Shown here in pieces: positions 1 through 64,000 of a stretch of DNA of 64,000 nucleotides. The translations under genes and the position numbers were made by a program. The notes under the pieces were generated by a model. That model worked only from the letters and a program-made list of their open reading frames with translations. It did not search any database and had not been told where the DNA came from. Origin of the DNA: Spirochaetia bacterium (lineage in GTDB: Bacteria; Spirochaetota; Spirochaetia; SZUA-6; Bin103); assembly GCA_965203905.1 (NCBI GenBank), contig CBDBDQ010000005.1, positions 1,184,001-1,248,000 on the forward strand, given 5' to 3'. Each line of letters begins with the position of its first letter. Within the stretch, counting starts at the first letter, position 1.

Positions 1-1
1 G

Positions 2-1069
2 GTGCTGGCCGACGGCCGCGCGCGCACGGTGCGCTACGACTCCACCGCCCCCGAGGACGCACTGCTGGGTCTGGGCCTGGGCTGCAACGGGGTGGTCGAC
101 GTGCTGCTGGAGCGGGTGCAGGCCACCGACGCTGCGCCCGCCGGCCGCTACCTGCCGCTGCTGGAGCAGGCCCGCTGCGCCGGCCGGCGCAGCGCCCTGG
201 CGACCGTCTACCGCTCCCCCGAAGCGGGCGAGGTCGGCGCCCGCCTGGCGCTGGTCGAGGAACCGCCGGCGGCGGGTGCTCCGGCGGGTGCTCCGGCGAC
301 GGACGTCCCGGCCGCGGACGCCCCACCGCCACCGCCGCGCCTGCACGACTTCGGCCACCTGCGCAGCGCGTTGCGCGAGGCACTGAGCCGCGACCTGTCC
401 GCGCTGCTGAGTGGCGGCCGCTCGCACTCGGCCACGTACCGGGTGGAGGGCGAACCCGTGCAGGTGCTGTTGGAGCTGGTGGAGCCGCCGCTGGCCCTGA
501 CGGTGTGCGGCGCCGGTCCCGACGCGGAGCCGCTGGTGACCCTGGCCGCCAACCTGGGCTGGGCGCCGGTGGTGTTCGACCACCGCGCCGCGTTCGCCAG
601 ACCGGAGCGGTTTCCCGGCGCCGCCCGCGTGGCCACCGGCGCGCGCGAGGAGTTCGCCGCCGCGGTGCCGCCGCGCGCCGGCGAGGTCGCGGTGCTGGTG
701 ACCCACAGCTACCCCACCGACCTGACCTACCTGGAGCAGCTCGCCCCGCGCGACCTGCGCTACATCGGCGTCCTGGGGCCGCGCCGCCGGCTGGAGCGGT
801 TGCTGGAGGAGCTCGGCCAACGCGCGCCGGCGGCGGGCGCCCTGTACGGCCCGGCCGGCCTGGACATCGGCGCCGATACGCCGGCCGAGATCGCGCTCTC
901 CATCGTGGCCGAGATCCGGGCGGTGCTGGCCGGCCGCGGCGGCGCCCCGCTGCGCGAGCGCCCGGAACCGATTCACAGCGCCACCGGCGGCGCTGACGTA
1001 GGCGGGAGCGGGACGCGGGTCTCGGCCGGCCCGAGTGGGGCACCCGGCAGCTGCAGCGCCGGTTCCTGA
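2..1069 (+). CDS. XdhC/CoxI family molybdoenzyme maturation factor (5' end outside window)
   Basis: Motifs LGLGCNGVVDVLLE, VCGAGPDAEPLV..A..LGW, YIGVLGPRRR, PAGLDIGADTPAEIALSIVAEI. Confidence 0.9.
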   Translation: MLADGRARTVRYDSTAPEDALLGLGLGCNGVVDVLLERVQATDAAPAGRYLPLLEQARCAGRRSALATVYRSPEAGEVGARLALVEEPPAAGAPAGAPATDVPAADAPPPPPRLHDFGHLRSALREALSRDLSALLSGGRSHSATYRVEGEPVQVLLELVEPPLALTVCGAGPDAEPLVTLAANLGWAPVVFDHRAAFARPERFPGAARVATGAREEFAAAVPPRAGEVAVLVTHSYPTDLTYLEQLAPRDLRYIGVLGPRRRLERLLEELGQRAPAAGALYGPAGLDIGADTPAEIALSIVAEIRAVLAGRGGAPLRERPEPIHSATGGADVGGSGTRVSAGPSGAPGSCSAGS

Positions 1070-1694
1070 GCGGGACGTGGCAGGTGGCGCCGGCAGCGAG
1101 CGCGTGGCGGGGGTGATCCTGGCCGCCGGCGCCTCCCAGCGGCTGGGCCGGCCCAAGCAGTTGCTGCGCTACCGCAACGAGACCCTGATCCACCGCACCG
1201 CACGCCTGGCGCGCGCCGCTGGCCTGACACCGCTGCACGTGGTGGTGGGCTACCGCGGCCGCGAGGTGGCCGCCGGCCTCGGCGACCTCGGCCCAGCCGT
1301 GGCGCTGGTGAGCAATCCGGACTGGAGCGCCGGCATGGGCGGCTCGCTGGCGCGCGGGATCGCCAGCCTGCCGGACGCCGCCGGCGCCGCGCTGGTGCTG
1401 GTGACCGATCAGCCGCACCTCTCCGGAGCGGTGCTCGAGGCGATCCTGGAGCGCTACCGGAGCGACGCGGCGCCGCTGGTCGCCTGCCGCTACGGCAGCG
1501 GCGCCCTCGGCGTCCCGGCGCTGTTCGCGCGCCGCTTCTTTCCGGAGCTGGCCGCACTGGCCGGCGACCGCGGCGCCCGCGCCCTGTTTACGCGCCACGC
1601 CGCCGCTCTGACCACGGTCAGCTTCCCGGCCGGCGATGCCGACATCGACACCCCGGCCGACGCCGAGACCCTCGCCGCCGAGGGATCAAAATAA
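1035..1694 (+). CDS. Molybdenum cofactor cytidylyltransferase-like nucleotidyltransferase (MocA family); true start may be a later GTG
   Basis: ILAAGASQRLGRPKQLL, NPDW..GMGGSL, DQP, GDRGAR, DIDTPAD; adjacent to XdhC. Confidence 0.88.
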   Translation: MGHPAAAAPVPERDVAGGAGSERVAGVILAAGASQRLGRPKQLLRYRNETLIHRTARLARAAGLTPLHVVVGYRGREVAAGLGDLGPAVALVSNPDWSAGMGGSLARGIASLPDAAGAALVLVTDQPHLSGAVLEAILERYRSDAAPLVACRYGSGALGVPALFARRFFPELAALAGDRGARALFTRHAAALTTVSFPAGDADIDTPADAETLAAEGSK

Positions 1695-1747
1695 GCGCCC
1701 CCTGCCTGTTGCCGGACGTGCGCGCGGAAGGATACACTTGCTGTAAC

Positions 1748-1807
1748 GCGCCTAGGTTGAGCCGCCATGCGTCTCACGCGGGACCTTCCGGTCCCGCCCT
1801 AAGGCGC
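1748..1807 (+). ncRNA. Candidate structured RNA (three-way junction) upstream of DUF3800 gene
   Basis: gcgcctagg (1748-1756) pairs with cctaaggcgc (1798-1807, one bulge); inner stems tgag/ctca (1758-1776) and perfect gcgggacc-ttcc-ggtcccgc (1778-1797); preceded by ttgccg-N18-tacact (1709-1738). Confidence 0.55.
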
Positions 1808-1817
1808 TATTTTTTCC

Positions 1818-2696
1818 ATGAGAATCTGCTACTTGGACGAGTCCGGGACGCCAGCACTGTCGGGGCAGACTAACCACTTTGTGTTCTTGGGTCTTTCCAT
1901 ACTAGATAGTTCTTGGAAGAACAGAGACGCTGAAATCACGGGGATCAAGCGTAGGTATCAACTTGAGGGGAGTGAGATCCATACCGCATGGCTCGCAAGA
2001 CGTTACCAAGAGCAAGAGGTTATACCAGCATTCCAAGACCTGACATACTACGAACGCCGTACTGCCGTGCAAACGGAACGGAACACGCGCTTGGCCCGTC
2101 GGACGGCGATCCGTGGCCGGAATCAGGTCTCCACGCTCCGCAAGAACTTCGCGAAGACGGATGCCTACATTCACCTAACGCACACGGAACGACACTCATT
2201 GCTGTCCGAGTTAGCTGATGCGGTGAACGGGTGGAACGACTGCTTCCTGTTTGTGGAAGCGACCGACAAGACGGCGTTCGCCCGAGTCCCGCCAAGGTCG
2301 CCACCCTTCGAGGAAGGATTCACACAGGTCGTTAGCCGATTTCACAGATGCCTAGAAGCGGAGCAGCAGACCGGTTTGCTGGTTCAGGACAACAACCCGA
2401 CCGTCTCGCGGCGCCTCACGGATCTGATGCGACGCTTTCACGAAGAGGGCACGCGGTGGACGTCGCTACCGAGAATTGTCGAAACCCCACTCTTCGTTGA
2501 CAGTCAACTCACGAGTTTGGTTCAGATGTCGGACCTTTGCGCGTACGCTACCCGCAGGTACCTCGAAAACAGCGAGAGGACGTTGTTCGACAAGATTTCA
2601 TCGCGCTTTTACAGGGTAGGCGACCGCATGGTTGGAGCCAGACACTACGTCGGACCCTCGCGACGGTGTAGCTGCGAATTCTGCCGGCAGCACTAG
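1818..2696 (+). CDS. DUF3800 domain protein (RNase H-like fold)
   Basis: N-terminal YLDESG, EIH, C-terminal S..SLVQMSDLCAYA; ends in CSCEFC; lower GC than flanks. Confidence 0.8.
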   Translation: MRICYLDESGTPALSGQTNHFVFLGLSILDSSWKNRDAEITGIKRRYQLEGSEIHTAWLARRYQEQEVIPAFQDLTYYERRTAVQTERNTRLARRTAIRGRNQVSTLRKNFAKTDAYIHLTHTERHSLLSELADAVNGWNDCFLFVEATDKTAFARVPPRSPPFEEGFTQVVSRFHRCLEAEQQTGLLVQDNNPTVSRRLTDLMRRFHEEGTRWTSLPRIVETPLFVDSQLTSLVQMSDLCAYATRRYLENSERTLFDKISSRFYRVGDRMVGARHYVGPSRRCSCEFCRQH

Positions 2697-2712
2697 CTGA
2701 CCACTGCTTCCG

Positions 2713-2820
2713 TCAGCATTGCGGAAAGGTTCGGCCATGGCAACGTGATAAGAGCCTGTCTGAGAGGATTGCGTCGGTCGGCCCCTCGACGGCAGCGGCA
2801 ATCCGTAGCGGCTCAGACAT
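2713..2820 (-). pseudogene. Truncated TOPRIM-like partner of the upstream ATPase
   Basis: Manual translation MSEPLRIAAAVEGPTDAI..., ATG overlaps the ATPase stop, VEG.TD motif; stops after 35 aa. Confidence 0.6.
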
Positions 2821-3975
2821 CCGGGACGCCGCCGAGATGGCCCATCACCCAGAGGCGTGACAACGTCCAGCCCTGCTTCGCCTTCTTGAGCAGATCATCG
2901 TCGACCGTTACCCGGCGAACCGAAGTGCGGCCGGAACTGGTCCGCGACACCGTAAACAACCGCACGCGGTCATCCTGCAGAGGCAGTCCATCCAGCACGA
3001 GCGGATTGTGAGTGGTAAGAAGTATCTGACGCGGCTCGCTGGCGTCCAGATACCATACGCACAGATGCTCGATGAGTGATCGGCGTTATCCACGGCGCAC
3101 AGCGACGGACTCTCTTCGTGGCCGGAAACGACAGCAAGAAACAGAGCGTACAAGGCTCCTTCAGAAGCGTCATATCCAGACAAGAGACTGCGGTCCTTGC
3201 GCATGAACCGATCGCGGAACCGAATCACGGTATCGGTAGATGCTGCTGCCGGCGAGAGTGGGAGCCGGCCTGCTGAGCCCGCACCGAAAGAAGCCGCCCA
3301 ATCGACCAGACCAAGTACATCGCGACAAACCCGTTGGCTGTGTTCATCCTGGCGCCGTTGTTTGAGCAGCTCCAGGATCGCTCGCGGAAGATCCCCTCCA
3401 GACAGTCCCAACGGTTGTCTCGGTTGGGTCTCTGGCGCGACTCCTCGCAAGACCGGAGTGGTCGGGAAAAAAATGACGTAGCCGTGCAACAACTTCAGCA
3501 GATCAAGTGCGTCTCCATGGGTGACATCGACTGCCCTCAATGCGGCCATTCCCCGGTCCGGATTGCCCTTCTTCTTCGTTGCGGGAGAACGTCCAACCAA
3601 GGGACCGTCGGGGCCTTCCCAATACTCTGTCTTGAATCTCCAGGCGGGCGCCGGATCCTTGAGCGGATTGTGCAACGAGACCTCATACTTCGCTTGCGCA
3701 GCGTATGCGCCAAAAGAGATATGAGACGGAATCTTCTCACCGCGTGTTGCTGGAAACGCCGACTTGTACAATCGTGGAACACCCGGACGTACGCCACGCG
3801 CCAAGAGACTCTGATCGTCGACCTTGCCGTCCGCCGCCGCCGAGAGCACCCCCATGGCTTCCAGCAAGTTGCTCTTTCCGCTGCCATTGGCGCCGATGAA
3901 GACATTGACCATTCCAAGCTCAACGGTCACGTCCTCCAGCGACTTGAATGTTCTGACAGACAGGCTCTCGAGCAT
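2813..3975 (-). pseudogene. ABC/SMC-type ATPase (AAA_21 / AAA_15-like), frameshifted near 3077
   Basis: MLESLSVRTFKSL, Walker A GANGSGKSN, ASEG signature, Walker B VDNADH; then a frame change to LIEHL...QILLTTHNP...GHLGGVPDV. Confidence 0.8.
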
Positions 3976-4383
3976 ACGGATGATCCAGAAAAAACCGGGC
4001 ACCCACCGAAGTCGTGGAGGTGTTCGGGCTGTCCGGCCACAGTATACCACGCGCCCGCACCTTCCGGTTGCGGAGACCAGCCTGAGGGGGTTTGGCCTGG
4101 ACCTCGGTCGACCTATAGCTGCGGCGGCGAGTTTGCTGAGCGTGGCGATGTTCCTTGGATTGGGGCTGGTCAGCTTCGGTCTGATGCTGTACCAGTGAGC
4201 CATGCACGAGGTTTTGAACCACCCCGTAGTATTCGTGGTGGCGCTACTGTGCGCCGCCATAGCACTGACGATCCCATGGAAGCGATGGAAACGGGAGATC
4301 GATGAACGCCGCAAGAACCGGTTACGGGGGCATTCTTTGGCAGCGTCGCGCAAGCCCATGTAGCGCAACCGGCGCCGTGCGCG

Positions 4384-5358
4384 TCAACCGCCGTCGTCTT
4401 CGAACTGGGCCAGACGGCGCTCCAGTTCCGCGATGCGCTCCTCGGCGGCGGCGCGCTCGGCCCGTTGCCGCTCGTGGGCCGCGTCCTGTTCGGCCAGCGC
4501 GGCGTCCTTCTCGGCCAGCGCCGCGTCCTTCTCGGCCAACGCGGCGTCCTTCTCGGCGAGCGCCGCGTCCTGTTCGGCCCGCTCTCGCGCCAGCGCCGCG
4601 TTCTCGCGCTTCATCCGCCCCCACGTCTCGGTGACCTCGTCCTCCAGCGCCATCGAGTCCGCCACCTCCACGCTCGCCACCGCTCCCTCCAGCCGCCGCA
4701 GCACCGGCCGGTAGCGATCCGGTATCTCCCGCTCGTCCACCTCCAGCACGTGCCGGTCGCCCGGCACCCGCAGCTCCTGGTCGAACACGCTCAGCAGCCG
4801 CTCCAGGTCCGACCTCCGCCGCGACGCCAGCAGCGGCACCTGCACCACCCAGCAGTCGTGGCTCAGCGCTTCCACGAACTCCTCCCGCTCGCTCAGCCGT
4901 TCCCCGCTCACCCCGTCCACGTACTCCCGCGCCACCCGCAGCACCGTCGCCGCCGTGCGCGGCAGGCATTCGCCCAGGATGTAGATCGCACGCAACGGCC
5001 GATGCCGCCGCCGCCCGTCCGCCCCCGGGTCGTAGTTGTCGCGGTCCGCGTAGTGGCGGCCCAGGTACTCCCGGAACCGCATCACCTCGTCGGTGAAGCG
5101 CGCCTTCTGTACTTCCACCAGCACCCGCAGCCGCTCGCCGGCGACCGTGCGCACCGTCGCCGCGAAGTCCACCCGCCGCACCGTCAGCAGCTCCCCCGAC
5201 GGACCCGGCGACGGCGCGCGCATCGAGCGCTCCTGTGGCAGCGCCTGCAGGCTCTCCACCTCCTCGTCCAGCACCGCCCCGACCAGCAGACGGGCGGCTG
5301 CCTGATCGTCCATCAGGTACTTGAAGGCAGCGTCGTACATCGGGTTGGCGATGCGCAT
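4384..5358 (-). CDS. Rpn-like PD-(D/E)XK nuclease family protein with C-terminal coiled coil
   Basis: MRIANPMYDAAFKYLM, RVDFAA, VLVEVQKA, RFREYLG; ALAEKDA 21-bp repeats; paralog of 27288-28241. Confidence 0.75.
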   Translation of the reverse strand: MRIANPMYDAAFKYLMDDQAAARLLVGAVLDEEVESLQALPQERSMRAPSPGPSGELLTVRRVDFAATVRTVAGERLRVLVEVQKARFTDEVMRFREYLGRHYADRDNYDPGADGRRRHRPLRAIYILGECLPRTAATVLRVAREYVDGVSGERLSEREEFVEALSHDCWVVQVPLLASRRRSDLERLLSVFDQELRVPGDRHVLEVDEREIPDRYRPVLRRLEGAVASVEVADSMALEDEVTETWGRMKRENAALARERAEQDAALAEKDAALAEKDAALAEKDAALAEQDAAHERQRAERAAAEERIAELERRLAQFEDDGG

Positions 5359-5430
5359 CGCTCCCAAATTAGCTCGCAGGCCGGAAGCCGGCAACAGACG
5401 ATGAGGGGATCAGAGGGGATCGGGCTCTCA

Positions 5431-6354
5431 TCAGGAGGCTGCGCCGGCGAGCTTGCGGAACAGGTCGCGGAAGATCGGGTCGCGGTGGACGAAGCTGGCA
5501 CAGCGGATCAGGTGGCGGCGCCGGTCGACGCTCCAGGTGCACTGGTCGGTCAGCAGCGGACTCGGCACCAGCTCGCTCGGCACCCAGCTCGGGTCGAGCA
5601 GCCAGGCGATGGTGGCCACGTCCCACAGCACCCGCGACCAGCCGAAGTGGTCGCCGCGCATCTCCTTGTAGCGGGTTGCCAGGAAAGCGCCGAGCTCGCC
5701 GTGCGGGGCGACGTGGCGCTCGATCTCGGGGACGCTGGTGAGCAGGTGGCTGGTCACGCCCATGCAGGGGACCAGCACCAGCGGCACGCCGCAGTCGAGC
5801 ACGGTGCGGGAGGCGGCGAGGTCCTGGCGCAGGTTGAACTCCCGCGTATCAGGCCAGTGCAGGGCGTGGCCGCCCAGCCACACCACCACGATCTTCTCGA
5901 CCAGCGCCGGCTCCAGCAGCAGCGCCGCGGCGACGTTGGTGATCGCCCCGATCGCCACCACGTAGAGCGGGTCGCCCTCGGGCGCGGCGCGGCCGCGCCC
6001 GATCAGGTCACGCACCGCGGCCGACCCGCTCGGCTCGCCCTCGGGGCCCAGGTATTCGGTGGCACCGCGGAAGGCGAAGCCGTCCGGCGAACGGCCGAGG
6101 CGCTCCAGCAGGCGCAGGATCTCCCGGTAGCTCAGCTCCATGCCGTGCCGCGGCCCGTCGCAGCGCTCGTTGTAGAACGGGGCGGCGTAGATCGCCTCCA
6201 CCGCGAGCCGCTCCGGGGAGAGCAGGGCGTGCACCACGGCGAACTGGTCGTCGGTCTCGTTGTAGGTGTCGGTGTCGAGCACCACCCGCACCCGGCCGGT
6301 GGGCGGGCGCAGCCGCTGCAGCCGGGTCGCCTCGGCAATCTTCGGGAACGTCAT
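5431..6354 (-). CDS. Nucleoside hydrolase (IUNH family)
   Basis: VLDTDTYNETDDQFA, AIGAITNVA, EFNL, WDV. Confidence 0.9.
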   Translation of the reverse strand: MTFPKIAEATRLQRLRPPTGRVRVVLDTDTYNETDDQFAVVHALLSPERLAVEAIYAAPFYNERCDGPRHGMELSYREILRLLERLGRSPDGFAFRGATEYLGPEGEPSGSAAVRDLIGRGRAAPEGDPLYVVAIGAITNVAAALLLEPALVEKIVVVWLGGHALHWPDTREFNLRQDLAASRTVLDCGVPLVLVPCMGVTSHLLTSVPEIERHVAPHGELGAFLATRYKEMRGDHFGWSRVLWDVATIAWLLDPSWVPSELVPSPLLTDQCTWSVDRRRHLIRCASFVHRDPIFRDLFRKLAGAAS

Positions 6355-6397
6355 GGCAACTCCCTCAGCCCTCGTCCAGCCCTCGTCCGGCGGCGGT

Positions 6398-6949
6398 TCA
6401 CCACAGGCCGACCTCCGTGCCGGCGCGCCCCAGCTCCTTCCGGTACTCCTCGACAATGCTCTTCAGCGGGTCGGCGGCGCCGAGATGTGCCTTGAGGTCG
6501 CTGCGGAGGAACCCGAACGGTTTGTTCAGGAACGCTTCCTTGTCTTCGCTCGCCGCGTAGTCGGCGTAGCTCTCCACGATCCTGAGGGCCCGGTACAGCA
6601 GGCCGGTGACGCGTCGGCGCTCGCGCTGATGCCGGGTGAGGTAATAGAGGATGTCGGCCCGATCCACCGCCAGCAGGTTGCGCTCCGCCTCCGCCTCGTC
6701 GGTGTAGAAACCGGTGATGAGACCGTGCCACAGCGTCACGTAGATCTTCTGATCGAACTTCCGGCACGGCTTGCAATAGAGTTCCTCGGTCAGCACGCCG
6801 GTGGTGATCCCTGCGGCGGAGACCACGTCGCCCACGCGGTAGGTATCCAGGGTCGAGTCGAGGCTCTTGGTCTGCGTGGATGGTACCGGTTGACCGCACT
6901 GCACGCAGTCGATCGGCTCGGGAAAGACCAGGGTGTCGAACATGCCCAT
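6398..6949 (-). CDS. Hypothetical protein with Zn-ribbon (CxxC...CxxC)
   Basis: MGMFDT...CVQCG...QTK...YRVGD...CKPC; GC-biased coding pattern; 3' end abuts nucleoside hydrolase start. Confidence 0.7.
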   Translation of the reverse strand: MGMFDTLVFPEPIDCVQCGQPVPSTQTKSLDSTLDTYRVGDVVSAAGITTGVLTEELYCKPCRKFDQKIYVTLWHGLITGFYTDEAEAERNLLAVDRADILYYLTRHQRERRRVTGLLYRALRIVESYADYAASEDKEAFLNKPFGFLRSDLKAHLGAADPLKSIVEEYRKELGRAGTEVGLW

Positions 6950-7214
6950 CCCGCCATCTTGCCGCGCCGTGCCTCACCCTGGCAACAGGCTCCGAGCGGC
7001 GGCAAGCGGCGGCGGAGCGAACTTCGGCGCCGAAGTATAGTGACGCATAATGCAAGTACGAGATTGCGGTTGTTGCGTTGCGCGCCCTGAGCCGAGGCGA
7101 GTTGCACGATAGTTGGCACGGAGTGTGTGCGGTGGTCGTTCCGTTCCGAGCGCGTCCCTGGTGCGGAACGCGGGAATGGCGGAACGAGAGCGAGTAGGCA
7201 GGCGACGGTGCCGG

Positions 7215-8156
7215 TCAGGCCGGCAGGTGCCAGCCGTTGGGGCCGCGGACGGCGAGGCCGCGCTGTTCGAGAGTTTGGAGGGCGAGACCGAGACGGGCGT
7301 TGTTGACGCGCAGGCGTTGCCGCAGGGCGGTCCTGGAGAGCGGCTGGCCGGCGCTGCGGAGAGCGGCGCGCACCGCCTCGGCGAGTGGGGGCGGCGGGGC
7401 GGCAGCACTGTCGACGAGCAGCGAGAGGGGCTGGTCGGCGCCGCCGGAGAGGCGCAGCAGGAGCGGGTCGGGAGCGGGAGCGGAGCGATGCTCGACGGTG
7501 AGTTGGAGACGGTCGTCGGCACGCCGCACCAGGTAGCAGGCAGAGTCGGTCCAGGCATGCAGATCGGAGGAGCCGCGCAGGGACTGGCCGAGATTGCGGC
7601 GCGAGCGCTTGGCCAAGTGGTGGACGAGAACCACAGCGAGTTGATAGCGGCGGTTGATGGCGCGCAGAAAGCCGAGCAGGGAAGAGATGTCTGAAGCGCT
7701 GTTCTCGTCGAGACAATGAAGTCGGACCAGGGGATCCAACAGCAGTAGTGCCGGGCGGATCCGTTGCACGGTCTGGTCGAGAGCGAGTTGGTCGCGCTCG
7801 GTATCGAGGCGCAAGCGGTCAGCAGTGACGGCGTGCAGATCGAGGCGAGCCAGATCCAGGCCGCGGTGGCGGCACAGGTGGGCGACACGGTCGCGGACGC
7901 GGGGCAGAGCATCCTCGGCGAGGTAGACCAGAGCGGGTCCGGTGGCCTCGACCGGGAAGCGCCCGAGGGCCGGGGTGCCGGACGCGACCGAGACCGCGAG
8001 GTCAAGGCCGAGCCAGGATTTCCCAACTTTGGGGCTGCCGCCGATCACGCCGACAGCCGCGGTCGTCCAGAGGTCGCGCACCAGCCACTGGGGAGCGTCG
8101 GGCTGGGGATCGATGGCATGCACCGGGACGGTGGGCAGCGGTTTGGTCATGGCCAC
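7215..8156 (-). CDS. AAA_25 / RepA-like (RecA-fold) ATPase, possible helicase, with short helical C-terminal domain
   Basis: Walker A GGSPKVGKS, YLAED, LLLLDPL, DENS, LVHH..K, LRGSS. Confidence 0.85.
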   Translation of the reverse strand: MAMTKPLPTVPVHAIDPQPDAPQWLVRDLWTTAAVGVIGGSPKVGKSWLGLDLAVSVASGTPALGRFPVEATGPALVYLAEDALPRVRDRVAHLCRHRGLDLARLDLHAVTADRLRLDTERDQLALDQTVQRIRPALLLLDPLVRLHCLDENSASDISSLLGFLRAINRRYQLAVVLVHHLAKRSRRNLGQSLRGSSDLHAWTDSACYLVRRADDRLQLTVEHRSAPAPDPLLLRLSGGADQPLSLLVDSAAAPPPPLAEAVRAALRSAGQPLSRTALRQRLRVNNARLGLALQTLEQRGLAVRGPNGWHLPA

Positions 8157-8950
8157 AGGTACTTGCGAGCGGCGATCACGTCACCGGCACTGACGGTGGT
8201 GGCGGGGGTCTTGGCGGCGTGGTGCAGCGCCGCCAGAGCCAAGCGGTCGATGGCGCGCAGGTTGCCGCGGCTCATCTCGAAGATGGTTTCCTGAGCGTCG
8301 TCGTCGAAGGGATTGGTGCGAGCGCCGGCGAGGGTGCAGCGATGTTCGAGGTAGGCGCGGGTCTCATCGCGGGACAGCAGGCGCAGTTCGGCGTAATGCG
8401 CCAGGCGCTGCGCGATGGCGGCTTGTTCGGGGCGTCGCAGGAGCAGTCTCAGGTGTGGCTGGCCGGCGAGCACGAGGGACACGACGAGGCGCGAATCCAT
8501 GGAGAAGCTGGTCAGGAGGCGCAGCATGGCCAACGCTTCGGGGCGCAGGTCATGGGCCTCGTCAAGCAGGATGACCGGGCGCATGCCGTCGCTGGCGGTG
8601 TGTTCGAAAGCGTCCTGCAGCTTGCGCACCAGAGCGGGATAGATGCCGGTGGGAGAGAGGCCGCAGGCGACCGCGATTTCCTTGCACAGGTCACGCTTGG
8701 AGAGGCCGGTGACCTTGACGTAATGGACCTGGAAGCGCACCTCCGGCAGAGCGGCGACGAGCATGCGCAAGGCGACGGTCTTGCCGGTGCCGGCGGGAGC
8801 GATGAGGGCGGCGCTCATGCGCTCCTGCACCGCCGCGGTGAGTGCGGCGGCGACCTGGGCCTGAGGTTCGAGCGGAAAGCACTCGCGCACGGTCAACTCG
8901 CGGGTAAAGGGGGTCTTGCGAAAGCCCAGTGGGCTGAGGTCGTGGCTCAT
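8147..8950 (-). CDS. ExeA/TnsC-like AAA+ transposition ATPase
   Basis: MSHDLSPLGFRKTPF, Walker A APAGTGKT, Walker B ILLDEAH, LAGQP, SRGNLRAI; ATG overlaps transposase stop. Confidence 0.9.
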   Translation of the reverse strand: MSHDLSPLGFRKTPFTRELTVRECFPLEPQAQVAAALTAAVQERMSAALIAPAGTGKTVALRMLVAALPEVRFQVHYVKVTGLSKRDLCKEIAVACGLSPTGIYPALVRKLQDAFEHTASDGMRPVILLDEAHDLRPEALAMLRLLTSFSMDSRLVVSLVLAGQPHLRLLLRRPEQAAIAQRLAHYAELRLLSRDETRAYLEHRCTLAGARTNPFDDDAQETIFEMSRGNLRAIDRLALAALHHAAKTPATTVSAGDVIAARKYLWP

Positions 8951-10341
8951 GGCTGCTGCTCCTGGTCCTGTTGGTTGTCGTGCGGGTCGCGGTAGCCGCC
9001 GTCGGGGTCGACCAGCGGGCGGGTGTCGTTGGCGTAGGCGATGCCGGCCGCAGTGGCGGGGAGTTCCGCGCCGTCCTCGTCGGCGCTCGGTTGCGGCGCG
9101 CTGCCGGAGCCGCGCGGTGAGGTCGCGTTGGCGTGAGGATCCAGTTCGGCCAGCTCGATCATGCGCCCCTGATGCTGAACCCACAGCCGCCCGTCGAGTA
9201 CGTGGCGCGCCACCTCGACCCAACAGCGGGCGCTGCGGCGCGGCGCTTCCCACAACCGACCGTCGGCCTTGATGACGTGATCGTTGGAGACCTTGTGCAT
9301 GGCGCGCACCACGAAGCGGCGATACAGATCGGCTTCGTCGCTGGGAAAGCGCAACTCCCGTCCCTGCTCCCAGCGCTGGCGCGGGGTGTCCTTGCCGAGC
9401 GTCTCGTGCGGGGTGTCGTTGTAGCGGTTCAGAAAGTGGCGCAGGCGCAGCGTGAGTGCCTCGCAAGCGGGGTCCACGTCGGCGGCACCGTCGAAGGAAC
9501 GCAGCACCTGATCGTAAGCGGTGCGATGGAAGCGCTCGATGGCGCCGTGGCCCTCGGGATACCTGGTGGTGCCGTGAATCAGCAAGGTGCCCAGGCCGCC
9601 CTGGACCACGGCCAGGGTGTCCTTGGAGATGAAGCCCGGGCCTTTGTCCAGGTAGTACAGATCCGCAGTGCCATGGTGCATGACCACCTCGTAGAGGCCG
9701 CGCAGGAACAGCTCGCTGGACTCCGCGGTGCCCACCAGCACCTCCAGGCCGTAGCGGGTGGCATCGTCGAGGAAGAACAGCGCCACCCGCCGCCGCCGCG
9801 CCGCGCCGGCGCGGAAGTGCTTGCCGTCGGCAAGCACGCACTGCATGCGCTCGGCATAGCGCCAGCGCCGCGTGTCCGCTTCGTGTTTGTGCGGTCGCCG
9901 GCGCGTCGGCAGGCCCATCCGCCGACAGGCGCGCCACACGGTAGTGCGGTCGATCCTGGCGTCGACCGGGATGATGCCGCGCTCGCGCGCTCGGCGCACC
10001 AGTTCCGGTGTCGAGGCGCGCGCATCACGTTGCTTCTCGGTACGCAGAAAGGTGACCAGTTGCGGACTCAGTGCCAGTGAGGTGGTGGTCAGGGTGCGCT
10101 GCTGCGGCTCCAGCGCGGTGAGCTTGTCGCTCGCCCAGGCTGCGCGCCAGCGTTGCAGGGTACGCACGCTGATCCGCACCGGGCGACCGTCCAGGTCGAC
10201 ACGCGGTGCGCGGGCAACCTTGCGTACCGCGGCGCCCGCAGGACACCCGCGCAATACCAGGGCCTCCACCTCGGCGACCACCGAGTAGCGCAGCAACGCG
10301 GTGGCCGAGACCGCTAACGGGGGACGTGTTGGATCGTTCAT
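8947..10341 (-). CDS. DDE transposase (Mu/TnsB/rve integrase-core type)
   Basis: N-terminal HTH (ISVRTLQRW), catalytic-core motifs LADGK, LDDATR, YLDKGPGF, GAIERFHRT, YNDTPH. Confidence 0.92.
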   Translation of the reverse strand: MNDPTRPPLAVSATALLRYSVVAEVEALVLRGCPAGAAVRKVARAPRVDLDGRPVRISVRTLQRWRAAWASDKLTALEPQQRTLTTTSLALSPQLVTFLRTEKQRDARASTPELVRRARERGIIPVDARIDRTTVWRACRRMGLPTRRRPHKHEADTRRWRYAERMQCVLADGKHFRAGAARRRRVALFFLDDATRYGLEVLVGTAESSELFLRGLYEVVMHHGTADLYYLDKGPGFISKDTLAVVQGGLGTLLIHGTTRYPEGHGAIERFHRTAYDQVLRSFDGAADVDPACEALTLRLRHFLNRYNDTPHETLGKDTPRQRWEQGRELRFPSDEADLYRRFVVRAMHKVSNDHVIKADGRLWEAPRRSARCWVEVARHVLDGRLWVQHQGRMIELAELDPHANATSPRGSGSAPQPSADEDGAELPATAAGIAYANDTRPLVDPDGGYRDPHDNQQDQEQQP

Positions 10342-10370
10342 GCGCCTACCGTAGCGCCGTACGGGAGGAT

Positions 10371-11195
10371 TCAAATAAGCGCTTTCGTGGCCGGCGGTGC
10401 CCGTCCCCGAGGATGAGCGACAACCCCCTGTTCCCGCGCCTCGGAACGGTCAATCGCGGCCACTATCCAGCTCTTGCCGGTCTGCTCCCAACGCGCCACC
10501 AGCCGCGGACGCGGTGGCCCCCACAGGTCGCTGACCGCACCAGCCGCAGCCATGCGGTCACCCAGCGTCGCGCTGACCGCCAGCGCCAGCAGCACCGCCA
10601 TGATCGCTGCGCCGCGGCGCTGCCAACTGCGCCCCCAGCGCTGCGCCTCCGCGAGCACGGTCATGGTCGCCACTCCCAGCCGCGTCGCGATCTGCTCTCG
10701 CTGCCGCTGGTCCAACTCCGGGCTGACCCCGGTCAACCGACCGGCCAGCTCCAGGCGCCGTCCCTGGATACGCCGGCAGGGCGTACTCAACGCTTGCCAC
10801 CAATGCTGCTCAGCTGGCCACAGCTTCCCCTGCTTCGCATCCTGCGCGGCCCCGAACAGCGTCACCTGCCACTGCGGTCGTTTGCCGGTTGCGTCCAACA
10901 GCACGTCTCCGCCTGCGCTGTAGGGCACCACCGCCACGCGTCCGTAGGGGTAGTGTCCGGGCGGATACAGGGTGTAGCGCCGGCCCCCATGCACCCCGCA
11001 CCCCACCACCGCTAGCGGATAGCGGGGCCCGGTCTTGCGCTCGCGGTAATGATCGACGAAGATGGCACACGTCTGCTCCCCCGTGGCGTAGACACACCGC
11101 GACGGCAGCACGGCGCGCAAGGTTCCGTCCTGATCCGCCTGGTAGTTCGTCGTCGCGAACGGGAGCGCGTGTGCCTCGGTTGCACCCTCGGACAC
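10371..11195 (-). CDS. Transposon accessory protein of unknown function (Cys/His-containing)
   Basis: First ORF inside the IRs and co-oriented with transposase; C/H residues and YTLYPPGHYPY motif. Confidence 0.65.
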   Translation of the reverse strand: MSEGATEAHALPFATTNYQADQDGTLRAVLPSRCVYATGEQTCAIFVDHYRERKTGPRYPLAVVGCGVHGGRRYTLYPPGHYPYGRVAVVPYSAGGDVLLDATGKRPQWQVTLFGAAQDAKQGKLWPAEQHWWQALSTPCRRIQGRRLELAGRLTGVSPELDQRQREQIATRLGVATMTVLAEAQRWGRSWQRRGAAIMAVLLALAVSATLGDRMAAAGAVSDLWGPPRPRLVARWEQTGKSWIVAAIDRSEAREQGVVAHPRGRAPPATKALI

Positions 11196-11544
11196 TCGCT
11201 GCCTCTCGTGCCTCGGCGGGCGGTTGTCTTCCGCTCGCCGAGGCCGCCTAAAAGTGAAGCCCGCAGCATTTACCTGCTGCGGGCTTCACACTTTACGCCC
11301 CTGTCGCTCCTCCGCCTACGTCATCGTCACTGCAACCGGTACGCCCTCACCCCGCCCTTGGGCGCGCAACGCAATAGCGGTGTTGCGACCCGGAGAGTTC
11401 ATTCGACGAATCAGGAGTGATGCAACCCACAGGCATTCGCGGAGGCTCTCGCAGCCGTTGCCGACGCTCCGGCGGAGGTTGCGGACCTGATGAACGGCCG
11501 ATGGCGCCTTGCGCAGCGCGGCGCGCGAGACGCACTATAGGGGC

Positions 11545-13491
<1,947 letters not shown>

Positions 13492-13516
13492 CCTGGCAAC
13501 AGGCCACCCGCTGGAA

Positions 13517-13843
13517 CTAGGAGCCCAACTCGGTCAAGGCTTCTCGCACGAATCCGTCGGGCAGACTCGTCGCGGTGGAGTATCGGGCACGGCGCTGAAC
13601 GCCGTTGGCATTTACCAGGCACAATGCACCGCCTCGAGAATCACACAGGAGAATGACTGAGCCGCGCTCATTGGGCAGATCCAGGGCGATTTCACCATCC
13701 GCGGTCGGATAGACCTCGAAGCGCTGCGGAACGATCGCGTACATCTGAGTCAACAGACGTCTTGCACTCTGAATCGCGTCGTCGGTTGGCCTTGGGAATC
13801 CCTCCTCCGCAGCGTCCGTGACCGCCTCATCCAGATCGCTCAA
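13517..13843 (-). CDS. Hypothetical protein (~108 aa; TTG start overlapping upstream stop, possibly a fragment)
   Basis: Globular-looking C-terminal part of ORF 13517..14407 (FEVYPTADGEIALDL...). Confidence 0.45.
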   Translation of the reverse strand: MSDLDEAVTDAAEEGFPRPTDDAIQSARRLLTQMYAIVPQRFEVYPTADGEIALDLPNERGSVILLCDSRGGALCLVNANGVQRRARYSTATSLPDGFVREALTELGS

Positions 13844-14697
13844 TGTGGCGTGAGGCCGGGCGACCAGCGGTAGATCTTCGCGAGCGCACCGCCCATGAGT
13901 TCCGACCGCTCCGAATCGGAGAGCCGGTCGGTGACCCGGAACGCCTCGACGCCCTGCTCGTAGGTCAGCAGGTTCACCGCCCGGGTCCAGTCGGTGCCCC
14001 ACATGCAGCGAGCGAAGCCGAACGCGTCGAATATCCTGCCCAGCGGCTCCCAGATGTCCGGATAGGGGAATGGCCGATGGGACAAGGTGCAGGCTCCGGA
14101 GATCTTGATCGCCACGTGGTCGAGCTCCGCGAGCGAGAGCACGTTGTCCAGGTCGGCAAACGGGTCCGGTGGCGCGGGCGGTTCGAAGGGTTGCGCCAGG
14201 CCCACGTGGTCGACCACCAACCGGGTGTCGGGGTTGCGGCGGGCCAGCTCGCGGAACAGGGGCAGTTGGCCCGAGCACATGACATTCACGGGAACCCCGG
14301 CCCGGCCGCCGGCGGCGAGTATGCGATTGATCCCGGGGTGATCCGCCTGGTACGACCCGTAGGTGAGCATGATTCGGGCACCGACCACGCCCGGCGTAGC
14401 GGTCCACTGCGCCATCTCTTCGGCAATCGTCTCCGACTGCGGATCGAAGGGCCTGATCAGGCCGAAGCGGTGCGGGTGCCTGCGGTGGACTTCGATGGCG
14501 TAGCTGGCATCGTAGCGGTACATGGAATAGGGCGAGACCAGCAGCGCCCCGTCGACCCCGACCGCGTCCATCGCCGCCACCATGTCGTCGCCGGTCACTT
14601 CGGCGGGACCCGCGAGCGTCCCGTGCCAGGGACGCTCCGGACGGTCACGTTCGTAGGCATGTACCTGCGAGTCTATGGTGGGTATGCGAGTCGCCAT
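13840..14697 (-). CDS. Amidohydrolase_2 family metal-dependent hydrolase
   Basis: IDSQVH, VVDHVG, IKISG, MWGTDW; RBS ggaggag. Confidence 0.9.
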   Translation of the reverse strand: MATRIPTIDSQVHAYERDRPERPWHGTLAGPAEVTGDDMVAAMDAVGVDGALLVSPYSMYRYDASYAIEVHRRHPHRFGLIRPFDPQSETIAEEMAQWTATPGVVGARIMLTYGSYQADHPGINRILAAGGRAGVPVNVMCSGQLPLFRELARRNPDTRLVVDHVGLAQPFEPPAPPDPFADLDNVLSLAELDHVAIKISGACTLSHRPFPYPDIWEPLGRIFDAFGFARCMWGTDWTRAVNLLTYEQGVEAFRVTDRLSDSERSELMGGALAKIYRWSPGLTPH

Positions 14698-14815
14698 CGT
14701 CGTACTCCTCCGTCAGTGCACTTCGTGGTGTCGCCACGTAATCGCGAATACGCGGCGCCACGCGGGAATCATGTCGTCAATTCGCGAGCGAAACTGCGTC
14801 GTTTCTGGACGTGAA

Positions 14816-14857
14816 TTCGTGAGTTCGTCAACCGTACAGGCAACACGAACTCACGAA
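14816..14857. promoter_or_regulatory. Perfect 13-bp inverted repeat between divergent genes
   Basis: ttcgtgagttcgt-N16-acgaactcacgaa. Confidence 0.4.
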
Positions 14858-15023
14858 AAGCTCGCACGGTTCACGTATTCTTCGCTTGACCGGCCACCAA
14901 GCATGGTAACCTGATATGGCCCTTGGCAAGAGGGCGCCCTTTCTTTGGCCGTCGGGGTTCCCTATTCCCCCGGCGGCCTTTTCCTTCGCGCGCACGACGT
15001 TGTCACATCCTGGGGTGGACTAC

Positions 15024-16292
15024 ATGAGTCGGTCGGGCTGGCTGGTCAGCGCTCCCTACGATCTGTCATTCATCATTGGCTCCGCCGTGGTGCTCTTTGT
15101 CCCCCACGCCGTCCACCTGCTGTGGCCGAGCAACATCGTGGTCGACCTGGTGATCGCCGCGGCAATCGGCGGCCCGCACCTGTTCGCCACCTACACGCTC
15201 ACCTTCATGGAGCCCAACTTCCGGCGCCGCTACCCGCGCTACACCGCGGGCGCGCTGGCGCTGCCGCTGCTGGTGCTGGCCACCGCCATCGTGAACCTCG
15301 ACCTGCTGGTGACCGCGTTCTTCTTCCTGGCCGCCCTGCACGTGATCCACCAGGCCGGCTACGTTGCCGACAGCTACCGCGCCCGGCGCCCGGAGCCGGC
15401 CGCCGTCCAGGGCTGCTCGCGCCTCATAGACTACGGCCTGCTGCTGAGCAGCCTGTTCGTGCTGGCCACCTTCAAGTTCACCGGCGCGCCGCTGCGCATC
15501 TTCGGCACGGAGCTGAGCGAGCACCAGTTCGCCACCGGCGGCCGCCGCCTGCTGTTCCCCGCCTTCCTGCAGGCCGAAGTGCTGGCCTGGGCGCTGATGG
15601 CGGCGTTCCTGCTGTGCGCTGCCGCGTTCGCGGTCAAGTCGCTGCACGAGGCGGCGCGGGGGCGTCTCAACCTGCCCAAGACGCTGCACATGGTGCTGGC
15701 CGCCGGCCTGTTCTTCGTGACCCCGGCGCTGCAGAACCTGGACGTGGCGTTCCAGGGCCTCAACACCTGGCACTCGGTCCAGTACCTGGCGGTGGTGATC
15801 TTCCTCAACCGCCGTCGCCAGGCACAGGGCCTGATCGGCTCGCCCGTGGTGGCGCGATTCGCTACCCGTGGCCCAGGACTGTACGCCGTGGGGCTGGCCC
15901 TCACCGCCGCCTGCGGGCTGGTCTACCTGGCGCTGCGCGGGATCGTGCTACTGCTCGACGTCTGGCCCGACGACGCGCTGCAGCAGCACTACTTCGCCTT
16001 CTACGTCTCGGTGCTGTCGGCGCTGCTGATCCACTACTACTTCGACCACTTCCTGTTCCTGCGCATCGACGGGGTGATCACGCCGCGTGAGCAGCGCACG
16101 GCACACGCCGCGCAGGCACGCGGGCCGGGCCGGCCGGCCCACGCACCGCGCCGCTCACGGAGGCAGATTTCGACGGGGGCCCATGGGTCATCGCTCCGTT
16201 CTGACGAGTTCACCGGCCGGCTCCAGCATAGCGTCCAGATCAGTCACTCGGGAGGCGGTTTCGGGGCTCGCCAGAGCCGTTATCAAGCCTGA
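15024..16292 (+). CDS. Multi-pass membrane protein with conserved His motifs
   Basis: About 9-10 hydrophobic segments; GGPHLFATY, HVIHQ, WHSVQYL, HYYFD; tail after ~16090 is low complexity. Confidence 0.75.
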   Translation: MSRSGWLVSAPYDLSFIIGSAVVLFVPHAVHLLWPSNIVVDLVIAAAIGGPHLFATYTLTFMEPNFRRRYPRYTAGALALPLLVLATAIVNLDLLVTAFFFLAALHVIHQAGYVADSYRARRPEPAAVQGCSRLIDYGLLLSSLFVLATFKFTGAPLRIFGTELSEHQFATGGRRLLFPAFLQAEVLAWALMAAFLLCAAAFAVKSLHEAARGRLNLPKTLHMVLAAGLFFVTPALQNLDVAFQGLNTWHSVQYLAVVIFLNRRRQAQGLIGSPVVARFATRGPGLYAVGLALTAACGLVYLALRGIVLLLDVWPDDALQQHYFAFYVSVLSALLIHYYFDHFLFLRIDGVITPREQRTAHAAQARGPGRPAHAPRRSRRQISTGAHGSSLRSDEFTGRLQHSVQISHSGGGFGARQSRYQA

Positions 16293-17057
16293 GGGCCGCT
16301 CCCCGCCGGAGCCCAGGCGGCGTACGTCTATGAACGTGTAATCGAATCTGTTCCAGCCCTTGGTAAACGAGCGCGGCGTCCAGGCGGGGAGGCCGTTGTA
16401 GAGCAGTATCGGCATGATGAACGGGGGGTCTTCCTCAACGCTTCGACCGTTGCGCAGGCTTTCGGAAAGCATGGATGCGTAACGGCGAAGTCGTTGCGCT
16501 ACTCTCGGGTACGGGTACGCCATCACTTCGATCATAAGCACCGGCGTCCCCCAGCGGTGCCGCCGACCCGGCAGATAGTCCACGCTCCACGGCGAATCGC
16601 AGCGTATCTCCCGGAGATCCCCTTCCCAACCGACGCAATTGCCCGGCAGCTTCCGCAACGTCCCGACGTCGAGATTGTCCGCGATCTCCGCCGGCAGGAA
16701 TCGCAGCAGTGCCCGAATCGTCTCCTTGCGAATGAATGCGTAGCTGACCGCCGCCTGCGGATGCGGCCACTCGTCGGCGTCCTCGGGCTCGATACCAATC
16801 GAGTCGGCGGCACGGCAGTCGCCACAGATCCCCTGCCGCAAGTCAGCGCCGCGCTCCCAGCAGTAGTAACAGATCCCCAGACGCTGCCCCACTCCCGCGA
16901 GCGCTTCGCCGGGATTGCCGTCGTGGTATCGGGACAGCGCCAGGGCGGCCTGAACGAAGCTGAGCGTTCGTTCCTCGCCGACGTGCTTGAAGAACGACTC
17001 CGACTCAAGCCGGATCAGTACTTGGTTCATCAAGTAGCTGTTGAAGTGGTCGGACAT
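16188..17057 (-). CDS. Fusion of a small 4-Cys domain to a degenerate Rpn/YhgA-like nuclease domain
   Basis: N-terminus matches 17098-17352; C-terminus LD..TL.KL...D..W.V...IEV...RL.RY...PILLYNG..W resembles Rpn 61316-62260. Confidence 0.65.
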   Translation of the reverse strand: MSDHFNSYLMNQVLIRLESESFFKHVGEERTLSFVQAALALSRYHDGNPGEALAGVGQRLGICYYCWERGADLRQGICGDCRAADSIGIEPEDADEWPHPQAAVSYAFIRKETIRALLRFLPAEIADNLDVGTLRKLPGNCVGWEGDLREIRCDSPWSVDYLPGRRHRWGTPVLMIEVMAYPYPRVAQRLRRYASMLSESLRNGRSVEEDPPFIMPILLYNGLPAWTPRSFTKGWNRFDYTFIDVRRLGSGGERPSGLITALASPETASRVTDLDAMLEPAGELVRTER

Positions 17058-17097
17058 CACACAGCGTCCTCAGAGAACGCGCTTGCAGCAGGCCACG

Positions 17098-17352
17098 TTA
17101 CCAGTCTCGGCACGAGGAGCATACACCGTGACGGAGCTCGTCGTATTGCTGGAAGCAATGGTAACAGATGCCGAGACGTTCGCCGATGCCATCGAGGACT
17201 TCGCCGGGGTTGCCGTCGTGTTCGAGCGTAAGACGGCGGACATGGGAGAGGAACTCCGCGGTCCTCTCCGGCCCGATGTCGGAGAAGAAGGACTCCCGCT
17301 CAATCATGGTGAGCAGGCTGTTCAGCATGTAGCTGCCGCTGTGATTTGACAT
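17098..17352 (-). CDS. Small 4-Cys (putative Zn-binding) protein
   Basis: HDGNPGEVL..IGERLGICYHC...L.HGVCSSC; paralog of N-terminus of 16188-17057. Confidence 0.7.
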   Translation of the reverse strand: MSNHSGSYMLNSLLTMIERESFFSDIGPERTAEFLSHVRRLTLEHDGNPGEVLDGIGERLGICYHCFQQYDELRHGVCSSCRDW

Positions 17353-17358
17353 TGCGTC

Positions 17359-17571
17359 TTACCCTGGCGGATAGATGTTGGATTGACGAAACAGTCGATC
17401 CAGCTCCGGCAGCAGCCGCTCGGCCTGCTCGGGTTCCAGCTTCTGCGTTACCAGTTCCTTGACTTGCTCGGAGAGCAACCACATCAATTCGCTATCACTG
17501 GATGGGTAGTAATTACCCTTGTCGTCCAGTAGCTCCGGCGGGACTTTCTTCAGATAACTTTCTGGGGCCAT
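17359..17571 (-). CDS. Small hypothetical protein (70 aa)
   Basis: RBS ggagggagg upstream; 6-nt gap to next gene; operon-like. Confidence 0.6.
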   Translation of the reverse strand: MAPESYLKKVPPELLDDKGNYYPSSDSELMWLLSEQVKELVTQKLEPEQAERLLPELDRLFRQSNIYPPG

Positions 17572-17728
17572 TTGGATGTTCCTCCCTCCCGGGGCGGGTA
17601 CCGGCGCCCGCTGTGCACGGCCAACTGTGGTTTCTCGTGGTACCTTCGGTACCGCACTGACTGATCATACTCGAAAACATGCTCAGCGTCGGGTTGGTGC
17701 ATCAGGTGCGGCAGGATGGGATGAGCCC

Positions 17729-18297
17729 GTGGGCCGACGCAGACTGCCGATCGGCATACAGACCTTCCGCAAGCTGCGGGAGCAGAACTGCTACTACGTC
17801 GACAAGACGCCCTACGTCCAGCGCCTGCTCGACGAGGGCACCCACTACTTCCTCTCGCGGCCACGGCGGTTCGGCAAGGGCCTGTTCCTGGACACGCTGA
17901 AGGAACTGTTTACCGGCAGCGAGGAACTGTTCGCGGGGCTGTACATCCACGACCGGCACGACTGGTCGCAACGCCACCCGGTGGTGCGGCTGAGCTTCGG
18001 CAGCGCCAACTTCAAGGACCCGGAGCGCCTGGAGGAAGACGTTTCGCTGCAACTGGAGTACCTGGAGGAAGAAGCTGGTATTCCGCCGCGCGAGGTGAAC
18101 TCCGCCTTGCGTTTCCGCCGTCTGCTGCAGGCGCTGCACCGCAACTCCGGGCGCCGCCGGGCTCGGCGCTGGCGCAGTTGCGGGAGCGCGACTACGCGGC
18201 CAGGTACCGGGCCGGCGGCGAGCCGATCCACCTGATCGGCGTGGAGTTCAGCCGCGAGACCCGCAACGTCACGGCGTTCGAGGTAGCCGAGGGCTGA
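17729..18297 (+). pseudogene. Internally deleted AAA-ATPase + PD-(D/E)XK (DUF1703-type) gene
   Basis: RRLPIGIQTF...SRPRRFGKG N-terminus joined near 18155 to C-terminal ALAQLRERDYA...IHLIGVEFSRETRNVTAFEVAEG. Confidence 0.85.
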
Positions 18298-18605
18298 CCG
18301 CCGCAGGGACTGATCCGCTCGCCCCTGGTGGCGCGCATCGCCACCCGCGGCCCAGGCCGGTACGCCCATGGGCCTGGGGCCGGCCACGCGGTATAGTGCT
18401 GCTGCTCGACGCATGGCCCGGCGACGCGCTCCAGGTGCCGGTGCTCCGGCACCGGACCGGCTGCCCGTCTGTCGCCCGGGCCGCGCCCGTCGACCCGCCG
18501 CCGGCGCCGGCTCGGCGTTGAGCACGCCCACGGCGGCGCTGCGCCCGGTCTCGCCGGTGGCGTCCCGAGAGGCCGTGGGACGGATCGTCGCGTCCTACGA
18601 GCGGT

Positions 18606-19793
18606 CTATCGACCGGCCGCCTCCAGGCGTGCCAACTCGTCGTCGATCAGCTCCGCCAGGTGCTCGAACGGTACCGCCCCCGACAGAAAGCGCCCGTTGA
18701 CGAACAGCGCCGGTGTGCCGGAGACGCCGAGAGCCTCCCCGGCCCGATAGTCCTCGCGCACCGCTCCCGCGTGGCGGCCCTCGTCCAGACAGCGGTCGAA
18801 CTCCGCGCCGTCCAGGCCCAGACGGCGCGCCTTCTCCTTGAGATCCGCCACCTCCAACGCCTGCTGCTCCGCGAACATGAGGTCGTGCAGCTCCCAGAAC
18901 TTGCCCTGCTCCGCGGCGCACAGCGATGCCTCGGCAGCCTTCTGGGCGCGCGGGTGGATGGAGTACAGAGGGAAGTGGCGGTACACCAGCCGCAGCTTGC
19001 CCGCGTACTCCTTCTTGGCGCGCTCCAGGGTCGGCAGGAAGCGGGCGCAGAACGGGCACTCGAAGTCCGAGAATTCGACGATGGTCACGGCGGCGTCGGG
19101 CGGTCCGGTGGCGGGGAACCCGTCCACGGCCACCTCGAAGCGGAGCGGAGCGAGCCGATATTCGACCGCGAACCGCTGCTCCAGCGCCGTGAAGAACTCG
19201 CTGCGCGCGCGTTGCTGCGCCTGGCGTTCCAGGTACGCACGGATCTGACCGCTGGTCTGCTCCAGCGAGCCGCGAATGCGCGCCTTGTTGCGTTCGTAGA
19301 AGGTGTTGACGTCCTGCTCCCCGACCGGCTGCGCCGCCTCGTCGACGCGGGCCAGCAGCGCGGGCGCGGTGGTTGCGGTGCGCTCCGCTTCCCGCTCCAG
19401 CAGCCGTTGCCAGACCAGTTCGCGCAACGCCCCGTCGAGCGCTTCATGACGGCTGCGCGTGGCCTCGACCTGGCAGCGCAGCAGCGCGCTCTCGCTCTCC
19501 TCCAGGGCGAGCGCCGCCGCCACCAGGAGCTCGTTGTGCGACACCGACTCGTCGCCGATCACGGCCACCACGTCGTCGTTCCCCCACAGCAGGGGAGCGG
19601 CTGCCAGCAGCACAAGGAGGAGTGCCCAGCGCCGCGGCAACTTGCGGAAGCGAGCGCCGAGGGGCCGGCGTTCGCAGCCGCCGCTCGACGCACCAGGTGC
19701 ATGGAGCGGCGCCGGGGACTGAAAGACGGTATCCTGATGGCACATTGCGCCGGAACGTACTAGTTGCGCAGGCAGCGGGCAACCGCGCGGCAC
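18606..19793 (-). CDS. DsbA/thioredoxin-fold protein with helical N-terminal extension (start uncertain, probably later)
   Basis: EFSDFECPFC, YRHFPL, SGTPALFVNG; signal-like hydrophobic segment. Confidence 0.9.
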   Translation of the reverse strand: MPRGCPLPAQLVRSGAMCHQDTVFQSPAPLHAPGASSGGCERRPLGARFRKLPRRWALLLVLLAAAPLLWGNDDVVAVIGDESVSHNELLVAAALALEESESALLRCQVEATRSRHEALDGALRELVWQRLLEREAERTATTAPALLARVDEAAQPVGEQDVNTFYERNKARIRGSLEQTSGQIRAYLERQAQQRARSEFFTALEQRFAVEYRLAPLRFEVAVDGFPATGPPDAAVTIVEFSDFECPFCARFLPTLERAKKEYAGKLRLVYRHFPLYSIHPRAQKAAEASLCAAEQGKFWELHDLMFAEQQALEVADLKEKARRLGLDGAEFDRCLDEGRHAGAVREDYRAGEALGVSGTPALFVNGRFLSGAVPFEHLAELIDDELARLEAAGR

Positions 19794-19949
19794 CTTCGCA
19801 CCTTGTGCAAATCACGCACCGGGATCATCCCGCCGTCCGGCATCTCGGGTCAGACAACGGGCGCCACCACGCCTCGGGAGCAGGGTCGGTCTCCGCAGCG
19901 GCCCGCGTGGAATCCGTCCGCTGCGTCCGCCACGGGACCGCCGCTGCGC

Positions 19950-21334
19950 TCACGTCACCGAGTCTCGCGGTACGGAGCGCTGCCGGCGATCGTGCCGATA
20001 ACGGTGGTGAGCCGCGCACCGAAGTCTCAAATTACCCGGCTCCGCTCCGCCGCCCACCGCGACCGGAACCACGTGGTCGAGCTCCAGGAAGAACCGTGAA
20101 CCACAGCGCCGGCCGGTATACCGGTCGACGAAGGTGCAACAGCCCTGATCGCGTCGCCAAACCTCTCGTTTCACCGCAACCGGAATCGATCTGCCGGACG
20201 CGACACGGGAATTCGCCGGCGTAATCGGCTCCTCCGATCCCGCGCCGCCGGCGCCGCGATCCGGAATCGATCTGCCGGTTGCGACGCGCCGCTTCGGCGC
20301 CGAAGTGAGCTCTGTCGCCTCCGCGCCGCCGGCACTCCTGCCATGATCTGCAGGCGGCGCCACCCGCTTCGGCGCCGAAGTGCTGCCGGTCGTCTGCTTC
20401 GTGGACTGCTTCGTTGCGGAACGGGTCGTCGGGGGCGGCGCGGACTTCCCGGATTGACACGGGTTCTGCGCCGCGGCGGCATCGCGATCCGCCGTCTCCG
20501 GCACCGGTGTCCGCGAGGAACGCTCGTCGCTCGCAGGATCGGGCTTGTTCCGCTTCGGCGCGGCGGCCGGCTCGGATCGTAGCGCTCCACCCCCTCGCGC
20601 ACCAACCGCCCCACGAATTGTCCGACCGTCAGGTGCGGATCCACGTGCGACAGCAACTCCCGCAACTGCTGCAGTCCCTGCTGACACTCGGCGTCGATCA
20701 CCGCCTTCAGCTCCCAGCGCCCGTCCCCCAGCGCCCGCAGCCGCTCGGCGGGCGCCGCCGACTCGGGATCCACCTCCGCCAGCATCTGCTGCACCTGGCG
20801 CGTGCTCTTGCCCATCGCTCGTTCCACCAGCCGCTGCCGGGCGCCAGCATCCAGCACCGGTACCGGCGCCGGCGCATCCGCCGCCTTGCCCGGGACCGCC
20901 ACGGGAGCCGAGCCGGCGCGCCGCGCGCCATTGGTTCCGGAGCCCGCCGATCCGGCGGCGGCCGGCCCGGCTCCGCTCCGGTCCCAGCGCTCGAAGGAGT
21001 TCTGCAACAGGGCCGCGTTGCTCAGGTTCAGCGAGCCGTCCTGCAGCCACGCGCGCACCCCGCGGGTCTCGCGGCACAAACGCATGGCCTTTATACGGCG
21101 CCACGCGGATGCCTCGGTATAGTGCAACTCGCGCACGGTGTAGTCGAACAGGCTGGAGTAGCCGAGGCGCAGATACAGGCGCCGCGCCTCGATCTCTCGC
21201 AGGTGGTCGAGGACGCTGAGCTGCAGCGCCTGCTCGTGGCGGGCGAGCATCCTGGTCCGCTCCAGCAGCACCTGATCGGGGAGCAGCGCGACGGTGGAGA
21301 TGAGCTCCTCGGAGGCTGCGTTGGTCACGTTCAT
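19950..21334 (-). pseudogene. DUF222-like HNH endonuclease, frameshifted near 20555
   Basis: N-terminal LDHLREIEARRLY..LGYSSLFDY domain in ORF 20171..21334; HNH part RDQGCC..C..LELDHVVP..GG..NLRLRCAAHH in another frame. Confidence 0.85.
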
Positions 21335-21694
21335 CGTGGCGTAAATATACTACTGGATTGAAAATGACATGAATTGACAGGTCTCCGACGGGCGTCGGAG
21401 ATGCTTCAGGACGGGTGCCAGCGGGGCGCTATCGAGCCGGTCGGCACCAAGTGTTCTTTGGAGACTCGGAAGCGCCGCAACGGCCCGTACGCGGCCGTCA
21501 TGAGCCCTTCAGAATGCGTCAAGTGTTTTCTGCAGCTTTTCCGCGGTTTTTTTCCGGATCGTCGGCCGGCGGCATCGGTGGCGTCATGATATCTGCTGCA
21601 CCGCCGCCGATAAGCCGGCCGACATCGTGTCGCGTATGCCGCGTGGACCCCGCCGCCGTCCGGCAGAGGCGGCGGGGTCGGATCGTTGTCTGCG

Positions 21695-22762
21695 CTAGTT
21701 TACCGCTGGAGGTACCGGCGCGGGGGCGAGCGTAACGGACCGCTCCCCGCACGCGCCGTAACTGACCGTGATGGTGTTGCCGGCGCTGCTCACCTGGAAG
21801 CTGCCGCCGGTGAAGACGGTCGGGCAGTTGACCGCGTCGTAGTTGAGTCCCGCGGATTTTACCTCGAGGTCGATCTCCGCGGCCTCAACGGCCTGTACCG
21901 CCTGCTCGCACGCATCGCGCATGCTTGCGTCCACCTGCGTGCAGTCTCTGGGCTGCACCGAGAGGTCGAACATCCCGTCGACGGTCATGCTGCCGGCCGC
22001 GAACGAACCGGTGAGCGCGGCGTCATACTGGTGTGCAAGACCGGTCCGGCTGTACAGGATTCCGAGCGCGGCAGATCCGTCGAAATCTATCGCGTACGCG
22101 CCAGGGCCAGATGCGTCCGCATCCAGCAACGCCTCTACGCCCACCGATAACAGAGGAACTCCATCGACGAGTATGGCGTATTCGAGTTCCTCGACGTCGG
22201 CCCTGACGCCGCTTGCCCGATTCATGTCGTCGTCGTCCATGAGCTTTAGACGGGCCGTTCCGGCGACCGAGAGCGGAAGCAAGGAAGGGCTCTCCGGGGG
22301 ACTCTCGGGGATGATGTCGCAGGCGTAGGTGCGCGTTTCGTCGACTGGATAGTTGTCGCCGTCGCTGTCAGTTGCATCTGGCCCCATCGAGGCCATCTGA
22401 CAGAGATCAAGATCAATCACCTCAGCTTCGGCTTCAGCTCCCGCGGGGAGGTCTCCCGGCACCAGTACCAGTACTGCCTTAGGATCGACGAGGCTTTCGG
22501 GATCGAGGAGCGCGCCGATCATCTTACCCAGCGACGCTTCAACTGTGTCCGCCGGAAAGGTGTCTTCCGGCTCGGGGGGCTCGGGGGGCTCCGGCGGTTC
22601 CGGGGGCTCTGTCGGTTCGGTTGGCTTGGTGGGCTCGGGCTTGCTGGTCATTTGCGGACAAGCCATGAGCCCGAGACACAGGAAGGCCACGGCGAGGACC
22701 TGCCACGCGCGCAGCCGGCGCGGGTGGTGGTGAAAAGCGAGAGAGGAAAACTGAGCCTTCAT
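21695..22762 (-). CDS. Lipoprotein of unknown function
   Basis: Lipobox LMAC, PEP-rich linker, RBS ggagg. Confidence 0.75.
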   Translation of the reverse strand: MKAQFSSLAFHHHPRRLRAWQVLAVAFLCLGLMACPQMTSKPEPTKPTEPTEPPEPPEPPEPPEPEDTFPADTVEASLGKMIGALLDPESLVDPKAVLVLVPGDLPAGAEAEAEVIDLDLCQMASMGPDATDSDGDNYPVDETRTYACDIIPESPPESPSLLPLSVAGTARLKLMDDDDMNRASGVRADVEELEYAILVDGVPLLSVGVEALLDADASGPGAYAIDFDGSAALGILYSRTGLAHQYDAALTGSFAAGSMTVDGMFDLSVQPRDCTQVDASMRDACEQAVQAVEAAEIDLEVKSAGLNYDAVNCPTVFTGGSFQVSSAGNTITVSYGACGERSVTLAPAPVPPAVN

Positions 22763-22943
22763 CGAAGACCTCCATTCTTGTTCGGCGTCGCGACGCCGTC
22801 ACCGATATGGTACCGGCCGCGGTGTGCCGGGGGCCAAGGCGGTCGGCGCCTGATGCCTGCCACTCCGCGAATCTGTCTCGCGGCGGCTGCGGGCCGCGCC
22901 GATATATATCTAGAATATCGGAAAATCGAGGAACATACGCACT

Positions 22944-25757
22944 GTGTCATATCAAATACTTCCACACGCTGTCCTGCGGTTCGTTCTCCTGCGGACCCTG
23001 CCAGGTGCCTTTGCGATTGCCCTGGCGCTGTCCGGCTGCGAGGGACCCAGCGCGGCCGAGGAACCGGACCCTGACACCGCGCCCGAGTTCAGGGGCAGCG
23101 TAGACTCGCCAACCTTCAAGGAGCTGGCTCCCATCGAGCCGCTCACGCTCCCGCGCGCCGGCGGCGGCAATGGCAGCCTGCGCTATTCCCTGGGGCCGGA
23201 GATTCCACCTGGATTGCGCTTCGACCGAGGCAGCCGCAAGCTCACGGGCACCCCGCAACTGACCGGCGACGGCCCCGTAACCTACCGCATGACCTACCGG
23301 GTCGAAGACGCGGACGACAACGACTCCTCGCGAGACGCCGACACGTTGCGGTTTTCGATCACGATTCTGCCGCTGACGGTGCTGGAAACGGTTGCGTCTT
23401 CGATTGCCGCGGAAGCCGAGGGCCGGCTCGAGTTCGAGTCGCTGCCTCTGCCAAGCGGCGGCCCCGTCATCACGCTGTCGGGAAGCTCGACCATCGTGGC
23501 CGGCGGCGCGTTCTTCGTGCAGGTCACTCCCGAGCCCGGCGCCACGGTCGACACCCTTCTCGCCTCGGTCGAGCGGGAGTCTGCCGGCTACTACGAGATT
23601 GACGTGCGCGGCGCCGCTCCGCCCTATCTGCTGGTCGGACAGGTGCCGTACGATCTCGACCCGACCCGCTCGATGGTCGGCATGTGCGTCACGGCGGTGC
23701 ATGCGACCGACCGGGTGGGAACCACCGAGTGTCTCGACATGGCCGTCGGCAACGTCGTCACCAGCGACGTGCAGATCATCCTGTCGTGGGATGCCGACAG
23801 TGCCGTCGATCTCCTGGTGCTGGACCCGGAGGGGGATGCCATGGACCGGAGCGCGCCGGGGAGCCTCGGTCCCGACTCCAACCCCTCCTGCGATGCCCTC
23901 GACCGCGTCCGCAACGAACACGTCGCGTGGTCCGCGGGCAGCGAGCCGCCGGGCGTCTATGCCGTGCGCGTACGTCTCCAGGACAGGTGTGACACGTTCG
24001 AAACCAACTTCGTGGTCACGGTAAAGCACGGCCAGGACACGAGCACCTTCTCCGGCAAGCTCAAGCGTCCCGGCGAGGAGGTGGCGGTCGCCTCCTTCCG
24101 GGAGCCGGGCCCCACGCCGCCGGCGGTGATCCGGGATGGGATCACCGAAACGTACGGTGGCAGCGGCAACGAGGTGTTCTCCCTCAATCCCGCGGGGGAG
24201 ATCCTCGACGAGACCCCCTTCACGCTGCAGCTCGGCAACGCCGCGGCAGATGTGTATCTGATCGCCACCAACACCGGCCACCACCCGATGCAGCCTCAGG
24301 TCGTGCGCCTCGACCGGACGGCGAGCGCCGCGGCCGGGCAGCCGGTCGGCGCCGCCGGGCGCCGGGCGCAGCGCAGCTCCGCCGGAATCTCCTCGGCCGC
24401 GGGACGCCCGTGGGTCACGGAGTTCAACAACGAGTCACCGCTGCCGCCCCGCGCATGCCGGGCCAATCAGCAGACCCCGCAGCCGGTCACGGAGAACATC
24501 ACAAGCGTGTCGTTTCTGGATGCGGACCCGGGACAGCCCATCGCGGCTACCGCGCGCAAGGTGGTCGTGGACGGCACCACCACGCTGGTGGTGTGGGTAG
24601 CCGACGAGGACTGGGAGACCTGCACCGATTGCGTCAGGGCGGAGATGGTCGACGCGCTCGCCAACAGCTTCCTGCAGCCGGACGAACCCAACGACATCTT
24701 CCAACTGGTCACGGCCATCTTCGGCATGCCATGGGGTACGCATGACCGCCAGTGCCTGATTCCCGCCGCGGCCGCCGATGAGCTCCACATCCTGCTGTAC
24801 GACATCGACGACGACGGGCTGCCGGCGGCAGGCCAAACCCGGGATCGCGGCTTCTTCTGGTCCAAGGACAACTACCGGAGAGACTCGTCAGGTGCCGTTA
24901 CCGCTACCTCGAACGAGCGCCTGATGTTCTATCTCGATGCACCGCTCCTGGCGCAGTCCGACGGTCCGACCTGGGAGATCACCGACCCCGGCCCGAGACA
25001 GGCCCTCGCGACACTGATCCACGAACTGCAGCACATGATTCATTTCTACCAGAAGAGGGTCAGGCATGGCGTCGCCAGCGAGACCTGGCTCAACGAGATG
25101 GCCTCGGAAGTAGGCGAGGACCTGATGGCCGAGAAGCTGGCGATCGCCGGAGTTGACGGGCCGCGCGCGGTGGCGCATGACCGGGCGACGGACGGGAGTC
25201 AGGAGAACACCGGCGGCCGGCTGCCGTTGTACAACCTGTACAACGACATTCGCGTCACCACCTGGGATGGAACCGCGCGCAACTCCGCCATCAACTACGC
25301 GCTGGGCGCGTACCTGGCGCGCAGCTACGGCGGCGCCGCGCTGTTCAGCGACATGGTGCAGAGCAGGTGGTCGGGCGTCGCGGCAGTCGAATCGGCCCTG
25401 GGAGCGGCCCACTCGGTTTCGTTCGGGGAGGTGCTGGTGGACTGGGCGGTGGCCAACCTGCTGTCCGACAGTCTCCAGGCGCCTCATCCCTACACCTACA
25501 ACTCCGGGGGCTGGAGCACCTCGCGGGCCGGAGGCGTGACGTTCCGGCTCGGCTCGATCAATCTCTACCACTACCGCTACGAGTCGGAGTCCTTCTCCCT
25601 GGAGGGACCGTTCCTGTACTCCCTCGAGGGGTTCAACGAGCGCACCCAGCCGCCGCACTCCAACATGTATGCGACGCTGGGCCGCAATTCCGGGACCGTG
25701 CGCCTGCGCGTCAGCACGGTGAGCGGCAACCGCATTACGGTAGTGGTCAAGGAGTGA
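22944..25757 (+). CDS. Lipoprotein: putative Ig domain + YfaP-like domain + M30-type Zn metallopeptidase
   Basis: Lipobox LSGC, LTLP.A.GGNG.L.YSL...PGL.F, LSWD...DL.V.DP, HELQHMIH...WLNE. Confidence 0.85.
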   Translation: MSYQILPHAVLRFVLLRTLPGAFAIALALSGCEGPSAAEEPDPDTAPEFRGSVDSPTFKELAPIEPLTLPRAGGGNGSLRYSLGPEIPPGLRFDRGSRKLTGTPQLTGDGPVTYRMTYRVEDADDNDSSRDADTLRFSITILPLTVLETVASSIAAEAEGRLEFESLPLPSGGPVITLSGSSTIVAGGAFFVQVTPEPGATVDTLLASVERESAGYYEIDVRGAAPPYLLVGQVPYDLDPTRSMVGMCVTAVHATDRVGTTECLDMAVGNVVTSDVQIILSWDADSAVDLLVLDPEGDAMDRSAPGSLGPDSNPSCDALDRVRNEHVAWSAGSEPPGVYAVRVRLQDRCDTFETNFVVTVKHGQDTSTFSGKLKRPGEEVAVASFREPGPTPPAVIRDGITETYGGSGNEVFSLNPAGEILDETPFTLQLGNAAADVYLIATNTGHHPMQPQVVRLDRTASAAAGQPVGAAGRRAQRSSAGISSAAGRPWVTEFNNESPLPPRACRANQQTPQPVTENITSVSFLDADPGQPIAATARKVVVDGTTTLVVWVADEDWETCTDCVRAEMVDALANSFLQPDEPNDIFQLVTAIFGMPWGTHDRQCLIPAAAADELHILLYDIDDDGLPAAGQTRDRGFFWSKDNYRRDSSGAVTATSNERLMFYLDAPLLAQSDGPTWEITDPGPRQALATLIHELQHMIHFYQKRVRHGVASETWLNEMASEVGEDLMAEKLAIAGVDGPRAVAHDRATDGSQENTGGRLPLYNLYNDIRVTTWDGTARNSAINYALGAYLARSYGGAALFSDMVQSRWSGVAAVESALGAAHSVSFGEVLVDWAVANLLSDSLQAPHPYTYNSGGWSTSRAGGVTFRLGSINLYHYRYESESFSLEGPFLYSLEGFNERTQPPHSNMYATLGRNSGTVRLRVSTVSGNRITVVVKE

Positions 25758-25789
25758 CCGGGCGCTGAACGAAGTTCAGGAGGTATCCG

Positions 25790-26554
25790 ATGCGAATTCG
25801 CGCCCTGTGCGGTGCCGTAAGCGGGCTTCTGCTCTCGCTTACCCCGGTCTTCGGCGACAACCACACTGCAGCTTCCGGCTTCTACTTCGGACTGGGCGCC
25901 GCGATGAATTTCGCCGATGAGACGACGGAGAATTCCTCCGTGAGGATTGCAGACGATCTCGGCGCGGCCGGATTGCGATTCTACGACTCCTCCTGGGTGT
26001 TCGAGCCCGGTTACACGTTCAGCGGAGCAGCCGGTTACGCGTTTGGGAACATTCGCGTCGAAGGGGAGTTTTCCTACACCACGAGCAGTATCGGGCACTG
26101 GTCCTGGGTGCTGCGCGACGCCAATGGCAACGTCATCAACCGCACCTTCATCGAGCGGCGGCTGGATTCGTTCGGCATGATGGCCAACGCCTGGTTCGAC
26201 ATCGATGGCGGCATGCCGGTAACGCCCTACCTCGGCGGTGGGTTGGGCGCGGTATACCTGGCGGCGGTGGAGAACGAGTGGGGCGAGTCGGCCGGCACCG
26301 TGGACCTCGGCGACTATGACTTCCTGGAGGCCGCCGGTGTCGGCATCGGCTTCCACGTCGGCGCGGGATTCGGCATCGATCTGCTCGACTCGCTGCAACT
26401 CCGGCTCGGCTATCGGGCGACCGCCGTCATGGCGGCGCAACTGGCGGAAGAGCGCGACACCGGCACCGGGACCGACACCTACCCGAGGACCCACCATGTC
26501 CCAACCCTGCTGGATCAGCGTATCGAACTGCGCCTGAGTTACCAGTCTTACTAG
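25790..26554 (+). CDS. Outer-membrane beta-barrel protein (OmpA/opacity-like)
   Basis: Signal peptide, GFYFGLG, GYAFGNIRVEGE, MANAWFD, TPYLGGGLG, aromatic C-terminus. Confidence 0.8.
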   Translation: MRIRALCGAVSGLLLSLTPVFGDNHTAASGFYFGLGAAMNFADETTENSSVRIADDLGAAGLRFYDSSWVFEPGYTFSGAAGYAFGNIRVEGEFSYTTSSIGHWSWVLRDANGNVINRTFIERRLDSFGMMANAWFDIDGGMPVTPYLGGGLGAVYLAAVENEWGESAGTVDLGDYDFLEAAGVGIGFHVGAGFGIDLLDSLQLRLGYRATAVMAAQLAEERDTGTGTDTYPRTHHVPTLLDQRIELRLSYQSY

Positions 26555-26637
26555 CCGCGGTGGTCACGCGCAGGGAGGCAGGAGCCGCCGAACCACGCCG
26601 GGGGTGCCGGCGGGCGACAACGCCACGGTGCGGCTCT

Positions 26638-26745
26638 CCACCTCACGTCGGCCGGGTTGCGGTCTGATTGGTGCGGCCGAAGCTACGCGGCCGAAAGCCC
26701 TCCCGGTTGGTGATGCTGGCGCTGCTGCCGGTCGCTCTGATGACA
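26638..26745 (-). repeat. 108-bp copy of the 3' end of the coiled-coil PD-(D/E)XK gene (other copy 34946-35053)
   Basis: Two mismatches seen between the copies; encodes VIRATGSSASITNREGFRPRSF... Confidence 0.85.
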
Positions 26746-27042
26746 ATGGCGAACACCTGGGTTTGCTCTTTGAATGACGTCAACACCATCACCACAAGCG
26801 GGAGGGCGAAGAAGCCGGCAGTCGCAAACACTAGCACATAGAGGACGACCTTTCCCGATGAGTTGAAGACCGCCGTTCGTACAGCAGTCGCCGTGCGTAC
26901 ACTAGTCATAGTGCACCCACCCCTTAGCCATCCGAAAGTTAGCTAGAGTGAGCACGAGCACAATCACCAGCAGCACCCAAGAAAGCGCCGAGGCGTAGCC
27001 CATACGAAACGTGCTGAAGGCGTTCTGGAAGATATAGACGGC
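26746..27042 (-). pseudogene. Orphan fragment of a carbohydrate ABC transporter operon (end of permease 1 + start of permease 2)
   Basis: Manual translation AVYIFQNAFSTFRMGYASALSWVLL...WVHYD* overlapping MTSV...LPLVVMVLTSFKE. Confidence 0.8.
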
Positions 27043-27104
27043 GCCGGCTTGCCTGCGATGCAACCGCCCACTATGCTGACCCCCCCCCGTGAGGAGGTGG
27101 CGCG

Positions 27105-27282
27105 ATGAGCAGCTCGACAGCCGCCCCGGTTGCGGTCGAGTACCCCGACTCGGACGGCAAGCCCTTGGCGGAGAGCGACTTTCAGTTCGGCTACCTGGCC
27201 TATGCGCGGGAACGGTTGCGCGGAAGCGCGGGTTGCAGAGCTGGAGGCCAAGCTGCGCGACCGCGGTTCCGCTGAACCGTAA
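27105..27282 (+). pseudogene. Internally deleted Uma2 endonuclease gene
   Basis: MSSSTAAPVAVEYPDSDGKPLAESDFQ... joined to EARVAELEAKLRDR...; matches both ends of 53731-54549. Confidence 0.8.
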
Positions 27283-27287
27283 CCCGC

Positions 27288-28241
27288 GTGGACGTCGCCA
27301 ACCCCATCTACGACGTGGTGTTCAAGTACCTGATGCAGAACGACCGCGTCGCGCGCCTGCTGATCGGCAGGATCACCGGACTGGCGGTGCAGTCGCTCAC
27401 CGTCAGCCCGCAGGAGACCGCCGTGCGCCGCACCCGCGACGCCCCCGCGCATGACCTGCCGCTGACCCTGCTGCGCATGGACTTCGCGGCCCGCGTGCGC
27501 ACCGCCGACGGCAGTGAGCGGCAGGTGCTGATCGAGATTCAAAAGGCCAACGCGCCCACCGTGATCGAGCGCTTCCGGCGCTACCTGGGCCAGCAGATCG
27601 GCAGCGGCGACAACATCCTCACCCATCCGTCGGGGCGCACCGAGGCGGTGCCGATCGTGACCATCTACTTCCTGGGCTACGCGCTGGATGAGCTGTCGGA
27701 CGAGGCGGTGATCGATGTCTGTCCGCGGGTGACCGAGCGGCGCACGGGGCGGGAGCTGGAGGCGAGCCATCCGCTGGTGGAGGGGATCCATCACCGCAGC
27801 CACATCATCCAGATTCCGCGGCTGGCGAGCCGGCGGCGGGACGAACTGGAGCGGCTGCTGGCGATCTTCGATCAGGGACTGGTGAAGGGCAACGGACGGG
27901 GTGACGCGCACGTGCTGACGATCGAAGAAGGGGAGTATCCGGAGGAGTGCGCCTTCGTGCTGCGGCAGTTGCGGGAGGCGATGGCGGAAGAAGACGTGCG
28001 GCGCACCATGGAGGGGGAGGACCTGCTGCTGCGCGACTCGATGCTGTTGGCGCGGCAGGTGGAGCATCACGAGCGGCGTGCGGAGCAGGAGCGGCAGCGG
28101 GCGCAGCGAGCGGAGCGGGCGCGGCGCGTGTTGCTGGCGCAGGCGATCCGCCGACTGCATGACCTGGGGCAGGATGTCGAAGCGATCGCCGCGGCGCTGG
28201 CAGTGGATGCGGACGAGGTGCGGCGCGTGCTGGCCGGGTGA
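27288..28241 (+). CDS. Rpn-like PD-(D/E)XK nuclease family protein
   Basis: VANPIYDVVFKYLM, RMDFAA, VLIEIQKA, RFRRYLG; paralog of 4384-5358. Confidence 0.75.
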   Translation: MDVANPIYDVVFKYLMQNDRVARLLIGRITGLAVQSLTVSPQETAVRRTRDAPAHDLPLTLLRMDFAARVRTADGSERQVLIEIQKANAPTVIERFRRYLGQQIGSGDNILTHPSGRTEAVPIVTIYFLGYALDELSDEAVIDVCPRVTERRTGRELEASHPLVEGIHHRSHIIQIPRLASRRRDELERLLAIFDQGLVKGNGRGDAHVLTIEEGEYPEECAFVLRQLREAMAEEDVRRTMEGEDLLLRDSMLLARQVEHHERRAEQERQRAQRAERARRVLLAQAIRRLHDLGQDVEAIAAALAVDADEVRRVLAG

Positions 28242-28340
28242 CGGCCCTGCAGGCGAGACGTGCGTGCGGCCGACCGCGCACCTGAACTCGGCGAGTCGTT
28301 CCAGCCGCACGAACGCCGTAGCGTTACCAAGACCCGTCAA

Positions 28341-29036
28341 TCACAGCTTGTCCCGTCCCTTGTCTGAGGGGGCCGGGGCCATCAGCTCCGCGACCAGCTT
28401 CTCGAATGCTCTCTCATATTCCCCGACCGCGATGGCGCCGGCTTCCAGTTTCGCGTTCAGTTCCGGTATGCGTAATTCCGCCGCCCGTTGATATAGGAAG
28501 CGGGGAAGGATCTGCCGTTCGCCGCCGAAGCACTTCGATGTGACGACATAAAGGTGACTCAACAGGGTCTCCAGGACCTCCGGGAACGTCCCGTGTCGGT
28601 CGCAGCCGTGGGCGAGGAACTTCACGTCAGGATGCCTCCATGCTTTCAAGTCGTTGATGTGGAACACGGCGTTCCGCACCCTGGTCAATCCCGACAGGAA
28701 TCTGCACCGATCCTCCAGCCCATCGAGAAACGCTTCAAGGCCGGCGTCCTCCAGGTCGGGTCTGACCATCTTCAGCTTCTGGTAGTTGTCCAGACACTGG
28801 GACAGCAGCGCGGCAATGAAGCAGGTCACGGCGCGAGCGTGGGTGGCCAACTGGGCTTCCCCTGGTGGCACGTTGAGCAGCCCGATATCGTACTGTTCGA
28901 GGTTTGGGTCCTTGGGGAGCGACCGACGTACGAAGGACATGATCATGGCCAGGTTGGTCCTCATGGTCTGGAAGATCGCCACAGCCTGAAGCGCCGACTC
29001 GATGTCGGACAAGTCGAGTTCACTGTGTTCATGCAT
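28341..29036 (-). CDS. Helical protein with HEPN-like Rx4H motif
   Basis: LTRVRNAVFH; start overlaps the upstream paralog's stop. Confidence 0.6.
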   Translation of the reverse strand: MHEHSELDLSDIESALQAVAIFQTMRTNLAMIMSFVRRSLPKDPNLEQYDIGLLNVPPGEAQLATHARAVTCFIAALLSQCLDNYQKLKMVRPDLEDAGLEAFLDGLEDRCRFLSGLTRVRNAVFHINDLKAWRHPDVKFLAHGCDRHGTFPEVLETLLSHLYVVTSKCFGGERQILPRFLYQRAAELRIPELNAKLEAGAIAVGEYERAFEKLVAELMAPAPSDKGRDKL

Positions 29037-29715
29037 GGTCAGATCCCGACAGCGATGACGCCAACCGGCTCAACCAGGCTTCGTAGGCGACCGCGCCCTC
29101 AAGCAGCGAAGACACGATGCTGTCCTGCTCCCGGAATGCCTCCACGAAGGCCGTTTGGTCGACCATCGTGTCGTGCCGCTCATGGAGCAGCGAGTATCTG
29201 GCGGCCTTGAGACGCTGGAGCAAGTCAGGGCGTTCATTGCACCAGATGTCGAACTCGTCATCCTGAAACATTGGTCGGTCGCGAGCCAGTTTCCGGTATC
29301 TGGCGACCATCGCATCAAGCAGACAGAGTGCTATCTGCAGCGGCCCAAAATGGTACTTCATGGTCTCTTGCGGGGCATCGAGATACAGCATCGTGCGGAT
29401 ACCACCGATCTCCTTCGCGGTTTCCATCTGCAGGTCGCGGAAGGCCTCATCGCCAGTTGGCATCTCCGAGTGACCAAGACGGTGGAGAGTGCGGTGGAGT
29501 TGCTCATCACGGTCCGCAACGAGCGCCAGAGCGGACCTGAGGAAGTGCGAGTGCTGGCACAACGCGCCGAAGATATCTTTGTCGCGCTTCTTCATTCGGG
29601 GTCGCGGTTTCTCGCTGCCTGGCATCGGCTCCGTCGTCGCGCCGTACCGCGTCTGCGAACCTGCGAACCTGGTACAAGCGCTGCGGGTTTCCGGCGTCGT
29701 GGCTGCAATGTACAC
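29029..29715 (-). CDS. Helical protein with HEPN-like Rx4H motif (start probably 29625 or 29595)
   Basis: LKAARYSLLH; similar to 28341-29036 around Y.KL...RP...D. Confidence 0.55.
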   Translation of the reverse strand: MYIAATTPETRSACTRFAGSQTRYGATTEPMPGSEKPRPRMKKRDKDIFGALCQHSHFLRSALALVADRDEQLHRTLHRLGHSEMPTGDEAFRDLQMETAKEIGGIRTMLYLDAPQETMKYHFGPLQIALCLLDAMVARYRKLARDRPMFQDDEFDIWCNERPDLLQRLKAARYSLLHERHDTMVDQTAFVEAFREQDSIVSSLLEGAVAYEAWLSRLASSLSGSDHA

Positions 29716-29745
29716 CGAAAAGGCGCTTGTATTCTCGTCGTAAGC

Positions 29746-29866
29746 ATGGTGGCGAGCCGGACGAGGCGCTCAACCAGCCGCACGACAAGTACTTCCACCG
29801 CGTGTTCTCTAACGAGCGCGCCGCCGCCAGCCTGATGCGCACCTGCGTGCCGCAGCCACTCGCCGC
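29746..29866 (+). pseudogene. N-terminal fragment of an Rpn/YhgA-like gene
   Basis: QPHDKYFHRVFSNERAAASLMR; cut at the MITE end gaatgcaccc (29867-29876). Confidence 0.7.
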
Positions 29867-31068
29867 GAATGCACCCCTCGATGATGGCGCGCGGCGGGTA
29901 GGGCGGCAGGCGGCTCCTGGCCGGCTACCGGCGGTGCAGACGCTTCCGGAAGTCGGCCTCGCTGACGCAGGCGGTGGCGGCCGCGACGATGGCGTGGCGG
30001 GGCAGTTCGGCGAAGCCGGACACGCCGGGGAATCCGGGCGAGAGCACGATGCCGCGCGCCGCCAACAGCGCTCGTGCAAACTCGATGCGTTCTTCCGCGC
30101 GGCCTTCCGCGCGGCTGCGGCGGCGCTGCGCGCCCAGCAGGGGGTCGTCGTCCGGGCCGGTGCCCTCCCGCTCCCCGAGCGCCGCTCCCACCCGCTCCAG
30201 TACCACGCTGGTCGGCACCGAAAGCGTGTCCTCGTTCAGCGCCACGTGGATCTCCGCCGCCGTCCAGCCAGGAAACGCCCGGCTCTCCGCCACCTGCCGA
30301 TACGCCCCATCCTCCAGCAGGTGGATGGTCAGTCCCGAGCGCCGGCTGCGCGGCCGGCTCGGCGCACCCACATCGGGCACCTCGATCCACACTTCCGGAA
30401 ACCCCCACGCCTCGTACTGCGGCAGCTTGCGCCGGCGCGCGTCGGTGCTGTGGTCCACTTCCAGCACCACCTCCGGGAAGTCGTGCTCGCCGACCGTCAG
30501 CACCGGGCGCGGCAACCGGGCGCGCGCCGGGTGCAGGTACACCAGCTCGTCCGCCTGCATGATGAGCCGCGCCTTGCCGTGCGCGTCGCGCTCGGTCAGG
30601 TCGGTGCTGCCGAGGCACTTCACCGGCGCGCCGCGCACCTGGGAAATGAGCTTGGCCGACTCCGTCAAGAGGCGCGTGGGGCCTTCGTGATAGGAGCTCA
30701 CCGGATCGCAGATCCAGGCGGTCTCGGAGACGGTGTCCCAGTACTCCAGCCGGATCTCGCAGTCGTCCAGTTCCTCGCGCGGCAGGCGCACCGGCTTGCA
30801 GCCGGGGAAGTCCGCCGCCGTGGGCGGCTGGAAGCCGGGCGCCGGGTCCGCGGGCTGAGCCGTTCCCGGCGCCGGGGCCGGCGCCTCGACCTGCGGACCG
30901 AGCGGGCGTACCGAAGCCATGCCGGCACGGTACGGCATTCCCCCGGCCCGATGCAACCGCGCGCTCCGGACGGACGCGCCCTGACCGCAGCCCTTTCGGT
31001 CGTGCCGGCCACCACGATTGTCTCGGTAGTGTCGGTACCGTGCACTACCACACAGAAAGAATGCACCC
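29867..31068. mobile_element. Degenerate copy of the MITE-Uma2-MITE unit
   Basis: gaatgcaccc + ctcgatgat at left, Uma2 gene, partial MITE 30966-31068 ending gaatgcaccc; homologous to 59292-60795. Confidence 0.7.
29925..30920 (-). CDS. Uma2 (DUF820) family PD-(D/E)XK endonuclease
   Basis: QADELVY, PEVVLEVDHST, YEAWGFPEVW; near-identical to 59529-60530. Confidence 0.85.
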   Translation of the reverse strand: MASVRPLGPQVEAPAPAPGTAQPADPAPGFQPPTAADFPGCKPVRLPREELDDCEIRLEYWDTVSETAWICDPVSSYHEGPTRLLTESAKLISQVRGAPVKCLGSTDLTERDAHGKARLIMQADELVYLHPARARLPRPVLTVGEHDFPEVVLEVDHSTDARRRKLPQYEAWGFPEVWIEVPDVGAPSRPRSRRSGLTIHLLEDGAYRQVAESRAFPGWTAAEIHVALNEDTLSVPTSVVLERVGAALGEREGTGPDDDPLLGAQRRRSRAEGRAEERIEFARALLAARGIVLSPGFPGVSGFAELPRHAIVAAATACVSEADFRKRLHRR

Positions 31069-31489
31069 GCTCGGATACCCTCGGATACCCGGGCCGGCGC
31101 CGCCGGGCAGATGCCTGAAGATGTGAAGATGTTGCGAGCCATACCCTCTTCAACGGGCCCCGGTTCGCCGCGCTTTCGGCGCTCGGGCTCCACCGCTACC
31201 TGGCCTCCCCGCGGTGCGAACCCGGAATGGGTGTGGGTTATACAACCTGGAACTGCTCGTAGTATCGGCGCCGTCCATACGCCGTCTTCAAGGGCGTGCG
31301 CCAGCGGCGAACGTCCGCGGCCTGCCTCACGCCTGACCCCGCTCAGGTGGGCACTTGCCTCTAGACCGAACGAGACGATACCGGGCCGAACATCCAATTG
31401 GCAAAGGGGCTCTCCACCGCCGTCGTTATCAGCCGAACGACCAACGCGCCGCCACCTGGCTTCCATAGCGGAACCGACTCGAGAGCTTC

Positions 31490-31597
31490 TCAGCGTTTCT
31501 TGTCTTTGCGGTCGCGGGCCACGATATAGACCACCCATCCGCACGCCGCTGCGAAACACAAAGCGAATACCACGATGATTACAATACTCGACCCCAT
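31490..31597 (-). CDS. Candidate 35-aa single-pass membrane peptide
   Basis: Manual translation MGSSIVIIVVFALCFAAACGWVVYIVARDRKDKKR*. Confidence 0.4.
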   Translation of the reverse strand: MGSSIVIIVVFALCFAAACGWVVYIVARDRKDKKR

Positions 31598-32117
31598 CGC
31601 AGCAGCACTCACTACCCGCTCATGTCAGCAGTATGGCCGTCAGCAGCCAACAGAGCACCGGCAGTGAAATGCTGTCATCGGTTGCCGACCATGCCCCTTG
31701 ATCGTTGCCCGGCCACGGAGACTCAGGCAAACCGGTGTCGGCGTATACATCGGCCCATATCTCGACCGAGCGTGACGCCGTAACTGCCCGCCGGCACCCT
31801 ATCACCATTGGAATCGCAGTACGGCAACCGCTGCCACCCTGCCCCATGCAGTAGAGCGATTCATTTGATTAATTGGGCGCCACCCTAACAGTACCGGGAA
31901 CGACCAGTCAAACCGCGTGACCACAGTGTGTCGGAACCGTGACTTCCGCCCCTTCAGCGGCCCTCAGACGCATCGCAGGGCCAATAACGCCCCGCGGCCT
32001 GGGCGAAGATCAACGCAGAGTCACCGGCCCGCTGCCGATGGTTCAGCAACTCAAGTGCCCTGGTGCTCGGCCGGTCGGGCCGGTCGGGGAACGGCGGTCG
32101 CAAGTGCACCCCGCGGT

Positions 32118-32330
32118 GTCCTGCAGCGCTACGCAGCAGCCCTGGTAGCGTTACAAACCGCAAGCGACCTCGACCCCGGCAACGTGGACGTCCGGATCAA
32201 CCAGGGGCTCGTGCTCCATCACCTGGGCCGAACCGACGAAGCGCTGCAAAGCCTGGACCGGGCGCTCACAATGGCCCCGAACCTGCAACGGGCAAATGAC
32301 GCCCGCGCGCAAGTCGTTCACCAGGGGGAT
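32118..32330 (+). pseudogene. TPR-protein fragment
   Basis: YAAALVALQTASDLDPGNVDVRINQGLVLHHLGRTDEALQSLDRAL..AP; no start context. Confidence 0.6.
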
Positions 32331-32399
32331 ACCGACGCGCCGTGGTCGGAAATCGCACGCACACGGCCGTGGCGCCCGCGGCGCCGGCGTGCTCATGGG

Positions 32400-33950
32400 T
32401 CAGCCGTCGGCCACCTCGAAGGCGGTGACGTTGCGCGTCTTGCGGCTGAACTCCACGCCGATCAGGTGGATCGGCTCCCCCCGGCCTCGGTACTTGGCCG
32501 CGTAGTCCCGCTCCTGCAACTGCGCCAGCGCCGACCCCGGTGGCGCCATCTCCGCCACCTTGAACTCGAACAGGTACACGTGCCCGCCGGCGCGCACCGC
32601 CATGTCCAGCCGCCCGTGGCTGCTCGACTCCTCGACCGCGATCTCGTAGCCCAGCGCCGCAAAGTACGAGTAGAACACGCTCGCATAGAAGCCCTCGTAA
32701 TTCGCTATGTCGTTGCTTGTGTACCACTGGTAGGGAATGCTCGCGAAGAATGCCTGGAACAGTTCCTCCAGCCCGGCGCAGTCGTGCTCCGCAAGCAGGC
32801 GCGCCAGGCGCATGCTGTTCGCCATCTGCCGCTCCGCATCCTGCACCAGATGGCGCAGCAGGTGATCGTTCAGACTCTGGCGCACCTCCCGGTTCGGATA
32901 GCCCAGCCGGTACAGCGCCATGCCACCCAGCCGCTCCTCCCCCGTGATCGTCAGGTAGCCGGTCTGGAACAGCAGCGCCTCGGTGCCGATGTGATGCACG
33001 TCGAACGACGACAGCAGCGCCTCGGTGCTCACCGTCCGGTCCAGTGACACCGACGCGATGCGGCGCTCGAACAGCGTGTCCACCAGAAACGCCGGCGTAC
33101 CCGTCTCGAACCAGTGCGCGGCGAACTCCCGGCGGTCGAACAGCAAGAGCAGGTCGTACGGATTGTACACCTTGGTCTCGCCGCGCCACCGGTAGCCGTT
33201 GTACCACTCACGCACCTGCTCTCGGTCCAGTCCGTCAAGTTCCGGGGCGAACACCGTGTCGAGGTCATCCTCGGTGTAGCCGCAGATCGACGAGTAGCGA
33301 CGGTGCAGGGTGAGGTCGGTGAGGTTGTTCAGTTGCGAGAAGAGGTTACCCTTCGAGAACTTGCTGATGCCGGTCAGGAAGGTGAACTGCACGTGCGCGT
33401 CGCAGTCCTTGATCACCCCGTACAGGCCGCGCAGGTAGTCGCGGTTGGCGCGCGCCACCTCCGGCGCCTCCACCAGCGCGTCCAGGATCGGCTTGTCGTA
33501 CTCGTCCACCAGCACTGCCACGCGCTTTCCCGTCTGCCCGTGCAGCGCCTCCAGCAGATACGCGAACCGGCCCGCCGCCGTCAGGTACTCGGTTACCAGC
33601 CCGGCCCGCCGCTCGGCGGCCGCGAGCTGCTCCATCACGTTTGCCTCCAGAGTTCCACGCTCCATGAAGGTGCCGCCGCCGAAGCTCAGCCGCACCACCG
33701 GGTGCCGCTGCGACCAGTCGTGCCGGTCGTGGATGTGCAACCCCTCGAACAGCTCCTCGTTGCCCTCGAAGAACTCCTTCAGCGTGTCCAGAAACAGACT
33801 CTTGCCGAACCGCCGCGGCCGCGACAGGAAATAGTGCTTGCCTTCGCGGAGCAGCCGTTCGACGTACGGCGTCTTGTCCACGTAGTAGCAGTCCTCTTCC
33901 CGCAGCTCGCGGAAAGTCTGGATGCCGAGCGGCAGCCGGCGCCTGGTCAT
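32400..33950 (-). CDS. AAA-ATPase-like + PD-(D/E)XK (DUF1703-type) protein, intact
   Basis: LPLGIQTF, YVDKT, SRPRRFGKS, LVDEYDKP, WFETGTP, GRLDM..YLFEFK. Confidence 0.92.
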   Translation of the reverse strand: MTRRRLPLGIQTFRELREEDCYYVDKTPYVERLLREGKHYFLSRPRRFGKSLFLDTLKEFFEGNEELFEGLHIHDRHDWSQRHPVVRLSFGGGTFMERGTLEANVMEQLAAAERRAGLVTEYLTAAGRFAYLLEALHGQTGKRVAVLVDEYDKPILDALVEAPEVARANRDYLRGLYGVIKDCDAHVQFTFLTGISKFSKGNLFSQLNNLTDLTLHRRYSSICGYTEDDLDTVFAPELDGLDREQVREWYNGYRWRGETKVYNPYDLLLLFDRREFAAHWFETGTPAFLVDTLFERRIASVSLDRTVSTEALLSSFDVHHIGTEALLFQTGYLTITGEERLGGMALYRLGYPNREVRQSLNDHLLRHLVQDAERQMANSMRLARLLAEHDCAGLEELFQAFFASIPYQWYTSNDIANYEGFYASVFYSYFAALGYEIAVEESSSHGRLDMAVRAGGHVYLFEFKVAEMAPPGSALAQLQERDYAAKYRGRGEPIHLIGVEFSRKTRNVTAFEVADG

Positions 33951-34158
33951 GGACTACTGATTTTCGCAGTAGAGAAGGGCGACGTTCGCAGGGCGATAAA
34001 CGGCTCCATGCTTCCGCAACCGCTCGGGTTGACGCGCTGAGCGGCCATCAACACCCGAGAGCGTCGCCGACAAAGGGCTTCCCGTATTGTCCCCACATCG
34101 GCGCGAGTCTGCACGGCAAGAGGATGGTCCGGATCAAGTTGCTCGGACCGTTGTTCAG

Positions 34159-34560
34159 TCATCGTCGTGTTCCGGGTAGCCTGGCTTCGAGTTCGGCGAT
34201 CCGGGCCTCCGCCTCCTGCCGTGGCTGCCGTTCGCGCTGGCGTCCCTGCTCGGCCTGCTGCCATCTCCGTTCCGCCCGCTCCCGCGCCTGACGTTCCCGC
34301 TGCCGCGCTTCGCGGTGCTCGGTGAGCGACAGCAGGTCGTCGCCCGCCACCGGATCGTGGAAGCGAAAGCCCCGCTCCGTCATCCGTAACTCCAGCCCGA
34401 GCACCCTGCTGTACAGCGCCTGCCTGCCCTCTGCCGACCCACGTTCCGTAATCCGGCGGTACCTGCCTCCTGCGAGGCGCAACCCCTGCAGCCGCGGCTG
34501 CAGACTGTCGTCGGTCAGATTGCCGTCGGTCGGATCGTACTGCCAGTACTCGGACACTAC
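34159..34560 (-). pseudogene. Uma2 gene lacking its N-terminal half
   Basis: Promoter/RBS cassette joined directly to EYWQYDPT...LQGLRL...AEARIAELEARL. Confidence 0.75.
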
Positions 34561-34950
34561 GCTGCCTCCTGACCACGCCAGCATACCATGCGCCGGCCGC
34601 CACGAGAATCGTACCGCGGCCGGCGCCACCGGGCAGGTGCTTGAAGATGTTGGGCACGGTGGCCAGCCCGAGCACAGCGCCGCGCAGTTCTCCGGCAAGC
34701 GTGGGCGCCAGCATCTGCGCCGACGCTGGCCGACGCCTCGCACCCGGACGAATTGGTGCAGGTCAGCGGGACCGCCACGCGGATGCTACCGAACCGGGAA
34801 CTCTACGCCGGCGGGTGCGAGAACGCGAGAGTGCGAGAAGGGAGCGCGTCACTGTGTGGGGTACTGCCGCTGTCGTCGCCGCCCGTGAGCATCAGCACGA
34901 TGCGATTCGACAGCGTCCAGAGAGGTCACCAACGCTGCCGGTTTACCACC

Positions 34951-35602
34951 TCACGTTGGCCGGGTTGCGCTCTGATTGGTGCGGCCGAAGCTACGCGGCC
35001 GAAAGCCCTCCCGGTTGGTGATGCTGGCGCTGCTGCCGGTCGCTCTGATGACATACAGCCCCTGGCGCTCCGCGTACACGTCCGCCTTTTCATCCGCCTT
35101 CAGGTATGCCACCGCCCCGTAGGTCCGCTTGCCCCGGCTAGACCGCCGGCGCCTCTTCCGGGAACACCTTCAGCGTCTCGATGAAGTCCGCAACCTGCCT
35201 CACCTTGAGGGTGGTCTTCACCTCCACTGCCACCACCTCGTCGCCGTTGGCGGCAATGATGTCGATCTCCCAGCGCGGCGCGCCGTTTCTGCTCTTCAGG
35301 TTGCACACCGTGTGGTCGACCTCGATGCCGCGCTGGCTGAGCAACTTGACCAGGTCGCCTTCCACCAGGGCTTCCATCAGCTTGCCCCACTGACCGTTGA
35401 ACAGCTCGTCCAGCTTCCGCAGGCGTTCATCGGTTTCCTGCATGCGGCCGTCGGTCTCCGGCATGCGGCGGTCGGTCTCCTGCATGCGGCGGTCGGTCTC
35501 CTGCATGCGGCGGTCGGTCTCGCGCTGGCTGGCCGCGACCTCGTGCAGGATTGCCCAGATCTCCTCGGCGGTGGCGCCGTTGGGATGCCCGTTGTCAGCC
35601 AT
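34951..35602 (-). pseudogene. Coiled-coil + PD-(D/E)XK protein (DUF3782-like), +1 frameshift near 35138
   Basis: ETDRRMQ 21-bp repeats, WGKLMEALV, EIDIIA..VAVEVK; continues in another frame as RGKRTYGAVAYL...GLYVIRATG. Confidence 0.8.
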
Positions 35603-35659
35603 GGAAGTGCCTCAAAGGAGAGTATAGCACTGCCGGCAGCCAGCCTGCCGCTCGGAGTT

Positions 35660-36574
35660 GCCGCGATCGCCGAGGAAGAGAACGTGGTCGCGTTCTACGG
35701 CGACTCGACCGGGTTCGCGCTGCTGTCCGCGTCGGAGGTCAACGAGCGCTACCGGATTCTGATGGGCGGCTCCTCAATGGCTACCGCACTCGCCGATCCG
35801 GTCGAGTATCCGTACCAGTTTCTGACCGGACCCACGTACGCCGAGATGATGGTCCTGCTGCTGGAGTACATCGCGGAACAGGGTGGCGAGGATGGCGCGG
35901 CGCCGCGCGTGGCGCTGTTCTACTCCAACCTGGAGGCAGGCCGGGATCCGATCCCGGCGGCGAAGGAACGGGCGGCGGAACTCGGGATCGAGATTGTCGC
36001 GGAGATCGAGACCCCGCCGGCTGGCATCGATGTGGCACCGGATGTGCTGAAGCTGCGCCGTGCGCGCCCGGACTACGTCATATTCCACGGCTACGTGGTC
36101 ACCGTCTGGCCGGAAGTGATGACGCAGGCGGTACAGTCTGGCGTGGATGCCATGTTCATGGGCACGTTCTGGGCGATGGAGCCGCTGATCATACAGCAGC
36201 TCGGGCCGCTCGCGGACCGCTACATGGGCGTGTTCCCCTACCGCTACTACTGGGAGCAGGAGGAGTCGGCGACGCTGCGGCTGATGAAGCAGGTGACCAG
36301 GCAGGAGTACCTGCCGACCTACGCGTTGCAGGGGTGGTTCTCGGGGATGATCCTCACCGAGGTGATCAAGCGCACGCTGGACGCTGGGCTGGCGCTTACC
36401 GGCGACAACCTCAAGGCGACGCTGGACGCGATCGAGGATTGGGACACCGGCGGCCTGATTGGCGTACCGGTGAGCTTCAAGAACAACTCGATACCAGTGG
36501 GGAGAATCTACCGGGGCAACTCGGCGACTGGGCGCATGGACCCGGTGTCGGACTGGATTCGGCTCGACGACTGA
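35660..36574 (+). pseudogene. N-terminally truncated branched-chain-amino-acid-type ABC substrate-binding protein
   Basis: FYGDSTG, PDYVIFHG, WDTGGL..PVSF; no signal peptide; N-terminus replaced by the divergent gene's promoter. Confidence 0.75.
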
Positions 36575-36663
36575 CGTCCGGATCGCATGCTGGGGACTGC
36601 GGCGTGCCCCGGTACGGTCAGATGCGGTGAGACACCTGCAGCGTGCTACGACTCGTCGCTGCT

Positions 36664-37332
36664 TCAGTCGGCGTCTTCGGGCTCCACTACCTCGATCCCG
36701 ATTTGCCGCAACTCCTCCGCGCGCCGACTATGGATCGAGCCGGCGGCCAGGATCATCCGCGCCGGCTCTACCCCGGTCTCCATCGTGTACAACCGCCGCT
36801 TTCGTTCCAGGCGTTGCGCGATCGACGGCCCCACACTGGCGGCGATTTCTACCAGTAGATGCTGCCCGTCGAAGATCAGGAGGTCGAATTGCTCGCCGGC
36901 GATGGTGCGCTGTTCGACGCTGACGCCAAACGATTCCTCCAAGACTGCCGCCATCGTCTGGCGAAACAGGCTCTCGTTGCGGATTCCCCAGCGCGCGCCA
37001 AGCCGATCTATGGCACGACGCAGTTCGTCGAATCCGGCCTCCACCTTGGTCTCGAGATTCGTCAGCCTGGTCTTGAGTCCCGCCACGTCGGTCTTGAGTC
37101 CCGCCACGTCGGTCTTGGTTCCCGCCACGTCGGTCTTGGTTCCCGCCACGTCGGCCTTGATTTCCGCCACGTCCTTCTCGATGCGGTCCAGTCGCGCCGG
37201 CATGCCAAGAAACTCGTTGGTCAGGAGGGCGCGCAGCAACAGCCGCTGAGCGTCCGGGTTGGCCCGCAACTCCGCGATTATCCGCGCTACCAGGGATTCC
37301 GGATCAAGTTGTTCGGACAGTTGCGCGTTCAT
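36664..37332 (-). CDS. Coiled-coil + PD-(D/E)XK protein (DUF3782/DUF1626-like)
   Basis: KTDVAG(T/L) 21-bp repeats, LGARWG..E..FR, QFDLLI..LLVEI. Confidence 0.75.
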   Translation of the reverse strand: MNAQLSEQLDPESLVARIIAELRANPDAQRLLLRALLTNEFLGMPARLDRIEKDVAEIKADVAGTKTDVAGTKTDVAGLKTDVAGLKTRLTNLETKVEAGFDELRRAIDRLGARWGIRNESLFRQTMAAVLEESFGVSVEQRTIAGEQFDLLIFDGQHLLVEIAASVGPSIAQRLERKRRLYTMETGVEPARMILAAGSIHSRRAEELRQIGIEVVEPEDAD

Positions 37333-37464
37333 CGTCGTGTTCCGGGTTGCGATCGAAGCAACCTATCCTGTCCCTGCAAGCGCATACCGAGCTTGCCATG
37401 ACGCTGCCTCCTGACCACGCCAGCATACCATGCGCCGGCCGGCTGATGGCGTCGCTTACCAGTC

Positions 37465-37812
37465 TTACTCGCCGCCGTCCGGGAGACTGAACTCCTCCAC
37501 CTGGAGCTGCGCCGGGAATCCGGGGCCGTGCGCCGCCCGCACCACCCGCCCGCGAACGGCCACCCGGCGCTGCTGCAGGTGCCACAGCGCGGGAGCATGC
37601 TCGCCGACCAACTCGTAGTGCTCCTCGGCGCCCACCAGCACCAGCATGACGTGCGGGTCGGAGCCGGTCACCGTTACCCTCCCGCTGATCTCGACCACGT
37701 CATCCCCGCTGCCCTCCGGCACCCGCTCCGGCTCGGGCCGGTCGCCGGACGAGGCGCAGGCCAGCACCACCCCGGCGACCAGGACAACCGCGATCCCGGT
37801 TCGCAACCTCAT
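37465..37812 (-). CDS. Small lipoprotein (beta-rich, possibly OB-fold)
   Basis: MRLRTGIAVVLVAGVVLAC lipobox; 115 aa. Confidence 0.7.
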   Translation of the reverse strand: MRLRTGIAVVLVAGVVLACASSGDRPEPERVPEGSGDDVVEISGRVTVTGSDPHVMLVLVGAEEHYELVGEHAPALWHLQQRRVAVRGRVVRAAHGPGFPAQLQVEEFSLPDGGE

Positions 37813-37965
37813 GGCGAGAGCATACCGGTGACCCCGTTCATTGATCGAGCTTGCGCCAGCGGCGAGCTTGACGGGTGCAACGAAATGAGCCACCAATTCC
37901 CTCCTTGTCCCCCATTTGGGGGACCCGACCGACCCGACCCGGCGCACGTACCAAGGAGAGCGACA

Positions 37966-40944
37966 ATGAAATCCAAGCGACCCGGCGAAACGCAACGAGC
38001 ACTTGGACTGCTTGTCCCGGCGCGTTCTGGCCCACGTGATTGCTGGATTGGCGCGCTCCTGGGCGCACTGCTGGTGCTGAGCGGCTGCCAGCAAGGGCCG
38101 GGTACGCCACCCGCGCGCGCAGACGACCATGGGGACAGTCCGGCGACGGCGACGCGGTTGGGGGATGGCGACCGGGTACGAACGAACCGGCTGGTGGCAG
38201 CGACCGCCGACGACATTCTGTCGGTGGAGTTCCGCACCGAAGGAACTCTGACGGAAGGCGACTTCGACTACTTCGTGCTGACGGTAGGCCACGCCGGAAC
38301 CCTGACCGCGCGCACCTCCGGCAGTACCGACACCTACGGGTACCTGGAAGCACGCACCGACCATCACCGCCGCACCGTGTTGGACGAAGACGACAACAGC
38401 GGGGGAGGTGGGAACTTTCGGGTGACTGCCCGGGTAACCCCCGGCATCTACTACATCGGAGTGATGGGCTCCAGCATCACCACGACCGGGTTCTACGAGC
38501 TGTGGGTGAGGTTCAGCGCAACCGCAACGCTGCCGACGTCGGGAACCAAGATGTACTGGACCGACAGCGCAACCGACAAGATACAGCGGGCCAACCTGGA
38601 CGGCTCTCACGTCGAAGATCTCGTAACCGGCCTTGATCTCCCGCTTGGAATCGCCGTTCACAACGACAAGGTGTACTGGACTGACTACGACACGGACAAG
38701 ATACAGCGCGCCAACCTGGACGGCTCCTCCGTCGAAGACCTCGTTAGCGGCCTTGGAAACCCCGAGGGAATCACCATTTACAACGACAAGATGTATTGGA
38801 CTGACCAAGCCACGAACAAGATACAGCGGGCCAACCTGGACGGCTCCTCGGTCGAAGACCTGGTCAGCGGCCTTGCGAACCCCGATGGAATCGCCATTCA
38901 CAACCACAAGGTGTATTGGACTGACGTCGTAACAGACAAGATACAGCGCGCCAACCTGGACGGCTCTCACGTCGAAGATCTGGTTGACGGCCTGGAGCGG
39001 CCGGAAGGAATCGCCATTCACAACGACAAGATGTATTGGACCGACCTCGGCACGGAGAAGATACAGCGGGCCAATCTTGATGGTTCCGATATCGAAGACC
39101 TGGTTACCGGCCTGGCAAGCCCCGATGGAATCGTCATCCACAACGGCAAGATGTACTGGACCGACTTCGGCACGGAAAAGATACAGCGGTCAGACCTTGA
39201 TGGCTCCTATGTCGAAGATCTCGTGACCGACCTGGAAGCACCCAGAGCAATCGCTATCGCGGCGTCCGGCGAGGCGCCGCCACCCGGACCGGAAGACGAC
39301 CGGGAAATCGTGAACACCTACCGTGGGCACGGCGATGAAGTGTTCCACGTCAACCCCAACGGGGAGTCGTTGGAGGACAAGCTCTACACGCTCCAACTGG
39401 GAGACGCGTTCGCCAACGTGTCGTTTGTCGTTACCAATACCAACGCCTACACCGCTCCAGTGACTATCGAGCGCCTCGACACCCCGGCGACACCAACCGA
39501 ACAACGGCCGTCGTTCCCGGAGATGGACGGTCGACTACAATCGGCGGCCGCGCGAACCGAAGTGCCGTGGCGGCAGCGTTGGATCACGGAGTCCAACAAT
39601 TACGGGCGGGTGGCGGTCGGCGGCAGCTTTAACCGCAAGCCACTACCATCGGTGAAACAAAGCGATACCCACATCTTCCTCGACATCAATGACGATGGGC
39701 AGCTTGTGCACATTCCGGCAACTGCGCGCGTGGTGGTGAACGACGGCACGACCACGCTGGTCGTATGGGTTGCCGATACCGACTGGACCACGAGTTGCCC
39801 GCAACCGCCTCCACCGACCTGCGTCGACCGTGCGATGGCCAACGCGGTGGCCGAGCGCTTCCTGCGTCCCGGCAGCGGCAACGACATCTACGACTGGGTG
39901 ACCACGATATTCGGCGAGCCGTGGGGACCGCACTCATACCACGGTCGGATTCCCGCCGAGCATGCGGAACAGATTCACATCCTCGTGTTCGACATCGGTT
40001 TCGACGGCGAAGAAGGCGGGACTGGCGGATTCTTCTGGAGCAAGGATACGGCCATTCGAGACCCTTCATCTCGTTTCAGTTCGAGAGCTTCCAACGAGCG
40101 GCTCATGTTCTACATTGACTCGTATTTCCTGGGACGTGCTGACGGACCAACCTGGGACGTGACCGACTATTCGCCGGCGCGGACGATGGGCACCTTGGCG
40201 CACGAATTCCAGCACATGATACACTACTATCAGAAACGGGTGCGGCACGCGTATGGGCCTGTGAGCGAGTCATGGCTCAACGAGATGGCGTCCGAGGTGA
40301 CCGAGGACCTGGTGGCCCACCAGCTCATGATACACGGTCCGCGCGGGGTCGCGTACGACGATCCCACGGCAGGAAGCCCGCGCAACGGGCGCGGTCGTCT
40401 TCCTCGCTACAACTTCTTCAATTTTATTCAAGTCACGAGATGGGACGGCAGTTTGGTCAACTATTCGACCAGCTACGCGCTGGGCGCGTACCTCGCCCGC
40501 AACTACGGTGGCGCCCCGCTCTTCCGCGAGATCGTGCAGAACAACAAGTCGGGGATCGGAGCCGTGGAGGCGGCGTTGCGTACCCAGGGCCATGCGCTCT
40601 CGTTTGGAGACGTGCTGGCACACTGGGGAGTCGCCAACCTGCTGTCGGACAACACCGGAGCCCCCGCTCCGTATCGATACAACTCCGGCACCTGGAGCAC
40701 CTCCCGTGTCGGCGGCGAGACCTACCGGCTGGGATCGATCAATCTGTACCACTATCGTTACTACTATGAAGAAGACGATTACGCGGACGGGCCAGTCTCT
40801 TTCTGGTTCGAAGGATTCAACGACGGTTTCTGGCAAAACCCGCACTCCAACGTGTACACGACACTGGACCGCAACACCGGTACCGTTCGCCTCCGCATGA
40901 GTGCCGACCCGGGCATCCGGATCACGGCAGTGGTCAAGGAGTGA
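37966..40944 (+). CDS. Lipoprotein: PPC-like domain + six YWTD repeats + M30-type Zn metallopeptidase
   Basis: RBS aaggag, lipobox LSGC, D.DYF...DTYG.L...DD.SG...NF, 6x YWTD..KIQRANLDGS, HEFQHMIH...WLNE. Confidence 0.88.
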   Translation: MKSKRPGETQRALGLLVPARSGPRDCWIGALLGALLVLSGCQQGPGTPPARADDHGDSPATATRLGDGDRVRTNRLVAATADDILSVEFRTEGTLTEGDFDYFVLTVGHAGTLTARTSGSTDTYGYLEARTDHHRRTVLDEDDNSGGGGNFRVTARVTPGIYYIGVMGSSITTTGFYELWVRFSATATLPTSGTKMYWTDSATDKIQRANLDGSHVEDLVTGLDLPLGIAVHNDKVYWTDYDTDKIQRANLDGSSVEDLVSGLGNPEGITIYNDKMYWTDQATNKIQRANLDGSSVEDLVSGLANPDGIAIHNHKVYWTDVVTDKIQRANLDGSHVEDLVDGLERPEGIAIHNDKMYWTDLGTEKIQRANLDGSDIEDLVTGLASPDGIVIHNGKMYWTDFGTEKIQRSDLDGSYVEDLVTDLEAPRAIAIAASGEAPPPGPEDDREIVNTYRGHGDEVFHVNPNGESLEDKLYTLQLGDAFANVSFVVTNTNAYTAPVTIERLDTPATPTEQRPSFPEMDGRLQSAAARTEVPWRQRWITESNNYGRVAVGGSFNRKPLPSVKQSDTHIFLDINDDGQLVHIPATARVVVNDGTTTLVVWVADTDWTTSCPQPPPPTCVDRAMANAVAERFLRPGSGNDIYDWVTTIFGEPWGPHSYHGRIPAEHAEQIHILVFDIGFDGEEGGTGGFFWSKDTAIRDPSSRFSSRASNERLMFYIDSYFLGRADGPTWDVTDYSPARTMGTLAHEFQHMIHYYQKRVRHAYGPVSESWLNEMASEVTEDLVAHQLMIHGPRGVAYDDPTAGSPRNGRGRLPRYNFFNFIQVTRWDGSLVNYSTSYALGAYLARNYGGAPLFREIVQNNKSGIGAVEAALRTQGHALSFGDVLAHWGVANLLSDNTGAPAPYRYNSGTWSTSRVGGETYRLGSINLYHYRYYYEEDDYADGPVSFWFEGFNDGFWQNPHSNVYTTLDRNTGTVRLRMSADPGIRITAVVKE
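38548..39262 (+). repeat. Six 120-bp (40-aa) YWTD / LDL-receptor class B repeats
   Basis: K(M/V)YWTD...KIQRANLDGS.VEDLV.GL..P.GIA counted six times. Confidence 0.92.
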
Positions 40945-41106
40945 GGCGAACGGAAGCATGGCGTTGATCGAACCAACGGGCGAGCGAACGCGGAATCGAT
41001 CCGCTGCCGTCGCCGTTTGCTACCGGCTCCATAGGGCCGGGGTTCACCTGACGTTACCCAATGCCCGTCATCGGGACCAGGAGCACCAACCAAGTATTCG
41101 AATCAC

Positions 41107-42027
41107 TCATGAATTACAGTGCAACGATTTCTGACACCGTGGTCGAACAGTATGGCGGATTATCCCGATATAGATCAGTGCGGTCACGAACATGATTAGA
41201 CTATAGGTGGCGGCCGGCATCTCAGCTTCGCTGGCATTCGTCACAAGCCCGGCCACCGCGATCGCGAGCACCGAGTTCTGTAGACCGCATTCGATAGAGA
41301 TGGCGATACGCTGGCTACGCCCGCTAGCGAACAGCCGCGCCAGCAAATGGGCGAGCACCATCATCACAACATTGAGCACCAAAGCAATTAGCCCCGCTTG
41401 GGCGAAGTAGGCCGCCAAATGCTCGCGGTTCTCGAAGATCGCCAAGGCCACCACCAAAACGAACAGTATTACCGAGACTGTTCGAGCCGTCCGCTGGCGG
41501 CGTCTCACAAAGTTCCCAGCAAGTCTACGCGCAAGGACTCCGAGAGAAAGCGGGACGGTAACCATGAGGAAGACCCCGATCGCGGTGCGAAAGACAGAAA
41601 CGGACGTAACGTCTTGTATGGTCACGATCTGATCATTCGATAGCTCTGGAATCAGCTGATCGTGCGAAAACACTACTATGAACGGGACGGTCACCACACA
41701 GAGCAGACTGATGACCGCGGTGAGCGATATCGAGAGAGCTACGTCGCCACGCGCGAACGCCGTCAGCAGGTTTGAGGTCACGCCTCCCGGCGCCGCTGCA
41801 ATAATCATCACCCCAAGCGCAAGCGCCGGCTCAAGCCGCACAGGCCAGATGGTGACGATCAGCAAGCCGATCAGCGGCAATAGCACCACCTGTGAGAACG
41901 CTCCGACCAGAAGGTCGCGCGGCCGCTGCACCACACGACCGAAATCCGCAAGGGTTAGCCCCATGCCGAGCGTAAACATAATGATGGCAAGAGCGATCCG
42001 CAGAGCTATCTCGGTCCACGATTCCAC
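41107..42027 (-). CDS. Bile acid:sodium symporter family protein
   Basis: IMFTLGMGLT, PGGVTSN, GDVALSISLT, SIECGLQN. Confidence 0.92.
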   Translation of the reverse strand: MESWTEIALRIALAIIMFTLGMGLTLADFGRVVQRPRDLLVGAFSQVVLLPLIGLLIVTIWPVRLEPALALGVMIIAAAPGGVTSNLLTAFARGDVALSISLTAVISLLCVVTVPFIVVFSHDQLIPELSNDQIVTIQDVTSVSVFRTAIGVFLMVTVPLSLGVLARRLAGNFVRRRQRTARTVSVILFVLVVALAIFENREHLAAYFAQAGLIALVLNVVMMVLAHLLARLFASGRSQRIAISIECGLQNSVLAIAVAGLVTNASEAEMPAATYSLIMFVTALIYIGIIRHTVRPRCQKSLHCNS

Positions 42028-42248
42028 ATCCTTCCCCCTTCAATCCGAAGCACCACGTCTACAAGCCCCAATTACATCGCATAGCACCCACGCCTCGCCG
42101 CAATGCACACCGTATCCAACAAACACTACCACCGACAACGTTTCTCTTACTGAACGTGAACACTACGCGCCGGGCACTCAACGAACGTTGGGATGATCGT
42201 CAAAGCACTGCAACCCGGCCGAGTGTCCGCTCGGTCCAAGAGATGACC

Positions 42249-44660
42249 TTAACACTTAATCCGCCACTTCCCCTCGCACCACTCTCCACAGCTAATTGAC
42301 GGGATCGCCTCAAGGCCCAAGGAGTAGCCCAGCTCACGATATGCCTCGAATTGGACCTCATCAAAAAATTGGTCTCTAGTCGATTCGTGCGGAAACGCCG
42401 CACTTCGGCTCCTGTACGAGCTCACCTCAGCGTCCAGGCCTTCTGTCACTGTAGCCTTGATGTAAACCAACACGCCCTTCCTTCCACACTCATAAGTTAT
42501 CTGTGCAACGGCAAAACCACGGCGCGCGTCACCCCGACCGTCGATCTCCTTGTCGTCACCAGTATAGGCCGAACGCAAATTGCGTAGCCCGTAGTCTTCG
42601 TCCAGAAACTCAATAAATGCCCGGAAATCGACCTTCACTCGCTCTATAGCAGTTGCAAGGTTTGTAAAATGACTATGGATGTCCGCCGAGCCGTCGCAAA
42701 TCACAATTAGCTTCAGTTTGCGCCTTATCAGCTCATAAAGACCAAGATTTTCGAAGTGTCCAGCGTCCGTTAGATCCAACATCGAATAATCTTCTTTCAA
42801 TCGACGAAAGAGGAAAACCGACCAGATCCCTGGCCACAGGAGATTCGGTATCTCGCTACGAGACCTCTTCCGTGGATTCGGATGCGGTGCCCAGTACCCG
42901 AGCCGCAAGTTCAATGCCGACATCACTACCGATACGTACCGATTTCGCGTCCAGCCAGATCCACCAGCCCCGGCATTAGGATTCGCCATCGCACCCGAGA
43001 TCGCCATCGCAGTAGCCAGAGTCATCCCCGGATCATTTCGTTTCATATAGCTATCGGATTGCACCCAGCCTGTAGCGTCGCTTCCGCAATATAGTGGGGA
43101 TATCACAAAACTAGCACCGCCGCGTTCGCGGTACTTCGCATTCACTGAATCCACAAGCACAACATTAGTATTGATCAAGTGATATGGTCTAGCATTAACA
43201 CCGCGACACATCTCCTCGATCAGCGCACTATTCGCGTCGTCAGATCGCTCCCATCTCTGACGCCTAACTGCCTCGTTGTCCGGCAGAAAGATCTCCATAA
43301 GACGATCCCTATACATTCGGTGGACGCCCAAATAGTTGACGTTGACGGAACGACCTACGACAAAGAGAAAGACAACGAGAAGGGTCAGGACCAATATCAG
43401 CAAGACCGAGCCAACAACAGACGGAAGATCGCCGTCGTGGATCAAGTGCGCCACGAGCTGTATAATGGGTCTCATCAAGGCATAAGAAGCTATCAATAGG
43501 CCGTATAGACACAGTATAGCACCCAGAGTCTTGAGCGGCTTCTCTCCCTTACGGTGTCGCCTGAATTGATTGGCATCAAATGGCACAAACACGAACAGCA
43601 CGCTACTGGCAAAGAGAATCAGCAGAAAAAGAATGTGCGTCCACGGGCGCGTAGCGTCTCCCATATCGCGCAATATTCGATCTACAATCGGCAGAAATCC
43701 GACACTAAACATTACAACTATCCACTTCAAAAAGAAACCAAATATCTTTTGTGAATTTGTTCTTCCTTTATAGCGAATTTCGCTCCACCGGTGTCGCTCG
43801 CTTGTATCCTTTGGTTGCGATTCGGGCGTTCTATAAGTGCACTTCTTGCTTTCTTGGTTTTGTCTAAATTGAAAGTAGAGAGTAAAGGCGGAGTAAATAA
43901 GACTGCACGCGAGAAAGAGCCAGCAAAGGTAGAGAACTATCTCGAAGATTCTTTTTGATATGATTATGTTAACGTCGCCACCCGGTCCATCGACGTCACG
44001 TTGGACGGGACTAGTCGTAGTATCCGTGGGAGAGTCGAGACGTGCTGGTCCTTCGACGAGCTCGTGTATCCATTCGACGCTAGTATGGAGCGGCGAAACG
44101 AAAGAGGGAACTAAGGGTTTTTGTTTGGACACGTTCTCTAAGACGACTATTCCAAAGGACAGGAGCAGCATGGCGATAACTAAGGCGCACAAGTAGACAG
44201 ATAGAGATACGAGGGCGTTGCGGACGAGAATGGCGACTATAGAAGTAGTGTTGAGATCGCGAGTGGGAACGAGGTAGCTGCCGTGAAAGCGAAGAAAGTT
44301 TAAGATTTTGTTCTGTGCGCATGAGTTGCTTTGTGAGAGGAGAGACCCAAATGGAAAGTTCGAAGCGTTGGTTCCCGCGGGTTGGTCGTTGGGTAAACCG
44401 GAGCGGAGCCACCATGTAAGCGCGCTCCCGATAAATCCGCCGCCGGACACGGTGGACATATAGTCGAACATTCGTAGGGCATCGCCTCTGACCAAGGCCT
44501 GTAATACTCCAAGAGCGAAGGCGGCTGAGCGGATGCCTCCGCCGGAGAGGGCGAGGCCAGACATCTCAGTTCGACATCTATCCATATGCTTGGCTTCTGC
44601 TTTAAGTACCTCTTCCGAACACGTTGTATAAACTTCGGCGTCGTTCTTGCTCGCTTCCAC
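42249..44660 (-). CDS. Patatin/cPLA2-like phospholipase with several central transmembrane helices
   Basis: GLALSGGGIRSA, DYMSTVSGG, AMAISGA, LTDAGHFENLG, DQFFDEVQFEAYR; visibly lower GC. Confidence 0.85.
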   Translation of the reverse strand: MEASKNDAEVYTTCSEEVLKAEAKHMDRCRTEMSGLALSGGGIRSAAFALGVLQALVRGDALRMFDYMSTVSGGGFIGSALTWWLRSGLPNDQPAGTNASNFPFGSLLSQSNSCAQNKILNFLRFHGSYLVPTRDLNTTSIVAILVRNALVSLSVYLCALVIAMLLLSFGIVVLENVSKQKPLVPSFVSPLHTSVEWIHELVEGPARLDSPTDTTTSPVQRDVDGPGGDVNIIISKRIFEIVLYLCWLFLACSLIYSAFTLYFQFRQNQESKKCTYRTPESQPKDTSERHRWSEIRYKGRTNSQKIFGFFLKWIVVMFSVGFLPIVDRILRDMGDATRPWTHILFLLILFASSVLFVFVPFDANQFRRHRKGEKPLKTLGAILCLYGLLIASYALMRPIIQLVAHLIHDGDLPSVVGSVLLILVLTLLVVFLFVVGRSVNVNYLGVHRMYRDRLMEIFLPDNEAVRRQRWERSDDANSALIEEMCRGVNARPYHLINTNVVLVDSVNAKYRERGGASFVISPLYCGSDATGWVQSDSYMKRNDPGMTLATAMAISGAMANPNAGAGGSGWTRNRYVSVVMSALNLRLGYWAPHPNPRKRSRSEIPNLLWPGIWSVFLFRRLKEDYSMLDLTDAGHFENLGLYELIRRKLKLIVICDGSADIHSHFTNLATAIERVKVDFRAFIEFLDEDYGLRNLRSAYTGDDKEIDGRGDARRGFAVAQITYECGRKGVLVYIKATVTEGLDAEVSSYRSRSAAFPHESTRDQFFDEVQFEAYRELGYSLGLEAIPSISCGEWCEGKWRIKC

Positions 44661-45149
44661 TATTGTCCTCCGTAAGTAATGCTATGACTGTTGGTTCGTG
44701 GCAGCTGAGATGAAGGATATCCGATGGTCGGCTGCACCGGGTGCAAGTGTGGCAGCGCTTGAATCTGACTCTGCTGATCGACGCACGACCGCATTACGTG
44801 CTCCGCGGCCAGCCACGCTACCGTAGTTCATCGTGCGGCCTCTGCAAGGCCACGTTCACGGTACCGCTTGACCCCGCTTTGCCGACGGGGGACGACGCCA
44901 TACCACGGGAAAAACCTCCTGACCAAGCGCTCTGTATCATACCATGAACCGCTGCCGGGACGGAACACAAGCCATAGCTACCTGTCCAATTCTTCGGGAT
45001 GGGCATAGCGCTGCTCTTCGCGACCCTTACACACCACGTGGAGCTGGGCCAGTTCCATGTCGAGCGGAACCCTGGATGCAACGCGCCGTGAATGATCGCC
45101 CTGAGCGTCGGTGTGTCCGTGCCTGTTGAGTTCTTCAGCCGTGGCGGCG

Positions 45150-45400
45150 CGTAGTACGTGCCGGCACTGACCGAGGCCGCCACCCAGAAGTTGTAGCCTT
45201 CCTCGCTGTCATCACCGAAGTCATACCAGAAGCGCTCATGCAGAACTAGACCGATGGTGTCCGTGCCACAGGTGGTGGATGCACTCAGTGTCCCGGATTG
45301 GCTCAACCTGATCACGAACACGTCGCCGAGAGCCAGGGTTCTCGCGGTGGACGAGGAGCCAGCCGCTACCATGGTCGCCGTCGCCCGGTCAATTGGGGCT
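45150..45400 (-). pseudogene. Degenerate PPC-like domain fragment
   Basis: DVFVIRLSQSGTLSASTTCGTDTIG...NFWVAASVSAGTYY resembles the domain at ~38230-38460. Confidence 0.55.
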
Positions 45401-45493
45401 CTTGTTCGGCAACCGCTGACGCGTTCTGTTATATTGTGGATAGGGCACCTGTACCGCCCGTCCCAAAACGCCCCGAGAGAAGGACCCCGAACG

Positions 45494-48436
45494 TTGTCTG
45501 ATTCGAACAAGGTATTGTTTCACGTTGCGCTGATAGTCCTCGCGCTGGCCCTGGCACTGACCGGCTGCCGCAGAGCCACTCCGGTTGTCGAACCGCCGGC
45601 GCCGGCCGACACCGCCCCGAGCTTTGCCGCCACCGTGGCGGACCAGAACTTCGCGGTGGGAGCGGCGGTCCGCCTTACCCTGCCCGAGGCCAGCGGCGGC
45701 GACGGCGCCTTGCGCTACACCCTGGGCCCGGAGCTGCCGCGGGGGCTGAGCTTCGACGCCGCTGCCCGCGTCCTCAGCGGGACCCCGGAGCTGGAAGGCG
45801 TCTACGAGATGACCTACCGGGTGGAGGATTCGGACGCCAACACGTCGGCCGAGGACTCCGCCACGCTGGCGTTCACCATCACGGTGAATCCCGCGACGGC
45901 GGTAGCCACCGTGGTGACCGCGATGAGCGCCGGAGCCACGGACGGCGTTCTCAGGTTCGACTCCTTGCCACCGCCGGGGACCGGCCCCGGGGTCGTCGAG
46001 GTGGCCGGCAGCGTCGTCATTGTGAACGGTGGCGCGTTCTTCCTGGACGTGGTTGCCGACCCAGGTGCCGACAAGCTGCTGGTGTCACTCGGCGAGGAAC
46101 GCTTCGGCTACTACGAAATCGATCTCCCGGACGGCGCCGCGTCGGCGCAACGCCTGGTCGGTCACGTCGCGTTCGAGCTGGATCCGGCCATGTCGCCGTT
46201 GTGTCTCTCGCTCACGGCGGTGGACCGGGACGGAACGGCCGGACCGACCGTGTGTCATACGCTGTACATCGTTCCGGTGGCCGGCGGCGAGCTGCAGGTC
46301 ACCGTGTCGTGGGACGCGCTCAGCGATCTCGATCTGCACGTCGTGGACGCCCACGGCGACGAGATCTACTACCGGCAGACCGAGGTAGAAAGCGGCGGCA
46401 TACTCGACCTCGAGTCCACCTGTGACGACGACTTCGGTGGCGTCATCCGCAACGAGCACGTGGCGTGGCCGGACCAGAGTCCCCCGCCGGGCGTCTACGT
46501 GGTCCGCGTCAACTACTGGACGAGCTGCGACGTGCCGGAGACGAACTACGTCGTGCGCGTGAACTACCGGGGCGAGATCAGCACCTTCACCGGCACCTTC
46601 ACCGGGGACGGCGAGGGCGGCGGCCGCGGCGCCGGCGAAGTGATCACGATCTTCACGATCCCGGGCGGCGCGCCGCCGGCGCCGGGCGTGAAGGAAGTGC
46701 CTCCCCTGCATTACCGCGGAAGCGGAGACCAGGTGTTCGTGCTCAACCCGGAGGGGGAGACGCTCGACGATGCCCTGGTCACGCTGGAGCTGGGCGACGC
46801 CGACGCGGAGGTGTACCTGGTCGCCGCCAACGGCGCCCACTATCCCATGGAACCGAACGTCGAACGGCTGGACCTCGTGGAGGCGGCGGCGAAGGGGCTG
46901 CGTGCGGCCGCCACCGAGGAGTATCAGCCGCGGGCGCGGCCGGCGATGACCGAGCGGGCGGCGGAGCGGTCCTGGGTGACGGAGTTCAACAACAACCCGC
47001 CGTTGGGGTCCCGCATCGGAGTCGACAGGCGCAGCAGCAGGCTGCTGCAGGGGGTCGAGCCGGTCACCGCGGATGCGCCCGGCGTCATGGAAGGCGACAC
47101 CTTCGCCTTCCTCGACCGCGGCGATGACGGCAGCGTCGTCGAAATCCCCTCGACCGCGCGCCAGGTGGTCACCGACGGCACCACGACGGTGGCGGTGTGG
47201 GTGGCCGACGCGGACTGGACGACCGCCTGCGAGCCCCACGACGACGACAGCGACGGCGACGGCTCCGGCCGCCTGGTGGCGGCGCACTTCGTCCCCAAGG
47301 TGTGCATCACCCAGGAGATGGCGGATGCGGTGGGGACCAGGTTCCTGCAGCCGGGCGCCAGCAACGACATCCACGACTGGGTCACGGCGATCTTCGGCGA
47401 GCCGTGGGGTCCGCACGACGTCCCGTTCCTGATTCCCGCCGAGGCTGTCGGCGAGGTTCATGTCCTGCTGTTCGACATCGAGGGCGACGGGATACCCGAG
47501 CCGGGAGATTCGCGGATCGCCGGTTTCTTCTGGGCCAAGGACAACTTCCTGAACGACCCCGAAGACCCGGTGTTCGCACTGTCCAACGAACGGCTGATGT
47601 TCTATCTCGATGCGCCGCTCCTGACGGTCGCCGAAGGCGACACCTGGGAGGTGACCGACCGGTGGCCGAGCCGCATGTTGGGCACCCTGGCCCACGAGTA
47701 CCAGCACATGATCCATTTCTATCAGAAACCGGTCTTGCGCGGCGCCGGCAGCGAGACCTGGCTCAACGAGATGTCATCGGAAATGGCCGCGGACCTGATC
47801 GCCGACAAGATGGAGGGTGATGGGCCACGCTCGGTGGCCTACGACGACCCCACGGCCGGGGAGCCGGGGAACGTCCGCGGCCGGCTGCCGGGGTTCAACC
47901 TGTACAACGACATTCAGGTCACCAGGTGGGACGGCCTGCTGGCGAACTACGACATCAACTTCGCGCTGGGCGCCTACCTGGCCCGCAACTACGGCGGCGC
48001 GGCACTGTTCAGCGCCATCGTGCAAAGCGAGCACTCCGGCACCGGTGCGATCGAAGCCGCGCTGGAGTCCCTCGGGCACGATATTTCGTTCAGCCAGGCG
48101 CTGGAGAACTGGAGCGTGGCGGTGCTGCGCTCCGACGATACCTCGGCCCCGGTCCCCTACCGCTACAACGCCGGCGACTGGGTCACCTCGCGAACCGGCG
48201 GCCTGGAGTTCCGGCTGGGCTCGATCAACCTGTTCCACTACGTGTACGGGCCGCCCCGGGTACCGGGCCGGCTGGCCTGGGAGGGCCCCTACCTGCACTC
48301 GCTCGACAGCCTGAACGAGCGCACGCAGCCGCCGCACTCCGTCGCCTATGCCACGCTCGGGCGCAACAGCGGAACCGTGCGGCTGAGCGTCAGCGCGCTC
48401 GGCGACAACCGCATCACGGCGGTAGTCAAGGAGTGA
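45494..48436 (+). CDS. Lipoprotein: putative Ig + YfaP-like + M30-type Zn metallopeptidase (paralog of 22944-25757); TTG start inferred
   Basis: Lipobox LTGC, VSWD..SDLDLHVVD, HEYQHMIH...WLNE, ends ITAVVKE. Confidence 0.85.
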   Translation: MSDSNKVLFHVALIVLALALALTGCRRATPVVEPPAPADTAPSFAATVADQNFAVGAAVRLTLPEASGGDGALRYTLGPELPRGLSFDAAARVLSGTPELEGVYEMTYRVEDSDANTSAEDSATLAFTITVNPATAVATVVTAMSAGATDGVLRFDSLPPPGTGPGVVEVAGSVVIVNGGAFFLDVVADPGADKLLVSLGEERFGYYEIDLPDGAASAQRLVGHVAFELDPAMSPLCLSLTAVDRDGTAGPTVCHTLYIVPVAGGELQVTVSWDALSDLDLHVVDAHGDEIYYRQTEVESGGILDLESTCDDDFGGVIRNEHVAWPDQSPPPGVYVVRVNYWTSCDVPETNYVVRVNYRGEISTFTGTFTGDGEGGGRGAGEVITIFTIPGGAPPAPGVKEVPPLHYRGSGDQVFVLNPEGETLDDALVTLELGDADAEVYLVAANGAHYPMEPNVERLDLVEAAAKGLRAAATEEYQPRARPAMTERAAERSWVTEFNNNPPLGSRIGVDRRSSRLLQGVEPVTADAPGVMEGDTFAFLDRGDDGSVVEIPSTARQVVTDGTTTVAVWVADADWTTACEPHDDDSDGDGSGRLVAAHFVPKVCITQEMADAVGTRFLQPGASNDIHDWVTAIFGEPWGPHDVPFLIPAEAVGEVHVLLFDIEGDGIPEPGDSRIAGFFWAKDNFLNDPEDPVFALSNERLMFYLDAPLLTVAEGDTWEVTDRWPSRMLGTLAHEYQHMIHFYQKPVLRGAGSETWLNEMSSEMAADLIADKMEGDGPRSVAYDDPTAGEPGNVRGRLPGFNLYNDIQVTRWDGLLANYDINFALGAYLARNYGGAALFSAIVQSEHSGTGAIEAALESLGHDISFSQALENWSVAVLRSDDTSAPVPYRYNAGDWVTSRTGGLEFRLGSINLFHYVYGPPRVPGRLAWEGPYLHSLDSLNERTQPPHSVAYATLGRNSGTVRLSVSALGDNRITAVVKE

Positions 48437-48470
48437 TGCCCGCGCGGCCCGCCGGTCGCTGAATCCGCTG

Positions 48471-48707
48471 CGCCGCGGCGCCGGTTTCGCCGCGGCGCCG
48501 GTTTCGCCGTGGCGCCGGTTCGCCGTGGCGCCGGGTTTCGCCGTGGCGCCGGTTTCGCCGTGGCGCCGGTTTCGCCGTGGCGCCGGTTTCGCCGTGGCGC
48601 CGGTTTCGCCGTGGCGCCGGTTTCGCCGTGGCGCCGGTTTCGCGCCTCGGCGTGGGGCCGGTTTCGCCTCGGCGCCGGTTTCGCCGTGGCGCCGGTTTCG
48701 CCGCGGC
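48471..48707. repeat. Tandem repeat, ~13 x 17 bp (ggcgccggtttcgccgt)
   Basis: Direct count with minor indel variants; no spacers. Confidence 0.9.
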
Positions 48708-48713
48708 GTGGCG

Positions 48714-48930
48714 GGTGGAGTCCGAATACCTGACCGCGGCGGGCCGCTTCGCGTACCTGCTGGAAGCCCTGCACCGGCAGACGGGACAGCGCGTCGCGGG
48801 TGCTGGTGGACGAGTCCCCAACTGGACAACCTCACCGACATCACGCTCGATCCCGTGTACTCTCGATCTGGACACCGTGTTCGCTCCGGAATTCGCCGGA
48901 CTCGACCGGGAGCAGGTGCGGGAGTGGTAT
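48714..48930 (+). pseudogene. Multiply deleted remnant of AAA+PD-(D/E)XK gene
   Basis: VESEYLTAAGRFAYLLEALH, NLTDITLDPVYS, DLDTVFAPE..LDREQVREWY pieces spliced together. Confidence 0.8.
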
Positions 48931-49199
48931 CTCGGCTTGATGATCCCGCGATTCATAGCGCGGCAGGGCCATCCCTTGCTGAACGACGTCCGCATCCCTG
49001 GGGCACGGGATGTTCCGGAAGGTACGGTAGTGGCCGCGGTGATGGCCCCGTGCCTGCCGGATCGCCTCCTTCAGGTGCGTGGGTTCGTTCGCTGTACTAT
49101 GTGTCCAGAAATGAGCGGAGTGCCGCCTCCCGCAACACCGGCGGTCTTCGCCGATGCTTTGCTGCCACGTCGGCGCCGCCGTGCAGGATTCGCAGGATT

Positions 49200-49418
49200 C
49201 TGCGAAAAAGCGCCAAAAAACGCGCTGAGCACTTGACGGGTTTGGCGCCGCTCGTAACGGCCCCCTGCCGCACGTGCCGGCCCCTCCGACCCTTCGAACA
49301 TCCCGCCACGCCTTCCAGGCTCGTCAGCACCCCGCAAGCGCCGGCCTGAGCCCTGCCCGATGCCCGTCCCGGGACTTGCCGAAACCGGTCATTTCTCAAC
49401 CATGCTTATATTTACGCC
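49200..49418 (+). promoter_or_regulatory. Conserved non-coding leader of HNH genes (also ~56811-57031 and reverse ~21335-21555)
   Basis: Collinear blocks cacttgacg, gctc.t.acggcc, ggctcg..agc.ccccgc, gcccgtc, gtcattt, tatatttacgcca. Confidence 0.65.
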
Positions 49419-51125
49419 ATGGCTACGGTGGCTACCGCGACCCCTACCGGCTTCTCCTCCTCGCTCTCCGGGCTCCCCGACCAGGTGCTGCTGGCACACA
49501 CCAAGTCCCTCGTCCTGCACGAGCAGGCGCTGCAGCTCGCCGTCCTCGACCACCTGCGCGAGATCCACGCACGCCACCTCCACCTGCGCCTCGGGTTCTG
49601 CAGCCTGTTCGACTACGCGGTGCGGGAACTGGGCTACAGCGAAGGCGCCGCCTGGCGCCGCATAAAGGCCATGCGCCTGTGCTCCGATACCGACGGGACA
49701 CGCGAGCGGCTGCAGGACGGCTCGCTCACTCTGAGCGCGGCGGCGCAGTTGCAGAACACCTTCGATCTCCTGCAGCGCACGGCGATCGCCCCCGCGGACC
49801 CCGGCGCGGCGGCGGTGGCACCGGAGCTGCTGCCGGGCGCCACGGGGACGGCGCCGGAGGCGGGGGCTTCCGGGACCGCGGCAGCGGCGGCCGCGCGACC
49901 GGTGCCGGCGCTGGACGCGGCGCAGCGGCAGGAGCTGGTGGCGCAGGCGAGCGGCAAGAGCACCCGCGAGGTGAAGCAGTTGTTGGCCGGGGTGGCTCCC
50001 GAGCTGGCACGGCCGGCGGATCGCATGCGCGCGCTGGGCGAGGACCGCTGGGAGCTGAAGGTGGCGATCGACTCCGCCTGTCAGCGCGGGATCGAGCAGC
50101 TACGGGCCCTGCTGTCGCACGTGGACCCGCACCTGACGCTGGGGCAACTGGTGGAGCGGCTGGTGCAGGACGGCCTGCAGCGCTACGACCCGGGGCGGCC
50201 GCCGCGCGGGCGCAGAGGTGGGCGCCGGGAGGCAAGCACGGGCCAGGCGCCGGAGCCGACGACGCAGGAAGGCTCGGCGGGCGGGGCGACTTCGCCGGCG
50301 AAGCGGGACGCGCAAGAGCAACCCGGAGTGCCGACGCCGCCGGAGGGCACGAGCGCCGGCGGCAGCACCCCGGCGCCGGCAGCGCTGTCCGCAGAGGAAC
50401 CCGCGCGCGGGATTGGCCACGCCGGCCCCTCGGCGGTGGGCGCGCTGGCAGCGCCGCCGTTGGGGCGCGAGACTTGCGGCAGCAGCACGCCGATGAGTGC
50501 CAAGCCAGCGGCGGTGGCGACCGGTACCGCTACTTCGGCGGCGAAGTCAGTGGCCGATCGTGGGTCCCACGGCACCGTACCGGCGCCGCCGGCAGACCAG
50601 AGCAGGCCGACCGCGACGGCAGCGGCGGATTGCGGTCGCCACGCTCCTTCGCCAGCGAAGCCGGCAGGGGTGGCGCAGCGGGCAAGGGTGGCGCAACGGG
50701 CAGGGGTGGCGCAGCGGGCAGGGGTGGCGCAGCGGGCAGGGGTGGCGCAGCGGGCAGGGGTGGCGCAGCGGGTAAGGGTGGCGCAGCGGGCAGGAACGGC
50801 GCAGATCGATGGCCGTTCGGGGCCCCAGCCGCCGCCAGACGGCCTCTCCGGAGGCAGCGCGCAGCCGCCCCACCGGGCGCGTCGATCCCGCTACATTCCC
50901 GCACCGGTGAGGCGCGAGGTGTGGCGCCGCGACGGTGGCCGCTGCAGTTACGTCGATCCGCACAGCGGGCGGCGCTGCGGTTCCCACTTCCTACTGGAGC
51001 TCGACCACATCGTTCCCTTCGCGCTCGGCGGCGGTGCTGAGCCGGGTAATCTCAGGCTTCGTTGTTCTGCTCACCACCGCTTCCGCCATCGGGAGTACGG
51101 ATCGCCACCAGACGGGGCCACGTGA
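49419..51125 (+). CDS. DUF222-like HNH endonuclease, intact
   Basis: LDHLREI..RHLH..LGF.SLFDY..ELGYSE..AWRRI; RYIP..VRREVW.RDGGRC..C..LELDHIVP..GG..NLRLRC..HH. Confidence 0.88.
   Translation: MATVATATPTGFSSSLSGLPDQVLLAHTKSLVLHEQALQLAVLDHLREIHARHLHLRLGFCSLFDYAVRELGYSEGAAWRRIKAMRLCSDTDGTRERLQDGSLTLSAAAQLQNTFDLLQRTAIAPADPGAAAVAPELLPGATGTAPEAGASGTAAAAAARPVPALDAAQRQELVAQASGKSTREVKQLLAGVAPELARPADRMRALGEDRWELKVAIDSACQRGIEQLRALLSHVDPHLTLGQLVERLVQDGLQRYDPGRPPRGRRGGRREASTGQAPEPTTQEGSAGGATSPAKRDAQEQPGVPTPPEGTSAGGSTPAPAALSAEEPARGIGHAGPSAVGALAAPPLGRETCGSSTPMSAKPAAVATGTATSAAKSVADRGSHGTVPAPPADQSRPTATAAADCGRHAPSPAKPAGVAQRARVAQRAGVAQRAGVAQRAGVAQRAGVAQRVRVAQRAGTAQIDGRSGPQPPPDGLSGGSAQPPHRARRSRYIPAPVRREVWRRDGGRCSYVDPHSGRRCGSHFLLELDHIVPFALGGGAEPGNLRLRCSAHHRFRHREYGSPPDGAT
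50663..50804 (+). repeat. 7 x 18-bp in-frame repeat (GVAQRA) in HNH linker
   Basis: ggcaggggtggcgcagcg units; far fewer units in the other copies. Confidence 0.85.
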
Positions 51126-51224
51126 TCGGCGCTCGCCGGGGTCGAGTTGGGCGGTTGGGCGTCGGTCCGATGGCAGGGGGAGCAACGATTTGCAGCCCGC
51201 TTGTCGCGCCGCGTGGGATAGTTC

Positions 51225-51758
51225 TCACGGGAACAGAGCTGCCAGCACCCTCTGCATCACGGGAACCAGGATCGTGGCGGCTACCAGAACGGCCAGCAGC
51301 CAGCGGGTCTGTACGGTGGTCTCCTTGCGCACGTCGCCGATCTCCTTCGTGAGGTCGGCCCGCACATTGGCGATCTCCTTGCCCAGGTTGCCGATCTGTT
51401 CCTGGTGCTCAAGGAACTGTTTCTGAACCCCCATGAAGCCGGCGTGCATCTCGCCACGCACTGCCTCCAGACCGGCGTGCATTTCACCCCGCACCTCTAT
51501 GAGGCCGGCGTGCATCTCTCCACGCACCGCCTCGAAACCGGCGTGCATCTCATCCCGCACCGCCTTGAAACCGGTGTGCATCTCTCCACGCACTGCCTCG
51601 CGCGAGTCCGCAACCCGGCGCGCAAAGCGCTCCTCCACCACGCTTATCAGCTCTTCGCGCTGGTCGCGGCCAAACTGATGCAGCAGCTCCACCAGCGAAT
51701 CGGTCGCCGCCTCGCCCAGCCTCTCGCGCAACTCACGACGTACCGAGATCACCGCCAT
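51225..51758 (-). CDS. Coiled-coil protein with C-terminal membrane anchor (DUF1640/Bdr-like architecture), copy 1
   Basis: 5 x EAVRGEMH.GF 11-mers; RWLLAVLVAATILVPV tail. Confidence 0.8.
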   Translation of the reverse strand: MAVISVRRELRERLGEAATDSLVELLHQFGRDQREELISVVEERFARRVADSREAVRGEMHTGFKAVRDEMHAGFEAVRGEMHAGLIEVRGEMHAGLEAVRGEMHAGFMGVQKQFLEHQEQIGNLGKEIANVRADLTKEIGDVRKETTVQTRWLLAVLVAATILVPVMQRVLAALFP

Positions 51759-51999
51759 GACCGATCAACCAGCTTATGTGACCGTGCCGGGGCCGTCAAC
51801 GTGACGCCGCTCGCTCGCACTCCCGAGCCGGGCGCGGCTACGCGTGCTGAGGCGGCCGGCCGCCGGCAGTTCGGGCGATACTTCATGCTACTAGAGCCCT
51901 CCATTGCTCGTAATGAACAACGGCACGCGATTCGTGGCGCTTTGCCGTTGCGCCGTGGCGCCGGTTTCGTGGCTCGGCGTGGCGGGGTACTATCGACCG

Positions 52000-53546
52000 G
52001 TGGGCAAGCGCAGACTGCCGATCGGCATGCAGACCTTCCGCACGCTGCGGGAGCAGAACTGCTACTACGTCGACAAGACGCCCTACATCCGCCGCCTGCT
52101 CGACGAAGGCACGCACTACTTCCTGTCGCGGCCCCGCCGCTTCGGCAAGAGCCTGTTCCTGGACACGCTCAAGGAGCTGTTCGAGGGCAGCGAGGAGCTG
52201 TTCGCCGGGCTGCACATCCACGCCGGCCACGACTGGTCGCAACGCCATCCGGTGGTGCGGCTGAGCTTCGGTGGCGGCACCTTCCGGCGGTTGGACCTGC
52301 TGGAAGCGAACGTCATGGAGCAACTCGCCGCCGCAGAGCGGCGCCTGGGAGTGGAGTCCGAGTACCTGACCGCCGCGGGCCGCTTCGCGTATCTGCTGGA
52401 AGCCCTGCACCGGCAGACGGGACAGCGCGTCGCGGTGCTGGTGGACGAGTACGACAAGCCGATCCTGGACCTGCTGAAGGAACCGGAGGTGGCACTCGCC
52501 AACCGCGACTACCTGCGCGGGCTGTACGGCGTGATCAAGGACAGCGACGCGCACGTGCAGTTCACGTTCCTCACCGGCATCAGCAAGTTCTCGAAGGTGA
52601 ACCTGTTCTCGCAACTGAACAACCTCACCGACATCACGCTCGATCCCGTGTACTCCTCAGTGTGCGGGTACACGGAGGAAGATCTGGACACCGTGTTCGC
52701 TCCGGAACTCGCCGGACTCGACCGCGAGCAGGTGCGGGAGTGGTACAACGGCTACCGCTGGCGTGGCGACGAGAAGGTCTACAATCCCTACGATGTGCTC
52801 CTGTTGCTGCGCGGTCGCGAATTCGATGCGCATTGGTTCGAGACCGGGACGCCGGCGTTCCTCGTGGACACGCTTTTCGACCGCCGCGTGTCCTCGGTGT
52901 CGCTGGGCGAGATGGTGACCACGGGGGGCTGCTGTCGGCGTTCGACGTCGATCACATCGGCACCGAGGCACTGCTGTTCCAGACCGGCTACCTGACGATT
53001 ACGGGAGAAGAGCGACTGGGCGGCAAGGCGCTCTTCCGGCTGGGCTATCCCAACCGGGAGGTGCGCCAGAGCCTGAACGAGTACCTGTTGCGTCACCTGG
53101 TGCAGGACACGACGCAGCAGACGGCCAACGGCATGCGCCTGGCGCGCCTCCTGCAAACGCACGACTGCACCGGCCTGAAAGCGCTGTTCCACGCCTTCTT
53201 CGCCAGCATTCCGTACCATTGGTACACCAACAATGACATCGCCAACTACGAGGGCTTCTACGCCAGCGTGTTCTACTCCTACTTTGCCGCGCTCGGCTAC
53301 GAGATCGCCGTGGAAGAGGCGAGCAGCCACGGGCGCCTGGACATGGCGCTGCGCACCGGCGGTCACGTCTACCTGTTCGAATTCAAGGTGGTGGAGCTGG
53401 CGCCGCCAGGGGCGGCGCTGGCGCACCTCCAGGAGCGCCGCTACGCCGACAAGTACCGCGCCACGGGCGAGCCGATCCACCTGATCGGCGTCGAATTCAG
53501 CCGCGACACCCGCAACGTAACCGCGTTCGAAGTGGCGGACGGCTGA
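52000..53546 (+). pseudogene. AAA+PD-(D/E)XK (DUF1703-type) gene, frameshift in G-run near 52925
   Basis: N-half in ORF 51904..52995, C-half in ORF ending 53546. Confidence 0.88.
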
Positions 53547-53730
53547 GAGGATAGTCGTTGTCGGACAGGAGGGATGGCTGACCGCCGCCGTGAACGCGCA
53601 GCCAAGCGGCGTCGCCGCTCAACTGAGCGTTTCATTCGCAAACCGCCGAGGATGGATAAACCGTGTGACATTCGGCAGTGACTCTGTCGACAACGAGGCA
53701 TGACGACCTTCGAACCAGACAGCGGGCATC

Positions 53731-54549
53731 TTACAACGGCTCGGAGTTGTCACGGTCGCGCAGCCGCGCTTCGAGTTCGGCGATTCGCGCCTCCGCCGCC
53801 TGCCGGGCCTCCCGTTCCTGCCGGCGACCCTGTTCGGCGTGCTGGCGCGCGTCCCGCTCCCGCCGACGATCCTGCTCGGCCCGGCGCCACCGCTGCTCCG
53901 CCCGTTCGCGCGCCTGCAGCTCCCGCTCCCACCTCTGCTCGGCCTCCTGCCACGCCGCGTCCGTCTCCCCGAGGTCCGGCAGATCGCGCCCCGTCATCGG
54001 ATCGTGGAACCGCAGCCCGCGCTCCGTCAGCCGCAACTCCAACTCCAGCACCGCGCTCCTCAGCACCAGCGTCCCGTCCCCATGCTCCCGTTCCGGCAGC
54101 CTCGCGTACTCCCCTGCCACCAACTCCAGTCCCTGCAACGCCGGCTCCAGGTAGTCCCCCGTCGGGTCGTACTGCCAGTACTCCCGCACCCCGAGCCTCT
54201 CGTACAGCCTGCGCTTCTTTCCCTGGTCTTCCCGCCGCGTGCTGCGCGACGTCACCTCCAGCACGAAGTCCGGCCCCTTCGGCTCCTCCCACAGCACGTA
54301 GCTCGTTCGCTTCCGCCGCGGCGCGCCCAGCACCACGAACACATCCGGCGCCACTCGCTCCCGCGTCCCTTCCTCGTAGTAGATCAACAGGTTCCCCGCC
54401 ACGTACACGTCCTCGCGCTCGCGATAGTGTTCCCGCAGCCGGTTCGCGGCATAGGTCAGCGGGATGAACTGGTGATCGCTCTCCGCCACCGGCCGGCCGT
54501 CCGACGAGGGGTATTCAACCTGGGCGGGAGCGAGTACCGAGCTTGCCAT
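53731..54549 (-). CDS. Uma2 (DUF820) endonuclease with coiled-coil tail, intact
   Basis: EYPSSDGRPVAESD, VAPDVFVV, PDFVLEVTS, GVREYWQYDP. Confidence 0.92.
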   Translation of the reverse strand: MASSVLAPAQVEYPSSDGRPVAESDHQFIPLTYAANRLREHYREREDVYVAGNLLIYYEEGTRERVAPDVFVVLGAPRRKRTSYVLWEEPKGPDFVLEVTSRSTRREDQGKKRRLYERLGVREYWQYDPTGDYLEPALQGLELVAGEYARLPEREHGDGTLVLRSAVLELELRLTERGLRFHDPMTGRDLPDLGETDAAWQEAEQRWERELQARERAEQRWRRAEQDRRRERDARQHAEQGRRQEREARQAAEARIAELEARLRDRDNSEPL

Positions 54550-54600
54550 CACGGTCCCTCCTGACCACCTCAGCATACCACGCCGCGGTCGCCACGAGAA
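54550..54600 (-). promoter_or_regulatory. Extended -10 promoter + RBS cassette of Uma2 genes (also ~34560-34610 and ~37400-37440)
   Basis: tggtatgct...ggtcaggagg on minus strand in three places. Confidence 0.55.
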
Positions 54601-54876
54601 TCCTGCCGGGGCCGCGGTGCCGGCCTCCGCGATCGGCGAGGTGCCTGAAGATGTTGCGAACCATACCCTCTACAACGGGCGCCGGTTCGCCCGCGCTTTC
54701 AGGAACCTGTGTTCGACGTGAAGTCGGTCGAGATCCTGAGTCGGGCGTGCCTGGACCGCTACCAGGAGAAGAGTGCGCTCTAAGAGTTGATCGCCGAGCT
54801 CTGCCGCTGACTCCGCTACGCCGGCTACGCCGTGGCGCCGGTTTCGTGGCTCGGCGTGGCGGGGTACTATCGGCCG

Positions 54877-56424
54877 GTGGGCAAGCGCAGACTGCCGATC
54901 GGCATGCAGACCTTCCGCACGCTGCGGGAGCAGAACTGCTACTACGTCGACAAGACGCCCTACATCCGCCGCCTGCTCGACGAAGGCACGCACTACTTCC
55001 TGTCGCGGCCCCGCCGCTTCGGCAAGAGCCTGTTCCTGGACACGCTCAAGGAGCTGTTCGAGGGCAGCGAGGAGCTGTTCGCCGGGCTGCACATCCACGC
55101 CGGCCACGACTGGTCGCAACGCCATCCGGTGGTGCGGCTGAGCTTCGGTGGCGGCACCTTCCGGCGGTTGGACCTGCTGGAAGCGAACGTCATGGAGCAA
55201 CTCGCCGCCGCAGAGCGGCGCCTGGGAGTGGAGTCCGAGTACCTGACCGCCGCGGGCCGCTTCGCGTATCTGCTGGAAGCCCTGCACCGGCAGACGGGAC
55301 AGCGCGTCGCGGTGCTGGTGGACGAGTACGACAAGCCGATCCTGGACCTGCTGAAGGAACCGGAGGTGGCACTCGCCAACCGCGACTACCTGCGCGGGCT
55401 GTATGGCGTGATCAAGGACAGCGACGCGCACGTGCGGTTCACGTTCCTCACCGGCATCAGCAAGTTCTCGAAGGTGAACCTGTTCTCGCAACTGAACAAC
55501 CTCACCGACATCACGCTCGATCCCGTGTACTCCTCAGTGTGCGGGTACACGGAGGAAGATCTGGACACCGTGTTCGCTCCGGAGCTCGCCGGACTGGACC
55601 GGGAGCAGGTGCGGGAGTGGTACAACGGCTATAGCTGGCTAGGCGACGAGAGGGTGTACAACCCCTACGACGTGCTGCTACTGCTGCGCCGCGGCAGGTT
55701 CGCCGCGCACTGGTTCGAGACCGGGACGCCGGCATTCCTGGTGGAGACGCTGTTCGAACGTCACGTCTCCTCGGTGTCGCTGGGCGACCTGGTTAGCACG
55801 GAGGACCTGCTGTCGACATTCGACGTGGAGCACATCGGCACCGAGGCGCTGCTGTTCCAGACCGGCTACCTGACCATCACCGGGGAAGAGGACTTGGTCG
55901 GGGAGCCGCTATACCGGCTTGGCTATCCGAACCGGGAAGTACGCCAGAGCCTGAACCGCGTGCTGCTACGCCACCTGGTGCAGGACGCAGGACAACAGAC
56001 GGCCAACAGCACGCGCTTGGCGCGGCTGCTGGAGGCGCACGACTGCGCCGGCCTCCAGGAGCTGTTCCACGCCTTCTTCGCCAGCATTCCCTACCATTGG
56101 TACACCAACAACCACATCGCCAACTACGAGGGCTTCTACGCCAGCGTGTTCTACTCCTACTTTGCTGCGCTCGGCTATGAGATCGCCGTGGAAGAGGCGA
56201 GCAGCCGCGGCCGCCTGGACATGGCGGTGCGCACCGGCGGGCACGTCTACCTGTTCGAGTTCAAGGTAGTCGAGATGACGCCGGACGGTTCGGCGCTGGC
56301 GCAGTTGCAGGAGCGCCGCTACGCCGACAAGTACCGCGCCCGCGGCGAGCCGATCCACCTGATCGGCGTCGAGTTCAGCCGCGACGCGCGCAACGTCACC
56401 GCGTTCGAAGTGGCGGACGGCTGA
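54877..56424 (+). CDS. AAA+PD-(D/E)XK (DUF1703-type) protein, intact
   Basis: Same motifs as 32400-33950. Confidence 0.92.
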   Translation: MGKRRLPIGMQTFRTLREQNCYYVDKTPYIRRLLDEGTHYFLSRPRRFGKSLFLDTLKELFEGSEELFAGLHIHAGHDWSQRHPVVRLSFGGGTFRRLDLLEANVMEQLAAAERRLGVESEYLTAAGRFAYLLEALHRQTGQRVAVLVDEYDKPILDLLKEPEVALANRDYLRGLYGVIKDSDAHVRFTFLTGISKFSKVNLFSQLNNLTDITLDPVYSSVCGYTEEDLDTVFAPELAGLDREQVREWYNGYSWLGDERVYNPYDVLLLLRRGRFAAHWFETGTPAFLVETLFERHVSSVSLGDLVSTEDLLSTFDVEHIGTEALLFQTGYLTITGEEDLVGEPLYRLGYPNREVRQSLNRVLLRHLVQDAGQQTANSTRLARLLEAHDCAGLQELFHAFFASIPYHWYTNNHIANYEGFYASVFYSYFAALGYEIAVEEASSRGRLDMAVRTGGHVYLFEFKVVEMTPDGSALAQLQERRYADKYRARGEPIHLIGVEFSRDARNVTAFEVADG

Positions 56425-57031
56425 GACCGGAGAACGTTACGCTGCCCCGCGCGCCACAATGGCTTCGCGCGACCCTTCCAGCAAGCCCTCCAGCCTCGCT
56501 TGGCCATGTTCCACCATCGTCGTGAATGATGATCCCGCGATTCATCTTGCCGACCAGGTCGCGGAAGATCTCGGTAGCGCGGGCAGGGCCATCCCTTGCT
56601 GAACGACGTCTGCATCCCTGGGGCAAGGGATGTTCCGGAAGGTAAGGTAGTAGCCGCGGTGATGGCCCCGTGCCTGGCCGGATCGCCTCCTTCCGGTGAT
56701 TGGATTCGTTCGCTGTACTATGTGTCCAGGAACGAGTGGGTTGCCGCCCACGCGCAACGCGCCGGTCTCCGCCGAGGCGTTGCTGCCACGTTGGCGCCAC
56801 GGTGCAGGATTCTGCGAAAGGTGCCAAAAAAAGTGCGCTGAGCACTTGACGGGTTTGGCCCTGCTCGTGACGGCCCCCTGCCGCACGTTCCGGCCCTTCC
56901 GACCCTTCGAACATCCCGCCACGCCTTCCAGGCTCGTCAGCACCCCGCAAGCGCCGGCCTGCACCCTTCCAGGTGCCCGTCCCGGGACTTGCCGAAACCG
57001 GTCATTTCTCAGCCATGCTTATATTTACGCC

Positions 57032-58672
57032 ATGGCTGCCGCGACCGCTGCCGGCTTCGCCTCCTCGCTCTCCGGGCTCCCCGACCAGGTACTGCTGGCG
57101 CATACCAAGTCCCTCGTCCTGCACGAGCAGGCGCTGCAGCTCGCCGTCCTCGACCACCTGCGCGAGATCCACGCCCGCCACCTCCACCTGCGCCTCGGGT
57201 TCTCCAGCCTGTTCGACTACGCGGTGCGCGAACTGGGATATAGCGAGGGTGCCGCGTGGCGCCGTATCAAAGCCATGCGCCTGTGCTCCGAGACCGCCGG
57301 GTCACGCGAGCTGCTGCAGGACGGCTCGCTCACCTTGAGCGCGGCGGCGCAGTTGCAAAACACCTTCGATCTCCTGCAGCGCACGGCGACCGCCGCCGTG
57401 GACCCCGGCTCGCCACCCGCGGCACCCGAGCTGCTGCCGGGCGCCACGGGGACGGCGCCGGAGGCGGGGGCTTCCGGGGCCGCGGCAGCGGCGCCCGCGC
57501 CACCGGTGCCGGCGCTGGACGCGGCGCAGCGGCAGGAGCTGGTGGCGCAGGCGAGCGGCAAGAGCACCCGCGAGGTGAAGCAGTTGCTGGCCGGGGTGGC
57601 TCCCGAGCTGGCGCGGCCGGCTGATCGCATGCGGGCGCTGGGCGAGGGCCGCTGGGAGCTGAAGGTAGTGATCGACGCCGCCTGTCAGCGCGGGATCGAG
57701 CAGCTACGGGCCCTGCTGTCGCACGTGGACCCGCACCTGACGCTGGGGCAACTGGTGGAGCGCCTGGTGCAGGACGGCCTGCAGCGCTACGACCCGGGGC
57801 GACCGCCGCGCGGGCGCAGAGGTGGTGGGCGCCGGGAGGCAAGCGTGGGCCAGGCGCCGGAGCCGAAGGCGCAGCAAGGGCCGGTGGGCGGGGCGGCTTC
57901 GCCGGCGAAGTCGGGCGTGCAAGAGCAAGCCGGAGTGCCGACGCCGTCGGAGGGCACGAGCGCCGGTGGCAGCACCCCGGCGCCGGCAGCGCTGTCCGCA
58001 GAGGAACCCGCGCGCGGGATTGGCGGCGCCGGTACCTCGGCGGTGGGCGCGCTGGCAGCGCCGCCGTTGGGGCGCGAGACTTGCGGCAGCAGCACGCCGG
58101 TGAGTGCCAAGCCAGCGGCGGCGGCGACCGGTACCGCTACTTCGTCGGCGAAGTCGGTGGCCGATCGTGGGTCCCACGGCACCGTACCGACGCCACGGGC
58201 GACGCCGGCGGCGGACCAGAGCATGCCGGCCGCGCTGGCAGCGGCGGATCGCGGTCGCAACGCTGCTTCGCCAGAGAAGCGCGCAGGGGTGGCGCAGCGG
58301 GCACGGGGGACGTAGCGGGCACGGGCGACGCGGCGGGCAGGAACGGCGCGGCTCAATGGCCGTTCGGGTCCGCAGGCGGCGGCAGCCGGCCTCTCCGGAG
58401 GCAGCGCGCAGCCGCCCCACCGGGCGCATCGATCCCGGTACATTCCGGCACCGGTGAGGCGCGAGGTGTGGCGCCCCGACGGTGGCTGCTGCAGTTACGT
58501 CGATCCGCACAGCGGGCGGCGCTGCGGGTCCCGCTTCCTGCTGGAGCTCGACCACATCGTTCCCTTCGCGCTTGGCGGCAGCGCCGAGCCGGGGAATTTG
58601 AGGCTGCATTGTGCAGCTCACCACCGCTTCCGGCATCGAGAGTACGGATCGCCGCCAGACGGGGCCACGTGA
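57032..58672 (+). pseudogene. DUF222-like HNH endonuclease, frameshifted just before the HNH domain
   Basis: Frame stops at 58315; HNH domain in ORF 58454..58672. Confidence 0.85.
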
Positions 58673-58771
58673 TCGGCGCTCGCCGAGGTGCAAGTTGGGC
58701 GGTTGGGCGTCGGTCCGAGGGCACGGGGAGCAACGATTTGCAGCCGGCTTGTCGCGCCGCGTGGGAAGTTC

Positions 58772-59234
58772 TCACGGGAACAGAGCTGCCAGCACCCTCT
58801 GCATCACGGGAACCAGGATCGTCGCGGCTACCAGAACGGTCAGCAACCAGCGGGTCTGTACGGTGATCTCCTTGCGCACCTCGCCGACCTCCTTGCGCAC
58901 CTCGCCGATCGCGATCTCCTCCGTGAGGTCCGCCCGCACATTGGCGATCTCCTTTCCCAGGTTTGCCGATCTGTTCCTGGTGCTCAAGGAACTGTTTCTG
59001 CACGCCCATGAAGCCGGCGTGCATCTCAACCCGCAACGCCTCGAAACCGGTGTGCATCTCGCCACGCACCGCCTCGTCCGAGTCCGCAACCCGGCGCGCA
59101 AAGCGCTCCTCCACCACGCTTATCAGCTCTTCGCGCTGGTCGCGGCCAAACTCATGCAGCAGCTCCACCAGCGAATCGGTGGCCGCCTCGCCCAGCCTCT
59201 CGCGCAACTCACGTCGTACGGAGATCACCGCCAT
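58772..59234 (-). pseudogene. Coiled-coil membrane-anchored protein, copy 2, frameshift near 58962
   Basis: N-terminus in ORF ending 59234, C-terminus in ORF 58772..59101. Confidence 0.8.
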
Positions 59235-59291
59235 GACCGATCAACCAGCCTATGCGACCGTGCCGGGGCCGTCAACGCGACGCCGCTCGCT

Positions 59292-60795
59292 GGGTGCATT
59301 CCGGTATTGTGGCGCCAGCCGCCAGAGAGCACGCGCGGGATTGGATCGCAGCGAATACAAGCATGCCTACCACAAATGGGAATGCCCGCCCGGACGGACG
59401 CGCCCTGACCGCAGCCCTTCCGGTCGTGCCGGCCACCACGATTGTCTCCGGCCGCCCGCGTAATCGGGGTGATTGCACCCCTTGATGATGGCGCGCGGCA
59501 GGTAGGGCGGCAGGCGGCTCCTGGCCGGCTACCGGCGGTGCAGACGCTTCCGGAAGTCGGCCTCGCTGACGCAGGCGGTGGCGGCCGCGACGATGGCGTG
59601 GCGGGGTAGTTCGGCGAAGCCGGGCACGCCGGGGAATCCGGGCGAGAGCACGATGCCGCGCGCCCCCAACAGCGCTCGTGCAAACTCGATGCGTTCTTCC
59701 GCGCGACCTTCGGCATGACCTTCCGCGCGGCTGCGGCGGCGCTGCGCGCCCAGCAGGGGGTCGTCGTCCGGGCCGGTGCCCTCCCGCTCCCCGAGCGCCG
59801 CTCCCACCCGCTCCAGTACCGCGCTGGTCGGCACCGAAAGCGTGTCCTCGTTCAACGCCACGTGGATCTCCGCCGCCGTCCAGCCAGGAAACGCCCGGCT
59901 CTGCCCCACCTGCCGATACGCCCCATCCTCCAGCAGGTGGATGGTCAGCCCCGAGCGCCGGCTCCGCGGCCGGCTCGGCGCACCCGCATCGGGCACCTCG
60001 ATCCACACTTCCGGGAACCCCCACGCCTCGTACTGCGGCAGCTTGCGCCGGCGCGCGTCGGTGCTGTGGTCCACTTCCAGCACCACCTCCGGGAAGTCGT
60101 GCTCGCCGACCGTCAGCACCGGACGCGGCAACCGCGCGCGCGCCGGGTGCAGGTACACCAACTCGTCCGCCTGCATGATGAGGCGCGCCTTGCCGTGCGC
60201 GTCGCGCTCGGTCAGGTCGGTGCTGCCGAGGCACTTCACCGGCGCGCCGCGCACCTGGGAAATGAGCTTGGCCGACTCCGTCAAGAGGCGCGTGGGGCCT
60301 TCGTGATAGGAGCTCACCGGATCGCAGATCCAGGCGGTCTCGGAGACGGTGTCCCAGTACTCCAGCCGGATCTCGCAGTCGTCGAGTTCCTCGCGCGGCA
60401 GGCGCACCGGCTTGCAGCCGGGGAAGTCCGCCGCCGTGGGCGGCTGGACGCCGGGCGCCGGGTCCGCGGGCTGAGCCGGTCCCGGGGCCGGCGCCTCGAC
60501 CTGCGGACCGAGCGTGCGTACCGAAGCCATGCCGGCACGGTACGGCATTCCCCCGGCCCGCTGCAACCGCGCGCTCGATGATGGGTGCATTCCGGTATTG
60601 GTGGTGCCAGCGTGGGATTGGATCGCGGCGAACACAAGCGTGCCTACCACAAATGGGAATGCCCCCGGACGGACGCGCCCTGACCGCAGCCCTCTCGGTC
60701 GTGTTCGCCACCACGATTGTCTCCGGCCGCCCGCTTCATCGGGGTGACACCGGTAGTATCGGTACCGTGCGCTACCACACAGAAAGAATGCACCC
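59292..60795. mobile_element. Composite element: two directly repeated MITE-like units (59292-59480, 60583-60795) flanking a Uma2 gene
   Basis: Each unit gggtgcattc...ga(a/t)tgcaccc; 9-bp direct repeat ccgctcgct at 59283-59291 and 60796-60804; single-copy empty sites at 51807-51815 and 63979-63987. Confidence 0.85.
59529..60530 (-). CDS. Uma2 (DUF820) family endonuclease
   Basis: Near-identical to 29925-30920. Confidence 0.85.
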   Translation of the reverse strand: MASVRTLGPQVEAPAPGPAQPADPAPGVQPPTAADFPGCKPVRLPREELDDCEIRLEYWDTVSETAWICDPVSSYHEGPTRLLTESAKLISQVRGAPVKCLGSTDLTERDAHGKARLIMQADELVYLHPARARLPRPVLTVGEHDFPEVVLEVDHSTDARRRKLPQYEAWGFPEVWIEVPDAGAPSRPRSRRSGLTIHLLEDGAYRQVGQSRAFPGWTAAEIHVALNEDTLSVPTSAVLERVGAALGEREGTGPDDDPLLGAQRRRSRAEGHAEGRAEERIEFARALLGARGIVLSPGFPGVPGFAELPRHAIVAAATACVSEADFRKRLHRR

Positions 60796-61018
60796 CCGCT
60801 CGCTCGCACTCCTGAGCCGGGCGCGGCTTCGTGCGCTGAGGCGGACGGCCGCCGGCACTTCGGGCGATACTTCATGCTACTAGAGCCCTCCATTGCTCGT
60901 AATGAACAACGGCACGCGATTCGTGGCGCTTTGCAGGAAGGAGGCGAGGCGTGAGCGAAGGCCGGCAGGTGCCTGGCGAGAGCCGCCGGCCGGTCACCGG
61001 CAACAAAGGTGGAGTGGA

Positions 61019-61282
61019 ACCTCACCGACATCACGCTCGATCGGCGTGGAAGAGGGGAGCAGCCACGGACGCCTGGACATGGCGCTGCGCACCGGCGGGC
61101 ACGTCTACCTGTTTGAGTTCAAGGTGGTGGAGTTGGCGCCGCCGGGAGCGGCGCCGGCGCAACTCCAGGAGCGCCGCTACGCCGACAAGTACCGCGCCAC
61201 GGGCGAGCCGATCCACCTGATCGGCGTCGAGTTCAGCCGCGACACCCGCAACGTAACCGCATTCGAAGTGGCGGCCGGCTGA
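61019..61282 (+). pseudogene. C-terminal remnant of AAA+PD-(D/E)XK gene
   Basis: VEEGSSHGRLDMALRTGGHVYLFEFKV...TAFEVAAG. Confidence 0.8.
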
Positions 61283-61315
61283 GACGATAGTCGTTGCGGG
61301 ATAGCACCCCTCACG

Positions 61316-62260
61316 TCAGGCCCGCGAGGCGGGATCGAAGCGGGCGAGGAACTTGGCGGCGGTGTCGCAGCGCACCAGCCAGTCACCGACCTCGGCCAGC
61401 CGTTCCGGGTCGGCGATCGGCGCCAGCAGGTCGGCCAGGCGGGCGGCGGTGTCGGCATCGAAGCGCGCCGCCGCCTGCCGGCACAGCAGTGTCCGCTGCT
61501 GGTCGACCCCCTGGGTAAGGCCTTCCGCAAGGCCTTGTTCGCGGCCCTCCCGGAGCCATTGCTTGGGCCACTCGGCGACCCGTTCCACCAACGACATACT
61601 CGCCTCCTCCAGCGTCCGTACCGGTGCCACCACGAACCCGCGCCGCAACTCCTCCGCGCCACGCTTCGGCAACCAGCGCTGCAACGCCCCCACCACCCGC
61701 TCGACCTCCTCCCATGACCGGCTCTGCTCCAGCCGCGCCACCGCGCGCAGCAGGTTGCGGTACGGCAGATCATCCGCCGCCACCCGCTGCAGGTCAAGCA
61801 GGTAGTAGCGCTGCGCCGGCTGATACGGCGCCAGCCACCGCCCCACCGGCGTGATCAGTGCGCGCATCTCCGGGGCTGCGGTCCACGGTTCGGTGCCGTT
61901 GTAGAGCACCACCGGCAGCACCGCCGGGAGCCGCTCGCCAGCCACCTCCGGGGCCCGGCTGCGTATCAGTTCCTGGTACAGCAGTCCGCTGTAGTTGAGG
62001 ATGCGCAACGCCATCCAGCGATCATCCTGCGCCTGGAACTCCAGCAGCAACAGAAACACCCGGCGCCGGCCCAGCCGCAGGTGCCAGACGGTGTCGCCGT
62101 GGCGCTTGCGCAGTTCATCGCTGATGTACTCGGGAGAGAGCTTCCCCAGGCTGGAGAAGTCCGCGGCCGCCAGCCGGGGCGCGGGCAGGCAGGCGCGCAG
62201 CACATCCCCGACCATGAGCGGGGAGGCGAACAGGCGCTTGTAGTTCTCGTCGTGCAGCAT
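61316..62260 (-). CDS. Rpn family recombination-promoting nuclease / YhgA-like putative transposase
   Basis: HDENYKRLF, GDTVW, LLLEFQ, MALRILNY, LPVVLYNG..W; C-terminal EGREQG...RF...L..I.D.ERL domain. Confidence 0.88.
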   Translation of the reverse strand: MLHDENYKRLFASPLMVGDVLRACLPAPRLAAADFSSLGKLSPEYISDELRKRHGDTVWHLRLGRRRVFLLLLEFQAQDDRWMALRILNYSGLLYQELIRSRAPEVAGERLPAVLPVVLYNGTEPWTAAPEMRALITPVGRWLAPYQPAQRYYLLDLQRVAADDLPYRNLLRAVARLEQSRSWEEVERVVGALQRWLPKRGAEELRRGFVVAPVRTLEEASMSLVERVAEWPKQWLREGREQGLAEGLTQGVDQQRTLLCRQAAARFDADTAARLADLLAPIADPERLAEVGDWLVRCDTAAKFLARFDPASRA

Positions 62261-62381
62261 GGTATGGGTTCGTACCCTTGAACAACAGCGCGCCGTCGCC
62301 GGCGCTTTTACGGACCGGGGTCAGGAGACTACCAGTGGCGTCGTTCGAGGACCCGTTGGTGAACCGTGGAACCGTGCCTAT

Positions 62382-63254
62382 CGCGAGGTGAAGCAGTTGT
62401 TGGCCGGGGTGGCTCCCGAGCTGGCGCCGCAGGCCGATCGCATGCGCGCGCTGGGCGAGGGCCGCTGGGAGCTGAAGGTGGTGATCGACGCCGCGTGTCA
62501 GCGCGGGATCAAGCAGCTACGGGCACTGCTGTCGCACGTGGACCCGCACCTGACGCTGGGGCAGCTCGTGGAGCGGCTGGTGCAGGACGGCCTGGAGCGC
62601 TACGACCCGGGGCGGCCGCCGCGCGGGACAGAGGTGGGGCGCCGGGAGGCAAGCGCGGGCCGGGCGCCGGAGCCGAAGGCGCAGCAAGGGCCGGCGGGCG
62701 GGGCAACTTTGCCAGCGAAGCCGGGCACGCAAGAGCAACCCCGAGTGCCGCCGACGCCGGGGGGCACGAGCGCCGGTGGCAGTCCCCCGCGCCGCCAGCG
62801 CTGTCCGCAGAGGAATGCGCCCGCGGGATTGGCGACGCCAGCACCTCGGCGGTGGCAGCGCTGCCCGCGCCGCCGTCAGGACGCGAGACGTGCGGTGGCA
62901 GCACCCGCGGTGAGTGCCAAGCCAGCGGCGGCGACCGGTACCGCTACTTCGGCAGCGAATTGTGTGGCCGATCGTGGGTCCCACGCCCCCGTACCGACGC
63001 CGCCGGCTGACCAGACCTTCCGACCGCGCGGGCAGCGGCGGATCGCGGTCGCAACGCTGCTTCGCCAGCGAAGCGGGCAGGGGTGGCGCTGCGGGCAGGG
63101 GCGTCGCTGCGGGTCCCGCTTCCTGCTGGAGCTCGACCACATCGTTCCCTTCGCGCTTGGCGGCAGCGCCGAGCCGGGGAACTTGAGGCACTGTTCTGCT
63201 CACCACCGCTTCCGGCATCGGGAGTACGGATCGCCGCCAGACGGGGCCACGTGA
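62382..63254 (+). pseudogene. 5'-truncated, degenerate HNH endonuclease copy
   Basis: Begins at REVKQLLAGVAPEL; internal indels; ends LELDHIVP...HH..SPPDGAT. Confidence 0.8.
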
Positions 63255-63354
63255 TCGGCGCTCGCCGAGGTGCGAGTTGGGCGGTTGGGCGTCGGTCCGA
63301 GGGCAGCGGGAGCAACGATCTGCAGCCGGCTTGTCGCGCAGCGTGGGATAGTCC

Positions 63355-63930
63355 TCACGGGAACAGAGCTGCCAGCACCCTCTGCATCACGGGAACCAGG
63401 ATCGTCGCGGCTACCAGAACGGTCAGCAGCCAGCGGGTCTGTACGGTGATCTCCTTGCGCACCTCGCCGACCTCCTTGCGCACCTCGCCGATCTCCTTCG
63501 TGAGGTCCGCCCGCACATCGGCGATCTCCTCCGTGAGGTCCGCCCGCACATCGGCGATCTCCTTGCGCGCGTCGCCGATCTCCTTCGTGAGGTCCACCCG
63601 CACATTGGCGATCTCCTCCGTGAGGTCCACCCGCACATTGGCGATCTCCTTGCCCAAGTTGCCGATCTGTTCCTGGTGCTCAAGGAACTGTTTCTGCACG
63701 CCCATGAAGCCGGCGTGCATCTCATCCCGCACCGCCTTGAAACCGGTGTGCATCTCGCCACGCACCGCCTCGTCCGAGTCCGCAACCCCGCGCGCAAAGC
63801 GCTCCTCTACCACGCTTATCAGCTCTTCGCGCTGGTCGCGGCCAAACTCATGCAGCAGCTCCACCAGCGAATCGGTGGCCGCCTCGCCCAGCCTCTCGCG
63901 CAACTCACGTCGTACGGAGATCACCGCCAT
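63355..63930 (-). CDS. Coiled-coil membrane-anchored protein, copy 3
   Basis: 2 x EMH 11-mers, 4 x (E/K)EIA.VR.DLT 11-mers, 3 x 7-mers, same hydrophobic tail. Confidence 0.8.
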   Translation of the reverse strand: MAVISVRRELRERLGEAATDSLVELLHEFGRDQREELISVVEERFARGVADSDEAVRGEMHTGFKAVRDEMHAGFMGVQKQFLEHQEQIGNLGKEIANVRVDLTEEIANVRVDLTKEIGDARKEIADVRADLTEEIADVRADLTKEIGEVRKEVGEVRKEITVQTRWLLTVLVAATILVPVMQRVLAALFP

Positions 63931-64000
63931 GACCGATCAACCAGCTTATGCGACCGTGCCGGGGCGGTCAACGTGACGCCGCTCGCTCGCTTGCTTGCTC

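Follow-up and report, generated by a model that had tools for sequence, protein, structure and literature searches.

Positions 7071-11376 of the 64,000-nucleotide stretch of DNA analysed here (the window) hold a 4306-bp element that is flanked on both sides by the same pentamer and contains four intact genes, all in one orientation, without any cargo. Four minus-strand open reading frames (11195-10371, 10341-8947, 8950-8147 and 8150-7215) fill its interior, the stop codon of gene 2 overlapping the start of gene 3 and the stop of gene 3 overlapping the start of gene 4 as ATGA, while six long open reading frames in other frames or on the opposite strand gave no Pfam match. From left to right, the features are:

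7066..7070, no strand: target-site duplication, left copy, GCGGT (same pentamer at 11377-11381; other pentamers at other genomic copies)
7071..7101, no strand: left terminal inverted repeat, on the AAA_25 side (inverted-repeat pair, with an imperfect continuation to 7101)
7137..7186, no strand: palindrome paired with the AAA_25 gene (66-116 bp inward of the left terminus; motif seen in relatives)
7215..8150, minus strand: gene 4, RepA-like RecA-fold ATPase with a C-terminal winged helix, 311 aa (Pfam AAA_25, E 8.4e-34)
8147..8950, minus strand: gene 3, TnsC/MuB-like AAA+ ATPase, 267 aa (Pfam AAA_22, E 1.3e-21)
8947..10341, minus strand: gene 2, DDE (rve-type) transposase of the TnsB/MuA type, 464 aa, with N-terminal HTH domains (profile and PHROG matches)
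10371..11195, minus strand: gene 1, 274 aa, belonging to no known family; a CCCH zinc-ribbon-like beta domain at the N-terminus precedes a helical domain that contains an HTH-like stretch
11254..11289, minus strand: hairpin with a perfect 15-bp stem followed by TTTT on the gene strand (inverted-repeat pair, between the right terminus and gene 1)
11346..11376, no strand: right terminal inverted repeat, on the gene 1 side (ends ...GGGCGCGCAACGCAATA; read inward, TATTGCG...)
11377..11381, no strand: target-site duplication, right copy, GCGGT, flanking the right end

This is almost certainly a real, intact transposon of the Mu/Tn7 (TnsB-TnsC) kind, and the window copy is a recently active, cargo-free DDE transposon. 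The boundaries, the 5-bp duplication and the four packed genes without cargo had all been given correctly in the initial annotation, with GCGGT on both sides and open reading frames filling the interior.

Ends and copies of the element

The left end (7071-7087, TGTTGCGTTGCGCGCCC) is made of two GTTGCG hexamers, and another GTTGCA follows at 7101-7106. The right end (11360-11376) is the complement of the left one, save for TA instead of TG, and an inner TGCAAC of the right terminal repeat lies at 11331-11336. The imperfect inverted repeat spans 29 nt with a complementarity of 79%, and the repeated GTTGCR hexamers in the termini, which we spotted by eye, are putative transposase-binding sites. 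Among relatives, the AAA_25-side end reads TGTTGCGTTGC followed by A or G in 30 of 34, and the right end reads TGTTACG, TGTTGCG or TATTGCG. The TA at one end that had been remarked on in the window is present in all four genomic copies and is borne out as a trait of this lineage, most relatives having TG at both ends.

The host genome carries the element four times at different sites, with identities of 100%, 95%, 95% and 88% and flanking pentamers GCGGT/GCGGT, ACGGT/ACGGT, CCGGT/ACGGT (4/5) and CCTGG/CCTGG. In other public runs, contigs break exactly at 7071 and 11376/7 or run into different flanks. Perfect 5-bp duplications, each expected by chance at about 1/1024, surround 7 of the 17 relatives with both ends located; a matching duplication is absent in the other 10, which may reflect assembly chimerism or rearrangement. 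The window copy is intact. The 88% copy has a TAG within its transposase gene, and close to its right end it carries an IS110-type insertion that sits in the hairpin at 11254..11289. As single-stranded DNA, this hairpin folds at −23.4 kcal/mol (z = −8.8), and a hairpin with a T-run occupies the equivalent position in locus L019, suggesting an inward-facing terminator that probably stops read-through from outside. Its T-run was too short for a terminator scan to pick it up.

Transposition proteins and related elements

The gene 2 protein alone gave a weak Pfam rve_3 match and matched phrog_310 'transposase' with an E of 1.9e-24, while a profile of 17 family transposases matched ShCAST TnsB (7svw) with an E of 3.6e-10 over residues 222-455, and sister-lineage transposases pass Pfam rve and Mu-transpos_C. 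The invariant residues of the transposase include D192/D193, D232 and E269, which we read as the putative DDE triad. The gene 3 protein matched phrog_296 'DNA transposition protein' with an E of 1e-31, and its profile matched ShTnsC (7m99) at 6.8e-6 and MuB (8xvb) at 4.2e-5. The kinship with Mu and Tn7 proposed in the initial annotation is therefore supported by both profiles, whereas the kinship with IS21 proposed alongside it is not: no IstB_IS21 or IS21 transposase model was among the Pfam and NCBIfam matches, and the helper is of the AAA_22 type, so we rejected the IS21 family. The IS481 family was likewise rejected, the NCBIfam transpos_IS481 model scoring 94.9 bits, under its 224-bit cut-off, and the element holding three further conserved genes.

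Gene 1 had no match in Pfam (TniQ included), NCBIfam, PHROG, PADLOC or PDB sequences. Its AF2 model (pLDDT 81.5, pTM 0.79) had no fold match, the N-terminal domain being barely probed by the fold searches. C34, C43, C66 and H69 are invariant across 30 gene 1 sequences, and the gene is present in 69 of 69 relatives' loci with room for it. With 905 representative clusters at E <= 0.001 (50% identity clusters), it represents a large protein family without annotation or known fold. An open reading frame upstream in locus L047 gave a sub-cut-off match to the zinc-ribbon model DUF6431 (E 0.0035), with gene 1 itself giving none, and hhalign aligned the gene 1 Cys/His motif weakly to an upstream open reading frame of locus L040 (E 0.045, probability 1%). 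It is plausible that gene 1 is a TniQ substitute. The proposal that this first gene acts as a TniQ-like selector thus gains from the zinc ribbon, the HTH-like helix and its constant presence, and finds no link to TniQ in sequence or fold.

Among the element's four open reading frames there is no TnsA-like nuclease, the six in other frames giving no Pfam match; neither these four nor those six encode a TniR serine resolvase/recombinase, and no primase for lagging-strand synthesis is among the element's genes. The Tn5053/Tn402 elements (tniA-tniB-tniQ-tniR) combine a TnsB/MuA-type transposase, an AAA+ partner and a small accessory protein with a 5-bp duplication, short repeats and no TnsA. Our element is similar in having the transposase followed by the AAA+ partner, a third accessory protein, a 5-bp duplication, short inverted repeats and no TnsA. 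Unlike Tn5053/Tn402, it has no TniR resolvase or res site and no sign of res-site targeting, its accessory protein is encoded upstream of the transposase and has no detectable TniQ similarity, and it carries an additional RepA-like ATPase with a palindrome. The core of type V-K CASTs (TnsB, TnsC, TniQ) supplies the best solved-structure matches of the element, ShCAST TnsB and TnsC, and likewise has no TnsA and a zinc-finger accessory protein. By contrast, the 4.3-kb element has no CRISPR module, detectable TniQ homology or cargo, has a helicase-like fourth gene and, in the window lineage, has TA at one end. Tn7 proper differs in its heteromeric TnsA+TnsB, the element having no TnsA endonuclease. 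For elements without TnsA, a replicative or cointegrate route is expected.

A RepA-like ATPase paired with a palindrome

The gene 4 protein finds its best match in both sequence and fold in RSF1010 RepA. It matched 1g8y with an E of 2.5e-6, and a Foldseek search with its AF2 model (pLDDT 86.9) placed RepA (1nlf/1g8y) first, with an E of 6e-13 and TM of 0.71-0.74, followed by DnaB and RadA. The two proteins have a common layout of Walker and H motifs, whereas their identity is 20% and gene 4 is extended at its C-terminus by a winged helix (helix-helix-helix-strand-strand at residues 256-308); in addition, gene 4 lies in a transposon without a RepB-type primase or RepC-type initiator. K44, E79, D80, D139, H177, H178, K181 and R192, which include the Walker A and B residues, are invariant in 30 gene 4 sequences, suggesting that the protein is probably an active, helicase-like ATPase. 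We infer that it would form hexamers, unwind DNA and bind the palindrome.

On the gene strand, the palindrome consists of two to three GTTCCG hexamers, a conserved spacer (CACCAGGGACGCGCT) and two CGGAAC hexamers, and it was found near one terminus only. A strict pattern for it occurred in 23 of 39 AAA_25-bearing metagenome loci with at least 150 nt downstream, versus none of 8 loci without AAA_25. As single-stranded DNA, it folds at −16.7 kcal/mol (z = −3.0). Co-variation between winged helix and hexamers is mixed: three variant helices accompany variant hexamers, and in locus L125 all hexamers are changed next to the usual helix.

A RepA-type ATPase with a winged helix beside repeated hexamers has the layout of a plasmid rep gene with its iterons, raising the possibility that the element excises as a circle, replicates like a plasmid through this protein and an iteron-like palindrome, and reintegrates. 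Many family-bearing metagenome contigs are indeed near the element in length (4.2-4.9 kb), and movement of the module between transposon families, described below, is what would be expected of an autonomous unit. These short contigs, however, have flanks or end at the termini, like collapsed repeats; the element has neither a primase nor a separate initiator, and its 5-bp duplications fit direct transposition. Transposases of the TnsB/MuA type are not known to form circles. We regard such a plasmid-like cycle as unlikely, and the extrachromosomal phase envisaged in the initial annotation has found no support so far.

The palindrome occurs at a single end, some 70-115 bp away from it; this position, together with the conservation of both winged helix and palindrome, would also suit a regulator bound at the end, which uses ATP for transpososome assembly, end choice or immunity to self-insertion and does no replicative unwinding. 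As a modulator would predict, lineages without the gene still multiply. Fully conserved helicase-type catalytic residues and a fold like that of replicative helicases nevertheless exceed what a regulator needs, and in Mu and Tn7 immunity and regulation already fall to the AAA+ partner; we judge this role unlikely.

The distribution of the family indicates that the gene is tied to the element. Relatives carry the labels of Chloroflexota, Gemmatimonadales, Poribacteria, Acidobacteriota, Myxococcota and others, and a single 90%-identity cluster includes SAR202, Gemmatimonadales and Nitrospiraceae labels; our literature search found no paper describing the family, which is widespread and apparently unnamed. 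Close homologues do not usually lack the AAA_25 gene, a possibility that had been raised against its importance: of the 55 metagenome loci that have room for it, 49 have the gene, and across 45 elements its pairwise distances are correlated with the transposase distances (Pearson 0.925) and with the AAA_22 distances (0.932). Among genome loci it occurs in 10 of 19, and of the other nine only L019 looks complete and without the gene. Its dN/dS of 0.10-0.24 is the lowest of the four genes (L001 paired with L002, L004, L014 and L048, the L004 transposase gene, which has a stop, being left unscored). In the remaining 6 of the 55 loci and in L019, the gene is missing or replaced by a small unrelated open reading frame. 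Sister families at 30% transposase identity include some with and some without it, and those without are multi-copy, for example with eight matches in genome G004, where the sampled locus (L045) has transposase and AAA_22 only. The AAA_25 gene and the palindrome have been swapped together into a second transposon family with a 30% identical transposase, represented by L047, an intact 4161-bp element with a GCAGG duplication and different ends.

By this distribution, the AAA_25 gene and its palindrome are one portable cassette, which is evidently dispensable for the basic transposition reaction. That the cassette works next to transposases of 30% identity speaks against its being closely coupled, at the protein level, to the machinery of transposition. 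The earlier view of the AAA_25 protein as core machinery thus holds as far as the gene is usually kept and under the strongest purifying selection, and fails where it is missing, replaced or moved between families. It is very probable that the cassette is functionally tied to the element's life cycle. A cassette gained, lost and exchanged as a unit, on transposons whose chemistry evidently works without it, could also be a selfish or host-directed module riding on them, for example for counter-defence or for interference with host or rival replicons. It has, however, kept its position over a span in which transposase identity fell to about 45%, the distances of the two being correlated, and it shows the lowest dN/dS; PADLOC gives no match, and one fifth of a cargo-free 4.3-kb element is spent on it. 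A mere passenger is, to our mind, quite improbable.

The variable fourth position, filled by small open reading frames in some lineages and swapped between families, is reminiscent of Tn7 elements, the target selectors of which are modular in a similar manner according to surveys. The AAA_25/winged-helix protein might accordingly replace TnsD/TnsE/TniQ, sensing a DNA structure or host factor and recruiting the AAA+ ATPase, and the translational coupling of gene 4 to the TnsC-like gene, along with the binding of branched or single-stranded DNA by RecA-fold relatives such as RadA and RAD51 paralogues, would fit that role. The DNA site conserved alongside the protein is, however, part of the element itself and not of its targets, and the duplicated pentamers and flanks of the four copies, and of relatives with ends located, revealed no common target site. 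The four host copies show no orientation bias relative to replication (two co-directional, two head-on), and nothing in their orientation points to fork-coupled insertion. The zinc-ribbon protein, being always present, is the better candidate for the TniQ-like role, and target selection by the AAA_25 protein seems improbable.

A proposed helicase at the strand-transfer fork

With less than even confidence, we favour replication or processing of the strand-transfer intermediate as the role of the cassette. The transposase would bind the GTTGCG repeats at both ends, and the AAA+ ATPase, with the zinc-ribbon protein in a TniQ-like role, would mark a target with little sequence preference. As there is no TnsA-type nuclease for the 5′ ends, only the 3′ ends would be cut and joined, yielding a branched (Shapiro) strand-transfer intermediate. 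The winged helix would then bring the RepA-like protein to the palindrome, which lies some 70-115 bp inward of the terminus on the AAA_25 side, where it would assemble as a helicase at the fork, and the free 3′-OH of the target would be extended across the element. In this way the element might be replicated, or the intermediate repaired, independently of the helicase-loading and restart system of the host, which would suit an element spread over many phyla. Since the Shapiro intermediate already offers a 3′-OH primer, it makes sense for a helicase to act there with no primase. With no resolvase in the element, resolution of cointegrates on a replicative route would fall to the host.

The Mu strand-transfer intermediate must be replicated or repaired, and host restart proteins are needed for its replication, while RSF1010 RepA frees its plasmid from host DnaB/DnaC. 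The element resembles the A/B module of Mu in its PHROG matches, the MuB profile match and the 5-bp duplication; unlike Mu, it has no structural, lysis or regulatory phage genes, and, whereas Mu relies on the helicase and restart proteins of its host, it carries its own helicase-like gene. The account as a whole, a cargo-free transposon of the Mu/Tn7 kind with a fork-loaded helicase cassette, is put forward tentatively, at a little under an even chance.

A stronger version would make the element a self-sufficient replicative transposon, a minimal Mu-like element with its own replicative helicase, with a loading site for it next to one end and with the strand-transfer fork as a private origin, copied independently of helicase loading or restart by the host; this we consider doubtful. 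If true, a portable 'helicase plus site' cassette would be exchanged among transposon families, explaining the spread over many phyla. Counted against a replicative reading are the dispensability of the cassette, the multi-copy sister families without it and the missing lagging-strand primase, as well as the 10 of 17 relatives without a matching duplication, the mixed co-variation of helix and hexamers and the lack of orientation bias.

The processing of the branched product of 3′-end-only transposition has been well worked out only for Mu, with its need for host restart proteins, and TnsA-less CRISPR-guided transposons leave cointegrates, a practical problem. A small, cargo-free, multi-phylum transposon in which strong selection maintains a helicase-like ATPase together with a matching DNA site makes the fate of this product testable with four genes and two ends, and transposon tools could gain from it a helper module that is independent of the host.

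Streptomyces 'TnsBC' transposons do without TnsA and TniQ, and their basal members have two ends and duplications (10.1101/2024.11.13.623437). They differ from the element in hosts and ends, and the text does not contain the term AAA_25; their named accessory genes include a serine recombinase, sbcCD, terminal-protein genes and CRISPR (10.1101/2024.11.13.623437). They resemble the element in joining a TnsB-TnsC core to lineage-specific accessory genes (10.1101/2024.11.13.623437).

Structure and classification of the element

The element occupies positions 7071-11376 of the window (4306 bp) and has the organization given in the initial annotation, with exact termini, a GCGGT duplication, four packed ORFs on the minus strand and no cargo genes inside it.

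Features of the element in window coordinates
7066-7070 and 11377-11381: target-site duplication GCGGT, flanking both element ends
11195-10371, minus strand: gene 1, zinc-ribbon-like protein, 274 aa
10341-8947, minus strand: gene 2, TnsB/MuA-like transposase, 464 aa
8950-8147, minus strand: gene 3, TnsC/MuB-like AAA_22 ATPase, 267 aa
8150-7215, minus strand: gene 4, RepA-like AAA_25 ATPase, 311 aa
11254-11289: hairpin with a perfect 15-bp stem and TTTT, near the gene 1-side terminus

The left terminus (7071-7087), on the AAA_25 side, reads TGTTGCGTTGCGCGCCC, and the right terminus (11360-11376) matches the reverse complement of that sequence apart from TA in place of TG, with the terminal repeat extending imperfectly to 29 nt at 79% complementarity. 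Among relatives, the AAA_25-side end reads TGTTGCGTTGC followed by A or G in 30 of 34, and the gene 1-side end varies between TGTTACG, TGTTGCG and TATTGCG; the TA end pointed out in the initial annotation is therefore a lineage trait. Genes 3 and 4 share an ATGA overlap, and six long ORFs in other frames of the element had no Pfam match. Scanning the element for sigma-70 promoters returned none, and an Rfam search returned no family at gathering score. The right-end hairpin, which the terminator scan left unflagged, can be read as a putative barrier against transcription from outside.

Gene 2 alone matched rve_3 weakly, while a profile of 17 family members matched ShCAST TnsB (3.6e-10) in a stretch spanning the catalytic domain and those after it, and gene 2 also matched the phage transposase family phrog_310 (1.9e-24). 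Gene 3 matched AAA_22 (1.3e-21) and the phrog_296 'DNA transposition protein' family (1e-31), and its profile matched ShTnsC (6.8e-6) and MuB (4.2e-5). Gene 2 is a DDE transposase, and the element is a transposon of the Mu/Tn7 kind. Membership in IS481 was rejected, as gene 2 scored 95 bits on the IS481 model against a cut-off of 224, and so was membership in IS21, with no IstB_IS21 or IS21 transposase model among the Pfam/NCBIfam matches. Gene 2 had 1632 homologues at E <= 0.001, the best 120 of which, at 64-94% identity, were named 'transposase' at most.

Gene 1 had no match in Pfam, NCBIfam, PHROGs, PADLOC or PDB, and searching PDB by sequence gave chance-level rows only (best E 0.11) and by profile none. 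Its residues C34, C43, C66 and H69 were nonetheless invariant in 30 homologues, and its profile recovered 905 clusters at E <= 0.001, including 335 at E <= 1e-30, from 1.84 billion representatives. The predicted structure (pLDDT 81.5, pTM 0.79) comprises an N-terminal beta domain and a helical domain, for which Foldseek found nothing in PDB at E <= 0.001, a wide VIA-align search nothing convincing (best Z 4.2), pdb_via a best Z of 3.5, the BFVD viral library no match and the ESM Atlas no usable match. The weak helical rows from VIA-align include LuxR-type DNA-binding domains (Z 3.3-3.7), and IATRLGVATMTV could be read as a helix-turn-helix.

Among described systems, the element comes nearest to Tn5053/Tn402, to TnsA-less Tn7-like cores (type V-K CAST, for example), to Mu A/B and to the Streptomyces 'TnsBC' elements, the accessory genes of which include a serine recombinase, sbcCD, terminal-protein genes and CRISPR (10.1101/2024.11.13.623437). 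That telomeric-transposon preprint gives no description of the present element. Full-text searches of the literature, a scope outside which ISfinder, TnCentral and supplements lie, found no account of a transposon with an AAA_25/RepA-like gene; such elements might be listed in the supplementary tables of Tn7-like surveys.

Copies, insertion sites and spread

Four copies of the element are present in the host genome (8.0 Mb in 5 contigs), all at unrelated sites on one contig (C5), with identities of 100%, 95%, 95% and 88% and identical termini. Their flanking pentamers are GCGGT/GCGGT, ACGGT/ACGGT, CCGGT/ACGGT (4/5) and CCTGG/CCTGG, and the window copy lies in an intergenic region upstream of an acetyl-CoA-synthetase-like gene. 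The two copies at 95% identity to the window copy, L002 and L003 (L-numbers denote loci of the element or its relatives), are near-identical, share one orientation and are separated by 123 kb (C5 6,524,619-6,528,948 and 6,647,759-6,652,088). One of them carries the CCGGT/ACGGT duplication, a mismatch that recombination between the two could have produced. The 88% copy (L004) is dead, with a TAG within its transposase gene, and its right-end hairpin is interrupted by an insertion of ~1.7 kb encoding an IS110-type transposase (DEDD_Tnp_IS110, 3.2e-21; Transposase_20, 3.7e-12).

L004 5722-7222 and L005 1-1500 (C5 ~7,727,934-7,729,613): IS110-type insertion in the 88% copy

With the origin at ~1.48-1.50 Mb (GC-skew minimum; dnaA at 1,501,248) and the terminus at ~5.76 Mb, two of the four host copies are co-directional with replication and two head-on, showing no bias. 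Where other public runs have matching contigs, the match begins or ends exactly at 7071 and 11376/7, or continues into different flanks. Among 17 elements with both ends found, seven had perfect 5-bp duplications (L001, the window copy, and L002, L026, L048, L068, L073 and L076); the lack of one in the other 10 may be due to assembly across repeats or to rearrangement. In L011 and L014, the pentamer after the AAA_25-side end recurs at the other side, 3-4 nt off the terminus, and the two flanks of L100 (ATGGGGG / CCCCCAT) resemble one another in inverted form, which may reflect chance, an assembly artefact or element-driven rearrangement.

Relatives are labelled as many phyla, and near-identical sequence is present in runs labelled sponge and coral metagenomes. 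One 90%-identity transposase cluster (that of P0080) carries SAR202/Chloroflexota, Gemmatimonadales and Nitrospiraceae labels on contigs of ~5 kb, reflecting either very recent cross-phylum spread or mis-binning. Cross-phylum transfer of the family is likely, not proven, because binning of short contigs is unreliable. A tblastn search of 72,556 plasmids with the transposase gave one distant match (26% identity), the family being unseen there at tblastn sensitivity. In a metatranscriptomic library (run X17), contigs of a ~92% relative cover window 7091-10319, spanning gene 4, gene 3 and the greater part of gene 2 and leaving gene 1 uncovered; they are no proof of transcription, as they may derive from DNA carry-over.

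Linkage of the four genes among relatives

The RepA-like gene had initially been proposed as core machinery, and the co-occurrence of the four genes held throughout for gene 1 and mostly, not always, for AAA_25. In every one of 19 species-genome loci gene 1 stood upstream of the transposase, as it did in all 69 metagenome loci with at least 500 nt upstream, out of a set of 80 with transposase identities of 44-74%. AAA_25 was present in 10 of the 19 species-genome loci; its place falls beyond the contig end in five (L018, L020, L022, L023 and L025), three are truncated copies (L024, L027 and L028), and the complete-looking L019 has a 102-aa ORF in its stead. Of the 55 metagenome loci that extend 400 nt or more past gene 3, 49 carried AAA_25. 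Of the six without it, five reach the usual terminus, and L103 stops before a recognizable one. The fourth position is empty in L078, holds an ORF of ~140 aa in L099, L103, L107 and L116, and in L123 one of ~100 aa that is common to L117 and L019 and contains the conserved ...FRWYxDRELGKKNHRASIRRWMANT; neither kind of small ORF matched a family.

Replacement ORFs at the fourth position
L123 3001-3303: ORF of ~100 aa
L019 3411-3719: ORF of ~100 aa
L103 3762-4190: ORF of ~140 aa

Across 45 four-gene elements, pairwise protein distances correlated at 0.90-0.94 for every gene pair (0.925 for transposase and AAA_25), with similar mean divergences (transposase 0.43, AAA_25 0.42). Because the sequences are related, these correlations, computed from proteins, show joint descent, not independent events.

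The AAA_25 gene, its palindrome and a possible function

Gene 4 matched Pfam AAA_25 (8.4e-34) and the RSF1010 RepA helicase (2.5e-6). Its AF2 model (pLDDT 86.9) consists of a RecA-type core and a C-terminal winged helix (residues 256-308) in the order helix-helix-helix-strand-strand, and Foldseek placed RepA first (E 6e-13, TM 0.71-0.74), followed by DnaB, RadA, RAD51 paralogues and KaiC. Residues K44, E79, D80, D139, H177, H178, K181 and R192 were invariant in 30 sequences. A complex of AAA_22 and AAA_25 predicted from alignments scored 0.00, which counts neither way.

Downstream of the AAA_25 stop and before the terminus is a conserved palindrome (window 7137-7186), containing on the gene strand two or three GTTCCG, a conserved spacer and two CGGAAC. 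The strict pattern occurred in 23 of 39 AAA_25-bearing metagenome loci with at least 150 nt downstream and in none of eight loci without AAA_25; variants were seen by eye in several of the other 16 (GTTCCC/GGGAAC in L098 and L100, CAGAAC in L076), and in L125 all four hexamers read GTATCG/CGATAC with the symmetry kept. Folded as ssDNA, the palindrome reaches -16.7 kcal/mol in the window (z = -3.0) and -24.5 kcal/mol in L125 (z = -8.9). By eye, a degraded remnant may be present in L116, which is without AAA_25. The recognition-helix region LRVNNxRLG of AAA_25 is nearly invariant, and L039, L098 and L102 have both a different helix and different hexamers. The co-variation is mixed, and a pairing of winged helix and hexamers is only suggestive, because L125 retains the usual helix despite its changed hexamers.

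Genomes of the same bacterial family also encode transposases ~30% identical to gene 2 that pass Pfam rve and Mu-transpos_C. Over the 10 kb covered per locus, L040, L042, L044, L045 and L046 have the transposase and AAA_22 only, with a 273-aa ORF upstream in L040, and sister elements with AAA_25 are L039 and L047. The latter (2856-7016) is an intact 4161-bp element with ends unlike those of the window element, TGTCAGTGCCCGCGATCTGGT... (TGTCAG...), and a GCAGG duplication, encoding a DUF6431-like ORF, an rve+Mu-transpos_C transposase, AAA_22 and AAA_25. The Cys/His motif of the sister upstream ORFs aligns weakly with that of gene 1 (hhalign E 0.045; DUF6431 match E 0.0035, below the cut-off). 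Compared with the window element, L047 shows 30% identity in the transposase and AAA_22 but 79% in AAA_25. At the DNA level the two elements are homologous (76% identity) only in the AAA_25 gene and the ~80 nt beyond it, a segment that contains the palindrome, and the rest is unrelated, indicating that AAA_25 and its palindrome moved between transposon families as a cassette.

MuA/TnsB-type enzymes working without a TnsA-type nuclease join only the 3' ends to the target, and the resulting branched intermediate needs replication or repair. As no such nuclease is encoded in this Mu/Tn7-kind element, only its 3' ends would be joined, leaving a branched strand-transfer intermediate. We tentatively propose that the winged helix of the RepA-like protein recruits it to the palindrome near one terminus, and that the protein works as a helicase at the strand-transfer fork, where the target 3'-OH would serve as primer; this would explain why a primase is not needed. 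However, some lineages and sister families manage without the cassette, which also tolerates transposases that differ widely, and the element contains no resolvase.

The proposal is judged somewhat less likely than not, and four other explanations share the remaining probability. The cassette may be a rep/ori module for a circular phase; contigs of four runs over 6500-12000 contained neither an end-to-end (circle) joint nor an empty-site joint, a result of little weight because contigs lose rare forms. The protein may instead be a target selector, although no common target sequence emerged among the pentamers and flanks of the host copies and relatives, or it may be a regulator bound at the element end. 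Finally, AAA_25 may be a hitch-hiker; speaking against this, its dN/dS was the lowest of the four genes in every pair of the window copy with L002, L004, L014 and L048, ranging over 0.10-0.24 as against 0.15-0.31 for gene 3, 0.29-0.37 for the transposase (L004 left out for the stop in the gene) and 0.29-0.40 for gene 1.

In one lineage, the AAA_25 stop and the palindrome are separated by a tandem array of GTGATCGC-like units of variable length.

L100 ~4474-4700: tandem array
L118 ~4752-4881: tandem array
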